DNA of 59,154 nt from a bacterium. GTDB lineage: Bacteria > Patescibacteriota > Patescibacteriia > 2-01-FULL-39-33. The position numbers and the translations under genes were made by a program. Under the pieces are notes generated by a model, which was not told the DNA's origin, made no database searches, and saw only the letters and a program-made list of their open reading frames with translations. Shown here in pieces: positions 1 to 59,154 of the stretch (position 1 is the first letter of the stretch; the number at the start of each line of letters is the position of its first letter). The stretch lies in NCBI GenBank assembly GCA_037130015.1, contig JBAXTU010000004.1, forward strand, positions 1-59,154. Reading direction: 5' to 3'.

Positions 1-624
1 GATATAATATTCATTGATTAACTCTAAAAATATCTTCTCTAAAGCGTCTTTTTCGAATTTAGCTTTTTCGGCATCGGTCTTAGTCCAATATTTCTGATAA
101 TTTTCCAACCATTTGTATAAGGCAATATCACCATCGCCGATTACTTTTAAAGGAAAAAGTTTTCTACTGAACTGCTTTTCTTCATCAGAAATTAAGGAAT
201 TAGCTGACCGACCATAATCATAAATGAAAGCATCTTCATTATTGCCATCAAGCAATTTCTCTAAATCAATGAAAAATAGATATCTTGATTTTCTTCTGGG
301 AAAATTCATGTCCGGAGCAAAAAAAGCATAATATAAAGCACTCAAGCGTTGCTGGCCGTCCAAAACTATATGTTCGTATTTCGGCTCATCTTTATAGCCA
401 TAGATTGGCTCGCATTTCAAAAATGATTGATTGGTCTTGGTGGCACGCCAGAGAAGCAATGTCCCAACATAATAATCTTCAAAAATAGACCTGATTAATC
501 CATTAACATCATTGGCTCCCCACTCAAACTCTCGTTGAAAAGACGGTATCGCATAGATGCCCTTTTTTAAATTATTCCTAAGTTCAGCAAGATGAACCTT
601 ATCCAGTTTTTCTATGTTTTTCAT
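1..624 (-). CDS. DUF262 (GmrS-like, ParB/Srx fold) protein, 3' end outside the window
   Basis: Not in ORF track. ATG at 624 opens a frame to the window edge: MKNIEKLDKVHL...IPSFQREFEW...SIFEDYYVGTLLLW...VLDGQQRLSAL, with the QR and DGQQR motifs of DUF262. Confidence 0.85.
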   Translation of the reverse strand, partial: MKNIEKLDKVHLAELRNNLKKGIYAIPSFQREFEWGANDVNGLIRSIFEDYYVGTLLLWRATKTNQSFLKCEPIYGYKDEPKYEHIVLDGQQRLSALYYAFFAPDMNFPRRKSRYLFFIDLEKLLDGNNEDAFIYDYGRSANSLISDEEKQFSRKLFPLKVIGDGDIALYKWLENYQKYWTKTDAEKAKFEKDALEKIFLELINEYYI

Positions 625-643
625 ATTTTATTATGAATTTATA

Positions 644-967
644 TTATTTAACATCATTTAACTTCTTCTTCCTCGCCTCATGATCTGGCATATGAGCCTC
701 CATCAGACTTTTCCAGAGTTTGCTATGATTTGGCACAAAATAATGCAGGAGTTCATGGAGAATTACGTACTCTCCCAGCGACTTCTCCATTCCTAGCAAT
801 TCAAGATTAAAAGAGAAATAACCTTTAGTGGAACAACTGGCCCATTTCCGTGCCATCGGACGAATACTGACTTGTTTTACCTTCACTTTCACTTTATTAG
901 CCAACAAATATACCTCCTCCTTGAAATCTCTTTTGGACTCCCAGGTTTTTATTTGTTTTTTAGTCAT
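644..967 (-). CDS. M48/YgjP-like (DUF45) zinc metallopeptidase-fold protein, short form
   Basis: KWASCS, YVILHELLH (HExxH) and NHSKLW motifs; typical position after hsdR; 4-nt overlap with hsdR. Confidence 0.85.
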   Translation of the reverse strand: MTKKQIKTWESKRDFKEEVYLLANKVKVKVKQVSIRPMARKWASCSTKGYFSFNLELLGMEKSLGEYVILHELLHYFVPNHSKLWKSLMEAHMPDHEARKKKLNDVK

Positions 968-3855
968 AGTTTAGTTTGTGATAGGGTTTCAATTATTTTA
1001 TCAGTTATTTTCTTTTGCTCGGACAAAGAAATTCCCAGGGCCTCCAGCCGATCATAGAGATCATTGCGCATATCCCTGGTCAACTTCTCACTAATTGCAA
1101 ACTCCGGATATTGATCGATAATGTTTTCTAAATCATGGACAGCAGGCATGTCCATTACTTTTTCCTGCTCTAAGACATCGCGAATAAACCAGGCGACACT
1201 AGAAATTCCTTGCTTCTTCTGCTCCTTCTGCCGATTAACCTCTTGCTCTGACAATTCCAAAAGCTGCCTTAATGCTTCTTGCGTAGTAGTCTGTCTGTCG
1301 GCGTAAGAATCCATAATACTCTCTGCTCGCTCTTTGACTGAAATTAGAACCGGATCATTAGACTTCTCCTCGGCCAGTCTCTGAATACTCTTAATCAAGT
1401 TAATGATCTTAACTTCATCTGGCTGATTCTTGGCTTTAATCGCCTCAATACCTTTGGCGTCAATCTTATATAATTCTCCGCTCAGCTTAATTGGCGTACT
1501 CTGGATTTGCTCCTGCACCAACTCGGCTGTCTTCTTTTGAAACTCTCGGTCAATAGACACTTGCTTACTAAAAGCATTTCTAACCACTTGATACATGGCT
1601 GATAAAGTGGAGTAGTCGTCAACGTAAGGTCTTAGGAATGGGTCAGGTGAAATAATCTCATAAAGCATCTCTATCTCATTGTACAGCTTGAAGAAGGCTT
1701 TCCGTTTCTCTTCATCTCGAAAGTGATCAATTAATGATCCGGCTAAGCGATCATCAAAGGGACCAACTAGCAATTTGAAATATGGTTTAGCCTCCACCGT
1801 CAACTTATCTTCAAAACGGTTCTTAAGCAAAGCCAAATCCTTCACGATAGCGTTAATCTCATCACTGTCAAAAGATAATGCCTTCTCCAACTTATCGAAA
1901 ATACCAACGAAATCCAAAATGAAACCATGGGGCTTAACCATTTTCATCTCAGCATTCTCATATGGTCGATTAACGCGGGCGATGGTCTGAAGTAAGGTAT
2001 GATCTCTAAGCGGTTTATCCAAATACATGCAGTAAAGAATCGGTGCATCATAGCCGGTTAAGAGCTTTTCAGTGACGATAAGAATCTTAGGAGTAGTGCC
2101 GAATTTAGCGAAGTCTCGTCTAATCTCCCTTTCCTTCTGCTCATCGTGAGTGAATTCTTTTAATAACTGAGAATCATTGTTATTACCAGTATAAACAACC
2201 TCCGTCCAATCTTTCGGCAGATACTTATCTAATTCTTTCTTGTATAAGGCACAAGCTTCCCGATCCACTGCCACCAGAAATGCCTTGTAGTTCATGGGGT
2301 CAATATGCTCCTTGAAATGCTCCGCCACAAACTTGGCCACTTTCTCAATGCGACCCTGACCCTTTAAGAAATTCCTAGTATTAACTGCTCGCTCTAAGAC
2401 AGCATTAAGCTCTTCAATATCAGTGACGCCATGCTCTTCGGCCAGATTTAAAAATTCACGCTCTAAAGTTTCTTTCGGTACCAACATTTCATTAGGCGCC
2501 AAAGAATAATACAAAGGTAAAGTGGTACCATCCTCAATGCTCTCGCCGATGCTATACTTGTGTAAATAACCCTTCTTGTCATGAACGCCAAAGGTTTTAA
2601 ATGTTCCTTTGCCATGCTGAATCTTATCAACTGGCGTGCCTGTATAGCCTATGAAAGTAGCATTAGGCATGGCAGCCATAACAAAAATACCCAAGTCGCC
2701 GCCAGTGGTTCTGTGTGCCTCATCAATCAGGACATAAATATTCTTGCGTTTATTGAGATCAGCCGGCAATCCTCTAAATTTATGGATCATGGTGACGACA
2801 ATACCGCGATAATCAGTTTTTAGTATTTTAACCAAGTCATCAATGGTCTCGGCTTTACGAACATTCTCTAAGCCAGCTGCGCGCAAGTTAGTTTCCATTT
2901 GTCCCTCTAGCTCATTGCGGTCAAGCATAATAACCACAGTCGGCTTGTCAGCTTCATTTGATTTAAATAGCAGTTCGGCTGTCTTAATCATAGTATAAGT
3001 CTTGCCACTTCCTTGAGTATGCCACACCAACCCCTTAGTAGCATTCTCATCCAGCGCCCGCTCCAATACTGCTTCAACAGCAACGGCTTGATGCTCACGC
3101 AAAACTAATTTAGATAACTGTTCGTCCTTCTCGATGAACATGATATATTTTTCAATCAGATTCAAAACATGACCAACATCAAAGAAGGTCTTAATCTTAT
3201 TCTCCAAATCACCAACTTTATCACCCTTCCAAGCAAAGATATTGCGCTTGATTGTATTCCAAGTAACGCCATACTCCAATCTCATGCCTTCAGTAACCGT
3301 AAAAGCCTGCTCGACTGCCAATAGTCCCGGCGACTCTTGATGATATCTTCTGATCTGATCCAGCGCCTTATCAATTCCTTCCTTAGTGGTAAGATTCTTA
3401 CACTCAACACTAATAACTGGAATGCCGTTAATTAAAAATACAATGTCCTGGCGGTTAGTGCCTCGTCCGCTGAAATAACTGTATTCATCCGTGACTTCAA
3501 AAACATTATTTTCCGGCTGAGTAAAATCGACCACCTTAACATTACGCTCCCGTTTCTCTTTAGGATCATAGGCAGTGCTCTGACCTCGCAAGAATAACAA
3601 AACATCACGATTTCCTTCGATGCGTGGGGAGAAATTAGGGAGCTTGTAGTCAGCAGGAAGCCAAGGATTGAATTCTAACAATTTAGACATCAAAAGACTG
3701 CGATAGTAAATCTCGCTTTTGTATGATTCTTCATTGCCACGCCTAAGATCGCTGTCTTGTCTGGGAATATATTGCCAAACAGGTTTCTTGCCAGACTTCT
3801 TAGTGGCATAGACTATAATCCTCTGTTGGACTGATTTTGCTTCAGTTGGTTTCAT
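964..3855 (-). CDS. hsdR: Type I restriction enzyme R subunit
   Basis: Nuclease motif QDIVFLINGIPVISVECK, Walker A HTQGSGKT, DEAH box, TGTP, LLTGYDAP, QTIARVNR. Confidence 0.95.
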   Translation of the reverse strand: MKPTEAKSVQQRIIVYATKKSGKKPVWQYIPRQDSDLRRGNEESYKSEIYYRSLLMSKLLEFNPWLPADYKLPNFSPRIEGNRDVLLFLRGQSTAYDPKEKRERNVKVVDFTQPENNVFEVTDEYSYFSGRGTNRQDIVFLINGIPVISVECKNLTTKEGIDKALDQIRRYHQESPGLLAVEQAFTVTEGMRLEYGVTWNTIKRNIFAWKGDKVGDLENKIKTFFDVGHVLNLIEKYIMFIEKDEQLSKLVLREHQAVAVEAVLERALDENATKGLVWHTQGSGKTYTMIKTAELLFKSNEADKPTVVIMLDRNELEGQMETNLRAAGLENVRKAETIDDLVKILKTDYRGIVVTMIHKFRGLPADLNKRKNIYVLIDEAHRTTGGDLGIFVMAAMPNATFIGYTGTPVDKIQHGKGTFKTFGVHDKKGYLHKYSIGESIEDGTTLPLYYSLAPNEMLVPKETLEREFLNLAEEHGVTDIEELNAVLERAVNTRNFLKGQGRIEKVAKFVAEHFKEHIDPMNYKAFLVAVDREACALYKKELDKYLPKDWTEVVYTGNNNDSQLLKEFTHDEQKEREIRRDFAKFGTTPKILIVTEKLLTGYDAPILYCMYLDKPLRDHTLLQTIARVNRPYENAEMKMVKPHGFILDFVGIFDKLEKALSFDSDEINAIVKDLALLKNRFEDKLTVEAKPYFKLLVGPFDDRLAGSLIDHFRDEEKRKAFFKLYNEIEMLYEIISPDPFLRPYVDDYSTLSAMYQVVRNAFSKQVSIDREFQKKTAELVQEQIQSTPIKLSGELYKIDAKGIEAIKAKNQPDEVKIINLIKSIQRLAEEKSNDPVLISVKERAESIMDSYADRQTTTQEALRQLLELSEQEVNRQKEQKKQGISSVAWFIRDVLEQEKVMDMPAVHDLENIIDQYPEFAISEKLTRDMRNDLYDRLEALGISLSEQKKITDKIIETLSQTKL

Positions 3856-3864
3856 AATTTTATT

Positions 3865-6741
3865 TTAATTCTCAGGAAAATTATATTTCTGCTCACGCTT
3901 CTGAAACGCCTCTTTGCCACCTTCAAGAATCTCACATACATGCTGCCGTATGCCCTTACGATTAAGAATTGCTGGTTCTTGTACTGGGTCCAAATCGAAA
4001 CTATTTTCAAGAGATCCAGAAGCATATTCAAATCTGAACTTCTTATTATCTCGACCAATTTCTTGGCCAGACTGATTAGCAACGATTGTCTCTTCTGCGT
4101 CAGCACCAACTACCAAATTCGGATTATGAGTTACGATAATAATTTGTCTTTGTAATTTTTTATCCTTCAAATACTTAACCAAGTCATCATATACCGAACG
4201 ATTATCTAGATCATCTTCAGGTTGATCAAGTAAAATTGGCCACTCTCCATTACTTAAGTTGATGAGTAATTGGAGCAGAACCAAACCTTTCTTGCCGGGC
4301 GACATCTTATCCAGCGGATCATTCTTATAGAAGATTCTAAAATCCAAATGAAAATAATTTTCCATCAACTTAATAATGGCATCTTTAACTGGTCTATTTT
4401 TTATGGTATTAATTGAACCATCAAGTAGACCGTTAAATACAGTGACCATATTCGCTACATGTTTTGTCTGATCATATTTATAGACAAATTCTTCTCCCCA
4501 TTCAGCTTCAACAATAATGCGCTTAAGATCATTTTTATTTATAAACTCCTTAACTACTCCTGAATTGAAAACGGTTTCATTAAAACCAACATGAACTCCC
4601 AAATTAATATCTGCGAATTTACTCTCAAACTTCTTGAACTCATTTCTTAGGCCATCGTATTTGGTTATTATTCCTCTATATAAATCGATGATATTGTCAG
4701 CTCTTTTTTGATAGGAAACCTTCTTCGTCTTCAGATTATTCTTTTTGATAATAATCTCATTGAGCTTCTGTTGTTCGACTTTAATTGCATCGGCCTTCCC
4801 CTTAAGTTCTGATTCTAACTTAACTTTAGTGAGTAAAGGTGCTAATTCTGATTTAATTTTTATCAATTCAGTATTATGAGTTTTGATTTTATCATCGACT
4901 AGAGCGCTTAAATTATTTGTTGCAGTTTTTAGGCCCGGAGAAAATGAATCTACGATCTTCAATTCTGTCTGAAATTTTGCCTTAACATCGGAGTTGTTAA
5001 TATACTCCTGATATTCATCAACCGTACCACGGAGATCGGCAACAATTGAGGTAATACTACCTCCAAAAGTTTTTATAGTCCTCTTATCTTCTTCTAGATT
5101 AGAAATCTGAATTACTATTTCCTTTTCTCTGGCTGTCAGATCCTCATATTGTCTAAGCTCCTCAGTCGTTAGTCCTGATTTTGCTTTTATGGCGTCAACC
5201 TGCCCTTGAAGCGTCTGTACATAGCTCTCAATGCCCTTCTCATCGCCGGTTCGTTTCAAATCTTCTTCAGTCTTTTTGATATCCTCACGGTCAGAAAATA
5301 ATTCACCAATCTCCGTCGAAATTGACTTAGCGTCGGTCTTTACCTCTGCGATAATATCGACATACTTGTTTCTAACTTCGTCATCTTGAATAATTACATC
5401 AAAAACGAATTCATTAAGAGTTTTACGGCTATTAACATTCGACTCTGACAACACATTTAAATATTTCTGTGGTATATAGAGAATTTTTCTCTCCCTTGAT
5501 TCATCTTCCGGAGCTCCCTCTGGCATTTTCAATAGATTACTTTGGCCATCTTTCCATGTTACCTCAAAATTAAAATCGGCTGACAAGTCAAAATCATATT
5601 TTAATGACATGCTATCACCAAGACGATTTTCAACTTCTTGCTGATCAATGGTTTTGGCTATGTAATAGAGCAAGAGAGATTTGCCAGTTGATTTACCACC
5701 GATGATTGTCGTCAAATTTTGGTTAACTTCTATTGCTTCACTATTAAACTTTGCATCGACTGTATTATCAAGAAAACGAACCTTATCTATAATGTAGTAT
5801 GATTTCTTATCGCCAGGTTTCTGCGGACCGACAAAGATGCGTTGCTCCGACTCATATACTAGTTGCTTCAGACCCTCAAAAGTCGGATCGGCTTTAATCC
5901 ACAAATAGTTGCCGTCACTATCGCATCGACCATAATTATGCAACGACCTGCCGTCTGAGCTAATATGGGTACAAAACTTTGAGGTGAGCGCCAAATTTGT
6001 TTTTATATATTCAGATACGGCCACGGATGCACTATGATTTTGTGATTGTAATATATTAACTTTCTGATAATTAAAGATATCCGCTAAATGAGTTCGATCC
6101 GTAGCTGTCCGTTCCTGAAATAAGCCATTACTACTATTGCAATGCGGGTAGATGATTATTCCTCCATTTTTCTTAACCTCATTAATAATCTCCTTGATAT
6201 CCGTGCTGGTTGTAGTCAATACGCCACTTCCATTAGTGCGATTGTTAATATTGAACTTCATCAAGAATGCTTGGATGCCTTCGGAAAATGTTTCCTTCTG
6301 ATAAAGTTTTTCTGAAAAAAATAGTAACATGTGTATACCAGTACAGTTTATCTCAACACCTGGAATAATTTTGCACTGCGACTTTTCAGCATATTCAATA
6401 AAGGTGTCAAGTAAATATTCATCAAAATAATTATGATCCGTGATGCCGACACATTTCAAATCCGGATTGAAGGTGTCCAAAAAAGCAAAATAATTTCTAA
6501 CATAATTAAGACATCTCTCCTTTTTAGCTATAGTTGCATCATTAAAATATGCTTTTGAGTCAAACCTTAAAGCATTCTCTTCGCCTCCGACTTTCGCTAT
6601 ATATTGTTGCCAGCCACTGAGATTTGATGATTTTATTTCTTCAAAATAATCACCGAGTGTAATATAATCATCATCTAGAATGGTCTGCGTTTGCAAATCC
6701 CATATACGCCACTCAGATCCTTTCGGGTATATATTATTCAT
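3865..6741 (-). CDS. PHP domain + coiled-coil ABC/SMC-type ATPase (TrlF/Ppl-like), putative defence protein
   Basis: N-terminal GSEWRIWDL, ITDHN, GVEI, WIKADPTFEGL; Walker A GGKSTGKS; long coiled coil; MSPG signature, LLDQPEDDLD, VTHN. Confidence 0.85.
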   Translation of the reverse strand: MNNIYPKGSEWRIWDLQTQTILDDDYITLGDYFEEIKSSNLSGWQQYIAKVGGEENALRFDSKAYFNDATIAKKERCLNYVRNYFAFLDTFNPDLKCVGITDHNYFDEYLLDTFIEYAEKSQCKIIPGVEINCTGIHMLLFFSEKLYQKETFSEGIQAFLMKFNINNRTNGSGVLTTTSTDIKEIINEVKKNGGIIIYPHCNSSNGLFQERTATDRTHLADIFNYQKVNILQSQNHSASVAVSEYIKTNLALTSKFCTHISSDGRSLHNYGRCDSDGNYLWIKADPTFEGLKQLVYESEQRIFVGPQKPGDKKSYYIIDKVRFLDNTVDAKFNSEAIEVNQNLTTIIGGKSTGKSLLLYYIAKTIDQQEVENRLGDSMSLKYDFDLSADFNFEVTWKDGQSNLLKMPEGAPEDESRERKILYIPQKYLNVLSESNVNSRKTLNEFVFDVIIQDDEVRNKYVDIIAEVKTDAKSISTEIGELFSDREDIKKTEEDLKRTGDEKGIESYVQTLQGQVDAIKAKSGLTTEELRQYEDLTAREKEIVIQISNLEEDKRTIKTFGGSITSIVADLRGTVDEYQEYINNSDVKAKFQTELKIVDSFSPGLKTATNNLSALVDDKIKTHNTELIKIKSELAPLLTKVKLESELKGKADAIKVEQQKLNEIIIKKNNLKTKKVSYQKRADNIIDLYRGIITKYDGLRNEFKKFESKFADINLGVHVGFNETVFNSGVVKEFINKNDLKRIIVEAEWGEEFVYKYDQTKHVANMVTVFNGLLDGSINTIKNRPVKDAIIKLMENYFHLDFRIFYKNDPLDKMSPGKKGLVLLQLLINLSNGEWPILLDQPEDDLDNRSVYDDLVKYLKDKKLQRQIIIVTHNPNLVVGADAEETIVANQSGQEIGRDNKKFRFEYASGSLENSFDLDPVQEPAILNRKGIRQHVCEILEGGKEAFQKREQKYNFPEN

Positions 6742-7996
6742 AATTGTTTAATTTAACTCTCCTTTCTCCACTCATTAATTCATGAAGTAAAGTTTCAAAT
6801 AAATTATCATAAGCTAGCAACTTTTCTTGAACTGATTCAATTCTGCGATCGATTACCATAAAAACTTCGGCTATCTTCTTTTGTTCTTCATATGCCGGAA
6901 ACGGAATTAAAATCTTCTCAAGAACCGACTTACTCAAACGCTGTCTGCCAGTAGTGCCTTCCATTTTTCCAGCCAATCTTTGCCGAATATCATTTTTCAG
7001 TAAATAATAGAATAGATAAACAATTGAGCTCCTATCTTTGATCTCCTTGATGGGAATAACTTCGGTTGTAGCATAAGCAAATTTATTGTTTATATTTAAA
7101 ATCGCTTGTTTGCCATTTTCAAAAGACGGGGTAATCTTTGCTAACAACAAATCACCGTTCTCGACATACGTTCCGCTGGTTATTTTATCTGCCGACTTTT
7201 CTAAAAAATTAGACACATTCATTTGGCCTATCGGGATATTGTCCATCGTTATAAATGGGATTAATCCGTCAACTACTATTCCCTTAGGTTTTTTTGTAAA
7301 TTCATAAACACTGCCCAACTCAACCAGTTCCCAACTCTCCGGAATCTCACCTATCTCCGTCATCTTAGTCTTCTCTCCTTTGACGCCATGAGTAAAGAGA
7401 TGTTGCATCATGCTTTGCTTCAACTCCCTCAGCTTGACGATTAATTCTTCCTGACCGGCGATAGCCTCCTGCGTTATTGTAAGTATACTTGCGATTGATT
7501 TCTGTTCTGATAGTGGTGGAATATTTAATTCAAGATTTTTTAATTTTGCCTGATTAATCGAACTTTGATTTACGGCCCTTGATGCTATTTTAATAAAAAC
7601 ACCATTATTTCGTAAATATTTGAAAATTAACTGTAAAAAATTTGAGTCAACAATTTCAGTGTTTGCCTTTAGAAGTAATAAATTCATGCCATGCAAAACA
7701 TCTTCATAATCTCGATTTACTAAAACTGTTTTTCCCAGATGCACATCACTATTAATGTGGCTAAATAAAATATCATTCTTTCTTAGTTTGAATTTTTCAA
7801 TCTTATCTATTGGTAGATTGTCAGCAAACTGAACTCTATTTAAATCCAAAAATTCATGGCCGATTGTTTCAATCCTAGTAATTTTATATTCTCCATTTAC
7901 TTTCTTTTGTTTGTCTTGAATTCCATTTCTAATAACTGCTAGGCATTTACCTAGTTTAATAGTTTTCCATCCTTTTATTGTTGGCTCTATAGTCAT
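6734..7996 (-). CDS. hsdS: Type I R-M specificity subunit
   Basis: Two TRDs with conserved repeats PPLSEQKSIA and PAYEEQKKIA, and EIGEIPESW linker. Confidence 0.95.
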   Translation of the reverse strand: MTIEPTIKGWKTIKLGKCLAVIRNGIQDKQKKVNGEYKITRIETIGHEFLDLNRVQFADNLPIDKIEKFKLRKNDILFSHINSDVHLGKTVLVNRDYEDVLHGMNLLLLKANTEIVDSNFLQLIFKYLRNNGVFIKIASRAVNQSSINQAKLKNLELNIPPLSEQKSIASILTITQEAIAGQEELIVKLRELKQSMMQHLFTHGVKGEKTKMTEIGEIPESWELVELGSVYEFTKKPKGIVVDGLIPFITMDNIPIGQMNVSNFLEKSADKITSGTYVENGDLLLAKITPSFENGKQAILNINNKFAYATTEVIPIKEIKDRSSIVYLFYYLLKNDIRQRLAGKMEGTTGRQRLSKSVLEKILIPFPAYEEQKKIAEVFMVIDRRIESVQEKLLAYDNLFETLLHELMSGERRVKLNNYE

Positions 7997-7997
7997 A

Positions 7998-9569
7998 TTA
8001 AAATCCTAACTCATTCAATACTTTTTTTAAATTATTATCTGTCTCCTTAGCTTTAATCTCAACCTCAGCCAATTCAACCAAAATATCTTCCACTGGCTTA
8101 TACTGCTCTGCATCACCAATATGGATATAGCGAGATGGCGAGATATTATAATCATTTTTTGCCACTTCTTCCTTGTCTATAAACAAACTGAAATTATCTG
8201 CCACTTTTTTGGTGGTATAAACATCAGCGATCTTCTTGATTTGATCATCGTCTATGTAATTCTTGGGATCGCCTTTGATAAATTCCTTGCTAGCATTGAT
8301 CAAAAATATCTTGTCTTTGAGCTTAGCCGGTTTGTTTTTATTCAAAAATATAATAATGCCAGGTGCAGTGGTATTGTAGAATAAATTTTCCGGCAAATAG
8401 ATAACACCTTCAATTATGTCCTGATCAACAAACCATTTGCGAACTTCTTTTTCTTTATTCGTATTAGCATTGCCACTGCCACGAGAAGCGGCGCCAGTGT
8501 CAAGTACGATAGCTGCTCGGCCGTTATCATTTAAACTGGAAAGAATATGCTGAGCCCAGCCCCAATCAGCTTTACCGCCAGGGTTACCTCCAGGAAAACG
8601 GTGATAAGCGTCATTGGTATAGAGTTCTTCACTAAAGTCTGGCTGGTTCCACATTGGATTGGCAACCGCTCGATCAAACTTCTTGATGCCATGACCAGTT
8701 GAATCCTTAAACTTGGGATTATTGAAAGTATCACCCAACTCAATATCTCCTTCCATGTCGTGGATAATCATGTTCATCTTAGCCATGGCCCAGCTTGTAG
8801 TGGTATATTCTTGGCCATACAGACGAAGCGGAGCAAAAGTCTTCTTGCCTAGTTTGTCCTGTTTCTCTTTAAGAGCTAATTCGCATTTGATAAGTAGACC
8901 GGCACTACCGCAGGCAGGATCATAGACTTCCATGCCTGGCTCAGCATCCATAATATAAGCCATAATCATACCAACCTCGCGCGGTGTGTAGTATTCTCCG
9001 GCTGACTGGCCTGAGCCCTCAGCGAACTTACGGATAAGATATTCATAACTGCGACCGATAATATCCGGTTCTACATCATTCAAACCCAAACGCTTCTGAC
9101 TGATAGCTTCGATAAGGTTAGACAAACGATTATCATCGATTTCTCTTTGGCCTCTGGTAGTAGCATTATAGTCAATCGTATCTATCACACCATCCAGCAC
9201 AGTATTGTCAGCGGCGATTTCTCTAATAATTCTAGTTAATTCTTCGCCAATATTATTTGAAAGTGAACGAATTACACTCCATGAGTCTTGAGTTTCTGGG
9301 TCTTTAGCTTTTAGGGGAATATAAAAACGGACGCGCGAGTGATCGGCGTCGATTCGTTTTAAGGCTTCAGCCCGAGATCCGGCATTTTGGGCAATACGGT
9401 TAACTTCATCATCAAAGACATCACATAAACGTTTAACAAAGATCAGAGGCAGGATATAGTCTTTGAATTTGCCAGCATCCTTGGCTCCACGGATAGCACA
9501 AGCGGCATCCCAAATCCATTGTTCTAGGGACTTAACATGATAGGTCATTGGTTTGGAAATTTTAGGCAT
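7998..9569 (-). CDS. hsdM: Type I R-M N6-adenine methyltransferase M subunit
   Basis: HsdM N-domain (IWDAACAIRG), GEYYTP, motif I YDPACGSAG, motif IV variant ANPMW. Confidence 0.95.
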   Translation of the reverse strand: MPKISKPMTYHVKSLEQWIWDAACAIRGAKDAGKFKDYILPLIFVKRLCDVFDDEVNRIAQNAGSRAEALKRIDADHSRVRFYIPLKAKDPETQDSWSVIRSLSNNIGEELTRIIREIAADNTVLDGVIDTIDYNATTRGQREIDDNRLSNLIEAISQKRLGLNDVEPDIIGRSYEYLIRKFAEGSGQSAGEYYTPREVGMIMAYIMDAEPGMEVYDPACGSAGLLIKCELALKEKQDKLGKKTFAPLRLYGQEYTTTSWAMAKMNMIIHDMEGDIELGDTFNNPKFKDSTGHGIKKFDRAVANPMWNQPDFSEELYTNDAYHRFPGGNPGGKADWGWAQHILSSLNDNGRAAIVLDTGAASRGSGNANTNKEKEVRKWFVDQDIIEGVIYLPENLFYNTTAPGIIIFLNKNKPAKLKDKIFLINASKEFIKGDPKNYIDDDQIKKIADVYTTKKVADNFSLFIDKEEVAKNDYNISPSRYIHIGDAEQYKPVEDILVELAEVEIKAKETDNNLKKVLNELGF

Positions 9570-9603
9570 AAATATTGACTAGTTGAATTGAATAATTGAT
9601 TAT

Positions 9604-9633
9604 ATTTTACTACTTTTTTGGGCTATTTGTCAA
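9604..9633 (-). promoter_or_regulatory. Sigma70-type promoter of the hsd operon
   Basis: TTGACA-N18-TAAAAT on the minus strand, about 35 nt upstream of hsdM. Confidence 0.55.
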
Positions 9634-9679
9634 AAGAACGCCAGTAAGGCGCTCTAATATATTTTGCTATATTTTTCTC

Positions 9680-10456
9680 CTATTGGCACCACTTAATTTG
9701 ATCGTCTCCGGTCTCTAATTTAACCTTCTCCATCACCTCCGGCCAGGTTAATATCTGATCAGCCAATCCGGCATCTATCGCTCTCTGGCCATTGTAGGTC
9801 TCGGCATTTTTTACTTTGGCCATTTGCTCATCTGATAAATTCCGTGAGGTCTTAATCTGATTAAAGAAGATATCGCCTAAATAGTTGGTTTGATCTTGGA
9901 GAACCGCCCGTTCATCTGCTGTCATTTTTCTATCTGGAGTAGCGATATTCTTATATTTCCCAGTAGTAATGGCATCATAAGCTACGCCGTCTTTCTGATT
10001 TTTTACCGTGTTATCATAATGTTCCATAATCACGCCTATACCGCCAACATCTGAGTATGAACCGAGATTGATTTGCTTAATACCGGTTAGAGCAAGAAAA
10101 CAGGAAGAGTAACAGCTGTCTCTGACGTAACTAATGATAGGTTTAGTGGAACTGGCTAAAGCAGACCTAATAGCTTCGCCGCCACTTAGAGAACCACCCT
10201 GGGAATCAAAGCTCACGAATATCGCTTTGACTTGATCATTCTCCTGCGCCAACTTTAATTTCGATAGGAAGTCGTCTGATGAACTAGTGGTAATTTCGTC
10301 AGCAACATCCAATCTAACGGCATTGCAATAAGAATCGCTTTCGCCGGACCAATTCGCTAGCTTGTCGTAGATAATGATAAGAGAAGCCGTCAGAGTTAGG
10401 GTAGCAATAATAGCAATAGAAGCAATCTTTAGAATAGATACAAACTTTAATTTCAT
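9680..10456 (-). CDS. S49 family (SppA-like) membrane-anchored peptidase
   Basis: N-terminal TM helix, DSQGGS, VGGIGV, TGKYK (Lys), GQRAIDAGLADQI. Confidence 0.85.
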   Translation of the reverse strand: MKLKFVSILKIASIAIIATLTLTASLIIIYDKLANWSGESDSYCNAVRLDVADEITTSSSDDFLSKLKLAQENDQVKAIFVSFDSQGGSLSGGEAIRSALASSTKPIISYVRDSCYSSCFLALTGIKQINLGSYSDVGGIGVIMEHYDNTVKNQKDGVAYDAITTGKYKNIATPDRKMTADERAVLQDQTNYLGDIFFNQIKTSRNLSDEQMAKVKNAETYNGQRAIDAGLADQILTWPEVMEKVKLETGDDQIKWCQ

Positions 10457-10466
10457 GAAAATATTA

Positions 10467-10910
10467 TTAATTCGAATATCTCTGGAGACACTCTCGCTTG
10501 CTATTGGCTTTAATGTTGTTGATAGTGGCGGCCTGAGCTGAGGTGATAGTACAGCCGTTAGGATTCTTAGGATTGTTTAGCTCGCAATTGATATGGGCTC
10601 TACTGAACACTCCATTGGCATCATTGCGGCATGTTTGATAATCGGCAGCACATTGATTTGCCCATGCGACGTTATACTCATTATCGGCTTCCTGATAGCA
10701 CTGATCCAAATTATGCTGCCGGGTTTGTTCATTTTGTTGATTATTATATTGCAGACTGCTTTGTTCCGCTCTGTTAACTTCAATATTCTTGTTTTGGACA
10801 TAGTTAATCAATATTCCCAAAGCAATGAAAAAGACAATGATGATGCTGATAGCTGCCAAGACGATTGAAAATAGTCTCTTTGGCTGATGGATGTTGTTTG
10901 TTTCCGGCAT
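10467..10910 (-). CDS. Hypothetical membrane-anchored protein with Cys-rich extracellular domain
   Basis: 147 aa, one N-terminal TM helix, six Cys in the C-terminal part, co-oriented with the S49 gene. Confidence 0.7.
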   Translation of the reverse strand: MPETNNIHQPKRLFSIVLAAISIIIVFFIALGILINYVQNKNIEVNRAEQSSLQYNNQQNEQTRQHNLDQCYQEADNEYNVAWANQCAADYQTCRNDANGVFSRAHINCELNNPKNPNGCTITSAQAATINNIKANSKRECLQRYSN

Positions 10911-10931
10911 ATGTTTAATAAAATTAATAAT

Positions 10932-11123
10932 AAAAAAACCAGCATTCAGCCGGTTAGTGAGAATTTACTGATACACAAAACCCCACGCCAGCTGGGCTTG
11001 CGCCCCATATCCGTTTCCAGATATGACCTATTGAAAAGTCGCTGATCGTGGGGATCAGTGTTTTCAATAGGTTTTTCAACCATGCCGTCGAATATATCAA
11101 ACGGTTTAGGTCATATAAATTGT
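10932..11123 (-). ncRNA. Candidate structured ncRNA / attenuator leader (about 190 nt)
   Basis: Bounded by a promoter (11130-11158) and an intrinsic terminator (10932-10955); contains a 12+6 bp hairpin, GAAA and GCAA tetraloop hairpins and loop-distal complementarity. Confidence 0.55.
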
Positions 11124-11129
11124 ACCTAA

Positions 11130-11158
11130 ATCATACCAAATCTCGGTGGAAAAATCAA
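11130..11158 (-). promoter_or_regulatory. Sigma70-type promoter
   Basis: TTGATT-N17-TATGAT. Confidence 0.55.
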
Positions 11159-11181
11159 TAAATATGGCAAATCTTCCTAAA

Positions 11182-11367
11182 TTATGCCATTTGAAGAACT
11201 CTGGTTAATGACATACATTCGGCACAATACACTCTTTTAGGCTTAGGCAGGTGCGGATATTGGAGGTAGAGGCGATGTTTAAGAAAAAGCCGATTGCAGT
11301 TTAAACATTTCCAGACATTAACGTTCTCTTTGGCTTGGTACTTCTTGAGGTGATAAATCTTAGGCAT
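11182..11367 (-). CDS. Small zinc-finger protein
   Basis: 61 aa, CLNC...CAEC. Confidence 0.6.
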   Translation of the reverse strand: MPKIYHLKKYQAKENVNVWKCLNCNRLFLKHRLYLQYPHLPKPKRVYCAECMSLTRVLQMA

Positions 11368-11383
11368 AAAATGATTGGTTAAT

Positions 11384-11429
11384 AATAAACGGCAGAAAGA
11401 TTGCTATTCTTCCTGCCGTTTATTTTTTT
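11384..11429. terminator. Hairpin terminator, possibly bidirectional
   Basis: AATAAACGGCAG / CTGCCGTTTATT 12-bp stem with T tract on +. Confidence 0.55.
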
Positions 11430-11430
11430 A

Positions 11431-11778
11431 TTAAATATTGCGCACGAATTTACAGCTCGGATAATTTGAACAGCCCATAAAAGTACTGCCAGTCTTACTT
11501 CTTCGCTCTCTAAGATCACCACCACATCTTGGACAAGAACTATCAGCAGGGGGAAACAAATTAGCAGAATGAACGGAAGATACTGGGGACTTGGCAGTGT
11601 CGGCATGAGGGGTTAATTCGCCATTGAGGCTGGCTCGTAATTCGTTGTAGAGCTTAGTGCCTTCTTCAGTCGTATCACAGCGGATATTCACCATTGTAGA
11701 GCGTTCCATAACCTGGTTGTCAGAGTTGCGCTTAATCGTGTAGTTGATCTGAATTTTATTGTAGTCGTTGATCGTCAT
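11431..11778 (-). CDS. Protein with C-terminal topoisomerase-type C4 zinc finger
   Basis: CPRCGGDLRERRSKTGSTFMGCSNYPSCKF matches the zf-C4_Topoisom pattern. Confidence 0.8.
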   Translation of the reverse strand: MTINDYNKIQINYTIKRNSDNQVMERSTMVNIRCDTTEEGTKLYNELRASLNGELTPHADTAKSPVSSVHSANLFPPADSSCPRCGGDLRERRSKTGSTFMGCSNYPSCKFVRNI

Positions 11779-12242
11779 ACGGTTGCATAGTTATTATTTA
11801 AATTCTGCTTCAGCTTGTTGGGCAAACAGAAGCAGGGCTCCCAATCGTTGATGAGAGTATAAAAAGAACCGAAGTAGTAAACGGCGGTGGATTTGGAGGG
11901 AAGAGATAAAGAATCGCCGTTAATGTCGGAAATCATAAATGGCCTGCCTAAAGCATTACGAATAAATACATAATCCGAGAACCACTTGCCAATATAACTG
12001 CGATTATCAAAGCATATAGAGGTGGGAAGTGGCGAGCGATAGAGGGAAACGTCAGAATAACCGAAGAATTCATCGTTAAAGCTCTTAATGGCGAAGTCAA
12101 AGGATTTAAGGTCATTAACGCCTTTTAGTAGTTCAATTAGTTGGTAGCCATTAGAATCATAATCGCAATACATATGGCCATTAAATTCCAAGGATCGGAC
12201 TAGATTATCATTATGAAGTAGGACGGCTATGCCTCTTGTCAT
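11775..12242 (-). CDS. Hypothetical protein
   Basis: 155 aa, coupled to both neighbours by 4-nt overlaps. Confidence 0.65.
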   Translation of the reverse strand: MTRGIAVLLHNDNLVRSLEFNGHMYCDYDSNGYQLIELLKGVNDLKSFDFAIKSFNDEFFGYSDVSLYRSPLPTSICFDNRSYIGKWFSDYVFIRNALGRPFMISDINGDSLSLPSKSTAVYYFGSFYTLINDWEPCFCLPNKLKQNLNNNYATV

Positions 12243-12499
12243 ATAGTTACTTCCTCTCTGATTGAATTATGAATCATTGGCCGCTCATTAATTCCTTGGC
12301 ATTTATAGCATTTAACGGCTAACGGATCCCAGCCAAAGAAACGGAGGTTGTAGGTGCTTATCCGGCCTCCACAGCGGATGCATTTCATTATTGGCGCCGG
12401 AGTACGGGACCAGTTATCATTTAGCAGTTCCGATAGAACTTGGTCGGTTAGAATTTCTTTGTTACTAATTTGATAGCGATTTAACTTTCTTTTGAACAT
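12239..12499 (-). CDS. Small zinc-ribbon protein
   Basis: 86 aa, CIRC...CYKC. Confidence 0.65.
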   Translation of the reverse strand: MFKRKLNRYQISNKEILTDQVLSELLNDNWSRTPAPIMKCIRCGGRISTYNLRFFGWDPLAVKCYKCQGINERPMIHNSIREEVTI

Positions 12500-12678
12500 A
12501 AATTTGTATTATTAATTTTAGTAATGACGACCTTACCCGGCAGATACTCAACGGCCAAATTATCACCGATAACTAACCCGGCAATTCCAAATAGATACAT
12601 TGAATTAGTTAATCTGATCATTGGCGTCTTGATATTTCTGCTACTAGGTTTGTAGGAAACTAAATAATTCTTAATCAT
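12481..12678 (-). CDS. SymE/AbrB-fold-like small protein
   Basis: Start reassigned to ATG 12678; PMIRLTNSMYLFGIAGLVIGDNLAVEYLPGKVVITK resembles the SymE pattern. Confidence 0.55.
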   Translation of the reverse strand: MIKNYLVSYKPSSRNIKTPMIRLTNSMYLFGIAGLVIGDNLAVEYLPGKVVITKINNTNLCSKES

Positions 12679-12688
12679 AGATATAGAA

Positions 12689-12991
12689 TTAATTAATCCT
12701 GTCGCACTGGAGTGGAAGAAAAAATAAATGACATGTCTTCGGAATTTTCTTCTTCTGCCCATTTGACTCATCTGCTTCGATAAAGGTCAAGGACTTTAAC
12801 GATTTCTCCCCACGCCTAACCCTATATCCTCGTTTAAGCGCCTCTCTATAAGTGAGAGTGTTACCTGAAGCCGGGTCATACTGCTCTGCCGCTTCCGGAC
12901 CGAACCTCTCTAAGATCTGCTGACGGACGATTTCAGCAGTTCTTTGCGAACCGGTCCAATTACTAGCCATGGTCTCTGCGATAGATTCCAT
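12689..12991 (-). CDS. ArdC-like N-terminal ssDNA-binding domain protein
   Basis: TYREALKRGYRVRRGEKS...LFFLPLQ resembles the ArdC-N motif T(Y/F)xxWxxxGxxVxKGEK; AAGGA RBS upstream. Confidence 0.65.
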   Translation of the reverse strand: MESIAETMASNWTGSQRTAEIVRQQILERFGPEAAEQYDPASGNTLTYREALKRGYRVRRGEKSLKSLTFIEADESNGQKKKIPKTCHLFFLPLQCDRIN

Positions 12992-13297
12992 AGAATTGTT
13001 TCCTTTCCAACCAAAAAATCCGCCAGAGATAAACCAGCGGAGTTGATGGTAGATTATTAATAAAAACGCAGGACTAAATAATTAAATTCTTAATCCTGCG
13101 CTAATATAGTGGTAATAATAATTATTGAATCGGGAGTATGGGGGGTTGTCTGATTTAACATCCATAGATTCCATTGGTACCATAGGGTAACCATTCTACC
13201 TGCTTCGGCGGTCACTTTTTAAGTTTCAAGCCGTAAGTACCTAAGGCTGGGGAAATTTTCTGTAATTTTTTTTCGGATTCCAGGTTAAAGCTATTGG

Positions 13298-13376
13298 CTG
13301 ACAAAAGATCAGAAAATGGCTATAATTGAAGTGTTATTAGGTACATAATTAAGTGTATATAATAATATACACTTAA
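13298..13376 (+). promoter_or_regulatory. Promoter followed by palindromic operator-like site
   Basis: CTGACA-N17-TATAAT (13298-13326), then perfect 12-bp inverted repeat TTAAGTGTATAT-N4-ATATACACTTAA (13349-13376). Confidence 0.55.
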
Positions 13377-13435
13377 ACCGGTTCAAATGGCTTAATAAAT
13401 AATAATCCGATTAATGGGTATCTTCCTTCAGGAAT

Positions 13436-14641
13436 GTGCCATTTATAACAAAAATCAATAAGAGTCAGAGGCTTATGGAAAGAATTGATATCAGAGAATT
13501 GTGTTTTATCAAGATGCTACTCATCAAATGTGGCTATTTTGTTAATGAGTCAATAAATATTAGGGGCATAGAAATAACCTTGGGCATCGACAGAGACTAT
13601 TTCATTGATTCCCTGCGACATCTGATTAAACTACAAATGATAGATTGTTTCGATATTGAATTAGACTATGACTATATAATCAATCATAAGAAAAAAGATG
13701 GGGCTCCATATTTTAGTTTTGCTCAAAAACATAGTTCTGAAGAACTGGAGATATTCTATCAAGATCCTACTCCTGATTCTGACCATGAATTATTCCGCGC
13801 CCTACAAAAAGAACTTAAAGAATCTATTACAATTGATGAATATTTATCATCATTTAATCTACCAAGGAACATTAGTGATCGAACTGATTTTCAAATAAAA
13901 ATAAATAAAGAAAAACTTAACAAATACTTGGCCGATTATCTAACCGTATATCGTGAGAATAAATTTATAACGAATGAGAAATGTGATTTTAATTCGCAAA
14001 AAAATATAGTTTCATCAATCATAGCGGATGCCACTGATAAAATTATCCCCTTATTAACTGATGTCGAAAAAAGCAGCCCTTTTGGCATCGATATTACCAT
14101 TGATTGCGAGAACCTAGATTACAATAAATTTGATATTCTAGAAATACTCCTAATAATAGAAAATGAACGGCTTGTCAAAATTACTGGGATTGATCTTGGC
14201 ACTATTTTTGACTATGACTATAAGCCGGTAGATGTCTGTAATAAAATTGGACTAACTGTTGCTGACTATAAAAACAACAAACTCCTGCTGACCAATAAGA
14301 GCGATAATGCCATTAATTATGTTTTTCACGAATATGGCATGCATACCGGACATTTAACCATTGGCAACTATCCAAAGATAACTTTTACTAAGAAGACGGC
14401 TGATATCGTAAATTATTTCTATGAGATAGGCAAGTTTGATAAGGAATTCCATAACTATCAAGATTTCAATAAATTTATTTCTGATCCAAAATTAGAAGTG
14501 GTATCAGATGAGTTTAATAAGAAAATCCAGGAAATAAACAAAAGAATCTGCAGAGACACTAAAAAAGTAATTAAGGAGCTGATAATTAAAGGAAAAAACA
14601 AATCCAATGAAGCCAATATTTATCGTTGGCGTGGTAATTAA
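13436..14641 (+). CDS. Hypothetical protein with probable C-terminal winged-helix DNA-binding domain
   Basis: 401-aa AT-rich ORF (ATG 13474 may be the true start); C-terminal ~90 aa has an OmpR-like wHTH pattern ending IYRWRG. Confidence 0.6.
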   Translation: MPFITKINKSQRLMERIDIRELCFIKMLLIKCGYFVNESINIRGIEITLGIDRDYFIDSLRHLIKLQMIDCFDIELDYDYIINHKKKDGAPYFSFAQKHSSEELEIFYQDPTPDSDHELFRALQKELKESITIDEYLSSFNLPRNISDRTDFQIKINKEKLNKYLADYLTVYRENKFITNEKCDFNSQKNIVSSIIADATDKIIPLLTDVEKSSPFGIDITIDCENLDYNKFDILEILLIIENERLVKITGIDLGTIFDYDYKPVDVCNKIGLTVADYKNNKLLLTNKSDNAINYVFHEYGMHTGHLTIGNYPKITFTKKTADIVNYFYEIGKFDKEFHNYQDFNKFISDPKLEVVSDEFNKKIQEINKRICRDTKKVIKELIIKGKNKSNEANIYRWRGN

Positions 14642-14676
14642 TTCCATTCGAGGTTTATATCGCTGTTCATAAGTCT

Positions 14677-14706
14677 AAAAAGATGGCTAAATATAGCCAT
14701 TTTTTT
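14677..14706 (+). terminator. Intrinsic terminator
   Basis: ATGGCTA-aata-TAGCCAT followed by a T run. Confidence 0.6.
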
Positions 14707-14836
14707 ATTGGAAAATTCGAGTTTTCACCGAGCAAAGGAGTGGTTTTTTGACATTCAAATGCGTGGAATAATTAAGTTACAAGCTAGCTAGCCCGCACAT
14801 TGACAACTGAATACTAATTAATAACACGCCAAGAAT

Positions 14837-15364
14837 ATGAAAAAGTTAACGCCTGGGCTGGCTATTAAATGGAAGTGTCTGGATTGCAATTGCTATTCCA
14901 TGAAGGAAGCCAGAGATTGCGGTTTCCTTGATTGCCCGCTGCATCAGTATCGGTTAGGAAAAAACCCCCATAGGAGTGGCCATGGGATTACCGCCAACCT
15001 CAAGATGACTGATAGTACCAAAAAGACTCCAACCAAGGTCGACTGCCCAATCGTATCGGCAAAAAATGAAGAAAGTGGGGTCTCTAAGGATATGGTCACT
15101 TACCCACTAAAGTCGATTAGGCGGAATTGTCTGTCTTGCATGAATGGCAACCAGTACGAGGTCGCTAAGTGCCCCTCCCTATTCTGTCCCACCTACCTAT
15201 TCCGATTTGGCCGCAAACCAACATTAAACGAACTTGATGATTATCTTAGAGATCATCCGATACTTATCTCTAGAGATGAGTCGGACGAATATCTGATTAG
15301 AATGAGCAGACTGCTAATTTCGGCAATAAAAAAGATGTGGGAGGATTACGACGATGGAGTTTAA
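14837..15364 (+). CDS. Hypothetical protein with two tandem Cys4 zinc-binding repeats
   Basis: AIKWKCLDC..C....CPLHQYRLGKNP and SIRRNCLSC..C....CPTYLFRFGRKP. Confidence 0.7.
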   Translation: MKKLTPGLAIKWKCLDCNCYSMKEARDCGFLDCPLHQYRLGKNPHRSGHGITANLKMTDSTKKTPTKVDCPIVSAKNEESGVSKDMVTYPLKSIRRNCLSCMNGNQYEVAKCPSLFCPTYLFRFGRKPTLNELDDYLRDHPILISRDESDEYLIRMSRLLISAIKKMWEDYDDGV

Positions 15365-16391
15365 AGTATGCAATCTTAGCGTTCAGAATCAGGAGAATTC
15401 CAAACTAATGGCCACGGCTGCCGTCTCTTTTAATGGCATTAAGGTTATGGGCTGGAAGCTGACTAAGAATCTTAATGATCAAATGGTGGTATATCCGCCT
15501 TCAACTAAAAAGAATAACGGCTATAAACAAGTGGTTGATGTTGATGTGGCGACCATGGAACAAATTACGGAAGAGATTATAAACGCCTACAAAGAGAAAA
15601 TTGAAAATCCGAGGACCAGAAGTAAGGATCCTCCGCAATTAGTTAGTTTTAATTACAATTTGATGCGTCACTTCTATTGCGGCCATAAAAAGGAATTGAC
15701 TGGCTTAAGAATATATTTGGTTGCCCGGCAGATTATTGATTTGAAAGGAGAGAACTGCGGTCGAGCTGAGGTAAAAGCATTATGCAAAATACTAAAGATA
15801 TCAATTAAATATCTGCGCGCCCAATGCCGGAGATGCCCCGATCTCTTCAGTGGTTATAGCCAAAGATTCGTCTATTACCGCAGCTTAAGAAAGATTATCA
15901 AGTCCCATCGCTTAGATTCTAAGAAGTCTATAATCCGCCAAGAAAAGCTAAATGATCGCCTGTTAAGGTTCTTTTCTGCCAATAAACTATTTAAAAGCTA
16001 TATCACGATGGCGGCTATGGAAAAAGATGTGGGAAAATTTGGCTACACCAAAGGACGAATCAGTTTTGGCAAGGTGGCTGAAGAATTATTTATCAGCCCA
16101 AGGACGGCTTTTAGTAATATCAAGAAATCGAGAATAAAGAAGGAAAGGAATATCCGTTCCTATCCGAAATACCATTTTCTTGATCGGAAGGCTTTTTACT
16201 ATTGGATAGCAGATAATAAAGATCTGGTGGTAGATCCGGAAATCAAAGAACATATTGGCGACCATCTTTATAGCTACTTCGCCAAACAAACCAAGAAAGG
16301 TGATTATGTTCTGGCCCGGCGATTGCCAAACTTCTATAAGATCACAGCCGTCAGCCAAAAGAAAGGTAGACGCAAGAAAAGTAAGAAATAA
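15354..16391 (+). CDS. SpoVG-like domain fused to a basic HTH-containing region; candidate replication/DNA-binding protein
   Basis: N-terminal ATAAVSFNGIKVMGWKL...VVYPPS...ITEEIINAYKE resembles SpoVG; ISFGKVAEELFISPRTAFSNIKK is HTH-like; very Lys/Arg-rich. Confidence 0.55.
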   Translation: MEFKVCNLSVQNQENSKLMATAAVSFNGIKVMGWKLTKNLNDQMVVYPPSTKKNNGYKQVVDVDVATMEQITEEIINAYKEKIENPRTRSKDPPQLVSFNYNLMRHFYCGHKKELTGLRIYLVARQIIDLKGENCGRAEVKALCKILKISIKYLRAQCRRCPDLFSGYSQRFVYYRSLRKIIKSHRLDSKKSIIRQEKLNDRLLRFFSANKLFKSYITMAAMEKDVGKFGYTKGRISFGKVAEELFISPRTAFSNIKKSRIKKERNIRSYPKYHFLDRKAFYYWIADNKDLVVDPEIKEHIGDHLYSYFAKQTKKGDYVLARRLPNFYKITAVSQKKGRRKKSKK

Positions 16392-16402
16392 GTTTAGCGG
16401 AC

Positions 16403-16503
16403 GCTTGCGACCGCATCTCAGTTCCCGGAATAACTTGGGGCCAACATCCTCGTGATGACCTCTGAATTAGCTCAACTCCGGTGACTGAGATGCGGTCGCA
16501 AGC
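16403..16503. repeat. Perfect 20-bp inverted repeat with 61-nt spacer
   Basis: GCTTGCGACCGCATCTCAGT (16403-16422) / ACTGAGATGCGGTCGCAAGC (16484-16503). Confidence 0.9.
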
Positions 16504-16778
16504 CCTGACCGTCCACAAACTTGCAAAGTACTATGCTCAACTAATCTACTAAAGCATAGCAAGCAAAGACACAAGCTGATGACAATATATTAGTGATAAT
16601 AATATTCATTGTCATCAAAAAGATAGAAATTTCCTAGGAATATATTAAGTTCGATCAAATGAAATATCACACCAAAAACACTATGGAAAGATAGGAGTGG
16701 TAATTTTTTTGCAAAATGCGACTTTATCCTACTAACCTCGGTAAATCTCTATTATTTTAAAATAATTTAACAAAGTTT

Positions 16779-16946
16779 ATGCCAAAATTTTATTGCGAAG
16801 ACATCATCGGCTGGTGCGATGATGATCATTTTTACTGCGAAGATTGCCTACCCGATGATAAGGATCTGAAACCGATCTTTATCGATCAGTACGACGAAGA
16901 TGAAATTGTTATTTTCTGCGATTGCTGCGGCGAACAAATCATCTAG
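16779..16946 (+). CDS. Small acidic Cys-rich protein (55 aa)
   Basis: Not in ORF track: MPKFYCEDIIGWCDDDHFYCEDCLPDDKDLKPIFIDQYDEDEIVIFCDCCGEQII; strongly non-random composition, AT-rich leader. Confidence 0.65.
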   Translation: MPKFYCEDIIGWCDDDHFYCEDCLPDDKDLKPIFIDQYDEDEIVIFCDCCGEQII

Positions 16947-16976
16947 CCATAACAAAAATATCAGTCAAACAAGAGC

Positions 16977-17005
16977 TTGATTAACAAAACCTAATAAACT
17001 AAAAT
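16977..17005 (+). promoter_or_regulatory. Promoter of xis-int
   Basis: TTGATT-N17-TAAAAT followed by a hairpin leader (17005-17052) and AAGGA RBS. Confidence 0.5.
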
Positions 17006-17067
17006 GTAGGGAGCCGGGGCCAAGGTCGAGCCCTTCTTGTTCGCTCCTTACAATTTAAAGGATCCGT

Positions 17068-17292
17068 ATGACTACACTACTGACGCCCAAAGAGGCGGCC
17101 GGTCTTCTTCATATTTCTCTTTCAACGCTTTATCGCTTGAAAGATCGGGGTTGCTTACCCTTCTACACAATCGGCAGCGGCATCAGATTTGCCATAGCTG
17201 ATTTGGAGTGTTTCTTGGCGGAAAGTCGTACGGATCTGACGGGAGGAAAAAACTATGCCCTCACGAAAAATACGAAACAAGTGGCATACTGA
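17068..17292 (+). CDS. HTH_17 excisionase-like DNA-binding protein
   Basis: LLTPKEAAGLLHISLSTLYRL...LPFYTIGSGIRF; overlaps the integrase start. Confidence 0.9.
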   Translation: MTTLLTPKEAAGLLHISLSTLYRLKDRGCLPFYTIGSGIRFAIADLECFLAESRTDLTGGKNYALTKNTKQVAY

Positions 17293-18274
17293 CTTCCACT
17301 TCGAGGGAAAACGCTACCGCATCAAAAGTCCGCTTAATACCAGAAATGGCGCGCAGGAGTATGAGAATATGTTGCTAAATAAACTTATTAAGGGTCAGCC
17401 AATCAGGCAGACAGAAGTAAGGCAGGATGTACATCTAAAAGACTTTTATGCCATCTGGTTTGAAAGCTATGTCAAAGCCAATAATCGTCCTTCGGAAATC
17501 AAAAGAAAAGAATCTGTCTTTTCTAACAGCTTACTACCCTTTTTTGGTTCGATGCCACTTAAAGAAATCAGTAATAAAAAAGTCGAGGAGTTTAAGGCGT
17601 TTCGGTTGAGGTCAATATCAATCAAGACGGTAAGAAATGAAGTTTCAATGCTTAGCACTTGTCTGAAAATGGCGGTGGAGTGGGAATACCTAGATAACAT
17701 GCCGAGAATCAAATTGCCAAAAGTGCCTCAGTCAGGTTTTAAATGGTTGCCAGAAGAAGACTGTTTAAAACTACTTCAAGCTACAAGTGGCATGCTCCAT
17801 GATATGATATTTCTGGCTTTGAAAACCGGCCTTAGGTTTGGTGAGCTAATTGCTTTGACTTGGGCGGACATAGACTTTGAACACCGAAGACTGACGGTCA
17901 ATAAATCAGTAGTGCTTGGCAAGTGCGGCCCAACTAAAAGCGGTAGAGTCAGGTATGTGCCATTAACCGATAGTGTCTATGAATATTTTAGTAAACTCAG
18001 ACGCAGTAATGGCTTGCTCTTTATAGAAGAAGATAGCGAGTTTGTTCGTCAAAAAAGAATTAACTATCACTTGGAGAGAGCGTATGTTAGGGCTGGACTA
18101 CCAATCATGGGGTGGCACACTTTGCGTCACACATTCGCCAGTCACTTAGCCTGTAAGGGAGCATCAATTCTAGCTATCAAAGAATTACTAGGTCACCAAG
18201 ATCTAAAAACGAGTTTACGATATAGTCATCTTGGCCCAAATATCACTACTGAAACGATGAAATTACTGGATTGA
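17255..18274 (+). CDS. Tyrosine recombinase / phage-type integrase
   Basis: TGLRFGEL (R), TKSG (K), HTLRH, LGH, RY catalytic residues; N-terminal arm-binding-like domain. Confidence 0.95.
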   Translation: MPSRKIRNKWHTDFHFEGKRYRIKSPLNTRNGAQEYENMLLNKLIKGQPIRQTEVRQDVHLKDFYAIWFESYVKANNRPSEIKRKESVFSNSLLPFFGSMPLKEISNKKVEEFKAFRLRSISIKTVRNEVSMLSTCLKMAVEWEYLDNMPRIKLPKVPQSGFKWLPEEDCLKLLQATSGMLHDMIFLALKTGLRFGELIALTWADIDFEHRRLTVNKSVVLGKCGPTKSGRVRYVPLTDSVYEYFSKLRRSNGLLFIEEDSEFVRQKRINYHLERAYVRAGLPIMGWHTLRHTFASHLACKGASILAIKELLGHQDLKTSLRYSHLGPNITTETMKLLD

Positions 18275-18283
18275 TTTTGAAAG

Positions 18284-18303
18284 TTTGGGCACTATTTGGG
18301 CAC
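18284..18303 (+). repeat. Tandem direct repeat TTTGGGCAC x2, putative integrase arm-type sites
   Basis: Copies at 18284-18292 and 18295-18303 (11-bp period) between the integrase stop and the tRNA 3' end. Confidence 0.6.
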
Positions 18304-18370
18304 AAGTTATATTTTCGGACAAAAATATCGTTTAGAAGCTAAGATCCAGTCCTAATAATTTATCTAAGAT

Positions 18371-18403
18371 AAAACAAAAAACAGAGTATAAACTCTGCTT
18401 TTG
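18371..18403 (-). terminator. Terminator downstream of tRNA-Asp
   Basis: GCAGAGT / ACTCTGT stem followed by TTTTTGTTTT on the minus strand. Confidence 0.6.
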
Positions 18404-18409
18404 CTCTAG

Positions 18410-18483
18410 CGGACCGGACGGGACTCGAACCCGCGACCTTCCCCGTGACAGGGGGACACTCTAACCAACTGAGCTACCGGTCC
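18410..18483 (-). tRNA. tRNA-Asp(GTC)
   Basis: GGACCGG TA GCTCAGTTGGTTAGAGT G TCCCC CTGTCAC GGGGA AGGTC GCGGG TTCGAGT CCCGT CCGGTCC G; full cloverleaf, CCA not encoded. Confidence 0.97.
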
Positions 18484-19145
18484 ATAAATTGTAAAGCTAA
18501 TTTACTTTTCTTAAATTTTCTATCTAAATAAATTACTGGATTATTATAAATATATTTTAAAATATTGACAGCATTATTTGATAAATAAGATAAACGATAA
18601 GCTCGACTATGATAAATTATTTTTGGACTTTTAATTAAGATTTCTTTTCTAATAATATCTGCCAATTGAATAAGAAACTCTTTACTACCAGAAGTAAACA
18701 TTACCACAATATATTTAAAATGTTTATTTCTTTGTTTTCTAAAATAATTACTATAACTTATGCAACCATCGCCATCAAAATATCCTCTTAAATAATCAGC
18801 AAAATATTCATCGGAAATTTTAGGAAATTTTACAGTCTTTGATTTATTGACCGTAAATTCCAATTTCACCAAATCATTAAAAATTTCTTTACTGCCTAAT
18901 TGAAGTCTATACGAATTTGGTAATTGGCTGTCAATTCTTTTCCTGCAACCGATCTTATGGCTGGATCCCATTACTAATTTAATCTTTTCCAGAATATCCA
19001 AATCATTTGAATTGAATTCTACATAATGCGAACCGCGCGGATTTATTGTCAAACAACCGTCGGCGGTAAAAAAACCTAAAACGTATGCCATCTCATGAGT
19101 CCAGCTTTTAAAAAAATCCTTATTTACCCCTAGAAATTTAGGCAT
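18474..19145 (-). CDS. Free-standing double-motif LAGLIDADG homing-endonuclease-like protein
   Basis: AYVLGFFTADGCL and DYLRGYFDGDGCI motifs, C-terminal YLDRK; stop codon lies inside tRNA-Asp. Confidence 0.9.
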   Translation of the reverse strand: MPKFLGVNKDFFKSWTHEMAYVLGFFTADGCLTINPRGSHYVEFNSNDLDILEKIKLVMGSSHKIGCRKRIDSQLPNSYRLQLGSKEIFNDLVKLEFTVNKSKTVKFPKISDEYFADYLRGYFDGDGCISYSNYFRKQRNKHFKYIVVMFTSGSKEFLIQLADIIRKEILIKSPKIIYHSRAYRLSYLSNNAVNILKYIYNNPVIYLDRKFKKSKLALQFMDR

Positions 19146-19271
19146 ACAATTTTGCCTATTACTTTAACAGAAATTATATTAACAAAATTTTATAAAATAG
19201 TCAACAGTAAAATTTCCCTTTGCTTTTATTGATATTTTGCTTATAATTAATAAACAAAATAAGTAAAATAT

Positions 19272-20561
19272 ATGCCTTACAAAAAAGCAATACTTACAAT
19301 CATCACCATCTCGGCCATTCCTATACTAATTTGGCTACTAATGACTCCCCTGTCGGAAAGATTTTTTGACCTAAATGCCACTACTACCAGCCTGGGACAA
19401 ATCACTGGACTACTAGGCATGATCTTATTTTCCCTCAATCTTATTTTAGCCAGTCGTTTAAAATTTTTGGACAATCTTTTTGACGGCCTAAATAATGTCT
19501 ATCTTTTTCATCGTGTCTTGGGCGCTTTATCTTTTTCCCTGCTCTTATTTCATCCATTATTTCTTGTGGTTAAATATCTGCAAATTTCTTTGCGAAGTGC
19601 CGCTTTGTTTTTACTCCCCTCAACAGATTTTGCCATAACCTCTGGCATCATCTCTTTGGCTGGCATGATAATTCTAATCAGCCTGACCTTTTACATCTCT
19701 CTCAAATATCAAAATTGGAAATTGTCCCACAAAATCATGGTGCTGGTTTTTGTTTTTGCGCTTATGCACACGCTATTAATTTATAGCGACATTTCCAGAA
19801 ATTTATTTTTAAGAATTTATATCCTTGGTTTTGGCATGGCCGGACTGGCACTCTCAGCCTATCAAGCATTTTTTCATAAATACCTTTCTAAAAATATTTA
19901 TGAAGTCAAAGATATTACTCGCCTCAATCTGCAAGTGCTGGCCATCACCTTAATGCCCAAAAATCAAACACAAAAATTCGTTCCCGGACAATTTGTTTTT
20001 GTTTCTTTTCATGGAAAAAATATTTCTTCCGAAAGCCATCCTTTTTCAGTCTCGGCTTCTTATCCTGACGGATCTTTTCGTTTGGCTATCAAGGCACTGG
20101 GAGACTTCACTGCCATCTTGGACAAATTGCAAGTCGGAGACAGGGCCATAATCCAAGGACCGTTTGGCAAATTTTCATACCTAAATGCCAAGGGCAAAAA
20201 TCAAATCTGGATTGCCGGCGGAGTGGGTATCACGCCTTTTACTAGCATGGCTCAAGATCTCAAAAATCCTGACTATCATATTGATTTATATTATTGCACG
20301 AAAAATCAAGCTGAAGACGTATTAATAGATGAGCTGAAAAAAATCGCTGAAACCAATCCTAGTTTTAGATTGTTTTCCTGGCACTCTGACGAAAAGGGAT
20401 TCATTACTGCCGAAAACATCAACAGTCTCAGCCAAGAACTCTTGAATAAAGAAATTTTCCTGTGCGGTCCAGCGCCATTTATGAACGGCCTTATTAAACA
20501 ATTCAAAAATTTAAACATAAAAAATAAAAATATCCATTCGGAGCAATTCAAATTCCTATGA
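19272..20561 (+). CDS. Ferric-reductase-like transmembrane domain + FAD/NAD(P)H-binding oxidoreductase
   Basis: Six TM helices with heme-ligand-like His (FHR..LFH, SHK..MHT), HPFS, GPFG, IAGGVGITPF, LCGP, HSEQF. Confidence 0.9.
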   Translation: MPYKKAILTIITISAIPILIWLLMTPLSERFFDLNATTTSLGQITGLLGMILFSLNLILASRLKFLDNLFDGLNNVYLFHRVLGALSFSLLLFHPLFLVVKYLQISLRSAALFLLPSTDFAITSGIISLAGMIILISLTFYISLKYQNWKLSHKIMVLVFVFALMHTLLIYSDISRNLFLRIYILGFGMAGLALSAYQAFFHKYLSKNIYEVKDITRLNLQVLAITLMPKNQTQKFVPGQFVFVSFHGKNISSESHPFSVSASYPDGSFRLAIKALGDFTAILDKLQVGDRAIIQGPFGKFSYLNAKGKNQIWIAGGVGITPFTSMAQDLKNPDYHIDLYYCTKNQAEDVLIDELKKIAETNPSFRLFSWHSDEKGFITAENINSLSQELLNKEIFLCGPAPFMNGLIKQFKNLNIKNKNIHSEQFKFL

Positions 20562-21049
20562 AAAAAATCACCACTATTTCTTTATTTATTTTTTTCGCTG
20601 TTGTTGTGGCCATTCTAGTGGCCGGCTTAATTTTTTATCAAAACAAAAAAATATTATCAACTGATAATTCGCCAATAAACAACACTGGCAAAGTTAATGC
20701 CGCTAGCGTACAGCAAATCACCTTGAATTCAGCAGAAATATCCAAACATAATTCCAGAACAGACTGTTGGATGATTATTAATAATAAAGTTTATAATGTC
20801 ACCAGTTATTTATCTGCCCATCCTGGCGGCGCCGACACCATGACTCCATATTGTGGCCAGGAAGCCACTCAGGCTTATGACACCAAAGACATTGGCCGAC
20901 CTCATTCAAACAATGCCAGCGCCATGCTAAACGACTACTACATTGGCGACCTAAATCAAACTATCGGCGGACAACAAATTCAACAAACCATCCAACAAAC
21001 AAACTCTGTCCAACCTAGCGGACGCAACAGAGAATATGAAGACGATTAA
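20558..21049 (+). CDS. Membrane-anchored cytochrome b5-like heme-binding protein
   Basis: KHNSRTDCWMIINNKVYNVTSYLSAHPGG...HS; N-terminal TM; ATGA overlap with the reductase. Confidence 0.92.
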   Translation: MKKITTISLFIFFAVVVAILVAGLIFYQNKKILSTDNSPINNTGKVNAASVQQITLNSAEISKHNSRTDCWMIINNKVYNVTSYLSAHPGGADTMTPYCGQEATQAYDTKDIGRPHSNNASAMLNDYYIGDLNQTIGGQQIQQTIQQTNSVQPSGRNREYEDD

Positions 21050-21147
21050 ATCGTAAATAAAAATATAAAAAACATGGGGCAGACTTTTGTCCCATGTTTT
21101 ATGTTCCAAATTATGTTATAATTATATTCATAAATAATCACAGTCAT

Positions 21148-21642
21148 ATGCACCAAAAATTATTCCCTTTTATTTTCTTCGGCCTAGTTCTTGTGGCCAC
21201 TACTATTTTTACAGCAGAAAAATCAACAACAAAGATTGCTCAAGCACAATTTAGTATTCCACTAATTTCTGCGCCTACTTTTAATGATAATGGCACACCT
21301 AATATCACTGTTCAAGATCTTGCAGACGCGGGTTTTACTAACGTTCAACAAATTGCCTCCAAAGGACAAAGATTTAATCCGCCGATTATTTATTTTATAA
21401 CCAACGAATCAATCTCTTGGACCAACAAATCTGGAAAAATGGAAAATTCAAATATCACATCAGTTTCTGTTGCTAAAATAAACAACAAATCATGGATTTT
21501 TAATGGCAGTCTGCCCCAAACATTAGACACGGCCAGCTTGCATCAAATTAAAGATTCTAAAGCCGGTTATTATTTTGTTATCACTGGACCAGATCAAGCC
21601 AAAATAGCCACACTCATGGCAAATATTAAATCAAAATTTTAA
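21148..21642 (+). CDS. Hypothetical exported protein
   Basis: Signal/TM segment after ATG 21148, preferred over 21094 which lies in a terminator hairpin. Confidence 0.65.
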   Translation: MHQKLFPFIFFGLVLVATTIFTAEKSTTKIAQAQFSIPLISAPTFNDNGTPNITVQDLADAGFTNVQQIASKGQRFNPPIIYFITNESISWTNKSGKMENSNITSVSVAKINNKSWIFNGSLPQTLDTASLHQIKDSKAGYYFVITGPDQAKIATLMANIKSKF

Positions 21643-21655
21643 AAATAAACAACTT

Positions 21656-22942
21656 ATGTCCAAAATAAAAAATAAAATAAAAAGTTTTTTTAAAATTTTA
21701 GGTCCAGGCATGATCACTGGCGCTGCCGATGATGATCCATCGGGTATCGCCACCTACACCCAGACCGGCGCGCAATTCGGCTATGCCCAACTATGGGTAG
21801 CCATTTTTGTTTTACCGCTCATGACCGCCACCCAAGAAGCTTGCGCCCGCATCGGAGCTGTCACTGGCCGTGGACTAGCCTCAGCTGTCAAAGAAAATTA
21901 CAACAAAATCGTGCTCTATGCCGTAGTGCTCCTGGTCGTGGCCGCCAACACCATCAATATCGGCGCGGACATTGGCGCCATGGGAGCGGCCGCCTCACTG
22001 ATTCTGCCAGTTCCTGTTCCTATTTTAATTTTATTTTCCACTATCAGTATTTTAGTTTTGGAAATTTTTACTTCTTATAAATCATACTCAAAAATTCTCA
22101 AATGGCTGTGTTTATCCCTGCTCGCCTATCCGCTCACCGTGATTATGATTAATCAGCCCTGGAAAGATATTCTCTATGCCACTTTTGTGCCTCAAGTGCA
22201 ATTCAGCTTTGCTTTTTTCTTTATTATCACCGGAGTACTAGGCACCACTATTTCTCCATATATGTTTTTTTGGCAAGCTTCAGAAGAAGTGGAGGAAGAA
22301 AAAGCCAAAGGCCTTTGGAAAAAAATCGGCCGGCCAAAAATCGGCAAAACTTTTATTTCCCGCTTGCGCTTGGACAATATGGTGGGCATGTTTTTTTCCA
22401 ATTTTGCCACTTGGTCAATTATTGTAGTGTCGGCAACAGTTTTAAATGCCAATGGGCTCACTAATGTGGCCACAGCCGCTGATGCGGCACGCGCCCTAGA
22501 ACCGCTGGTGCAAACTTTTCCCTACGCCGGATTTTTGTCAAAATTATTATTTGCTTCCGGAGTTATTGGATTGGGTCTTTTAGGTATCCCCGTACTGTCA
22601 GGCTCGGCCGCCTATGCTGTCTCTGAGGCTTTTAATTTAAAAGCAGGACTAAATTTAAAATTCAAAAAAGCGCATGGTTTTTATGGCGTCATTATTGCCT
22701 CCACCTTGGTCGGACTGGCAATAAATTTTATTGGTATAGATCCTATTCAAGCTCTGATATTTGCGGCCGTATTCAATGGCGTAGCTGCTGTACCGCTTAT
22801 TTTTATTATAGCCAGAATAAATAGAAACAAAAAAGTCATGGGCAAATATCGCGGTGGCAGATTGTCAAATGTTTTGGTTTGGATGACTTTTAGTCTTATG
22901 GCTACTTCGGCCGTGGCCATGTTTTATACACTACTAAGATAA
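21656..22942 (+). CDS. NRAMP-family divalent metal transporter
   Basis: LGPGMITGAADDDPSG, GTTISPY, about 11 TM helices. Confidence 0.9.
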   Translation: MSKIKNKIKSFFKILGPGMITGAADDDPSGIATYTQTGAQFGYAQLWVAIFVLPLMTATQEACARIGAVTGRGLASAVKENYNKIVLYAVVLLVVAANTINIGADIGAMGAAASLILPVPVPILILFSTISILVLEIFTSYKSYSKILKWLCLSLLAYPLTVIMINQPWKDILYATFVPQVQFSFAFFFIITGVLGTTISPYMFFWQASEEVEEEKAKGLWKKIGRPKIGKTFISRLRLDNMVGMFFSNFATWSIIVVSATVLNANGLTNVATAADAARALEPLVQTFPYAGFLSKLLFASGVIGLGLLGIPVLSGSAAYAVSEAFNLKAGLNLKFKKAHGFYGVIIASTLVGLAINFIGIDPIQALIFAAVFNGVAAVPLIFIIARINRNKKVMGKYRGGRLSNVLVWMTFSLMATSAVAMFYTLLR

Positions 22943-22998
22943 TACTACAATAAAAAAACAGCTTGGCAATCTACCAAGCTGTATTTATTTGTTTTAAT

Positions 22999-23562
22999 TT
23001 ATGCTCCGGGCACACCCAAAGCTCTGAAAACAAACCTCAAAATCGCATAAGAACCAAAAATAACTGCTAGGCCAAAAACAGCCCAAGTCATCATTTTTTT
23101 GCCCTTATCTATTTGGCCGGGATTGCCTTCGGAAACCATCCACAAAATACCGCCCCAAATGAAAGCAATGAGCGCCAAAACGCCAGTGAGACCTATGACC
23201 GTGGTCAAAATTTGATTAACCGTGGTTTCAATAGGCACATTTCCTGCTTTGCCGGTTAAAGGATTGGCAAGCTCTTTGCTGGTGCCAGCAGTACCACCTT
23301 TAGGATTGTTTGGAGTTCCAGATTGCGGAGTATCACCACCAGGTCCACCATTTGCAGCATCACTTGCTTGATCTATCTGTATTGGGTCATCAGTGGGATC
23401 ATCTGGTATATCAGTCTCTCCTTCAATTTCACCTTCCTGAGCTAATAAGACACTACTCTTTTCTCTAGTTTTAGCGTTTGTTATATTAATAAAAACCCCA
23501 TCCAGCAATAAAACACCAAAAATAATACAAAAGACTACAAAAAATTTATTTTTTCTATTCAT
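22999..23562 (-). CDS. TrbC/VirB2-like pilin (CPR type)
   Basis: LANPL, two C-terminal TM helices with GGILWMVSEGNPGQIDKGKKMMTWAVFGLAVIFGSY. Confidence 0.8.
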   Translation of the reverse strand: MNRKNKFFVVFCIIFGVLLLDGVFINITNAKTREKSSVLLAQEGEIEGETDIPDDPTDDPIQIDQASDAANGGPGGDTPQSGTPNNPKGGTAGTSKELANPLTGKAGNVPIETTVNQILTTVIGLTGVLALIAFIWGGILWMVSEGNPGQIDKGKKMMTWAVFGLAVIFGSYAILRFVFRALGVPGA

Positions 23563-23671
23563 TTTTTTATGTTATGAATAATTTACATATTCATTATAGC
23601 AAAACAACCCCATAAAAAGCAAAACACCGAAAAGAAATTAATCCTTTCGGTGTGTAAATAATGTACTATCC

Positions 23672-24802
23672 CTACAAAAAGCGTAGGGTGAACGATTTTC
23701 CTTTGGCATATTGAAAATTCAGTCCATAATTTCCATAGACTTCCATTTCTTTGCCAATAGGCGAATCAAACATTTGAATGCCTTTTACTCCAGGGCATTT
23801 GACTTCACCCTGTCGTGCATCCAAAATCATAAAACGTTGATGCGGATCAAAGTTGTCGCTCAGACAAACAACCTCATCCGTATAAAAGAACACTCGCCAC
23901 GTTTTGTCCTGCTTGGCGATGGCGGCCTTGTCAGAGATCACCTCAATCGGACAATCCATGAGCAGACATTCGCCTTCAAGCCAAGTGGTTTTTTCAGTGA
24001 CGGCTTGGTCAACATAACTGCCATCTTCATCGGCAAAAATTACATTGATAAGAGCTTGGCCTTTGAAAGACATTGCTGGCAAATCAGTGAGCTTCACCAA
24101 TGTGCCTTCAGGAATCTCCTTTTTGGTGGCCACAGTCTTTTCCACGTTTTTAAGGCCAGTCCTTTTGTCGTAAATGCCGACATAGGCACGCTTGGTGGCT
24201 GTCTTGACGATGGCCCAACGCTGATCAGCCTTGATCTTATCAACCTTAGATTCTCTAAGGTCGTTGGTCGTGTGCACGTCAATCTTTGACTGCAACTTAT
24301 AACCAAAGGCGTTGGCACTTTCTTGTTGCTTTACTGCCCATAAAACAGCAACAAAAGCTAAACAAGACAGCAGATAGATGCCTTTGCGAGCCTTGGCACC
24401 GCCATAGACTAACGAATAGGCAATGCCCATGCCAGGTAGTAGAAAGAAAAGCTCCAAGATAACAGCTTGAGCCATTTCTTCTGTGGGTACGGTCGGCAGA
24501 CTGAATCCAAAGATAGAACCAGTCGCTTGTCCATACACCATTACAACTGGCATATTGAACAAAAAACCAAATGCCAGCCTTATTCCGACAAAAGCCAGAA
24601 TTCCAGCAACCAGTCGCGCTATCTTGGCCACCATTCGTTTGGTGGCGTTGTCCATCTCAAGTTTTTCTAGTAAAAAGTTGAGACCGGCCACAAAAACTAT
24701 CAGCGTCATAATATACGACGCGCTCAGTTCTCTGAACATCAACTTGGCGATGATACCAACCAATACTGCCACGACAATACTTCTCACAATATTCTTAACC
24801 AT
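23672..24802 (-). CDS. Hypothetical membrane protein (multi-TM N-terminus, soluble C-terminus)
   Basis: 376 aa, GAGGAG RBS, about five hydrophobic segments. Confidence 0.75.
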   Translation of the reverse strand: MVKNIVRSIVVAVLVGIIAKLMFRELSASYIMTLIVFVAGLNFLLEKLEMDNATKRMVAKIARLVAGILAFVGIRLAFGFLFNMPVVMVYGQATGSIFGFSLPTVPTEEMAQAVILELFFLLPGMGIAYSLVYGGAKARKGIYLLSCLAFVAVLWAVKQQESANAFGYKLQSKIDVHTTNDLRESKVDKIKADQRWAIVKTATKRAYVGIYDKRTGLKNVEKTVATKKEIPEGTLVKLTDLPAMSFKGQALINVIFADEDGSYVDQAVTEKTTWLEGECLLMDCPIEVISDKAAIAKQDKTWRVFFYTDEVVCLSDNFDPHQRFMILDARQGEVKCPGVKGIQMFDSPIGKEMEVYGNYGLNFQYAKGKSFTLRFL

Positions 24803-24890
24803 TGTTCATCTCCTCTGCCATGGGCAGTTTTTTTGTTTTTTGGTTTTTAGTGGAGAGACGGCACCAACCATTTGGCACCGTCTCAAAAAA

Positions 24891-25634
24891 TTAGCGTACA
24901 GAAAATAACTTCTCCGCTATTTTCATCATGAGCTCCCCAGCAAAATTGCCAAGGATCTCAAATTTGAACAATTTGCGAAAGTTAAATCCGCCTATGTTCC
25001 CGCCACTAGCACCTCCAGAAGGAGGAGGAGGAGTACCATCAGCGCCAGCCGTGGCCGTACTTTTGTGGGATTCTTCCCACTTTTTCAGGACACTTTTCCA
25101 AGCATCCATAGCTTCTTCTCTCCAAGAGAGAATAAAGTATGGAACAAAGAATAGCCACAACAGTAACGAAATTAGCCACAACCAACTGCTGGGATAAACA
25201 ATTGTCTTATCCTTGCCATCGCCTTCACCCTCACCTTCACCTTCACCCGACTTTGGATCTGGCTTTTTATTAAAAGTCACATCCTCGGCCTTTAGCTGGC
25301 CGTTACTAAAAGCCGATAAAACACCATCTCTTAATGAGTGATTTTTTACCACTTTGGTAGCAACTCCATCAACCTTTTCAAGTTGAGTTTCGGCCAATTG
25401 TTTGGTGACAGGAAAGAGCACTGGGTGCTCAAAAAAATTTATCACAGTCGCGATGCTGAAAAGCAACGCCACTAATATTCCTAACACCCCTCTAATTTGA
25501 TTTGAGGCGCTTTGGTTTGATAGTGCCAGTCCGACTATTCTGCCGAACCAAGCACCAAACCTCAATCCTGGTGTACAGGCCAACAGTACCACTACTATTG
25601 CCATTACCGCCAAAAAACTCAAATATATCGTCAT
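24891..25634 (-). CDS. Hypothetical membrane protein
   Basis: 247 aa, three TM segments, GEGEGEGDG and Pro/Gly-rich linkers, AAGGA RBS. Confidence 0.75.
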   Translation of the reverse strand: MTIYLSFLAVMAIVVVLLACTPGLRFGAWFGRIVGLALSNQSASNQIRGVLGILVALLFSIATVINFFEHPVLFPVTKQLAETQLEKVDGVATKVVKNHSLRDGVLSAFSNGQLKAEDVTFNKKPDPKSGEGEGEGEGDGKDKTIVYPSSWLWLISLLLWLFFVPYFILSWREEAMDAWKSVLKKWEESHKSTATAGADGTPPPPSGGASGGNIGGFNFRKLFKFEILGNFAGELMMKIAEKLFSVR

Positions 25635-25733
25635 TATCTTTTCCTTTTCTGCCAGCCAAAGCCGGTCTGTTTTCTTGGTGTTAACTTATGAGCACGCCTG
25701 CTACGGGCCGACGCGCTCAATGTTGAAAAAAAA

Positions 25734-26264
25734 CTACGGAGTTGGTGGGGTCGTTGGTGGCTTAGGCTTTATGGCGTTAAGAAAATTTGCCAAAAAACCG
25801 CCGGGAACCAACCCATCATCAGCAGATCTGGGCTTTTTCTTTCCGCGAAGAACCAATTCTGGATCTTTCTCGGTCTCACAATTTTGCAACTGAAAAATTA
25901 ACGACTTAGTACCTTCAAATGGTGGCACAATATAAATCGCCGAGCCATTTGCATTTGTTGTCACTTCTTTGAAACTTTCGCCATCTCCAATATTGACCAC
26001 CGCTCCGGAAATTCCTTTTCCGTCTTCAGTGGCTTGTATGGAGAGCTGATAACCAACCTCCGGACTTCCAGTCTCGGTAATCTTTAACCGATAGTGAAAA
26101 ACCTTTGGTGCTGGTACAGGAGGCGTTGCCGGAGCTCCTGCGAGAGCTGGAACGACTGTGGGCAAATCTGCGCCACATTCGCAACATTTTGGTTTACCAC
26201 CCGGTGTATTTTTATTACATGCCGAACAATTAACCCATGGTGTTTTTTGCCTTTGTTGAGCCAT
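25734..26264 (-). CDS. Zinc-ribbon + Ig-like domain hypothetical protein
   Basis: CSAC...CCEC zinc ribbon, Pro/Ala linker, beta-rich GKGISGAVV...TTNANGSA segment; AAGGAG RBS. Confidence 0.7.
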   Translation of the reverse strand: MAQQRQKTPWVNCSACNKNTPGGKPKCCECGADLPTVVPALAGAPATPPVPAPKVFHYRLKITETGSPEVGYQLSIQATEDGKGISGAVVNIGDGESFKEVTTNANGSAIYIVPPFEGTKSLIFQLQNCETEKDPELVLRGKKKPRSADDGLVPGGFLANFLNAIKPKPPTTPPTP

Positions 26265-26415
26265 TTTACTTCTCCTTTTGTTTGTCCGTCATACGGACTG
26301 TTTCTAACACAAATTGTCAACGATCTATGCAAAAACTAGACTTTACCTGACTCCCTCTATTAACGCTTTTTACAGCTGTTTTTAGTGGTTATTAGTTCAA
26401 TCTAGTTAATACATT

Positions 26416-26444
26416 ATTATAGCATACATACACATTCTTGTCAA
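26416..26444 (-). promoter_or_regulatory. Consensus sigma70 promoter with extended -10
   Basis: TTGACA-N17-TATAAT with TG immediately upstream (TGc TATAAT). Confidence 0.75.
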
Positions 26445-26505
26445 TAGTAATTTGCCTATTTTAAAACATCAAAAAAATGGCTTAGTTAAGCCATAAATTG
26501 ACTGC

Positions 26506-26686
26506 TGTCATCCCGACTGAAGCGACTCGCTGGTAGCGCAGTGGAGGGATCCCTTTTAATCAAATCGTATGATAATTAAATCTTTTAGAAAACACTTATT
26601 GTATATTTTTCTAATTAATAAAATGCAATCACTCTTGGCTTAAAGGGATTCCTCCACTCGGCCTTGAGGCCTCGGTCGGAATGACA
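26506..26686. repeat. REP/MITE-like inverted-repeat element
   Basis: Arms TGTCATCCCGACTGA...GTGGAGGGATCCCTTT and AAAGGGATTCCTCCAC...TCGGTCGGAATGACA flank an AT-rich spacer. Confidence 0.8.
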
Positions 26687-26688
26687 TA

Positions 26689-27489
26689 CTAAGAGAGCCT
26701 ATTTTTTACCCACATCCTCGCCAATATTCCCCCAGCCACAATTACCACCACCCCACTCAAAACCTGTGGCCAGCGCCAAATTCCCAACATAGCAGTCTCG
26801 TCAATACGAACAAACTCCATCAAAAAACGGATAATTCCATAGCCAGCCAAATATATCAAAACCAAATTGCCTTTTTTTAGTTTTTTCTTTTTTGCTAAAA
26901 AAAATAAAATTAAAAATAAAAATAAATCTAAAATTGACTCAAATAAAAAAGCCGGCCAGAAATATTGATTATTAATAAATTGAATCGGGCGGTGCGCCAA
27001 ATCTATAGGAATACCCCAAATGCTTTTGGTCGGCCATCCAAATAATTCTTGATTAAAATAATTGCCCCAGCGACCAATGGCTTGGCATAGCGGTAAAATA
27101 ACCACTACCAAATCAGCCAAAACAAAAAAATCTTTTTTATTTTTTTGACTCCATATATACAAAGCCACACCACCGCCAATCACGGCGCCATGAATAGCCA
27201 AACCGCCTTGCCAGATTTTTAAAATTTCTAAAAAATGATTTGAATAATAATTCCAATCAACAATTAAAACATCATAAAGTCGCGCACCAATAATTCCACC
27301 TAGCACTGACCACAGAGTCGCGTCATACAAATCATCAAGCGTCAAAATATTCTTAGCCAAATTTTTTAATAAAAAAATTGAAATAATAATTGACGCCACA
27401 ATCAGTAGCCCATACCAATGAATAGCGACTGGACCAAATTGCAAAGCAATTGACTGCGGTTGAAAATAATGTAAAAAATTAAAATTCAT
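26689..27489 (-). CDS. lgt: Prolipoprotein diacylglyceryl transferase
   Basis: IHWYG, IGARL, WQGGLAIHG, GRWGNYFNQELFG, RFLMEFVR. Confidence 0.95.
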   Translation of the reverse strand: MNFNFLHYFQPQSIALQFGPVAIHWYGLLIVASIIISIFLLKNLAKNILTLDDLYDATLWSVLGGIIGARLYDVLIVDWNYYSNHFLEILKIWQGGLAIHGAVIGGGVALYIWSQKNKKDFFVLADLVVVILPLCQAIGRWGNYFNQELFGWPTKSIWGIPIDLAHRPIQFINNQYFWPAFLFESILDLFLFLILFFLAKKKKLKKGNLVLIYLAGYGIIRFLMEFVRIDETAMLGIWRWPQVLSGVVVIVAGGILARMWVKNRLS

Positions 27490-27607
27490 ATTTTAATCAT
27501 AGCATAAAATGAAAAAGCGGGCTTATCTATATTAGACTACCCGCTTTGGAAACTTATTGTGCTGTGTCATTCACCGCTTTGGTTGCAATGCAATTATCCT
27601 CCTCGGA

Positions 27608-27745
27608 CTATTTTTTAAAAATTCCAAGAATAACCCATCCTTGTTTTCTTACAGCCCTAAGGAACTTGTTGACTGAATCGCTATTTCCCAAATGCTTCTC
27701 ATGGGAGTTAGGTTCACCATTGCGGTATTTGACGATAAACTTCAT
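27608..27745 (-). CDS. Small hypothetical protein (45 aa)
   Basis: MKFIVKYRNGEPNSHEKHLGNSDSVNKFLRAVRKQGWVILGIFKK with AAGGAG RBS; start reassigned from 27871. Confidence 0.55.
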   Translation of the reverse strand: MKFIVKYRNGEPNSHEKHLGNSDSVNKFLRAVRKQGWVILGIFKK

Positions 27746-27843
27746 ATCATTTTCTCCTTGCTTTTCCCAGACAAAATACCTAAAAAACAACACATATTTT
27801 TTGAATTTACCCAAACTTCTGGTGGCGGTCTGACTCTTGGCAA
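27742..27843 (-). CDS. Putative 33-aa peptide (TTG start)
   Basis: AAAGGAGG RBS 5 nt before TTG; its stop overlaps the next ATG (ATGA). Confidence 0.35.
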   Translation of the reverse strand: MPRVRPPPEVWVNSKNMCCFLGILSGKSKEKMI

Positions 27844-27958
27844 GAGTGCCTCCTTTCGGGTTAAAGAACATAAGGTGATAAATATAATTTTATCACTTTT
27901 AAAAAAAATGTCAACTAAAAAAACCACCGGCTTTAAACCGGCGGATTTTTTAAAAAAA

Positions 27959-30355
27959 TTATTTTTTCTTTTTTCTTTTTAGCTTCTTTTCCTGTTCCAA
28001 AATTGCCAAAGTGGTTTTAACCACAGTATCAGGATTAAGAGAAATACTATCTATACCCTCACGCACCAAAAATTGAGCAAAGTCTGGAAAGTCAGAAGGC
28101 GCTTGACCACAAATGCCAATTTTTCTTTTGTGCTTTTTGGCCACTTTAATAACCTGAGAAATTAAACTTTTTACAGCATCATTTCTTTCATTATAAATAT
28201 GCGCAACCAATTGTGAATCTCTATCAACGCCCAACGCCAATTGAGTCAAATCATTTGAACCAATAGAAAAGCCATCAAACAACTTGCAAAACTCTTCGGC
28301 CAAAATTACATTAGAAGGAATTTCACACATCACATAAAATTCCAAACCATCTTGATGACGCTTCAGGCCATGTCGCGCCATAATATCAATAACATTTTGT
28401 CCTTCTTCAATAGTACGGCAAAAAGGAATCATCACTTTCATATTTTTGAGACCATATTCTTTGCGCACTTTGACAATGGCCTGGCATTCAAGCTCAAAAG
28501 CCTGACGATATGCCTCACTATAATATCTGCTGGCGCCACGCCAACCAATCATAGGATTTGGCTCCACTGGTTCAAATTGTTTGCCACCAATAAGGTTGGC
28601 ATATTCATTTGATTTAAAATCTGACAAACGGATAATCACATCTTTGGGATAATAAGCGGCCGCAATCATACCCACGCCTTCGGCCAACTTGTCCACAAAA
28701 AATTGCGGTTTATTTTTATGATTAATAGTAATGTCAGCAATTTGTTTTTTGACTTTTTGATCTTTTATTTTGGCAAAATTGATTAGTGCTAATGGATGCA
28801 CTTTTATATAATTGGAAATAATAAATTCTTCTCTGGCTAGTCCCACACCTTCGCACGGAATAAACGAAAAAGCCAAAGCCGCATAAGGATTGCCCACATT
28901 CATCATAATTTTTGTTTTGGGGCGAGCCAAGGTTTTGAGATTTATTTTTTTGACTGTAAACTTCACCAATCCATCATACACTTTTCCTTGTTCACCTTGC
29001 GAACAATCAATCGTGACATTTTGACCGGTCTTCAAATCCTTGGTGGCCGTATTCGTACCTACCACGCAAGGCACGCCTAGTTCACGACTAACAATAGAAG
29101 CATGACAAGTGCGACCGCCAGCATCAGTGACGATAGCCGAGGCTTTTTTCATGACTGGCTCCCAGTCTGGATCAGTCATTTCCGCCACCAAAACTTCACC
29201 TTCTTTGAAAGTATCAAGATCTTTGACATCTTTAATAACACGCGCCACACCTTGGCCGATTTTTATACCCACACTACTGCCGGTGAGTAGCACTTTACCT
29301 CCGCCAGCCAGTCTAAATTCTTCAAGGACATTGGGATTTCTTTTTGAAGCCACAGTCTCCGGCCTAGCTTGGACAATATATAATTGTCCGCTCTTGCCGT
29401 CTTTGGCCCATTCCATATCCATGGGACGTTTGTAATAATTTTCAATGGCTAGTCCCCATTTGGCTAGTTGCAAAATATCTTTATCAGACAAAACATATTT
29501 TTTTCTAGCTATCAAATCAACTGGATGACTGACAGTCGGACTTTCCGAACCTTTGCCATAAATTAATTTTTTTACTTTGTCACCAATTTGGCGAGAAATG
29601 ATTGGACTGTGTCCGGTGGCCAAAGTTTTTTTGAAAACATAATATTCATCAGGATTGACCACACCCTTGACCGCATATTCACCCAGGCCATAAACAGCAT
29701 TAATCAAAATGACATTATTATTTCCGCTTTCTGTATCAATGGTAAACATAATGCCAGATGATGCCAAATCGCTACGCACCATTTTTTGCACACAAACCGA
29801 GAGCGAGATTTTTTTTCGTGAAAAACCCTGATCCATGCGATAAGAAATGGCGCGATCAGTGAAAAGCGAAGCAAAACATTTTCTAACAGCAATCATCAAA
29901 GCTTCAACACCCACAATATTTAAATATGATTCTTGTTGGCCAGCAAAAGAAGCGCCCGGTAAATCTTCGGCCGTGGCTGATGAACGCACCGCCATATCAA
30001 GAGAAGTTGTTTTATAAAATTTACTAAGTTCATGATAAGCTTTTTTAATTTCTTCCACCAAATCTTCTGGCAACTCGGCTGACAAAATCAGTTCTCGGAC
30101 TTCAGCAGCTCTGACACTTAAATTTTTCTTGTCAGTGGTTTTTAGGATTAAAGCGATTTTGTTTTTGATTTTCGCGCTTGATAAAAAATAATCATAAGCC
30201 GTGGCCGTGATAGCAAAACCATTGGGAATTTTGACACCCTTTGGCACTAAGCGACGATACATTTCTCCCAAGGAAGCATTTTTACCTCCAACAAGCGGAA
30301 CGTCTTTAATACCGACTTCATTAAAACGTAAAATTAATTTTTTACTTCTGTTCAT
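27959..30355 (-). CDS. ppsA: Phosphoenolpyruvate synthase
   Basis: VGGKNASLGEM, AVRSSATAED, GGRTCHASIVSRELG phospho-His motif, FSIGSNDLTQ, ICGQAPSD. Confidence 0.97.
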   Translation of the reverse strand: MNRSKKLILRFNEVGIKDVPLVGGKNASLGEMYRRLVPKGVKIPNGFAITATAYDYFLSSAKIKNKIALILKTTDKKNLSVRAAEVRELILSAELPEDLVEEIKKAYHELSKFYKTTSLDMAVRSSATAEDLPGASFAGQQESYLNIVGVEALMIAVRKCFASLFTDRAISYRMDQGFSRKKISLSVCVQKMVRSDLASSGIMFTIDTESGNNNVILINAVYGLGEYAVKGVVNPDEYYVFKKTLATGHSPIISRQIGDKVKKLIYGKGSESPTVSHPVDLIARKKYVLSDKDILQLAKWGLAIENYYKRPMDMEWAKDGKSGQLYIVQARPETVASKRNPNVLEEFRLAGGGKVLLTGSSVGIKIGQGVARVIKDVKDLDTFKEGEVLVAEMTDPDWEPVMKKASAIVTDAGGRTCHASIVSRELGVPCVVGTNTATKDLKTGQNVTIDCSQGEQGKVYDGLVKFTVKKINLKTLARPKTKIMMNVGNPYAALAFSFIPCEGVGLAREEFIISNYIKVHPLALINFAKIKDQKVKKQIADITINHKNKPQFFVDKLAEGVGMIAAAYYPKDVIIRLSDFKSNEYANLIGGKQFEPVEPNPMIGWRGASRYYSEAYRQAFELECQAIVKVRKEYGLKNMKVMIPFCRTIEEGQNVIDIMARHGLKRHQDGLEFYVMCEIPSNVILAEEFCKLFDGFSIGSNDLTQLALGVDRDSQLVAHIYNERNDAVKSLISQVIKVAKKHKRKIGICGQAPSDFPDFAQFLVREGIDSISLNPDTVVKTTLAILEQEKKLKRKKKK

Positions 30356-30385
30356 AAAAACATGGACTATTTATAATATTTAAAA

Positions 30386-31882
30386 TTATATTTCTTCTAC
30401 TTTAATCAAATTAGATTGGCCCTTATAACCAAAAGGATAGCCAGCCACAATCACAATCACATCTCCTTTTTTAACTAACTTTTTACCGACAACCAATTTT
30501 TTAATTCTAGAAAGCAAAATAGTAAAAGAATCAGTGATAGCCACCAAATATGACTCCACACCCCAGCTGAGTGCCAATTGATTAGCTGTCTTTTTGTCTG
30601 GCGATACCGCAATAATGCGCGCATTCGGACGGAAACGAGAAATATTTCTAGCAGTGAAGCCTGAGGTGGTAGCACAAACAATAAGTTCGGCACTCTTAAC
30701 ATCTTCGGCCAAATCCTGAGCCATAAAACTGATTATTTGAGTGATTGATTGCTGATTTTTAAATTTGTCCTCTTTTGATTCTTGTTCAATAATTTCCCTC
30801 TCTTCAACTTGATTGGCAATACGATGCATCACTTCAACAGCTTTGAGCGGATATTTACCGGTAGCACTTTCTCCCGAGAGCATGATAGCATCAGTACCGT
30901 CCAAAATAGCATTGGCCACATCCAAAACCTCAGCGCGAGTGGGCAGAGGATTTCTGATCATAGAATCCAACATTTGGGTGGCCACAATAACCGGCTTGCC
31001 GGCTTTGCGACATTTATCAATAATATCTTTTTGAATGAGAGGCAATTTTTCAAAAGGTATTTCAATACCCAAATCGCCACGCGCCACCATCACACCATCA
31101 GTGACGTCTAATATTTGATCAAAATTATCCACGGCCTCACGTCTTTCTATTTTGGCAATAATACGAGTGTGCACGCCACTAATTTTGCCTTTAGCAGATG
31201 GCTTGTCAAATTTTCTATAATCTTTGTATAAATGATATTTTTTTTCCAAACGAAAAATAGAACGGCGCAACCGTTCAATATCTTTGGCATCTTTAACAAA
31301 AGAGATGGCCACAAAATCAACATTATTTTTGATGCCAAATTCCAAATCTTGCAAATCTTTTTTGGTGACTGGAGGACATTTTATTTCCGACTGAGGAAAA
31401 TTCATGCCTTTATGTGTGTTAATTGTCCCGGCCACCAACACCTCACAACGAATTATTTTATTTTTAATATCCAATACTTTAAGTTCAATGGTGGCATCGT
31501 CAATCAAAATCTGAGCTCCTTTTTTTAAATCACTATAAAGATTTTCATATTGAATAGGAATAAAAAGTCCTTTGTCATTTTTTGCTTTTTTATATTTTTC
31601 ATAAACCAACAATACTTCTTGACCGACTTTAACGCTGACGCCTTTATCACCAACCTCGCCAATGCGAATACGCGGACCTTGTAAATCCTGCAACAAAGCG
31701 ATAGGTGTTTTTGTTTTCTTGCTGACTGCGCGAATATGCTTGATAAGTATCTGATGATGCGCATAATCGCCATGAGAAAAATTAAGACGGGCCACATTAA
31801 GTCCGGCCTTAACCATTTTTTCTATCATGACCTTTTTTTCCGAAGCTGGTCCGATGGTGGCGACTATCTTGGTTCGTTTCAT
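30386..31882 (-). CDS. pyk: Pyruvate kinase
   Basis: KRTKIVATIGPAS, RLNFSHG, IIAKIE, MVARGDLG, ATQMLDSM, MLSGESA. Confidence 0.97.
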   Translation of the reverse strand: MKRTKIVATIGPASEKKVMIEKMVKAGLNVARLNFSHGDYAHHQILIKHIRAVSKKTKTPIALLQDLQGPRIRIGEVGDKGVSVKVGQEVLLVYEKYKKAKNDKGLFIPIQYENLYSDLKKGAQILIDDATIELKVLDIKNKIIRCEVLVAGTINTHKGMNFPQSEIKCPPVTKKDLQDLEFGIKNNVDFVAISFVKDAKDIERLRRSIFRLEKKYHLYKDYRKFDKPSAKGKISGVHTRIIAKIERREAVDNFDQILDVTDGVMVARGDLGIEIPFEKLPLIQKDIIDKCRKAGKPVIVATQMLDSMIRNPLPTRAEVLDVANAILDGTDAIMLSGESATGKYPLKAVEVMHRIANQVEEREIIEQESKEDKFKNQQSITQIISFMAQDLAEDVKSAELIVCATTSGFTARNISRFRPNARIIAVSPDKKTANQLALSWGVESYLVAITDSFTILLSRIKKLVVGKKLVKKGDVIVIVAGYPFGYKGQSNLIKVEEI

Positions 31883-31886
31883 TAAA

Positions 31887-32198
31887 TTATAATTTAATAG
31901 TTTTAATAATCCAATCGCCTAATTGTTTAGGCATTTCTCCAACCAATGGCAATTCCCATTTTTCTCCTTGCAAGGCATTGATAATGCCCACAATAGCTAT
32001 AATGCCAACCAATAGCCAGCCAAGCATCGGAATAAACATTAAGGGAATAGAAGCCACAAACAAAAAAGCTCCTTGATTGGCATGAAAACGGATATACTCA
32101 TCTTTTTTTCTAGAGGCCAAAGCTACTATGGAAAAAACCCAAAGATAGGAAACAGCACCCCAAATTTTTTGTTCTTGACTAATTTTTTCTGTCGGCAT
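31887..32198 (-). CDS. DUF4870-like small membrane protein
   Basis: YIRFHANQG, GIINALQGEKWELPLVG. Confidence 0.75.
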   Translation of the reverse strand: MPTEKISQEQKIWGAVSYLWVFSIVALASRKKDEYIRFHANQGAFLFVASIPLMFIPMLGWLLVGIIAIVGIINALQGEKWELPLVGEMPKQLGDWIIKTIKL

Positions 32199-32210
32199 AA
32201 TTTTTTTTAT

Positions 32211-32639
32211 TTATTTTTTTCTATTTAACAAGTTTAAAATCTGCATAAAGATAATTGAAATAATACAGCCGGCAATGGCAACAAAAAAAGTTTCATTAAT
32301 TAAATTAAAAAATTTCCAAATATGAAAACCGTCCCAAAATCTTAGCACAGCAATAACAAGACCAATGGCCAGTCCAGCTAATGCGCCACTAATAGCCGTG
32401 ACAGGAGTGCTGGCACCAAAATTTTTGAGCGATCGCCAGCCAAGAACAGCAAAAATAAAGCCACGCAAAATCCAAGCGCCGATTTCCAAATTTTCTAACA
32501 TGGCACCGCCACGACTCACAGCCCAAGAGCGCCAAATGATTTCCAAAATTATGCCGGCAAGCACATACCATTTAACGAAAGAAAAATAAACAGTAAAATC
32601 AATGGGGTCCCATTCTTGTTGATGTCTTATTTCTGTCAT
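32211..32639 (-). CDS. Hypothetical membrane protein
   Basis: 142 aa, four TM segments. Confidence 0.7.
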   Translation of the reverse strand: MTEIRHQQEWDPIDFTVYFSFVKWYVLAGIILEIIWRSWAVSRGGAMLENLEIGAWILRGFIFAVLGWRSLKNFGASTPVTAISGALAGLAIGLVIAVLRFWDGFHIWKFFNLINETFFVAIAGCIISIIFMQILNLLNRKK

Positions 32640-32721
32640 ATAAAAATATTATAGCACAAAAATAGATAAAAACAAAAACGCAATTACTTGCGTTTTTGTT
32701 TTTATTTTATATTATATTTTT

Positions 32722-34377
<1,656 letters not shown>

Positions 34378-34653
34378 TTATTCAATCACAGCTAATACCT
34401 CTTCGTGTGTCAAAATCTTGTACTCATCATCACCGACTTTGACATCTTCGCCAGCATATTTGCCAAACAAAACTTTTTGTCCTATTTTCAAATCTAGTTT
34501 GGAAATTTTTTCACCATTACCCACGGCTAAAATTTCACCTTCGGCTTTTTTTTCTTTGCCCACAGTATCTGGCAAAACAATGCCTGATTTAGTCACTTCT
34601 TCTTCTTTGACTGGCTTGACCAGCAAACGATCACCAATTGGTTTGATTGCCAT
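34378..34653 (-). CDS. groES: Co-chaperonin GroES
   Basis: MAIKPIGDRLLVK, TKSGIVLPD, AVGNG; start reassigned to ATG 34653. Confidence 0.97.
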   Translation of the reverse strand: MAIKPIGDRLLVKPVKEEEVTKSGIVLPDTVGKEKKAEGEILAVGNGEKISKLDLKIGQKVLFGKYAGEDVKVGDDEYKILTHEEVLAVIE

Positions 34654-34687
34654 ATTTTTGTTTAAATTATTAATAATTTTAGATGTT

Positions 34688-34714
34688 TTAGCACTCAATA
34701 CACCAGAGTGCTAA
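34688..34714. promoter_or_regulatory. CIRCE operator (HrcA binding site)
   Basis: Perfect TTAGCACTC-N9-GAGTGCTAA between the promoter and groES. Confidence 0.97.
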
Positions 34715-34730
34715 TGGCTTGATATCTGCT

Positions 34731-34759
34731 ATTTTAGACAATAAAAAAATAACTGTCAA
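34731..34759 (-). promoter_or_regulatory. groESL promoter
   Basis: TTGACA-N17-TAAAAT. Confidence 0.8.
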
Positions 34760-34781
34760 GAGGCGTTATTTTTTAAAAAAA

Positions 34782-36050
34782 TTATAATATTTTTCTATAT
34801 AACTCTAAATAATTTTCGGCTTGTTTTTTGAGCGTATACTCCTGCTCACACTTCTCTCTAGCGCGCCTAGACAATGCCTGCCAATTCAAATCGTCAGACA
34901 AAATCCATTCTAGACCACTGGCTAAATCAACACTATCCAATGGTTTAACCAAATAGCCATTTTGCTGATGATCAATCATATCCGGCATACCGCCAATATC
35001 AAAAGCAACCACCGGCGTACCACAAGCCATGGATTCTAAAACAGTATTGGGCAAATTATCTTGCAAAGATGGGGCCACAAAAACATCAGACGCCGAATAA
35101 GCAATAGCCATGGAAACAGCATCATTTAATCTGCCCAAAAAATAAGTGGGTATACTCCAATTTAATTTTTCTGTTGTCGCCGAAGCACCAACCACGGCCA
35201 GTGCCAAATCATTTTTAATTACTGACTGCTCTAATTTTATTATTGCTTCTCGTAAAAAAGAAAAACCTTTTCGCGGATTGCTGGTGCCACCCATGGCGCC
35301 GAATAAAATTATTTTTTTATTTTTTGGCAAACCTAAAATATCTCTGACTGTCTGTTTTTCTATCGGTTTAAAAATATCAGTATCCAAACCATATGGAATC
35401 ACACTAACATTATAATTTTTAAAAAGCACACTTTCCCGAGCACACTTAGCCAGCCACTGACTAGGACAAACAATATTTATTTTATCCAAATTTTTCCAAG
35501 CTGACTTTTTTCTGAGCCACAAAAATTTATTTTTATCAAAAAAATTATTATCCACTGGACGATTATTTTTATCGTAGCCAATTTGATAACGTTTTATTTT
35601 TTCATTTCCGTAATGTTCACCACCGCAAAAAGGCCACATGTCATGAAGCGTCCAAACTAATGGTTTTTTAATTTTCAACAGATCATTTGGCGTGAGATAG
35701 CCACGATTTATCCAATGCAAGTGCACAAGATCCGGATTGATTTTTTTTAACCTTTCAAAATCAAACGAAGAGGCCATGGCTGGCGAATAAAAAGTTTTTT
35801 CATTTCTAAAAATAATCTTTCTGGATAAATCCTCAAAACCCGGAGCCAAAATTTTGCTTTTTAATTTCCACCACAAAGTTTCTGGTGCCAAAACATTTTG
35901 ATTATCGCTGTATTTTTTTTGCACCAGCATCACTGCTTTTATCTGTTTAATATCCAAACCGCGTAGCAAATTATAAGCAGCAATTGAAGCGCCACCAGCC
36001 GTATCGGAAGTACTAAGCAAACAAATTTTCAGCTCTTTATTTTCAATCAT
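34782..36050 (-). CDS. GT4 family glycosyltransferase
   Basis: GGASIAA, WTLHDMW, DNLPNTVLESMACGTPVVAFDIGG. Confidence 0.92.
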   Translation of the reverse strand: MIENKELKICLLSTSDTAGGASIAAYNLLRGLDIKQIKAVMLVQKKYSDNQNVLAPETLWWKLKSKILAPGFEDLSRKIIFRNEKTFYSPAMASSFDFERLKKINPDLVHLHWINRGYLTPNDLLKIKKPLVWTLHDMWPFCGGEHYGNEKIKRYQIGYDKNNRPVDNNFFDKNKFLWLRKKSAWKNLDKINIVCPSQWLAKCARESVLFKNYNVSVIPYGLDTDIFKPIEKQTVRDILGLPKNKKIILFGAMGGTSNPRKGFSFLREAIIKLEQSVIKNDLALAVVGASATTEKLNWSIPTYFLGRLNDAVSMAIAYSASDVFVAPSLQDNLPNTVLESMACGTPVVAFDIGGMPDMIDHQQNGYLVKPLDSVDLASGLEWILSDDLNWQALSRRAREKCEQEYTLKKQAENYLELYRKIL

Positions 36051-37365
36051 ATTTTTTTAGAGTTAAAGCCAAAGTCAACCAAAAAAACATAATGCCTTGA
36101 TACTGCGTCCAAAAATAATGGTCAAAGCATGACAGTATAAATAATGAAGACAAAAATGCCAGCGAGGCCGGATTGCTTTTTGAATTTTTAAGCGCTATCA
36201 AAAAAATAAAAAAATAAAAAAATAAAAAGCTAGCCAATCCGACAATTCCCAACTCCGACCAAATCATCAAAAACAAATTATGAACTGGTTGATAGCTATT
36301 AACTGCTAAGTTGGGATTTTGTTCATATAGATAATAAGTATAATTGCCCAAGCCCACACCTGACAAAACATGGCTATAAATTATATCTTGCGATTGATTG
36401 ACAGCAGTCAATCTTTGAGCCACGCTTAATTTTTCCAAATTAGTTTGCGTAGTGACTCTGGCAAAAATAAGTGAAGAATAAAAAGATACCAAAACCAAAG
36501 ATAAAATAATCAGCGCCAAAACCGGAGCAAAAATCCGCCAAGATGTTTTTTGTTTAAAAGCAAAAAAATAAAAAATAATCAGTCCAACAAACGCCGAGAT
36601 TATGGCCGAACGGGAAAAAGTAAAAAATAAACCGGCACTAATAATTATTAAAGAAAAAAAGAAAAAACTTTTTTGCCAACCCGATGCTTTGGTATACAAA
36701 AAAACTGACATAATAAGACACACCGCTAAAAATCCTCCCAAGATATTGGGGCTTTGAAAACCGCCATAAGCCCTGAGCCAAAAACCATGGCTTTCCACCA
36801 CTGAGGCGCCAACATCAAAAGGATTGTGCATAGCCAGACCCAGCCATTTATTAGCCGTGACGCTCTGAGAAAAAAATTGCCCTATGGCCAAAATTGATTG
36901 AATCAAACCAGAAGCAACAAAAACTAAACCAACACGCTGAAAATTAATTTTCAAATTTAAAACTATAAAAAATAAAGCCAAACCAACAAGCAACATCAGC
37001 CAATAATAAAGAGCAACTGTTTTGTCCAGCGACCAAATCACGGACAATCCTGACCAAATGGCCAAAAACCATACACTAAAAATTAAAATTAATTTTTTTC
37101 TATCAACCCTAAAGAAAGCCTGCCTGACGGTAGGCAGGTTTGATATTTTAATTGAGCCATTTTTATTCCAAGCAATTAATTGCAAAATACAAATAACCAA
37201 AAATAAAACTTCCGTCAAATACAAACCCATGGTGCCATATTGCCATTTACCACTATTTAAAATACCAACACTTAAAATCTTAATTGTAGGAAATGGCAGA
37301 AGCACCAGCCAAATATAAAAAATCGCTTCTAAATTCTTTTCAATTGAAAAAATAAATTTGTTCAT
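36043..37365 (-). CDS. O-antigen ligase (Wzy_C) family membrane protein
   Basis: RAYGGFQSPNILGG, TFSRS, GVGLGNY, PVHNLFL..WSELGIVG. Confidence 0.88.
   Translation of the reverse strand: MNKFIFSIEKNLEAIFYIWLVLLPFPTIKILSVGILNSGKWQYGTMGLYLTEVLFLVICILQLIAWNKNGSIKISNLPTVRQAFFRVDRKKLILIFSVWFLAIWSGLSVIWSLDKTVALYYWLMLLVGLALFFIVLNLKINFQRVGLVFVASGLIQSILAIGQFFSQSVTANKWLGLAMHNPFDVGASVVESHGFWLRAYGGFQSPNILGGFLAVCLIMSVFLYTKASGWQKSFFFFSLIIISAGLFFTFSRSAIISAFVGLIIFYFFAFKQKTSWRIFAPVLALIILSLVLVSFYSSLIFARVTTQTNLEKLSVAQRLTAVNQSQDIIYSHVLSGVGLGNYTYYLYEQNPNLAVNSYQPVHNLFLMIWSELGIVGLASFLFFYFFIFLIALKNSKSNPASLAFLSSLFILSCFDHYFWTQYQGIMFFWLTLALTLKKYD
37119..37138. repeat. Short palindromic element CCTGCCT-N6-AGGCAGG inside the O-antigen ligase CDS
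   Basis: GC-rich palindrome in an AT-rich gene, translated as LPTVRQ. Confidence 0.7.
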
Positions 37366-38273
37366 AAACTACTTAATTTTTCCGCCACCAACTGGTTGAA
37401 TTTTTGCCGTTTATCATTGTCATGGAGCTTGATCATCTGATTGTTGATTATAACTCGCTTGTCCAAATTCTGAATTTTTTTGTAGCGCTCTGGCAAAATT
37501 CTCAATTGAATATTTTGATAAAATTTTTCCGATGGTAAAAATAAAATAAATTCCATTAGTCGCTTAATTGCCATCAAAAAATTTCCGATAATTACCTTGC
37601 CGATAACTTGATTAGGATAATATGCTGGCACAAAATCTTTCAACCAAGAATTGGCAAAGAAAAATCTTTCAGCCACCTTATTCTGATCATAAATAAAAAT
37701 AAAACTGGCTGCTCCCCAATAATAGTAATAATCAACCGGACTGTCATTGGCCACAGAAATATCAAGCGCATCTTCGTCAACCCAATAGCTAGCGCAAATG
37801 CCATCTTGGCTTTTTTGTGGCGTAGGGCGAAGATGAAAAATTTTTAAAAATAAATTAACAAAAAATCTAGTTGACCACAAATGGCCTTTGGCGCCGACAA
37901 TAAAAAAATCCAAATCACTATCAGCCTTAGCATTAAAAAGCGACAAAGAACTATACAAGGCCAGGCCTCGCACACCAGGGAAAAACCCAAGGAGTCTGGA
38001 CACTCTACGGACTTTTTTAAACTTTTCAGCAGAAATGCCATAACGGCTTAGCCTTTTTTCAACCAACTCCTCCTGTCCAGCCAAAAAATAAAAACCATTT
38101 TTTTGTTTGATTTTTTCCGATAAATATTCGCCACTCAAAGCCAAAAGTAAATCTGACACTTTTACTTCCACAGCCAAAAATTTCTGAATTTGTAATATCG
38201 TCAAAGGATAATCCAAAAAATCAAAAATAATTATTTCACTCAGAATTTGTTTAGTTAAAATATTGTCTATCAT
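37362..38273 (-). CDS. Conserved hypothetical protein with nucleotidyltransferase-like DxD motif
   Basis: FDFLDYPLT, SSLS...SDLDFFIV. Confidence 0.7.
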   Translation of the reverse strand: MIDNILTKQILSEIIIFDFLDYPLTILQIQKFLAVEVKVSDLLLALSGEYLSEKIKQKNGFYFLAGQEELVEKRLSRYGISAEKFKKVRRVSRLLGFFPGVRGLALYSSLSLFNAKADSDLDFFIVGAKGHLWSTRFFVNLFLKIFHLRPTPQKSQDGICASYWVDEDALDISVANDSPVDYYYYWGAASFIFIYDQNKVAERFFFANSWLKDFVPAYYPNQVIGKVIIGNFLMAIKRLMEFILFLPSEKFYQNIQLRILPERYKKIQNLDKRVIINNQMIKLHDNDKRQKFNQLVAEKLSSL

Positions 38274-38317
38274 AACTCTAATTTACCATACTCTTAAAGA
38301 TTAACTTTGCCACTTTT

Positions 38318-38977
38318 CTAGATATCCTGCCCATTTGATTCTCTAACAATCTCTTTAATTAGATAGTCTAATTTTTTAAATCTTCTTTTAGCAATTTTTT
38401 TAATAACTGAAAAATTAAATTTATTTAAATATTCTTTAGCTTTTAAGTTTGCTTCTTCCTGAAACCAAAATTCCCCTAAACGATCAATATTTCTTTTATC
38501 ATAATGGGCATAAGTGATGTGCCGCCAAATTTGAATAAATCCATAATTATCCAAACGATCAAGATCCTTAACTATTTTTGACTCTATACTAGTTTGCTGT
38601 TTCAAATGTTGTTCACTAATAATGGAAGAAATAAAGTAGATTAATTTTTTATCTTTTATTATTCCTGACAAATATTTTTCTACAATTTTACCACCAATTT
38701 CGGCATGATTATTGTTGGCTTTTGATTTATAAATTAATTCACCTTTTTTATTGATTGATTCTAATTTACCTATATCTGAAAATAAAGCAGCAATCAATGT
38801 TGCATCTTGATTAATTTTTTTATTCTTAAAAAAATCTATCTTTAAAATATTTTTACAATAAATCATGGTTCTTAATCCATGATAGTAACGAAAGCCATAA
38901 CCCCCACCAGCCTCAAAGGAGTTTATAAAAACACTTTTATATTTTTCTGTGAGTTTTTTTTCTAAATTTTTATTCAT
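38318..38977 (-). CDS. HD-superfamily hydrolase-like protein (HD reads SD)
   Basis: YYHGLRT, AALFSDIGK, HAEIG, KDLDRLDNYG. Confidence 0.75.
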   Translation of the reverse strand: MNKNLEKKLTEKYKSVFINSFEAGGGYGFRYYHGLRTMIYCKNILKIDFFKNKKINQDATLIAALFSDIGKLESINKKGELIYKSKANNNHAEIGGKIVEKYLSGIIKDKKLIYFISSIISEQHLKQQTSIESKIVKDLDRLDNYGFIQIWRHITYAHYDKRNIDRLGEFWFQEEANLKAKEYLNKFNFSVIKKIAKRRFKKLDYLIKEIVRESNGQDI

Positions 38978-39072
38978 AATTTTATAATTTATTATTATAA
39001 TAATAACATTTTCTAGAGTTTTAATCCATTAAATTTTGATTGACAAAAAAACCCGAAACTTTTATAATTTAA

Positions 39073-40446
39073 TTGCTGGTTAACAAACTATTTAACCCAA
39101 AATATATTGCCAACCGCATAAAGGGCTTAGGTGTCAGATTGCTGACCTTGTCTCTAAAAATAATTGAACTGTTGTTTAAGACCATGAGCTGGCTTTTTAA
39201 AAAGATAAAAGGCCCTTTTTTATTTTGTTTCAAATTTATTTTAAGCTTGATAATTCTGCCACTGATGGGACAATATTTGAAAATAAAAAACTTCATCAAA
39301 AAACGAACATCAAACCTTCGCGAAAAAATTATTTTCATTTTGACCAACCAATACATTATCCATATAATAATAATTGTTGTTGCTTCTCTGGTGGCTTTCA
39401 ATAATTTATTTGCCAAAACAAAAGTTGAAGATTATGGTCAAACAACCCTGATCTATAAAGTCATAGGTGTGGAGAATAACGAAACATTAGAAGATACGGC
39501 CGCTAGCTCACCTCAAAATCAAATCTATAGCTATTTGGGAGAGAGCGCAAATTTAAGCTCCAAAGATTTAACAGAGACATCACCCACCGACACTGATTAT
39601 GGCTTGCCAAACACAACCGTCAATAATGGCGGAGCGCTCATTAAGCCGGAAATGCCAAACACCGAAGTGGCCAAGGCCGGTGGCAAAACCATACAAGAAT
39701 ACACTGTTTTAGACGGTGATGCTATTGGACTGATCGCCAACAAATTCGGCATCACAGTCAACACCATCTTGTGGGCCAATAATTTATCATTCCAATCAAT
39801 CATTAAGCCAGGACAAAAATTATTAATTCCGCCAACAAGTGGTATTTTACATAAGATCCAACGAGGCGATACTCTTAATAAAATCGCCAAACTTTATGAT
39901 GCTGATATCAGCAAAATTACAGACTTCAATAATCTAACTGATGATTCCACTCTTACGGCTGGCGAACAACTCATGGTGCCGGGCGGACGCATTGTCTATA
40001 CACCAAGACCACGCGCCTATACTGCACCAACAACAGCTACCGGCTCAAACAAAAATACAACTATCACTGACAGCTCTAGTGGTAGTAAAATGATTTGGCC
40101 CAGCAGTTGCCATTATATCTCCCAATACTTCAAGGGCTGGTTGCACACTGGCGTGGATATTGCTTGTGATTGGGGCACGCCTGTTCATGCAGCCGGAGGA
40201 GGCACAGTAATTTCAGTCGTTTATGGCCGAACTGGTTATGGCTATCATGTTATTGTTGATAATGGTAATGGACGACAAACACTGTATGGCCATTTGAGCA
40301 GTATTTATGTAAAGCAAGGACAAGAAATAGATCGCGGGGAAACCATTGGTTTAGAAGGTTCAACCGGCCGATCAACCGGACCGCACCTTCACTTTGAGGT
40401 ACGCGTTGGCGGTTCAAGAGTTAACCCTCTTAACTATATTAGATAA
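39073..40446 (+). CDS. LysM-containing M23 family peptidase
   Basis: TM anchor, two LysM repeats, HTGVD, YGHL, STGPHLHFEVR; start uncertain. Confidence 0.92.
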   Translation: MLVNKLFNPKYIANRIKGLGVRLLTLSLKIIELLFKTMSWLFKKIKGPFLFCFKFILSLIILPLMGQYLKIKNFIKKRTSNLREKIIFILTNQYIIHIIIIVVASLVAFNNLFAKTKVEDYGQTTLIYKVIGVENNETLEDTAASSPQNQIYSYLGESANLSSKDLTETSPTDTDYGLPNTTVNNGGALIKPEMPNTEVAKAGGKTIQEYTVLDGDAIGLIANKFGITVNTILWANNLSFQSIIKPGQKLLIPPTSGILHKIQRGDTLNKIAKLYDADISKITDFNNLTDDSTLTAGEQLMVPGGRIVYTPRPRAYTAPTTATGSNKNTTITDSSSGSKMIWPSSCHYISQYFKGWLHTGVDIACDWGTPVHAAGGGTVISVVYGRTGYGYHVIVDNGNGRQTLYGHLSSIYVKQGQEIDRGETIGLEGSTGRSTGPHLHFEVRVGGSRVNPLNYIR

Positions 40447-40501
40447 TAAATTAAAAAAATATCTCCCAACTAATTGGGAGATATTTTTAGTTAAGAATTT
40501 T

Positions 40502-40651
40502 TTAGACTTCTTCGTCTTCTTCTTCAGATTCTTCTTCGTCTTCTTCGGGTTCATCTTCTTCATCTGTATCGTCTGCATCTTCATCAGTTGGGGTCATACC
40601 CATATCATCGTCTTCCTCTTCTGGATCCAAGAGGGTGTCCTCTTTTAACAT
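40502..40651 (-). CDS. Very acidic 49-aa protein
   Basis: ATG 40651; 31 of 49 residues are Asp/Glu, with GAA/GAT/GAC codon periodicity. Confidence 0.65.
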   Translation of the reverse strand: MLKEDTLLDPEEEDDDMGMTPTDEDADDTDEEDEPEEDEEESEEEDEEV

Positions 40652-40768
40652 AATTTTTGTTTTATTTTTTAGACATACGCCAAATTTTTTAGCGTAGATA
40701 AATTTAATTATACGGAGGTTAATACTATTTGGCAAGAATGGCTTATCAACACTTTTTCCACTTATCAT

Positions 40769-42292
40769 TTAATCGGCTCTTGGCCTATATTGCAGGGCCT
40801 CGGCCAAATGTTGGGGCATTATTTTTTCACATTCTTCCAAGTCAGCAATTGTACGCGCTAATTTTAAAATTCGGTGATAAACACGGGCTGATAAACGCAA
40901 TCTATCCACGGCTTGACGCAAAAGATCTCGGCCAGCCTCATCCAAAATGCAATATTCCCCAATCTGTTCCGGCCCCATTTCCGAATTGCTAAAAATATTT
41001 TTATTTTGGAACCTGCTATTTTGAATATCACGAGCCTTTTGCACACGCCGACGAATAGTCGCCGAGTCTTCGCCAACCTCAACTGTTTCCAATTTTTCCA
41101 CCTTAAGACGTGGCACCTCAATATGCAAATCAATTCTATCTATAAGCGGTCCTGAAGCGCGTTTTTGATATTTGATAATTTGCGATTGTAAACAAGTGCA
41201 TTCTTTGTCCGGGTCGCTATAAAAACCGCAAGGGCAAGGATTCATGGCTGCGACCAAAACAAACTTGGCCGGAAATTTGAGCGTACCGCTGGCGCGTGAC
41301 ACAGTGATAAGTCCATCTTCAAGCGGTTGACGAAGATTATCCAAAACAGTTTTGGGAAATTCTAAAAATTCATCAAGAAATAAAACCCCACGATGAGCCA
41401 AAGAAATTTCACCTGGTTTGGGCCAAGCGCCACCACCAACAAGCGCCACGCCAGAAGCCGTATGATGCGGACTGCGAAACGGCCGTGTGGAAAAAAGAGG
41501 ACGATCACCAGACAATAATCCGGCTGCGCTATAAATGCGTGTCACTTCCAAACTTTCTTCCAAAGACATTTGTGGCAAAATAGATGGCATGGCTTTAGCC
41601 AGCATGGTTTTGCCACTGCCGGGCGGGCCGGACATCAGAATATTATGACTACCGGCGGCCGCAATTTCCAAGGCACGCTTGGCTTGCTCTTGGCCTTTGA
41701 CAAAAGACATATCATACTGACAATCACCAAAATTTTCATCTCCTAGTATTTTTCTAATGTGTGGTTCTATTAAATTTATTCCTGACAAATGTCCCACCAC
41801 TTGCGATAAATTCTCCACAGCCAAAACATTAAACCCATCCACGAGCGAGGCTTCTTTGGCATTAGAGCTGGGCACGAATAAATTTTTAATTTTTTTATCG
41901 CGACACATGATGGCAATGGAAAGCACACCAGAAACCGGACGAAGAGTGCCATCAAGCGCCAACTCACCCACGAGTACACTGTCTTGCCAAATACTAGAAA
42001 TATCAATTTGTCCAGCCTGAGCCAAACAAGCCACGGCAATTGGCAGATCATAATAGGTGCCGAATTTTTTCAAATCCGCCGGAGCCAAATTGACTGTCAC
42101 ATTACCACGAGGAAACATTAATTCAGAATTTTTAACTGCACTTCGCACGCGACTGCGACTTTCGTCCACGGCTTTATCAGGCAGACCCACAACAAAAATC
42201 CCCGGCTGTCCATGCGGAGAATTGTCGGCTTCCACTTCTACTAATTCACAATCAAGACCAATGACTGCGGCTGAAAGGACTTTAACGGACAT
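40769..42292 (-). CDS. comM: YifB/ComM Mg-chelatase-like AAA+ ATPase
   Basis: VNLAPADLKK, GPPGSGKT, PFRSPHH, GEISLAHRGVLFLDE, AMNPCPCG, EALQYR. Confidence 0.93.
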   Translation of the reverse strand: MSVKVLSAAVIGLDCELVEVEADNSPHGQPGIFVVGLPDKAVDESRSRVRSAVKNSELMFPRGNVTVNLAPADLKKFGTYYDLPIAVACLAQAGQIDISSIWQDSVLVGELALDGTLRPVSGVLSIAIMCRDKKIKNLFVPSSNAKEASLVDGFNVLAVENLSQVVGHLSGINLIEPHIRKILGDENFGDCQYDMSFVKGQEQAKRALEIAAAGSHNILMSGPPGSGKTMLAKAMPSILPQMSLEESLEVTRIYSAAGLLSGDRPLFSTRPFRSPHHTASGVALVGGGAWPKPGEISLAHRGVLFLDEFLEFPKTVLDNLRQPLEDGLITVSRASGTLKFPAKFVLVAAMNPCPCGFYSDPDKECTCLQSQIIKYQKRASGPLIDRIDLHIEVPRLKVEKLETVEVGEDSATIRRRVQKARDIQNSRFQNKNIFSNSEMGPEQIGEYCILDEAGRDLLRQAVDRLRLSARVYHRILKLARTIADLEECEKIMPQHLAEALQYRPRAD

Positions 42293-42355
42293 AAATTATT
42301 TGAATAATCTTAATTAATAAATTTTAACATTTCGATATGGCAAAAAACAATCATA

Positions 42356-42460
42356 TTGCCTTTTTTAAAAAAATATGCTATTATTTATTTGTGATATTTG
42401 TGAGGGCTTTGGTTCTCCCGCGGTTAAATACATAAAACCGCAGACAAATATCATACAAAA
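42356..42460 (+). ncRNA. Candidate small structured RNA with its own promoter
   Basis: TTGCCT-N17-TATTAT promoter (42356-42384) followed by a three-way junction (42392-42453); no + strand ORF downstream. Confidence 0.4.
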
Positions 42461-42469
42461 AAAGTATTC

Positions 42470-42958
42470 CTAATCCCTTTCAAGGTCTCCCTCGTGGAAG
42501 ACTTTTTTTGTTTCTTCAATTATGGGATCTCTTTTGGTTTTCCAAAAAGGAATAATACTCCAAAAAAACGGTTCTCCGCCTTCTATTTCCTTAACAATTA
42601 TCTTAATTTTTATCTTATAATTCCATAAAACCACAAAACCGTAATATTTAACGCTTTTAGCTAAAAAATTCCATTTAGCGTTACTTTTTATCCTCTCCAA
42701 ACTTTTTGACCCATTAAATTCTTGAATAGTATTAGTATGTGCTAAAATTTTTGGAGCCAAACTTAAAAACTTTAATCTTAAAAATTGATCAGTAATAGGA
42801 CGAGCCTTATTCCATTCTTTAAATTTTATATGATCTAATCCCTTAGTATTGAAATTTATTTTTCTTTTCAAGAACGGACTAAAAACATTACCTATTATTT
42901 TATACTCGACTTCGGCTTTTTCTTTGACTTCATTAAATTTTTTTTGCCTGTCGTCCAT
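42470..42958 (-). CDS. Hypothetical protein, possibly PBECR/RelE-like nuclease fold
   Basis: INFNTKGLDHI...FLRLKFL...IKIIVKE...FFWSIIP pattern; basic, AT-rich. Confidence 0.5.
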   Translation of the reverse strand: MDDRQKKFNEVKEKAEVEYKIIGNVFSPFLKRKINFNTKGLDHIKFKEWNKARPITDQFLRLKFLSLAPKILAHTNTIQEFNGSKSLERIKSNAKWNFLAKSVKYYGFVVLWNYKIKIKIIVKEIEGGEPFFWSIIPFWKTKRDPIIEETKKVFHEGDLERD

Positions 42959-42960
42959 GT

Positions 42961-43554
42961 CTACGTCTTAAAAATCTTCACCCCATAACTCACCAAACTA
43001 ATAACCCCGAAAATCGCGCTGGCCACCAACAAAACAATTGATGAATACAACACTGGAATAATCGGAAAAATCAAAGACAAAATAGCGAACATTATTCCCA
43101 AAACCTGTAAAGACATTTTTATTTTACCCCAACGATCAGAGGGCAAAAAAGATTTTGATGGCAAAAATACAGACACCAGCACACCACCGAACAAATTAAG
43201 CACATCCACACCAATAACCAAAAATAGTGTAATTACATAATGATAATAAAAAAGCAAAAAAGTGGAAACCAACAGTACTAATAGCTTGTCAGAGATAGGG
43301 TCAAGAATCAAACCGAGATTGGAAAATTGATTTCTGACTCTAGCCAGTGAACCATCAATAGTATCGCAAATAGAAGCCAAAATAAAAACAACCAAAGCCC
43401 ACAAAAAACTATGCAAAACAATCAAAACTAAAATTACCGGAATAAGAACGATGCGGAAAATCGTGAAATAATTGGGGGTGATAAAACTCGGCAAAACCCT
43501 GAATAAGGTAGCGCCCCACAAGCGATCAATAAATTTTTGAACCGGTGCTGACAT
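42961..43554 (-). CDS. CDP-alcohol phosphatidyltransferase (PgsA-like)
   Basis: TPNYFTIFRI, DTIDGSLAR...GLILDPISDK; start reassigned to ATG 43554. Confidence 0.92.
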   Translation of the reverse strand: MSAPVQKFIDRLWGATLFRVLPSFITPNYFTIFRIVLIPVILVLIVLHSFLWALVVFILASICDTIDGSLARVRNQFSNLGLILDPISDKLLVLLVSTFLLFYYHYVITLFLVIGVDVLNLFGGVLVSVFLPSKSFLPSDRWGKIKMSLQVLGIMFAILSLIFPIIPVLYSSIVLLVASAIFGVISLVSYGVKIFKT

Positions 43555-43648
43555 CTGGACAAAAAGGCAATTAAATGTTATGCTTGCTAAAAGATGTGAA
43601 CTTTTGTTATAATTATATCTTAATTTATAAAAAACAACCAATATTTAT

Positions 43649-45463
43649 ATGAAAATTTTCCTAAATAAAAATGTGATCATTGGCATTGCCTCTTTCATTA
43701 TTATAGCTATCATTCTAAGCTTTTTAAGCATGCCAGAGGACAAAATCCAAAATATAGACACAACTGCTTTAATTAGTGAAATTCAAAACGAACAAATAAA
43801 ATCAATTGATGTTAAGGACACTTCCTTAGATATTACATTAAAAGATAACACCAAACAAACCGCCCAAAAAGAATCAGGCGAAAGCTTAAGCTCACTACTC
43901 AAAAATTATAATGTTGATCCGCAAAAAACAGCTAAAATAGCAGTACGAGTGCAAAATGACACTGGCTGGAGCTTTTGGCTGATTAATATCTTGCCATTTA
44001 TTATTCCTTTCGTATTTTTAATCGCTTTTTTCTGGTTTATGATGCGTCAGGCTCAGGGCGCCAATAATCGTGCCATGAGTTTCGGCCAAAGCGGAGCGCG
44101 AGAGTTCAACCCAAATAAAGGCCAAAAAATAACTTTTAAAGATGTGGCTGGCGTTAAAGAAGCCAAACAAGAACTGCTGGAAGTGGTGGACTTTTTAAAA
44201 AATTCCAAAAAATTCTTGTCACTGGGCGCCACTATTCCTAAAGGCGTATTACTGCTCGGCGCTCCTGGCACTGGAAAAACATTGCTGGCCAAAGCTGTAG
44301 CCGGCGAAGCCAATGTACCTTTCTTCAGTATTTCCGGTTCTGAATTTGTGGAAATGTTTGTGGGCGTTGGCGCTTCTCGCGTGCGTGACTTATTTCAAAA
44401 AGCCAAAAAGAATGCTCCGTGCATTATCTTTATTGATGAAATAGATGCAGTCGGCCGACAACGTGGCGCCGGACTCGGAGGTTCTCATGATGAACGCGAA
44501 CAAACCCTTAATCAAATCCTGGTAGAAATGGACGGTTTTGATCCTAATGCTAATGTAATCGTGATGGCCGCTACGAACCGCCCTGATGTTTTGGACTCAG
44601 CTTTGCTTCGCCCAGGACGTTTTGACCGCCGTGTAATTCTTGACTTACCTGACATTCACGATCGCCAATCAATTTTGGAAGTGCATTCACGCAAAAAACC
44701 ATTGGCCACAGATGTTGATTTTCGTAAAATTTCCGAACATACTCCTGGCTTTTCTGGTGCTGATTTGTCAAATCTTTTAAATGAAGCGGCAATTTTAGCA
44801 GCCTTAGAAAATAAAAAAGAAGTCACTGACGAACATATAATGAAAAGCGTTGATAAAATAATTCTAGGACCGGAAAGAAAAAGCCACATCCTGAGCCCGA
44901 AAGAAAAAAATATCACAGCCTACCACGAAGCCGGACACGCTCTGGTGGCACACGAACTGCCCAACACTGACAAGGTGCGCAAAGTTTCCATTATTGCCAG
45001 GGGTACAGCCGCCGGCTTTACCTTAAAATTACCATCAGAAGATAAAAAACTTCACACCAGAACAGAATTTATTGAAGAACTGTCTGTCTTGCTAGCTGGG
45101 CGTCTAGCCGAAGAAGAAATCTTCCACGAATCAACCACCGGTGCCCAAAGCGATTTGCGCGTAGCCACCAAACTAACCAAACAGCTTATTACTGAATATG
45201 GTATGAGCGACAAACTTGGCATGCGAACCTATGGAGAAAAAGAAGAAATGATTTTCTTGGGTCGCACACTTCATGAACAAAGAGACTACTCAGAAAAAAG
45301 CGCCGAGGCCATTGACGCGGAAGTTAACAGCCTTTTATCAGAAGCAGCTGTTGTCGCCAAAAAAATAATTGTTGACAAAAAAGAATTCTTAGAAAAAATC
45401 GTAAAGGAACTTATGGAAAAAGAAACTCTTGACACTGAACAATTCAACGCTATCTTTGCCTAA
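43649..45463 (+). CDS. ftsH: ATP-dependent zinc metalloprotease FtsH
   Basis: Two TMs, [29 protein letters not shown]. Confidence 0.98.
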
Positions 45464-45560
45464 ACATATTTTTCTAAAAAACATCCAAATAAAATTGGAT
45501 GTTTTTTTATTTTATTTTTTTGTGTTATAATATAGCCATCAATAAATAATTTTAAATCAT

Positions 45561-46562
45561 ATGGAGGAAATAGCCCTTTATCGTCCCATCTTTAAAAAGA
45601 CTTGGCAAATTATTAAAAAACATAAACCTTTGTGGTTTTTTGGTATCTTTGCTGCTATTCTTGGCACAGGCGGTGAATTTGAAATTTTATCTAATGGCTT
45701 TCAAAGCAATTCTAGCCAAATAAGCTTGCGAGATGCTTTTGATTTGGGCTGGGGATTAAATAGTAATGGCGCTTCATTTTGGCAACAAGTATGGTCAATT
45801 CTAGTCAGCAATCCTAAAACATTTTTTATTTTCTGCTTTTGCGCAGTTTTAATTTTAGCTTTCTGTCTCTTTCTAGTCTGGTTATCAGTTATTTCTCAAA
45901 TAGGCCTTATCAATAATATCAGTTTAATAAACAAAAATAAAAAACCAACTCTTAACGACGGTATTAGAGCGGGTATGAAAAGTTTTTGGCCAATATTACT
46001 GATTAACATCATTCTTAAATCAATTATTTACATTATCTTTCTAATTTTGGGTTGGATAACTATTTTATTTATCTCTGGCAACACTTTTGGCACCTATGCT
46101 TATTTTCCAGCTTTTGTTATTTTTGCCGTTTTAATCTTTACTATTTCTTTTTTAACCAGATACCAAATTTTTTATGTCCTGACCAAAAAAGAAAGCATGA
46201 TTGAAGCCTTGGGTTCAGCCTGGAAATTATTCACAAAAAACTGGCTGATTTCTATGGAAACAGCTTTCATAAATTTCTTGCTTTATCTACTAACAGCTCT
46301 TATCACTTTGGTTTCTGTTTCTTTATTAATGTTTGTAATCTTTTTTACCGCCTATTACCAACTGCAAATTATTTTATCCAGCATTGCGCTTATTATTGTC
46401 ACTATTCTAGTTTTAGCTCTAGCTCTAATACTCAATGCCGTTCTCAATGTCACCCAATGGTCGCTTTGGATTTTGCTTTTTTACAGGCTTGACGGCCATG
46501 GCGCTACCAGTAAAATTATCAGATTTACCAACGACTATCTTGTTTATCCTCTCAAAAAATAA
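45561..46562 (+). CDS. Hypothetical polytopic membrane protein
   Basis: 333 aa, about six TM helices, LWFFGIFAAILG. Confidence 0.75.
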   Translation: MEEIALYRPIFKKTWQIIKKHKPLWFFGIFAAILGTGGEFEILSNGFQSNSSQISLRDAFDLGWGLNSNGASFWQQVWSILVSNPKTFFIFCFCAVLILAFCLFLVWLSVISQIGLINNISLINKNKKPTLNDGIRAGMKSFWPILLINIILKSIIYIIFLILGWITILFISGNTFGTYAYFPAFVIFAVLIFTISFLTRYQIFYVLTKKESMIEALGSAWKLFTKNWLISMETAFINFLLYLLTALITLVSVSLLMFVIFFTAYYQLQIILSSIALIIVTILVLALALILNAVLNVTQWSLWILLFYRLDGHGATSKIIRFTNDYLVYPLKK

Positions 46563-46662
46563 CCAGCTCACAAAACATCCGTCACTTGGCGGATGTTTTT
46601 TTAAATTGAAATAAAAATCCAAAAACTGTATAATAATAACAAATCAACTAACCTGAGACATT

Positions 46663-48357
46663 ATGAGTATTGGACCGTCCTTAGAAGATCTTTTGCCAGC
46701 TTCAACCAAAAAAAATGAATCTGGCGGTCAGCTTAAAGAAAAAATAAAACAAATCACTTTGCGTGAAAAAGAAGAAGAAACGGAAAAAAATGCCCTAGCC
46801 TTAGGTTTGCCTTACATTAGTCTAATCGGTATGGGAATCAGCCCAGACACACTCACAACCATCCCCGAAGAAGAATCCCGCGCTCTACAAATAGTCTGCT
46901 TTTTAAATAATGGAACCAGAATCCTAATAGGCGCCATTGATCCCAATGACAAAATAAAAGACTTGGCCAACATGCTAGCCGAAAAACATCATGCCGAAGT
47001 GGTCACTTATCTTATATCTAAACGCAGTCTGGAAGCAGCCCTGCTCATTTATAAAAATCTTCCAAAAATCAGAAAAAATGTAAAAGGCATAGAAATTAAA
47101 TCTGAGGATATTGAAAAATTCAAAAATGAAATCAAAAGCTTTCGCGATTTAAATGAAAAAATTCAAAAAGTCTCACTCACTGAACTGGTCACAATTATCG
47201 TGGCTGGAGCAATTATTTCTCGTGCTTCAGATATTCATATTGAAGCCGAAGAAGCCGACATTAAAATCCGTTATCGTATTGATGGCGTTTTAAACGATGC
47301 GGCCACCATAGCCAAAGACACTTGGTCAAAAGTTATTTCCCGCCTTAAACAATTATCTGGCTTAAAAATAAATATTTCTGACCGGCCACAAGACGGCAGA
47401 TTTTCTATTTTCTTAAAAGACGACCGAGTAGATGTCCGCGTTTCAGCTTTGCCTACTGCTTTTGGCGAAAGTGTGGTTATCCGTTTACTCATGTCTTCAT
47501 CATCCCATTTATCTTTTGAAGAATTAGGTCTCAGGGGCAGGGCTTATGACACATTACAAAAAGAAATATTGCGCCCTAATGGTATGATTATCACTACCGG
47601 TCCAACGGGCTCCGGTAAAACAACTTCTCTTTATGCAGTCTTAACAAAACTTAATACCACAGATACCAAAATCATTACCATTGAAGATCCTATAGAATAC
47701 GAACTTAAGGGCGTCAACCAAAGCCAGGTTAATCCTCACTACACTTTCTCCCAAGGCTTGCGATCTATTGTCCGTCAAGACCCCGATGTTATTATGATCG
47801 GCGAAATCCGTGATTTAGAAACAGCGGAAATCGCCATTCAAGCGGCGCTTACTGGACATTTGGTGTTATCTACGATTCATACCAACGACGCTTTTGGAGC
47901 CGTGCCTAGATTTTTATCGCTCGGGGCTAAGCCCTTTTTGTTGGCACCCGCGCTTAATGTTTCTATTGGCCAGAGACTAGTCAGAAAAATTTGTGTTGAC
48001 TGCAAACAAGAAGCCACGGTCACTGAAGCAGAAATGCTAAAAGCCAAAACCTTGCTAGAAAATTTACCGCCTAATTCTGAATACAAAGACAAAATAGACA
48101 TTAACAACTTAAAATTTTTTAAGGGCGCTGGTTGTGACTCATGCCAAAGTATCGGCTATAAGGGACGTATCGGTATTTATGAAATCATGCCCATTACCGA
48201 CATAATGAAAGACACTGTCACTAAAGGAAATTTGTCAGAATTTGATATCAAAAAAATGGCGCACGAGGAAGGCGTCATTACTATGGTTCAAGATGGCATT
48301 ATCAAAGCATTAGAAGGCATCACTTCGCTAGATGAAATCTTTAGAGTGGCAGAATAA
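46663..48357 (+). CDS. pilB: GspE/PilB-family pilus assembly ATPase
   Basis: ASDIHIE, PQDGR, GPTGSGKTT, TIEDPIE, RQDPD..GEIRD, tetracysteine motif, GRIGIYE. Confidence 0.9.
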   Translation: MSIGPSLEDLLPASTKKNESGGQLKEKIKQITLREKEEETEKNALALGLPYISLIGMGISPDTLTTIPEEESRALQIVCFLNNGTRILIGAIDPNDKIKDLANMLAEKHHAEVVTYLISKRSLEAALLIYKNLPKIRKNVKGIEIKSEDIEKFKNEIKSFRDLNEKIQKVSLTELVTIIVAGAIISRASDIHIEAEEADIKIRYRIDGVLNDAATIAKDTWSKVISRLKQLSGLKINISDRPQDGRFSIFLKDDRVDVRVSALPTAFGESVVIRLLMSSSSHLSFEELGLRGRAYDTLQKEILRPNGMIITTGPTGSGKTTSLYAVLTKLNTTDTKIITIEDPIEYELKGVNQSQVNPHYTFSQGLRSIVRQDPDVIMIGEIRDLETAEIAIQAALTGHLVLSTIHTNDAFGAVPRFLSLGAKPFLLAPALNVSIGQRLVRKICVDCKQEATVTEAEMLKAKTLLENLPPNSEYKDKIDINNLKFFKGAGCDSCQSIGYKGRIGIYEIMPITDIMKDTVTKGNLSEFDIKKMAHEEGVITMVQDGIIKALEGITSLDEIFRVAE

Positions 48358-48774
48358 TTAAGTTATATTTATTTCTCTTTTATTGCCTTCTAAAATTTTA
48401 AATTTAATTAGAATTTTATTTTTTGGCCAAATATCTTTGACCCTATCGGCCCACTCAATGGCTGTGATACAATTTGAGTCATTCAGATATTCATCTGCCC
48501 CAATATATTGCAGTTCCGCTCCACTATCCAAACGATAAGCATCTATGTGTGATAAAATAATTTTATTTTTTCCTTCATAAACTTTCATTAATACAAAAGT
48601 CGGACTGGTAATAATATTTTTCACGCCCAAGCCACTAGCTAGCCCCTTGATAAAAGCAGTCTTGCCGGCACCCAAATCCCCAAGCAAACATAAAACCTCA
48701 CCGCCACTAAGTTTTTTTGCAAACTCATTAGCTATTTTAAAAGTTTGTTTTTCAGAGTTGGAAATAATTTTCAT
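48358..48774 (-). CDS. tsaE: t6A biosynthesis ATPase TsaE
   Basis: GDLGAGKT, TSPTF, HIDAYRL, IEWA; start reassigned to 48774. Confidence 0.96.
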   Translation of the reverse strand: MKIISNSEKQTFKIANEFAKKLSGGEVLCLLGDLGAGKTAFIKGLASGLGVKNIITSPTFVLMKVYEGKNKIILSHIDAYRLDSGAELQYIGADEYLNDSNCITAIEWADRVKDIWPKNKILIKFKILEGNKREINIT

Positions 48775-48797
48775 AATTTCTTTATGAACTTTATAAA

Positions 48798-49844
48798 CTA
48801 AGCTAGCTCCCAATTTGGATCAACTTTTATTTTCTGCCAATTATCCAGTGGTGTCTTTTTGTTTTGAGACAAATAATAAGAGGCAATAGCTATCATGGCC
48901 GCGTTATCAGTACAAAGTTTAAATTCTGGGACAGAAAAAGCAAAGCCATTAGCTTCTGACATTTCACGAAGCTGTTCGCGCAATCTTTTGTTGGCAGCCA
49001 CACCGCCAGCCATTAAAATTGTTTTGGCTTTGAATTGCTTGGCTGCGGTCAGGGTTTTTTTAGTCAGCACTTCAATGGTCGCCTCTTGGAATTCAAAACA
49101 AATTTCCGGTGTTCTTTCAAGCAATTCTTTTTTGGTCATTTTTTGCGTGGCATATAAAACAGCGGTTTTTAATCCAGAAAAACTAAAATTAAAATCACCA
49201 CTGTTTAACATCGGGCGAGGAAGTTTAATCCTCGGCAAACCACCCCCAACCCCCTCCTTGGAAAGGAGGGTGAATTTATCTGCCTCAGCTGAAACTTTTG
49301 GACCACCCGGATAACCCAAATTTAAAAGCTTGGCCACTTTGTCGTATGCTTCGCCGGAAGCATCATCAACAGTCTGACCAATTTTCTTATATGTCTGATA
49401 ATTTTTTAAATGGACAATTTCCGTATGCCCGCCAGACACTACCAAGCAAATTGCTGGAAAAACAATCGGCTGTAAAAAATTCCCAGCAATATGCCCATAC
49501 ATGTGATTAACTTCTAAGAGAGGTTTTTGCCAAGCGAAAGAAAGAGACTTGGCTGTTTCCACGCCCACCATCAGAGAAGTAATGAGTCCGGGTCCAGGCA
49601 CCACTGCTAACAAATCAATTTTAGCTGGTTTTATTTTAGCGGTTTTTAAAGCTTCATCAATCACCGGCAAAATATTATGCACATGTTGTCGCGCAGCCAC
49701 TTCCGGCACCACACCGCCATAAACCGCATGAATATTTATTTGAGAAGAAACAACATTTGATAAAAGCTCCAGTTTTTTAGAACCAGCTTTAAGCACGGAG
49801 GCGGAAGTTTCATCACAAGATGTTTCAATGGCTAAAATTATCAT
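48798..49844 (-). CDS. tsaD: tRNA N6-threonylcarbamoyltransferase TsaD
   Basis: ILAIETSCDET, GGVVPEVAAR, HMYGH, VSGGHT, FSFSGLKT, TDNAAMI; start reassigned to 49844. Confidence 0.97.
   Translation of the reverse strand: MIILAIETSCDETSASVLKAGSKKLELLSNVVSSQINIHAVYGGVVPEVAARQHVHNILPVIDEALKTAKIKPAKIDLLAVVPGPGLITSLMVGVETAKSLSFAWQKPLLEVNHMYGHIAGNFLQPIVFPAICLVVSGGHTEIVHLKNYQTYKKIGQTVDDASGEAYDKVAKLLNLGYPGGPKVSAEADKFTLLSKEGVGGGLPRIKLPRPMLNSGDFNFSFSGLKTAVLYATQKMTKKELLERTPEICFEFQEATIEVLTKKTLTAAKQFKAKTILMAGGVAANKRLREQLREMSEANGFAFSVPEFKLCTDNAAMIAIASYYLSQNKKTPLDNWQKIKVDPNWELA
49233..49270. repeat. Palindromic repeat inserted in frame in tsaD
   Basis: CGGCAAACCACCCCCAACCCCCTCCTTGGAAAGGAGGG, near-identical to the reverse complement of 58682-58718. 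Confidence 0.85.
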
Positions 49845-49947
49845 ATTACCTAAAATCATAACATCAAAAAACAAAAAAAACAACCCTTGACACCATACTT
49901 CCAAAAAACAACCTAATGTTATATAATAACCAAACATTAAACTATTT

Positions 49948-50439
49948 ATGATATTCAAAAACAAAAAAAATCCTGAGGATGAAATTTTGCATGAGGCTTT
50001 TGAAATTGGCATTGCCCTCAAAGGTATTAATGGACTGTTTGAAACTATTTTAGGCATAGCCTTATTTTTTATTTCTCCCAGTCAAATAGCCGAGCTAGCC
50101 TTATATCTCACTCGTAGTGAACTACTTGAAGATCCTCATGATTTTATAACCAATTACATTCTAAATAGTAGCCAACATTTTTCTAGCGGTTTTCATTTAT
50201 TCCTAATTATTTTTTTATTATCCCACGGACTCATCAAGCTACTGTTGGTAGTAAGTTTATTCAAAAAACAGCTTTGGGCCTATCCGCTCGGTATTGCGAT
50301 TTTTACCGGCTTTGGAGCTTATCAAATGTACAGTTACTTTTATTCGCATTCTATTTTACTTTTAATTTTAACAGTCTTGGATATTATCGTTATTTTCCTA
50401 ACCTGGCATGAATACCAGCACATAAAGCGCAGAAAATAA
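49948..50439 (+). CDS. DUF2127-like membrane protein
   Basis: LKGINGLFETILG, ELLEDPHD, LSHGLIKL, WAYP, TWHEY. Confidence 0.8.
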   Translation: MIFKNKKNPEDEILHEAFEIGIALKGINGLFETILGIALFFISPSQIAELALYLTRSELLEDPHDFITNYILNSSQHFSSGFHLFLIIFLLSHGLIKLLLVVSLFKKQLWAYPLGIAIFTGFGAYQMYSYFYSHSILLLILTVLDIIVIFLTWHEYQHIKRRK

Positions 50440-50500
50440 TATTTATCAAGGGACTTGATTTTTTAAATAAAATAGTGTATAATTTTTTGTATATAAATTT

Positions 50501-50572
50501 GTCACCATCGTCTAGTGGTTAGGACACCAGGTTTTCATCCTGGTAACCGGAGTTCAATTCTCCGTGGTGATA
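50501..50572 (+). tRNA. tRNA-Glu(TTC)
   Basis: GTCACCA TC GTCTAGTGGTTAGGAC A CCAGG TTTTCAT CCTGG TAAC CGGAG TTCAATT CTCCG TGGTGAT A; G1-U72 pair, CCA not encoded. Confidence 0.95.
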
Positions 50573-50666
50573 CTAAAACTAAAAAACATTGTCATAACTG
50601 ACAGTGTTTTTTTGTTATTGTTTTATTTTCTTATTTATACTATAATATATTTATCTATATTTATTT

Positions 50667-51098
50667 ATGGAGCCTAAAAACATGCAATCCAAAAAACCAA
50701 TGGCAAATGACGATCCGACCAGTTTTTTCTTTCCTTCATACAAAGAAGAAAATGATTTATTTGGCAACGAAGGACAACTGGCTTGTGATATCTACGAGAC
50801 CAATGACAGTATCATAGTCAAATCAACCATGGCCGGAGTTGACCCTAAAAATTTAGATATTGCTGTGAGCAACGATGTTTTGACTGTTCGCGGTTTTCGG
50901 GAAATGGAGGAAGAAATAAACGAAACCGATTTCCATTCTCGCGAAATATATTGGGGCGCTTTTTCGCGATCAGTGGTTTTGCCTTCTGCTATTGATCAGC
51001 AAAAAGTCAATGCTACTTTAAAAAATGGTGTGCTCACCATCAAGCTCCCCAAAAAATACAAAACAACTTCCATTCGTGTCAGACCATTAGATACCTAA
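50667..51098 (+). CDS. Hsp20/alpha-crystallin small heat-shock protein
   Basis: DIYET, GAFSRSVVLP, ATLKNGVLTIKLPK. Confidence 0.93.
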   Translation: MEPKNMQSKKPMANDDPTSFFFPSYKEENDLFGNEGQLACDIYETNDSIIVKSTMAGVDPKNLDIAVSNDVLTVRGFREMEEEINETDFHSREIYWGAFSRSVVLPSAIDQQKVNATLKNGVLTIKLPKKYKTTSIRVRPLDT

Positions 51099-51101
51099 AA
51101 T

Positions 51102-51338
51102 ATGGAACACGCAAACAGCTTAACAGCAACAATAGATCAACTGCTTGATAACGGAGCTATCATTAAAACCACTGATGGCCAAACAATTATGTGGCCACTA
51201 GAATTTTTGCCCATGGAAGCAACAGAAGGCATGGCCGTCAAGCTAGAATTAAATATAGGGCAAGCATCAAACCAAAATAATGGCGAGAGCGCCAAAGAAA
51301 TCCTTAATGAAATTTTACGCTCCGACAATGAAAACTAA
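51102..51338 (+). CDS. Small hypothetical protein (DUF3006-like)
   Basis: ATIDQ...WPLEFLP...EG...AKEILNEIL. Confidence 0.65.
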   Translation: MEHANSLTATIDQLLDNGAIIKTTDGQTIMWPLEFLPMEATEGMAVKLELNIGQASNQNNGESAKEILNEILRSDNEN

Positions 51339-53244
51339 TTCCATCTCGCAACCAATAAAAAAAATACTGGGCCTGCCAAGCACTGAAAAAGAGAACAAAA
51401 AAAATAGCAAACGATGGCTACTGGCGACAATTCTGGTCGCCTTTTTTTTAATTGCTTTGCTTTTGGCATTGGCTATTATTACCTTTGAAATAAAATATCA
51501 AAAAGAATTTTTTCCGGGTAGCCATATTGGCGATATTAACCTGGAAGGACTCAATATCACTCAAGCCTTAACTACCATTGATCAAACAACCGAACAAATC
51601 AGTAAAAACGGTTTGCAATTATCCTATCAAAAAGACGATGGGACGCCATTAAGTATTAATCCTCTAATTAGCTCCCTATCCGACCCAGACTTATCGCGCA
51701 ATCTTCTAACTTTTGATAATCACAAAACAATACATGACGCCTTTGCCTATGGCCGTAATGACATTTGGTGGAAAAATTTATTGACCCAAGCCCAAATGTT
51801 TATTAATCCGCAACAATTTAAAGCTGATTTTTCTTTGGATGAAGCCACTCTAAAAATTTTAATAGATCAACAACTGCTAAAAATAGGAAAACCGGCACAG
51901 GATGCCAAAATAAAAACAACTTGGTCTGGCAAAAAATACCAGATAGACATTTTACCCGAACAAAATGGCATTAGCTTTAACTATGACCAAATAATAACAG
52001 ATTTAAAAAATAATTTGACCAGTTTAAAAAATAATCCCATAGAAGCAAAAGCTTCAGTTTCTTTGTCGGTAATCACCAAGGCAGAAGCCGAACAAAAATT
52101 ATTTTTAGTGAATAATCTTTTAGCTAACAGTTCAACTGTTTTATTTTATGCCAATAAACAATGGGTCATGGACAACAAAACATTATCCTCAATGTTGGAA
52201 TTCCAAAAAACAGACGCTGGCATCAACATAGGACTTGTTCAAGAAACTTTTGAAGAATGGCTGACCAAAAATGTGGCCAAGGACATAGAAATAGATGCTT
52301 CTGATGCCAGAGTAGAATTTCAAAATGGCCAATTAGTCAGTGTTGTGCCACAAGGCGATGGCCTAAAAATAAACCTCAAAAAAACTTATGCGGAGGCTAA
52401 TCAAAATTTAATCAATAATAACAGTCGTTGGGAAATTTTTGCTGATAAGATTGATCCCAAAATCACCATGGCGGAAATAAACAATCTCGGCATCAAGGAG
52501 ATTATTGGCACAGGCAAATCAAATTTTTCCGGCAGTCCAGCCAATCGCCGTCATAATATTGCGACTGGAGCCAGCAAACTGCATGGTGTTATCATCAAAC
52601 CTAATGAAGAATTTTCTCTCACCGGCTCACTGGGAGCGGTTGATGGCACAACAGGCTATTTGACTGAAATGGTCATCAAGGACAATAAAACCACGCCAGA
52701 ATTCGGCGGTGGACTTTGCCAAATTGCCACCACTATTTTTCGCGCAGCCATGGCCAGCGGACTGCCCATCACCGAGAGACGCAATCATTCTTATAGCGTC
52801 AGCTACTATCTGGAAAATGGTTTGCCGGGCACAGATGCCACCATTTATATTCCCAAACCAGATGTGCGTTTTATCAATGACACTGGAAATTATATTCTCA
52901 TTCAAAAGCGCATAGAAGGCGATAATTTATATTTTGATTTTTGGGGCACGCCAGATGGACGCATGGCCACCCGTACTAAACCGCGGATTTGGAATTGGGT
53001 TGATCCTGCGCCCACTAAATATGTTGAGACCACAGACCTCAAGCCTGGCGAACAAAAATGCACGGAAAAATCACACAAAGGCGTTAGCACTGCTTTTGAT
53101 TATACTGTCACTTATGCTAGCGGAGATGTCAAAAAAAATACTTTCTCTTCGGTTTACAAACCATGGCAAGCTGTCTGCTTGGTGGGTGTAACCAGTTTAT
53201 CAAGCTCTACTGACTCCACAATCAATATTCAATTTACTCCATAA
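51328..53244 (+). CDS. VanW-family protein with peptidoglycan-binding repeats
   Basis: TM anchor, NRRHNI, PNEEFS, GGGLCQIATTIFRA, ERRNHSY, DATI; ATG 51328 preferred. Confidence 0.9.
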   Translation: MKTNSISQPIKKILGLPSTEKENKKNSKRWLLATILVAFFLIALLLALAIITFEIKYQKEFFPGSHIGDINLEGLNITQALTTIDQTTEQISKNGLQLSYQKDDGTPLSINPLISSLSDPDLSRNLLTFDNHKTIHDAFAYGRNDIWWKNLLTQAQMFINPQQFKADFSLDEATLKILIDQQLLKIGKPAQDAKIKTTWSGKKYQIDILPEQNGISFNYDQIITDLKNNLTSLKNNPIEAKASVSLSVITKAEAEQKLFLVNNLLANSSTVLFYANKQWVMDNKTLSSMLEFQKTDAGINIGLVQETFEEWLTKNVAKDIEIDASDARVEFQNGQLVSVVPQGDGLKINLKKTYAEANQNLINNNSRWEIFADKIDPKITMAEINNLGIKEIIGTGKSNFSGSPANRRHNIATGASKLHGVIIKPNEEFSLTGSLGAVDGTTGYLTEMVIKDNKTTPEFGGGLCQIATTIFRAAMASGLPITERRNHSYSVSYYLENGLPGTDATIYIPKPDVRFINDTGNYILIQKRIEGDNLYFDFWGTPDGRMATRTKPRIWNWVDPAPTKYVETTDLKPGEQKCTEKSHKGVSTAFDYTVTYASGDVKKNTFSSVYKPWQAVCLVGVTSLSSSTDSTINIQFTP

Positions 53245-53303
53245 AATATTTCACAATAAAAGCCGTCTGAATTAACTTTCAGACGGCTTTTTATTTTAAT
53301 AAA

Positions 53304-54248
53304 CTAAATTTCCATCACCAACATATCAAACATCAGCTCCGGATTCTTAACGCCAGATTTGAGTCCGCTTTCAATTTCAATTATTTTTTGATTAATAGCG
53401 ACCAATTCATCAATAGAAAATTTCTTAGCTTGCTCAGTGGCCTTACTAATCACAAACGGATGCTCACGCAATCCACTATCTTCTGAGCCAACGGAATTTT
53501 TAACTCCGCTTTTTATTTTTAAAATAATTTTAAACTGCCGAGCCACCATGGCCAAGATAGCTAGTGGCGCTTCACCACTTTTTAGTTTGTCGGAAATGAG
53601 TTTTAAAGCCAGCAATTTATTTTTGGCGACAATCGCATCCACCATTTTAAAAACATCATCTTCAAATTTAGCTTTTACCAATTCCTTCACATCAACAACT
53701 TTTATTTCCTCGCCTTTTTTATACGAAATTAATTTATCAGCTTCTTGTTGCAATTGACTCAAATCACTGCCAACCAAAACCGTCATTTCTTTAATAGCTG
53801 GCGCGCCAATAATAGCGTTTTTATTTTTAAAATAATCACTCAGCCATTTTTCCGCTTGCCATGCGCTAGGCAAATCAATGGAAAATTTATATTTTTGTTT
53901 TGACAGTAATCTATACAGCGCATTTTTTGGTTCTTCTTTTTTAGTTTCAAAAATTTCAATAAAAATTAAACTGTTTTCCAATTGGTCACCTCGCTCTTCT
54001 AAAAACTGGGCCAAGTCTTTGATAATAAATTTATTGCGAGAAGAATTTTCCACCACTATTAATTTGCTCTCACCTAAAAAAGGCACGGTCAGTGCTTCTT
54101 GCCTAAACTGATCAAAATCAATAACTTTGCCGTCAAGTTTGACCACATTAAAACCGGATTTATCACGTTTTTTGATAAATTGATCAGTAAGTTCTTGAGC
54201 TTTGGCTTTGGCGCTAAAAGCGTCTGTGCCGTAAATAAAGAAAATCAT
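53304..54248 (-). CDS. holA: DNA polymerase III delta subunit
   Basis: MIFFIYGTD, PFLGESKLIVV, EADKLISY, VFKMVDAI, HPFV, LKSG; start reassigned to 54248. Confidence 0.9.
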   Translation of the reverse strand: MIFFIYGTDAFSAKAKAQELTDQFIKKRDKSGFNVVKLDGKVIDFDQFRQEALTVPFLGESKLIVVENSSRNKFIIKDLAQFLEERGDQLENSLIFIEIFETKKEEPKNALYRLLSKQKYKFSIDLPSAWQAEKWLSDYFKNKNAIIGAPAIKEMTVLVGSDLSQLQQEADKLISYKKGEEIKVVDVKELVKAKFEDDVFKMVDAIVAKNKLLALKLISDKLKSGEAPLAILAMVARQFKIILKIKSGVKNSVGSEDSGLREHPFVISKATEQAKKFSIDELVAINQKIIEIESGLKSGVKNPELMFDMLVMEI

Positions 54249-54425
54249 ATAGGGATATTTTAACCTATTTAAGGCCAAACTTCAATTTCAACAAAACCAA
54301 CCCTAAAATACAGCTACCTGTAGATAACTCATATTATTGTAGATAAAATGTTTATAGATTTATATACTTTATTTGTTTAAATTTAAATAAAATATTGTAA
54401 TATTATAAATATTGTAGAAAAATAC

Positions 54426-54454
54426 TTGACATATACTTTAGAAAGGATTATGAT
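54426..54454 (+). promoter_or_regulatory. Promoter of the TrmB-family gene
   Basis: TTGACA-N17-TATGAT. Confidence 0.7.
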
Positions 54455-54490
54455 AATTATAGAGAGAGGGAAAACAATAAAAAACAAAAT

Positions 54491-55246
54491 ATGGAAATAC
54501 AAACGCTACTGAAAGAATTCGGACTGAGCGAAAAAGAAATCGCTGTCTACCTGGCACTTATCCGTCTTGGCCCATCCCCTGTACGCTTGGTGGCTGACAA
54601 ATCCAGTATCAACCGTGGCACGGCTTATGATATTTTAAAATCACTCATGGACTTGGGGCTGGTCACTTATTACCACAAAGAAACCAAACAATACTTCGTG
54701 GCCGAACCGCCAGAAAAACTGATCATCGCCCTGGAAGAAAAACAAGATAATTTAAAAAGACTTAAAGATCAAATGCAAGAGGGGTTGCCAGAAATCCGAG
54801 CTATCTTTGAAAAAAGCGGTAATCGTCCAGCAGTCAGATTCTATGAAGGCAATAATGGCATGAAGCAAATCCTGCAAGATGTGATTGATACCATGAAACA
54901 GCAAACTGAAAAAATTTATTTTGTTTATTCCTCAGGCAAAGTGGAAGAACGCAAACATCTGTATACTGCCATGCCTGATTTTAACAAAAAAAGAATGGCC
55001 AAAGGAATTCAAGTCAGAGTAATTTCTCTCGGCGAGAAAGGCGAAGTCACCGGACTCGACGAAAGAAAGCCGCTTAAAAATGTCGTGGATGACAAAATGA
55101 AAATGACACACGAAATCATTTACGGCGACAAAGTGGCGCACATCGGACTTGATGACAGTGGCAATTCTGTCGGTGTGGTCATAGATAATCAATCTATTTA
55201 TACCATGCAAAAAATGATTTTTGGCTTCAATTGGAGTCAATTATAA
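54491..55246 (+). CDS. TrmB-family transcriptional regulator
   Basis: LKEFGLSEKEIAVYLALI...INRGTAYDILKSLMDLGLV wHTH, VRFYEG, IIYGDKVA C-terminal domain. Confidence 0.92.
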   Translation: MEIQTLLKEFGLSEKEIAVYLALIRLGPSPVRLVADKSSINRGTAYDILKSLMDLGLVTYYHKETKQYFVAEPPEKLIIALEEKQDNLKRLKDQMQEGLPEIRAIFEKSGNRPAVRFYEGNNGMKQILQDVIDTMKQQTEKIYFVYSSGKVEERKHLYTAMPDFNKKRMAKGIQVRVISLGEKGEVTGLDERKPLKNVVDDKMKMTHEIIYGDKVAHIGLDDSGNSVGVVIDNQSIYTMQKMIFGFNWSQL

Positions 55247-55328
55247 GATTTGTTCTTTTAGGGGGATGGTGATACTTTATTTTTTCTAACATTTTTTCTA
55301 CTTCTCAACACCCTTCACCTCCCCCACA

Positions 55329-55405
55329 AATCTGTCTTCCGATCAGTGTCGGAACTGATGAGTCCCTTGCCGGAAGTGGAGAGCCGGAAAAGGACGAAAC
55401 AGATT
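55329..55405 (+). ncRNA. Type III hammerhead ribozyme
   Basis: Stem III AATCTGT/ACAGATT, GUC cleavage triplet (cut after 55336), stem I TTCCGA/TCGGAA, core CTGATGA (55355-55361), stem II GTCC/GGAC extended by CCGG/CCGG, core GAAA (55396-55399). Confidence 0.95.
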
Positions 55406-55431
55406 GGACTTTAACAACAAGGAGAAATACA

Positions 55432-55713
55432 ATGTCTAAATTGTCGCCGAAGGATGGTAGTAACGATTTGGTTTTAACTTTGACTAATGGCGCATCCGTA
55501 AAAGTGTGTCATGAGTTTGAAGGCAGTGAAGCCGAAGGCCGAATGACCTGTTCTGATAATTGTCCATTCATGGGCACTCAGGAGTGGTCGGCCGGTGCTA
55601 TGGAGCGAGTGGTAGGGGTTTGGTTTTGCGCTTTGGCCCATAATGTTTTGCCCTGGAGTGAATGTATCAGCACTAACATGATTAATCAAATTGACAAAAT
55701 AATACCGGAGTGA
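55432..55713 (+). CDS. Hypothetical Cys-containing protein
   Basis: 93 aa, AAGGAG RBS, CSDNCPF...FCAL...C motif. Confidence 0.75.
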   Translation: MSKLSPKDGSNDLVLTLTNGASVKVCHEFEGSEAEGRMTCSDNCPFMGTQEWSAGAMERVVGVWFCALAHNVLPWSECISTNMINQIDKIIPE

Positions 55714-55818
55714 CACAATAATCTATTCCAAAATGAACGGAATAAAAGCGCGATTCCCCGTTGGAAGCGCGAGTGATTGTTTAACTAGAAGTACTTTTAA
55801 CAAAAAGGAGTTAGCCAG

Positions 55819-56043
55819 ATGACCATAAACGATAATCACGAGAGAATTATACTATTCTCTAGCCATGGTGACGGCGGACGATTTGATGAATTAGAAAAAC
55901 AAATCAACGCGTGGCTTAGCGATAATCCAGAGATCAGAATTATATTTCGGCAAATGACTACCTGCGCGGGACAGAAGCTGGATAACCATCACATTATATG
56001 GCCAGTCATTATTTGTACAGTCGCAATTTTTTACACTAACTAG
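55819..56043 (+). CDS. Small hypothetical protein, Cse60/DUF2758-like pattern
   Basis: IILF...DELEKQINAWL...VAIFY; AAGGAG RBS. Confidence 0.65.
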   Translation: MTINDNHERIILFSSHGDGGRFDELEKQINAWLSDNPEIRIIFRQMTTCAGQKLDNHHIIWPVIICTVAIFYTN

Positions 56044-56068
56044 CAGTACAACTCGCAATTTACAGTTT

Positions 56069-56095
56069 GTCCGTTTTCTTAAAACGGACTTTTTT
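56069..56095 (+). terminator. Intrinsic terminator closing the trmB-ribozyme-small ORF unit
   Basis: GTCCGTTTT-ctt-AAAACGGAC-TTTTTT. Confidence 0.75.
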
Positions 56096-56153
56096 ATTTG
56101 ATTAAAAAAGCCTCAGTAGTTTATGAGACTTTTTTGACCAAATAAAAAATAAC

Positions 56154-57173
56154 TTATTTTTGCCTAGCTAGTTCAATTTGTTTTTCTAAAAATTCTGCAA
56201 AACTCATACCTGCGACTTTCGCCGACTTGGGTGCTAGACTAGCCGCCGTTTGTCCGGGAATAGTATTGATTTCAATAAAGTATAGCTCATTATCTTTTAA
56301 AATAAAATCTGAACGAGTAAGTCCATCGCAACCCAAAATAGCATGGATCTTTTTTGATAAATCTTGAATTTTTGCTGTCAGTTCCGGTCCAATATTGGCC
56401 GGGCAAATTTCTTCAGTCTTTTTGGAAAAATACTTGGCCTGATAATCAAAAAACTTGGACTCATGAGGAATTATTTCAACTGGCGGTAAAGCCGTTAGTT
56501 CTGTTTGGCCGGTATTACCCATCACCGGGCAAGTCAGCTCACGGCCAACAATCATTTCTTCCACCAAAACAATTTTGTCTTCTTTAAAAGCCAAATCAAC
56601 GGCTTTTTTTAATTCAGAAAAGTCTTTAACTAGACTAACACCAATACTTGAGCCCGATTCATTGGGCTTAACCACGACCGGATAGCCAAATGATTTACTT
56701 ATCAAACCATCAAACTCATCAAGGCTCTCAGGATTTTTATATAACACTACATGTTGCGGGATAACAATCCCGTGGCTATACAAAATTTCCAAACATTTTA
56801 TTTTATTCATGCCCAAAGCGCTGGCCAAAACTCCAGAGCCGGTATAGGGCACGCCTTGATAATCTAGTATGGCCTGAATTCGCCCATCCTCGCCAAATTT
56901 TCCATGCAAAGATAAAAAAACCACGTCAATGCTTGGCAAGTCTAATTTATCGGGAGTGGTTTGACTGGATAATAATTCATGGCCAGTTGATTGTTCGCCA
57001 ATCGCTTTTAAATCAGGTCTTAGCAACCATTTTTTATCCGGTGTAATTTCAATTATTTTGACTTCATATTTATCAGTCGGCAAAGCCTGCGCAATTTGAC
57101 CAGCGCTTAAGAGTGAGATTTCTCGTTCGTTGGAAAATCCCCCGGCAATAATGGCGATGTTTATTTTTGGCAT
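56154..57173 (-). CDS. ddl: D-alanine--D-alanine ligase
   Basis: GGFSNEREISL, LHGKFGEDG, KPNESGSSIGV, FDYQAKY, EINTIPG. Confidence 0.96.
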   Translation of the reverse strand: MPKINIAIIAGGFSNEREISLLSAGQIAQALPTDKYEVKIIEITPDKKWLLRPDLKAIGEQSTGHELLSSQTTPDKLDLPSIDVVFLSLHGKFGEDGRIQAILDYQGVPYTGSGVLASALGMNKIKCLEILYSHGIVIPQHVVLYKNPESLDEFDGLISKSFGYPVVVKPNESGSSIGVSLVKDFSELKKAVDLAFKEDKIVLVEEMIVGRELTCPVMGNTGQTELTALPPVEIIPHESKFFDYQAKYFSKKTEEICPANIGPELTAKIQDLSKKIHAILGCDGLTRSDFILKDNELYFIEINTIPGQTAASLAPKSAKVAGMSFAEFLEKQIELARQK

Positions 57174-57182
57174 AATAAAAAC

Positions 57183-59154
57183 TTACAATTTAATTTTCTC
57201 AGTCTCGCCCCAATTATCACCCACACTCACTTCTACTTCTATTGGAGCGCGCAACTTCATGACCGAGCACATTGTGTCGTTAATAAACTTAGCGACTTTT
57301 TTAATTTCAGTTTCTGGCAACTCAAAAACCAATTCGTCGTGAACTTGTAAAATCATACGTGACTCAGGCGAGACCTTTGGCAAGCCATTGTTAATTTCAA
57401 TCATGGCGAGTTTGATCATATCAGCAGCACTGCCTTGAATCGGATGATTAACAGCCATGCGCTCGGCACTACTACGCACTTGGCCCATGCTAGAATTTAT
57501 TTCCGGCAAATACCGCCGACGGCCAAGGAGCGTTTCCACATAACCTTTATCACGAGCCATCACAATTGTTTCTTCCAACCATTTTTTGACTCCACTAAAG
57601 GCGCTGAAATATTTAAAAATAAATTCTTGGGCTTCGGCATTAGAAATGCCCGTGCGTGAAGACAATCCCCAAGCGCCCATGCCATAGAGCACGCCAAAAT
57701 TAACTTCTTTGGCGGTGCGACGAATTTCTTTGGTCACCTCGCTAGCCGGAATGCCATGAATTAAAGCAGCGGTCATGGTGTGAATATCACCACCATCATT
57801 AAAAATTTTCAGCATCTGTTGGTCATCAGCGAGTGAGGCCACAATACGAAGTTCTATTTGAGAATAATCGGCTTTCATAATTTGAAAACCTTTTTCCGCA
57901 ATAAAAGCTTTGCGGATTTGTCCGCCGGTTTCAGTGCGGATAGGAATGTTTTGCAAATTCGGTTCCGAAGATGACAAGCGTCCAGTCGCCGTCACCGTCT
58001 GATTAAATGAGGTATGCACTCGGCCATCTTTTTTATTTATCAAAAGTGGCAAAGCATCCAGATAAGTTGATTTTAATTTTGATAATTCCCGAAATTCTAT
58101 CAGCAGATCAATAATTTCGTGTTCGCCTTTCATTTTTTCCAGCTCGGCCGCGGCCGTGGATAGTCCCGTTTTGGTCTTGCCGATGCCTACGCTAGAAATT
58201 TTCATTTTTTCAAACAAAATTTCTTTGAGCTGTTTGGGACTGGCCAAATTAAATTCTTCGCCCGCCATTTTCCAAACTTTTTTTTCAATAATTTTAATCC
58301 GACCGTCAAATTCCACACTCAACTTTTTTAGAGCTTTGTCATTTATCTTGACGCCGTTAGTTTCAATATCCGCCAACACTGTGGTGAGTGGCATTTCCAA
58401 ATCATGGAACAACCCAGCCATACCACTGTCAGCTAATTCTTTTTTAAATTTGTCATAAAGACGAAAAGTAAAATCCGCATCCTCGCAAGAATACCAACTC
58501 ACTTTTTCTAACGGTATTTCTGCCAAAGAAACCTGATCTTTACCTTTACCAATAAGCGCTTCTATGGGTTGCATTTGATAACCAAATTCCACAAAAGCCA
58601 GTGTATCCAGTCCATGCTGACGCACACCAGGATTTAAAATATAAGAAGCAATCATAGTATCAAAATAAAGACCAGCCGTTCCCCTCCTTTCCAAGGAGGG
58701 GTTAGGGGTGGTTTGCCGTGCTGTCGGCAAACCCCTCCGCCCTTCGGGTACCTCCCCTTGGGAAGAGGAGGAACAAAATTGATTCAATACTTCCATGTCA
58801 TACTTCAAATTGTGTCCGATTTTTTTAATACTTTCATCAGCAAAAATAGCTTTTATTTTTTTGGCATTAACTTCAATTAAATCTATTGGCAAATAATAAG
58901 CCGTGCCAACTTTCCAACAAAAAGAAATTCCCAGCAGTTTAGAAGAAAAAGGATCCAAGCCGGTTGACTCAGTGTCAAAACAAAATTCTTTTTGTATTGA
59001 AAGTTCAGCTAAAAAAGTTTTTAAATTTTTTTTATCTATTAACTCATATTTTTGCTCACCAATCTTTTTATTTATAATTTCTTTTACTTCTTCTGTTTGA
59101 TTTTCATTTTTTTCATTTGAACAAACTGTATTTTCACTGTCATACATACGTAGA
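57183..59154 (-). CDS. polA: DNA polymerase I (5' part outside the window; 3'-5' exonuclease and polymerase domains present)
   Basis: FDTES ExoI, GHNLKYD, TATGRLSSSEPNLQNIP, ADYSQIELR, AKEVNFGVLYG, QVHDELV. Confidence 0.97.
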   Translation of the reverse strand, partial: LRMYDSENTVCSNEKNENQTEEVKEIINKKIGEQKYELIDKKNLKTFLAELSIQKEFCFDTESTGLDPFSSKLLGISFCWKVGTAYYLPIDLIEVNAKKIKAIFADESIKKIGHNLKYDMEVLNQFCSSSSQGEVPEGRRGLPTARQTTPNPSLERRGTAGLYFDTMIASYILNPGVRQHGLDTLAFVEFGYQMQPIEALIGKGKDQVSLAEIPLEKVSWYSCEDADFTFRLYDKFKKELADSGMAGLFHDLEMPLTTVLADIETNGVKINDKALKKLSVEFDGRIKIIEKKVWKMAGEEFNLASPKQLKEILFEKMKISSVGIGKTKTGLSTAAAELEKMKGEHEIIDLLIEFRELSKLKSTYLDALPLLINKKDGRVHTSFNQTVTATGRLSSSEPNLQNIPIRTETGGQIRKAFIAEKGFQIMKADYSQIELRIVASLADDQQMLKIFNDGGDIHTMTAALIHGIPASEVTKEIRRTAKEVNFGVLYGMGAWGLSSRTGISNAEAQEFIFKYFSAFSGVKKWLEETIVMARDKGYVETLLGRRRYLPEINSSMGQVRSSAERMAVNHPIQGSAADMIKLAMIEINNGLPKVSPESRMILQVHDELVFELPETEIKKVAKFINDTMCSVMKLRAPIEVEVSVGDNWGETEKIKL
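58678..58774. repeat. REPIN-like palindromic doublet inserted in frame in polA
   Basis: Long imperfect hairpin centred on GGTTTGCCG-tgctgt-CGGCAAACC; encodes about 30 extra residues SSSSQGEVPEGRRGLPTARQTTPNPSLERRGT in the exonuclease domain. Confidence 0.85.

What the first reader, a model, noticed from the sequence alone, without database searches (positions are those of the whole stretch)
55329..55405. Complete type III hammerhead ribozyme inside a chromosomal trmB - small-ORF transcription unit
Seen: every conserved core nucleotide (CUGAUGA, GAAA, GUC) and all three stems are present. Predicted cleavage is after C55336, 90 nt past the trmB stop and 95 nt before the next ATG. No separate promoter is evident between trmB and the ribozyme, and a terminator follows the second small ORF. 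Established: hammerheads self-cleave to leave a 5'-OH and a 2',3'-cyclic phosphate. Inference: self-cleavage splits the regulator mRNA from a 5'-OH, hairpin-protected mRNA for two orphan proteins, a ribozyme-processed operon in a probable CPR bacterium.
Basis: partly seen in the sequence, partly recalled or inferred. Interest (0 to 1): 0.85.

Follow-up and report, generated by a model that had tools for sequence, protein, structure and literature searches.

The report
Hammerhead ribozyme between genes, CPR bacterium
A genuine self-cutting hammerhead RNA lies between a regulator gene and two tiny genes in a very small bacterial genome; related bacteria carry the same ribozyme type between the genes of another operon, so it is a real but already known kind of element.

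Summary
Window 55329-55405 (+) is a complete type III hammerhead. The Rfam Hammerhead_3 model aligns end to end at 43.1 bits, E 1.5e-8 for the 886-kb genome. That is below the curated 48.5 bits only because of an 18-nt insertion in stem II. A model built from relatives scores it 63.4 bits. It belongs to a subfamily with stem I UUCCGA/UCGGAA and a stem II that tolerates insertions. Of 32 parsed genome records, 20 carry CPR names, and stems II and III co-vary.

In the window's own family, 9 of 33 genomes carry such hammerheads, against 2 of 117 genomes outside it. Most sit between cistrons of a conserved chromosomal operon (HIT, small Cys protein, AAA_28, CYTH) beside a TrmB paralogue.

The window's copie is a lineage-specific insertion of about 155 nt (helix plus ribozyme) into the spacer after a TrmB-family regulator gene. 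No promoter or terminator was detected in that spacer.

Co-transcription and cleavage are likely but untested, because no RNA data exist. The claim that the 5'-OH protects the downstream RNA is doubtful. RNase J, the only major decay RNase found, degrades 5'-OH RNA in Bacillus.

Bacterial hammerheads flanking small non-conserved ORFs have been in print since 2010-2011. This is a new member of a known kind.

The parts
54426..54454 (+). Sigma-70-like promoter (TTGACA, 17 nt, TATGAT) before the regulator gene
   Evidence: 11 of 12 hexamer positions match. It is only a consensus match; the whole region had 7 sites against 6.4 expected from shuffles.
54491..55246 (+). TrmB-family helix-turn-helix transcription regulator gene (251 aa)
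   Evidence: ORF. PF01978 TrmB, E 5.3e-16, 58.7 bits against a cut-off of 25.6. Orthologues at 65-68% identity occur in 6 genomes of a sister genus.
55261..55325 (+). Long-range helix, arms 55261-55272 and 55315-55325, around a 42-nt A/U-rich loop. It ends 3 nt before the ribozyme.
   Evidence: -18.5 kcal/mol, z -3.53, and 0 of 200 shuffles fold as well. It is not followed by a U run, so it is not terminator-like. Stable hairpins abut other members of the subfamily.
55329..55405 (+). Type III hammerhead ribozyme (stems III, I, II; core CUGAUGA, GAAA; GUC site)
   Evidence: RF00008: 43.1 bits, E 1.5e-8 genome-wide. (subfamily model R1: 63.4 bits, E 1.3e-17). Covariation in relatives.
55336..55337 (+). 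Predicted self-cleavage site, after C55336. The 5' product would end in a 2',3'-cyclic phosphate and the 3' product would begin with 5'-OH U55337, the first base of stem I.
   Evidence: The position follows from the hammerhead consensus alignment. The chemistry is established knowledge. Nothing was tested here.
55366..55391 (+). Insertion in loop II: an extra hairpin (CCGG, 10 nt, CCGG), with the 3' A run of the minimal loop kept
   Evidence: One search shows it as an 18-nt insertion to the Rfam model. One search gives the fold; 19 of the 36 other distinct subfamily members carry stem II inserts that make stem II plus loop longer than the 12-13 nt compact form. A63 (55391) is nearly invariant in the 34 aligned.
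55405..55417 (+). Leader box GGACTTTAACAAC, shared with the spacers after orthologous regulator genes
   Evidence: the orthologous loci carry GCACTTTGACAAC, GCACTTTACAAC or GCACCTTACAAC 10-25 nt after the stop codon and before the ribosome-binding site. In the window the box comes only after the helix and ribozyme. The motif is not enriched in the window as a whole (10 matches against 10.2 expected).
55419..55424 (+). Ribosome-binding site AAGGAG, 7 nt before the ORF1 start
   Evidence: Read from the sequence.
55432..55713 (+). ORF1, 93 aa, Cys-containing small protein of unknown function
   Evidence: No Pfam or PHROG family. One true homologue, P0003: 45 of 77 residues identical, and 4 of ORF1's 5 cysteines (C26, C40, C44, C66) are aligned with cysteines. 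The word-based search found only the protein itself.
55691..55719 (+). Promoter-like site (TTGACA, 17 nt, TG-n-CACAAT) inside the end of ORF1; a possible separate start for ORF2
   Evidence: 10 of 12 positions, with TG before the second hexamer. Consensus match only.
55819..56043 (+). ORF2, 74 aa, small protein with a hydrophobic C-terminus
   Evidence: AAGGAG lies at 55805-55810. Distant homologues occur in 9 of 400 related genomes, the best at 43% identity, E 3.1e-9. The Atlas model resembles Cse60-family models at TM 0.70-0.73, but Pfam gives no match.
56069..56098 (+). Intrinsic-terminator-like hairpin plus T run, the end of the unit
   Evidence: 9-bp stem, 3-nt loop, then TTTTTTATTT. It is the only such site found in 54200-56300.

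Best explanation
The element is a functional type III hammerhead ribozyme. It came in as an insertion of about 155 nt (helix plus ribozyme) into the spacer between a TrmB-family regulator gene and the genes that follow.

Proposed mechanism. The unit 54426-56098 is transcribed from the promoter before the regulator gene. As the ribozyme emerges it folds; stem I is complete before the core is made. It then cuts itself after C55336. This splits the transcript in two:
- A regulator mRNA that ends in the upstream helix plus 11 nt and a 2',3'-cyclic phosphate.
- An ORF1-ORF2 mRNA whose 5'-OH end is buried in the stem I hairpin, followed by the stem II hairpin, an unstructured A/C-rich leader and a strong ribosome-binding site.

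The two halves can then decay and be translated independently, which insulates the cistrons from each other.

Shown here: the motif, its family, its genomic setting, and the conserved intercistronic placement of sister ribozymes in related genomes.

Inferred: co-transcription, cleavage in the cell, and the effect on expression. My lean is that the 5'-terminal hairpin, not the 5'-OH itself, shields the downstream RNA.
For: 1. Motif. It is complete and highly significant.

2. Core pairs. The three pairs next to the core are standard. That is the acceptance criterion quoted from Perreault et al. 2011 (passage read).

3. Subfamily. A pattern for stem I plus the core found 47 genome records, of which 32 parse as full hammerheads; 20 of those 32 carry CPR names. 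In an alignment of 34 members, 97.7% of cells pair, against 79.4% in shuffles. Double changes occur in 7 of 10 stem III pairs and 3 of 4 stem II pairs.

4. Own family. Model R1 hits 9 of 33 family genomes, against 2 of 117 outside. In 16 aligned hits, all 6 stem I pairs change on both sides and 100% of cells pair.

5. Intercistronic placement in relatives. In G027 the spacings are: stop, 34 nt, ribozyme, 29 nt, ATG of AAA_28; then stop, 36 nt, second ribozyme, CYTH. Similar arrangements occur in G032, G026, G021, G020 and G004. These spacers leave no room for promoters or terminators.

6. TrmB association. In 7 of the 9 family genomes with hits, the ribozyme lies 0.6-2.4 kb from a TrmB paralogue.

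7. Window spacer. No promoter-like or terminator-like site lies between regulator and ribozyme. Orthologous regulator genes are followed after 40-100 nt by a ribosome-binding site and a gene, which suggests an operon layout.

8. Folding order. Stem I is already the best fold of the first 26 nt.

9. Missing endonucleases. No RNase E/G or RNase Y was found in a 99.4%-complete genome. A self-cutting RNA would supply a site-specific cut that these enzymes cannot.
Against: - No RNA evidence at all. Cleavage and co-transcription are untested.
- The nearest-neighbour minimum-energy fold is not the hammerhead fold. Loop I plus stem I (AUCAGU) can pair with the core (ACUGAU). That fold is -23.5 kcal/mol, against -21.8 for the ribozyme fold. 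Stem I pair probabilities are 0.26-0.39, against 0.53-0.62 for the alternative. Tertiary contacts are not in that energy model.
- The Rfam score is below the curated gathering score (43.1 against 48.5).
- The ribozyme is absent after the orthologous regulator genes: 0 hits in 6 loci. It is the only one in this genome. It is therefore dispensable for that operon type.
- The 5'-OH may sensitise the downstream RNA to RNase J rather than protect it.
- Across the subfamily the link to a downstream gene start is weak. 15 of 35 have a same-strand ORF start within 150 nt, against 12 of 30 in the antisense control. The link to an upstream gene end is stronger: 23 of 30, against 16 of 35 (crude ORF calling).
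- The promoter scan covers sigma-70-type sites only, and CPR promoters are poorly known.
Confidence: 0.6

Rival explanations
1. The ribozyme is active, but it works as a constitutive down-regulator of ORF1 and ORF2. Cleavage exposes a 5'-OH end that RNase J degrades 5' to 3', as with the glmS ribozyme in Bacillus. The regulator would then be made from every transcript and the small proteins from few.
For: RNase J is present at 477.7 bits, above its cut-off of 400. RNase E/G, RNase Y and RNB were not found. The passage read in PMC3328962 states that the 5'-OH glmS product is a substrate of the RNase J1 exonuclease and is rapidly degraded.
Against: The new 5' end has no unpaired nucleotide, because U55337 pairs with A55354 in stem I. 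That should hinder a 5' exonuclease; this point is recalled knowledge of 5' stem-loop stabilisers in Bacillus and was not checked here. In relatives, ribozymes precede nearly every cistron of a conserved operon, which is hard to reconcile with each cut destroying the next gene's mRNA. No ligand-sensing domain is evident.
Confidence: 0.15
2. The ribozyme is a passenger or relic. It came in with a horizontally acquired cassette (helix plus ribozyme, perhaps together with ORF1 and ORF2) and has little or no role for the host. It may be partly inactivated by the competing fold.
For: - It is lineage-specific, with none after 6 orthologous regulator genes, and it is the only copy in the genome.
- The region after this regulator gene is variable among relatives.
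- ORF1 and ORF2 are almost without relatives.
- Their nearest Atlas neighbours by features are small hypothetical proteins, mostly of viruses. The score of 0.85 is a lead only.
- Near-identical stem III and stem I sequences occur with other flanks in lake metagenome contigs and in differently named taxa.
- Prokaryotic hammerheads have a persistent link with phages (passages read).
- The competing fold is 1.7 kcal/mol more stable.
Against: - Every core position and both nearly invariant loop positions (55343, 55391) are intact.
- No phage or integrase genes are nearby.
- No relatives of ORF1 or ORF2 were found in viral contigs (these searches find close relatives only).
- This stem I subfamily is rare in viral contigs: 3 loci, against 47 in genome records. 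The collections differ in size.
- G+C of the ORFs (0.40-0.45) is close to that of their neighbours (0.35-0.41).
Confidence: 0.14
3. The ribozyme serves only the upstream gene. It trims read-through transcripts to give the regulator mRNA a defined 3' end just after the protective helix. ORF1 and ORF2 are expressed from their own promoters.
For: - Across the subfamily the stronger association is with the end of a same-strand upstream ORF: 23 of 30, against 16 of 35 in the control.
- Stable hairpins end 0-3 nt before many members. In 9 of 35, the upstream 45 nt fold better than 95% of windows in the same locus.
- Several members are followed by terminator-like hairpins rather than genes.
- A promoter-like site lies before ORF2.
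Against: No promoter-like site for ORF1 lies downstream of the ribozyme, except one whose second hexamer overlaps the start codon (55405-55433, 9 of 12). ORF1's ribosome-binding site lies only 14 nt after the ribozyme. In relatives the ribozymes sit 29 nt or less before start codons.
Confidence: 0.1
4. The motif is a chance match and does not fold as a ribozyme.
For: The score is below the Rfam gathering threshold. The fold energy of the 77 nt alone is not exceptional: z -1.66, and 11 of 200 shuffles fold as well.
Against: E 1.5e-8 for the whole genome. 63.4 bits and E 1.3e-17 with the subfamily model. The model is matched full-length and all core nucleotides are present.
Confidence: 0.01

Closest known systems
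Bacterial and phage hammerhead ribozymes that flank small, non-conserved ORFs (Perreault et al. 2011, PMC3088659; review by de la Pena et al. 2017, PMC6155905; passages read)
   Same: Same catalytic motif and topology (type III). Intergenic position on the coding strand. Next to small proteins of unknown function. Proposed role of cutting polycistronic RNA into gene-length mRNAs. Several ribozymes per locus in the relatives.
   Different: The setting here is a chromosomal housekeeping neighbourhood of a CPR bacterium with no integrase or prophage. It is a single copy in the genome. It lies next to TrmB-family regulators. In relatives the flanked genes are HIT, AAA_28 and CYTH or glycosyltransferases, not phage genes.
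Rfam RF00008 Hammerhead_3 (seeded largely on plant viroid and satellite RNA ribozymes and on genomic examples; the make-up of the seed is recalled, not checked)
   Same: Full-length alignment to all 54 model positions, with every conserved core nucleotide.
   Different: An 18-nt hairpin is inserted in loop II, which puts the score 5.4 bits under the gathering score. The DNA-encoded, mRNA-embedded context differs from a circular RNA replicon.
glmS ribozyme with the RNase J1 decay pathway of Bacillus subtilis (Collins et al. 2007, as summarised in PMC3328962; passage read)
   Same: A self-cleaving RNA in an mRNA leader produces a 5'-OH downstream fragment in an organism whose main decay enzyme is RNase J.
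   Different: A different ribozyme class. There is no metabolite-sensing domain. Here the 5'-OH nucleotide is base-paired in a terminal hairpin. The outcome, decay or protection, is unknown.
Synthetic ribozyme insulators such as RiboJ (a satellite-RNA hammerhead plus a hairpin placed before a ribosome-binding site; recalled, no paper read here)
   Same: The layout of hammerhead, short leader and ribosome-binding site would remove upstream RNA context from the translation start.
   Different: This one is natural, the accessory helix lies upstream rather than downstream of the ribozyme, and the effect is unmeasured.

Membership tests
Hammerhead ribozyme, type III (Rfam RF00008) | Conserved core: CUGANGA between stems I and II, GAAA between stems II and III | tested here: met
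   CUGAUGA at 55355-55361. GAA at 55396-55398 plus A55399.
Hammerhead ribozyme, type III (Rfam RF00008) | Cleavage triplet NUH at the junction of stem III and stem I | tested here: met
   GUC at 55334-55336, followed by stem I.
Hammerhead ribozyme, type III (Rfam RF00008) | Three helices with standard pairs next to the core (10.1-11.1, 1.1-2.1, 15.1-16.1); stems I and II closed by loops, stem III open | tested here: met
   G55362-C55395, U55337-A55354 and A55399-U55335. Stem I is 6 bp, stem II is 4 bp plus an extension, stem III is 7 bp. The criterion is quoted from PMC3088659.
Hammerhead ribozyme, type III (Rfam RF00008) | Score at or above the curated Rfam gathering score (48.5 bits) | tested here: not met
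   43.1 bits. The shortfall comes from the loop II insertion. E is still 1.5e-8 genome-wide, and a subfamily model gives 63.4 bits. This is a curation threshold, not a structural feature.
Hammerhead ribozyme, type III (Rfam RF00008) | Loop I to loop II tertiary contact needed for fast cleavage at low Mg2+ | tested here: inconclusive
   The two nearly invariant loop positions of the subfamily are kept: U at 55343, the first base of loop I, and A at 55391, the last base before the 3' strand of stem II. Whether they touch cannot be computed here.
Hammerhead ribozyme, type III (Rfam RF00008) | Self-cleavage giving a 2',3'-cyclic phosphate and a 5'-OH | not testable with these tools
   No RNA run holds the locus. 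It needs a bench assay.
TrmB family of transcription regulators (Pfam PF01978) | N-terminal winged helix-turn-helix TrmB domain above the curated score | tested here: met
   Residues 7-73, 58.7 bits against 25.6. DNA binding and the ligand were not tested.
Cse60 small proteins (Pfam PF10957), considered for ORF2 | Sequence match to the family profile | tested here: not met
   No Pfam hit even at E 10. The only link is a predicted-structure likeness, TM 0.70-0.73, to clusters partly carrying PF10957. ORF2 is not filed as a member.
Metabolite-controlled ribozyme (glmS-like) | A ligand-binding domain coupled to the catalytic core | not tested
   No such domain is evident in 55247-55431. The only alternative fold found is loop I pairing with the core. 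Within the 34-sequence alignment, one other member (L092) carries the same loop I sequence.

The most novel reading that the evidence does not exclude
In this CPR family, which appears to lack RNase E/G and RNase Y, type III hammerheads may be a selected, lineage-wide substitute for protein endonucleases. On this reading, modular helix-plus-ribozyme cassettes are inserted between the cistrons of chromosomal operons controlled by TrmB-type regulators and cut the polycistronic RNAs into separately stable mRNAs. The window would then hold a recent insertion of such a cassette into a second TrmB operon, caught next to its unoccupied orthologous sites.
Probability: 0.25. Interest if true: 0.65.

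Novelty: new member of a known kind. Interest (0 to 1): 0.42.

Why it matters
What hammerheads do in prokaryotes is called an open question in the 2017 review (passage read). Most known bacterial copies sit in prophages, where host function is hard to separate from phage biology.

This case differs in three ways. The ribozyme sits in plain chromosomal operons of very small genomes. It recurs at the same intercistronic positions across several genera. And the host seems to have only RNase J among the major mRNA-decay nucleases.

That gives a clean natural comparison. Occupied and empty orthologous spacers can be compared directly, and ribozyme-punctuated operons can be compared with the fused-gene version found in G000. 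Such comparisons could test whether self-cleavage sets the relative expression of cistrons.

For annotation, the case also shows that the Rfam gathering score misses hammerheads with loop II insertions. In the 150 relatives searched, Rfam at E <= 0.01 found 3 genomes, and the subfamily model at E <= 0.001 found 11.

Tried and rejected
1. RNA evidence. The look-up of sequencing runs listed 8 DNA holders (lake and freshwater metagenomes) and no RNA holder. The RNA end at 55337 could therefore not be looked for.

2. Read laying on four runs gave contigs only. It confirmed the junction (X4 record 7). It also showed short contigs with the same stem III and stem I but other stem II sequences and other flanks. 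One low-depth contig (X8 record 17, depth 3.2) keeps 55362-55425 and then diverges before another ATG. That is too thin to build on.

3. Other self-cleaving classes in the genome. Hammerhead I, hammerhead II and twister-P1 gave nothing at E <= 1. Pistol gave E 0.73 and hatchet E 0.89, both at chance level.

4. Ribozyme next to ORF2 homologues or after orthologous regulator genes: none.

5. A general leader motif ACTTTAACAA: not enriched in the window, 10 matches against 10.2 expected. I dropped the idea that it is a lineage-wide promoter or enhancer.

6. A regulatory switch from the loop I-to-core pairing. Within the 34-sequence alignment, only one other member (L092) has the same loop I sequence, so it is not a family feature.

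7. Phage origin of ORF1 and ORF2. No PHROG at E <= 0.01 and no relatives in viral contigs. The Atlas feature scores of 0.85 are leads only.

8. ORF1's matches to giant proteins (P0004-P0007) fall in HCBP_related / BapA_N repeat regions. This is a short strand-like motif and is not evidence of function.

9. The first viral-contig pattern found nothing. A broad hammerhead pattern found 34 viral loci with compact ribozymes, which only restates the known phage link.

10. The upstream-hairpin test with 45-nt windows gives the window itself an MFE of 0, because its helix arms are 42 nt apart. The helix shows only in longer windows.

11. The weak R1 hit in G005 lies between the ribosomal protein L11 and L1 genes and scores on both strands. 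I treat it as doubtful.

12. Literature. No paper in the searched library holds 'hammerhead ribozyme' with 'candidate phyla radiation'. Two papers hold 'hammerhead' with 'Patescibacteria', and judging by their titles both are unrelated. Supplementary files were not opened. The supplementary hammerhead lists of Perreault et al. 2011 may already contain members of this subfamily.

Full report
**The observation**

The stretch 55329-55405 on the + strand reads as a textbook type III hammerhead.
- Stem III is 7 bp (55329-55335 with 55399-55405).
- The cleavage triplet GUC ends at C55336.
- Stem I is 6 bp (55337-55342 with 55349-55354) and is closed by a 6-nt loop.
- The core CUGAUGA lies at 55355-55361.
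- Stem II starts with GUCC/GGAC (55362-55365 with 55392-55395).
- GAA lies at 55396-55398.

Rfam at gathering thresholds reports only a LOOT RNA and two tRNAs in the window. With E-value thresholds, Hammerhead_3 (RF00008) aligns to exactly these coordinates over all 54 model positions, at 43.1 bits against a gathering score of 48.5. The E-value is 2.1e-8 for 301 nt and 1.5e-8 for the whole 886,299-base genome. The missing bits come from an 18-nt insertion in loop II. The next best hit in the genome has E 0.69.

**The surroundings**

- Upstream gene. 54491-55246 encodes a TrmB-family helix-turn-helix regulator (PF01978, 58.7 bits). It is not the tRNA methyltransferase of the same name.
- Downstream ORFs. 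ORF1 (55432-55713, 93 aa) and ORF2 (55819-56043, 74 aa) follow, each behind an AAGGAG site.
- Neighbours. The unit is flanked by holA on one side and by ddl and polA on the other, all on the opposite strand. No phage or integrase genes are nearby.
- Signals. The consensus scan gives a strong promoter-like site before the regulator gene (54426-54454, 11 of 12). It gives none on the + strand between the regulator's stop and the end of the ribozyme. It gives one inside the end of ORF1 (55691-55719, 10 of 12), and the only terminator-like hairpin at 56069-56089.
- Upstream helix. Just before the ribozyme, arms 55261-55272 and 55315-55325 form a helix of -18.5 kcal/mol (z -3.53; 0 of 200 shuffles as good). 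It ends 3 nt before stem III and has no U run after it.
- Independent contig. A 404-nt contig from another study's lake metagenome covers 55182-55585 without a difference, so the junction is not an assembly artefact.

**The two small proteins**

ORF1 is found only as itself by the word-based search. It has no credible match in 400 related genomes (the two weak hits contain stop codons). The exhaustive search of 1.84 billion representatives gives 7 proteins at E <= 0.001:
- ORF1 itself.
- One true homologue, P0003, with 45 of 77 residues identical; 4 of ORF1's 5 cysteines (C26, C40, C44, C66) are aligned with cysteines.
- Five matches to other proteins. P0004-P0007 are giant repeat proteins, and the two of them that were scanned (P0006, P0007) carry HCBP_related and BapA_N repeat domains. 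P0008 is a 322-aa protein with Sushi repeats.

ORF2 is likewise alone in the word-based search. It has distant six-frame matches in 9 of 400 related genomes, the best at 43% identity, E 3.1e-9. Its Atlas model resembles Cse60-family models (TM 0.70-0.73), but no Pfam or convincing PHROG match exists. Both are probably real genes. 'Orphan' is nearly, not strictly, right.

**The ribozyme belongs to a large, mostly cellular subfamily**

Lake metagenome contigs already hinted at sister copies with the same stem III and stem I but other stem II sequences and other flanks.
- Genome records. A pattern for stem I plus the core found 47 records among the species representatives. Of these, 32 parse as complete hammerheads. 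By record title, 20 of the 32 are CPR lineages (Saccharibacteria, Levyibacteriota, Magasanikbacteria, Shapirobacteria, Buchananbacteria and others), 10 are MAGs labelled Gammaproteobacteria, one is Oligoflexia and one is an archaeon.
- Metagenome contigs. A related pattern found 18 loci, of which 7 parse.
- Viral contigs. The stem I pattern found only 3 loci.
- Stem II length. It ranges from a 4-bp stem with a 4-nt loop to inserts of more than 50 nt. 19 of the 36 other distinct members carry an insert, so the window's insertion is typical.
- Covariation. In an alignment of 34 members, 97.7% of cells pair, against 79.4% in shuffles. Seven of 10 stem III pairs and 3 of 4 stem II pairs show changes on both sides. 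Two caveats apply: stem I was fixed by the search pattern, and my parser required at least 3 stem III pairs and 2 stem II pairs.
- Conserved loop positions. The first base of loop I and the last base before the 3' strand of stem II are at least 90% conserved. The window keeps both (U55343, A55391).

**The same ribozyme type punctuates a conserved operon in the window's own family**

Rfam's model found hits at E <= 0.01 in only 3 of 150 relatives. A covariance model built from the 34 sequences (R1) scores the window at 63.4 bits. It hits 9 of 33 genomes of the same family, against 2 of 117 outside it.

In 16 aligned hits from these loci, all six stem I pairs change on both sides and every cell pairs. 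The alignment is fitted to the model, so it leans that way.

In G027, G032, G026, G021, G020 and G004 the ribozymes lie between cistrons of an operon encoding a HIT protein, a small Cys-rich protein, an AAA_28 ATPase and a CYTH protein. The operon is divergent from a TrmB paralogue and next to clpP. There are one to three ribozymes per locus. In G027 the spacings are: stop, 34 nt, ribozyme, 29 nt, ATG; then stop, 36 nt, second ribozyme.

In 7 of the 9 family genomes with hits, the ribozyme lies 0.6-2.4 kb from a TrmB paralogue. In three of those genomes (G027, G020, G004) it is the only TrmB match at E <= 1e-5.

The window's own genome has the equivalent genes as TrmB followed by one fused CYTH-kinase-CYTH protein of 609 aa, without a ribozyme.

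Elsewhere in the subfamily, ribozymes sit 2-10 nt before the start codons of family-2 glycosyltransferase genes. That holds for 4 of 9 downstream ORFs tested. Others sit before a solute-binding protein and a plastocyanin-like protein. These are cellular genes, not phage genes.

**The window's copy is an insertion**

Orthologues of the window's regulator (65-68% identity) occur in 6 genomes of a sister genus. holA lies upstream in 2 of the 6 loci (L072, L077), and different genes follow downstream. Their spacers are 40-100 nt long and contain a conserved box (GCACTTTGACAAC or close variants) before the ribosome-binding site. They have no ribozyme.

The window has the same box (GGACTTTAACAAC, 55405-55417), but only after the helix and ribozyme. 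About 155 nt were therefore inserted between the stop codon and the box.

The ribozyme's stem III (UCUGU) is that of copies in differently named taxa, not the CCGAU stem of the family's operon copies. This suggests acquisition rather than local duplication; that is an inference.

**How it most likely works**

The motif, its family, its conserved intercistronic use in relatives, and the lack of a detectable promoter or terminator in the spacer make co-transcription with the regulator gene, followed by self-cleavage after C55336, the best reading. My confidence is 0.6.

The upstream RNA would end in the helix plus 11 nt and a cyclic phosphate. The downstream RNA would begin with a 5'-OH base already paired in stem I, followed by stem II, an unstructured leader and the ribosome-binding site.

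Three cautions apply.
- Competing fold. The nearest-neighbour minimum-energy fold pairs loop I with the core (-23.5 against -21.8 kcal/mol). However, stem I is the best fold of the nascent first 26 nt, and tertiary contacts are not modelled.
- Fate of the 5'-OH. The genome search found RNase J (477.7 bits). It found no RNase E/G, RNase Y, RNB or RtcB in a 99.4%-complete assembly. In Bacillus subtilis the 5'-OH product of the glmS ribozyme is degraded by RNase J1 (passage read in PMC3328962). The 5'-OH itself is therefore no shield. Any protection must come from the terminal hairpin, and a glmS-like down-regulation remains a live rival.
- Upstream versus downstream. Across the subfamily the association is stronger with the end of an upstream gene (23 of 30, against 16 of 35 in the antisense control) than with a downstream start (15 of 35, against 12 of 30, crude ORF calling). 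Stable hairpins often abut the ribozyme's 5' side (9 of 35 within the best 5% of their locus). A role in shaping the upstream mRNA's 3' end is therefore possible.

**Comparison with what is known**

Hundreds of bacterial hammerheads were reported in 2010-2011. Many lie near integrases and prophages, often in groups flanking single genes or small non-conserved ORFs. Processing of polycistronic RNA was proposed, and cleavage of 2-kb constructs was shown in vitro (passages read in PMC3088659). The 2017 review calls their role an open question and stresses the phage link (passages read in PMC6155905).

The window's element is a new member of that kind. What differs is the setting: non-phage chromosomal operons of CPR bacteria, repeated association with TrmB-family regulators, and a host with a minimal RNase set.

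I found no paper in the searched library that links hammerheads with CPR or Patescibacteria. Supplementary lists of earlier surveys could not be opened and may contain such copies.

**Verdict**

Novelty: a new member of a known kind. Interest is about 0.4. The motif itself is ordinary. The family-wide, conserved, ribozyme-punctuated operons and the occupied-versus-empty orthologous sites make a usable natural test case for the unresolved function of prokaryotic hammerheads.

Noticed in passing
Relatives: L157 (G027) 3009-5041; also L158, L159, L161, L162, L163: A conserved operon (HIT, small Cys-rich protein, AAA_28 ATPase, CYTH) is divergent from a TrmB paralogue. It carries one to three type III hammerheads in its spacers of about 115 nt. 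In G000 the same functions are fused into one 609-aa CYTH-PRK-CYTH protein without a ribozyme (L168).
   Followed up: partly
L103, L106, L122, L127 (genome contigs records): Hammerheads of the same subfamily end 2-10 nt before the start codons of family-2 glycosyltransferase genes (PF00535, 96-127 bits) in four different MAGs.
   Followed up: partly
G000, whole genome: RNase J is present (477.7 bits). RNase E/G, RNase Y, RNB (RNase II/R) and RtcB were not found with single family models in a 99.4%-complete assembly of 42 contigs. PNPase and RNase III were not looked for.
   Followed up: partly
window 10994-11112 (-): A LOOT RNA (RF03000) well above threshold: 86.2 bits against 46.4. This is a structured RNA of unknown function.
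   Followed up: no
window 58671-58772 (- strand gene polA): An in-frame 102-nt insertion with 64% G+C, in a gene of 40% G+C. It encodes a 34-aa low-complexity stretch inside the exonuclease part of DNA polymerase I. The DNA has palindromic GGGGAGG / CCTCCCC-like arms.
   Followed up: no
Family f1 genomes: There are many TrmB-family paralogues in roughly 1-Mb genomes. 24 of 34 genomes have at least one match at E <= 1e-5, and one genome (G013) has up to 10.
   Followed up: no
window 55342-55347 with 55354-55359: Loop I and the end of stem I (AUCAGU) can pair with the ribozyme core (ACUGAU). That fold is 1.7 kcal/mol more stable than the active one. Within the 34-sequence alignment, one other member (L092) has the same loop I sequence.
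   Followed up: partly
window 55405-55417 and 55792-55804; L072-L077 spacers: Similar A/C-rich leader boxes (ACTTTAACAA-like) precede the ribosome-binding sites of ORF1 and ORF2 and of the genes after the orthologous regulators. The motif is not enriched window-wide.
   Followed up: partly
L131 (two copies), L063/L066/L100, L093/L105: Identical or near-identical hammerhead sequences occur in records with different taxon labels (Saccharibacteria, an 'uncultured archaeon', metagenome contigs), and twice within one contig. This hints at mobility or at very strong constraint.
   Followed up: no
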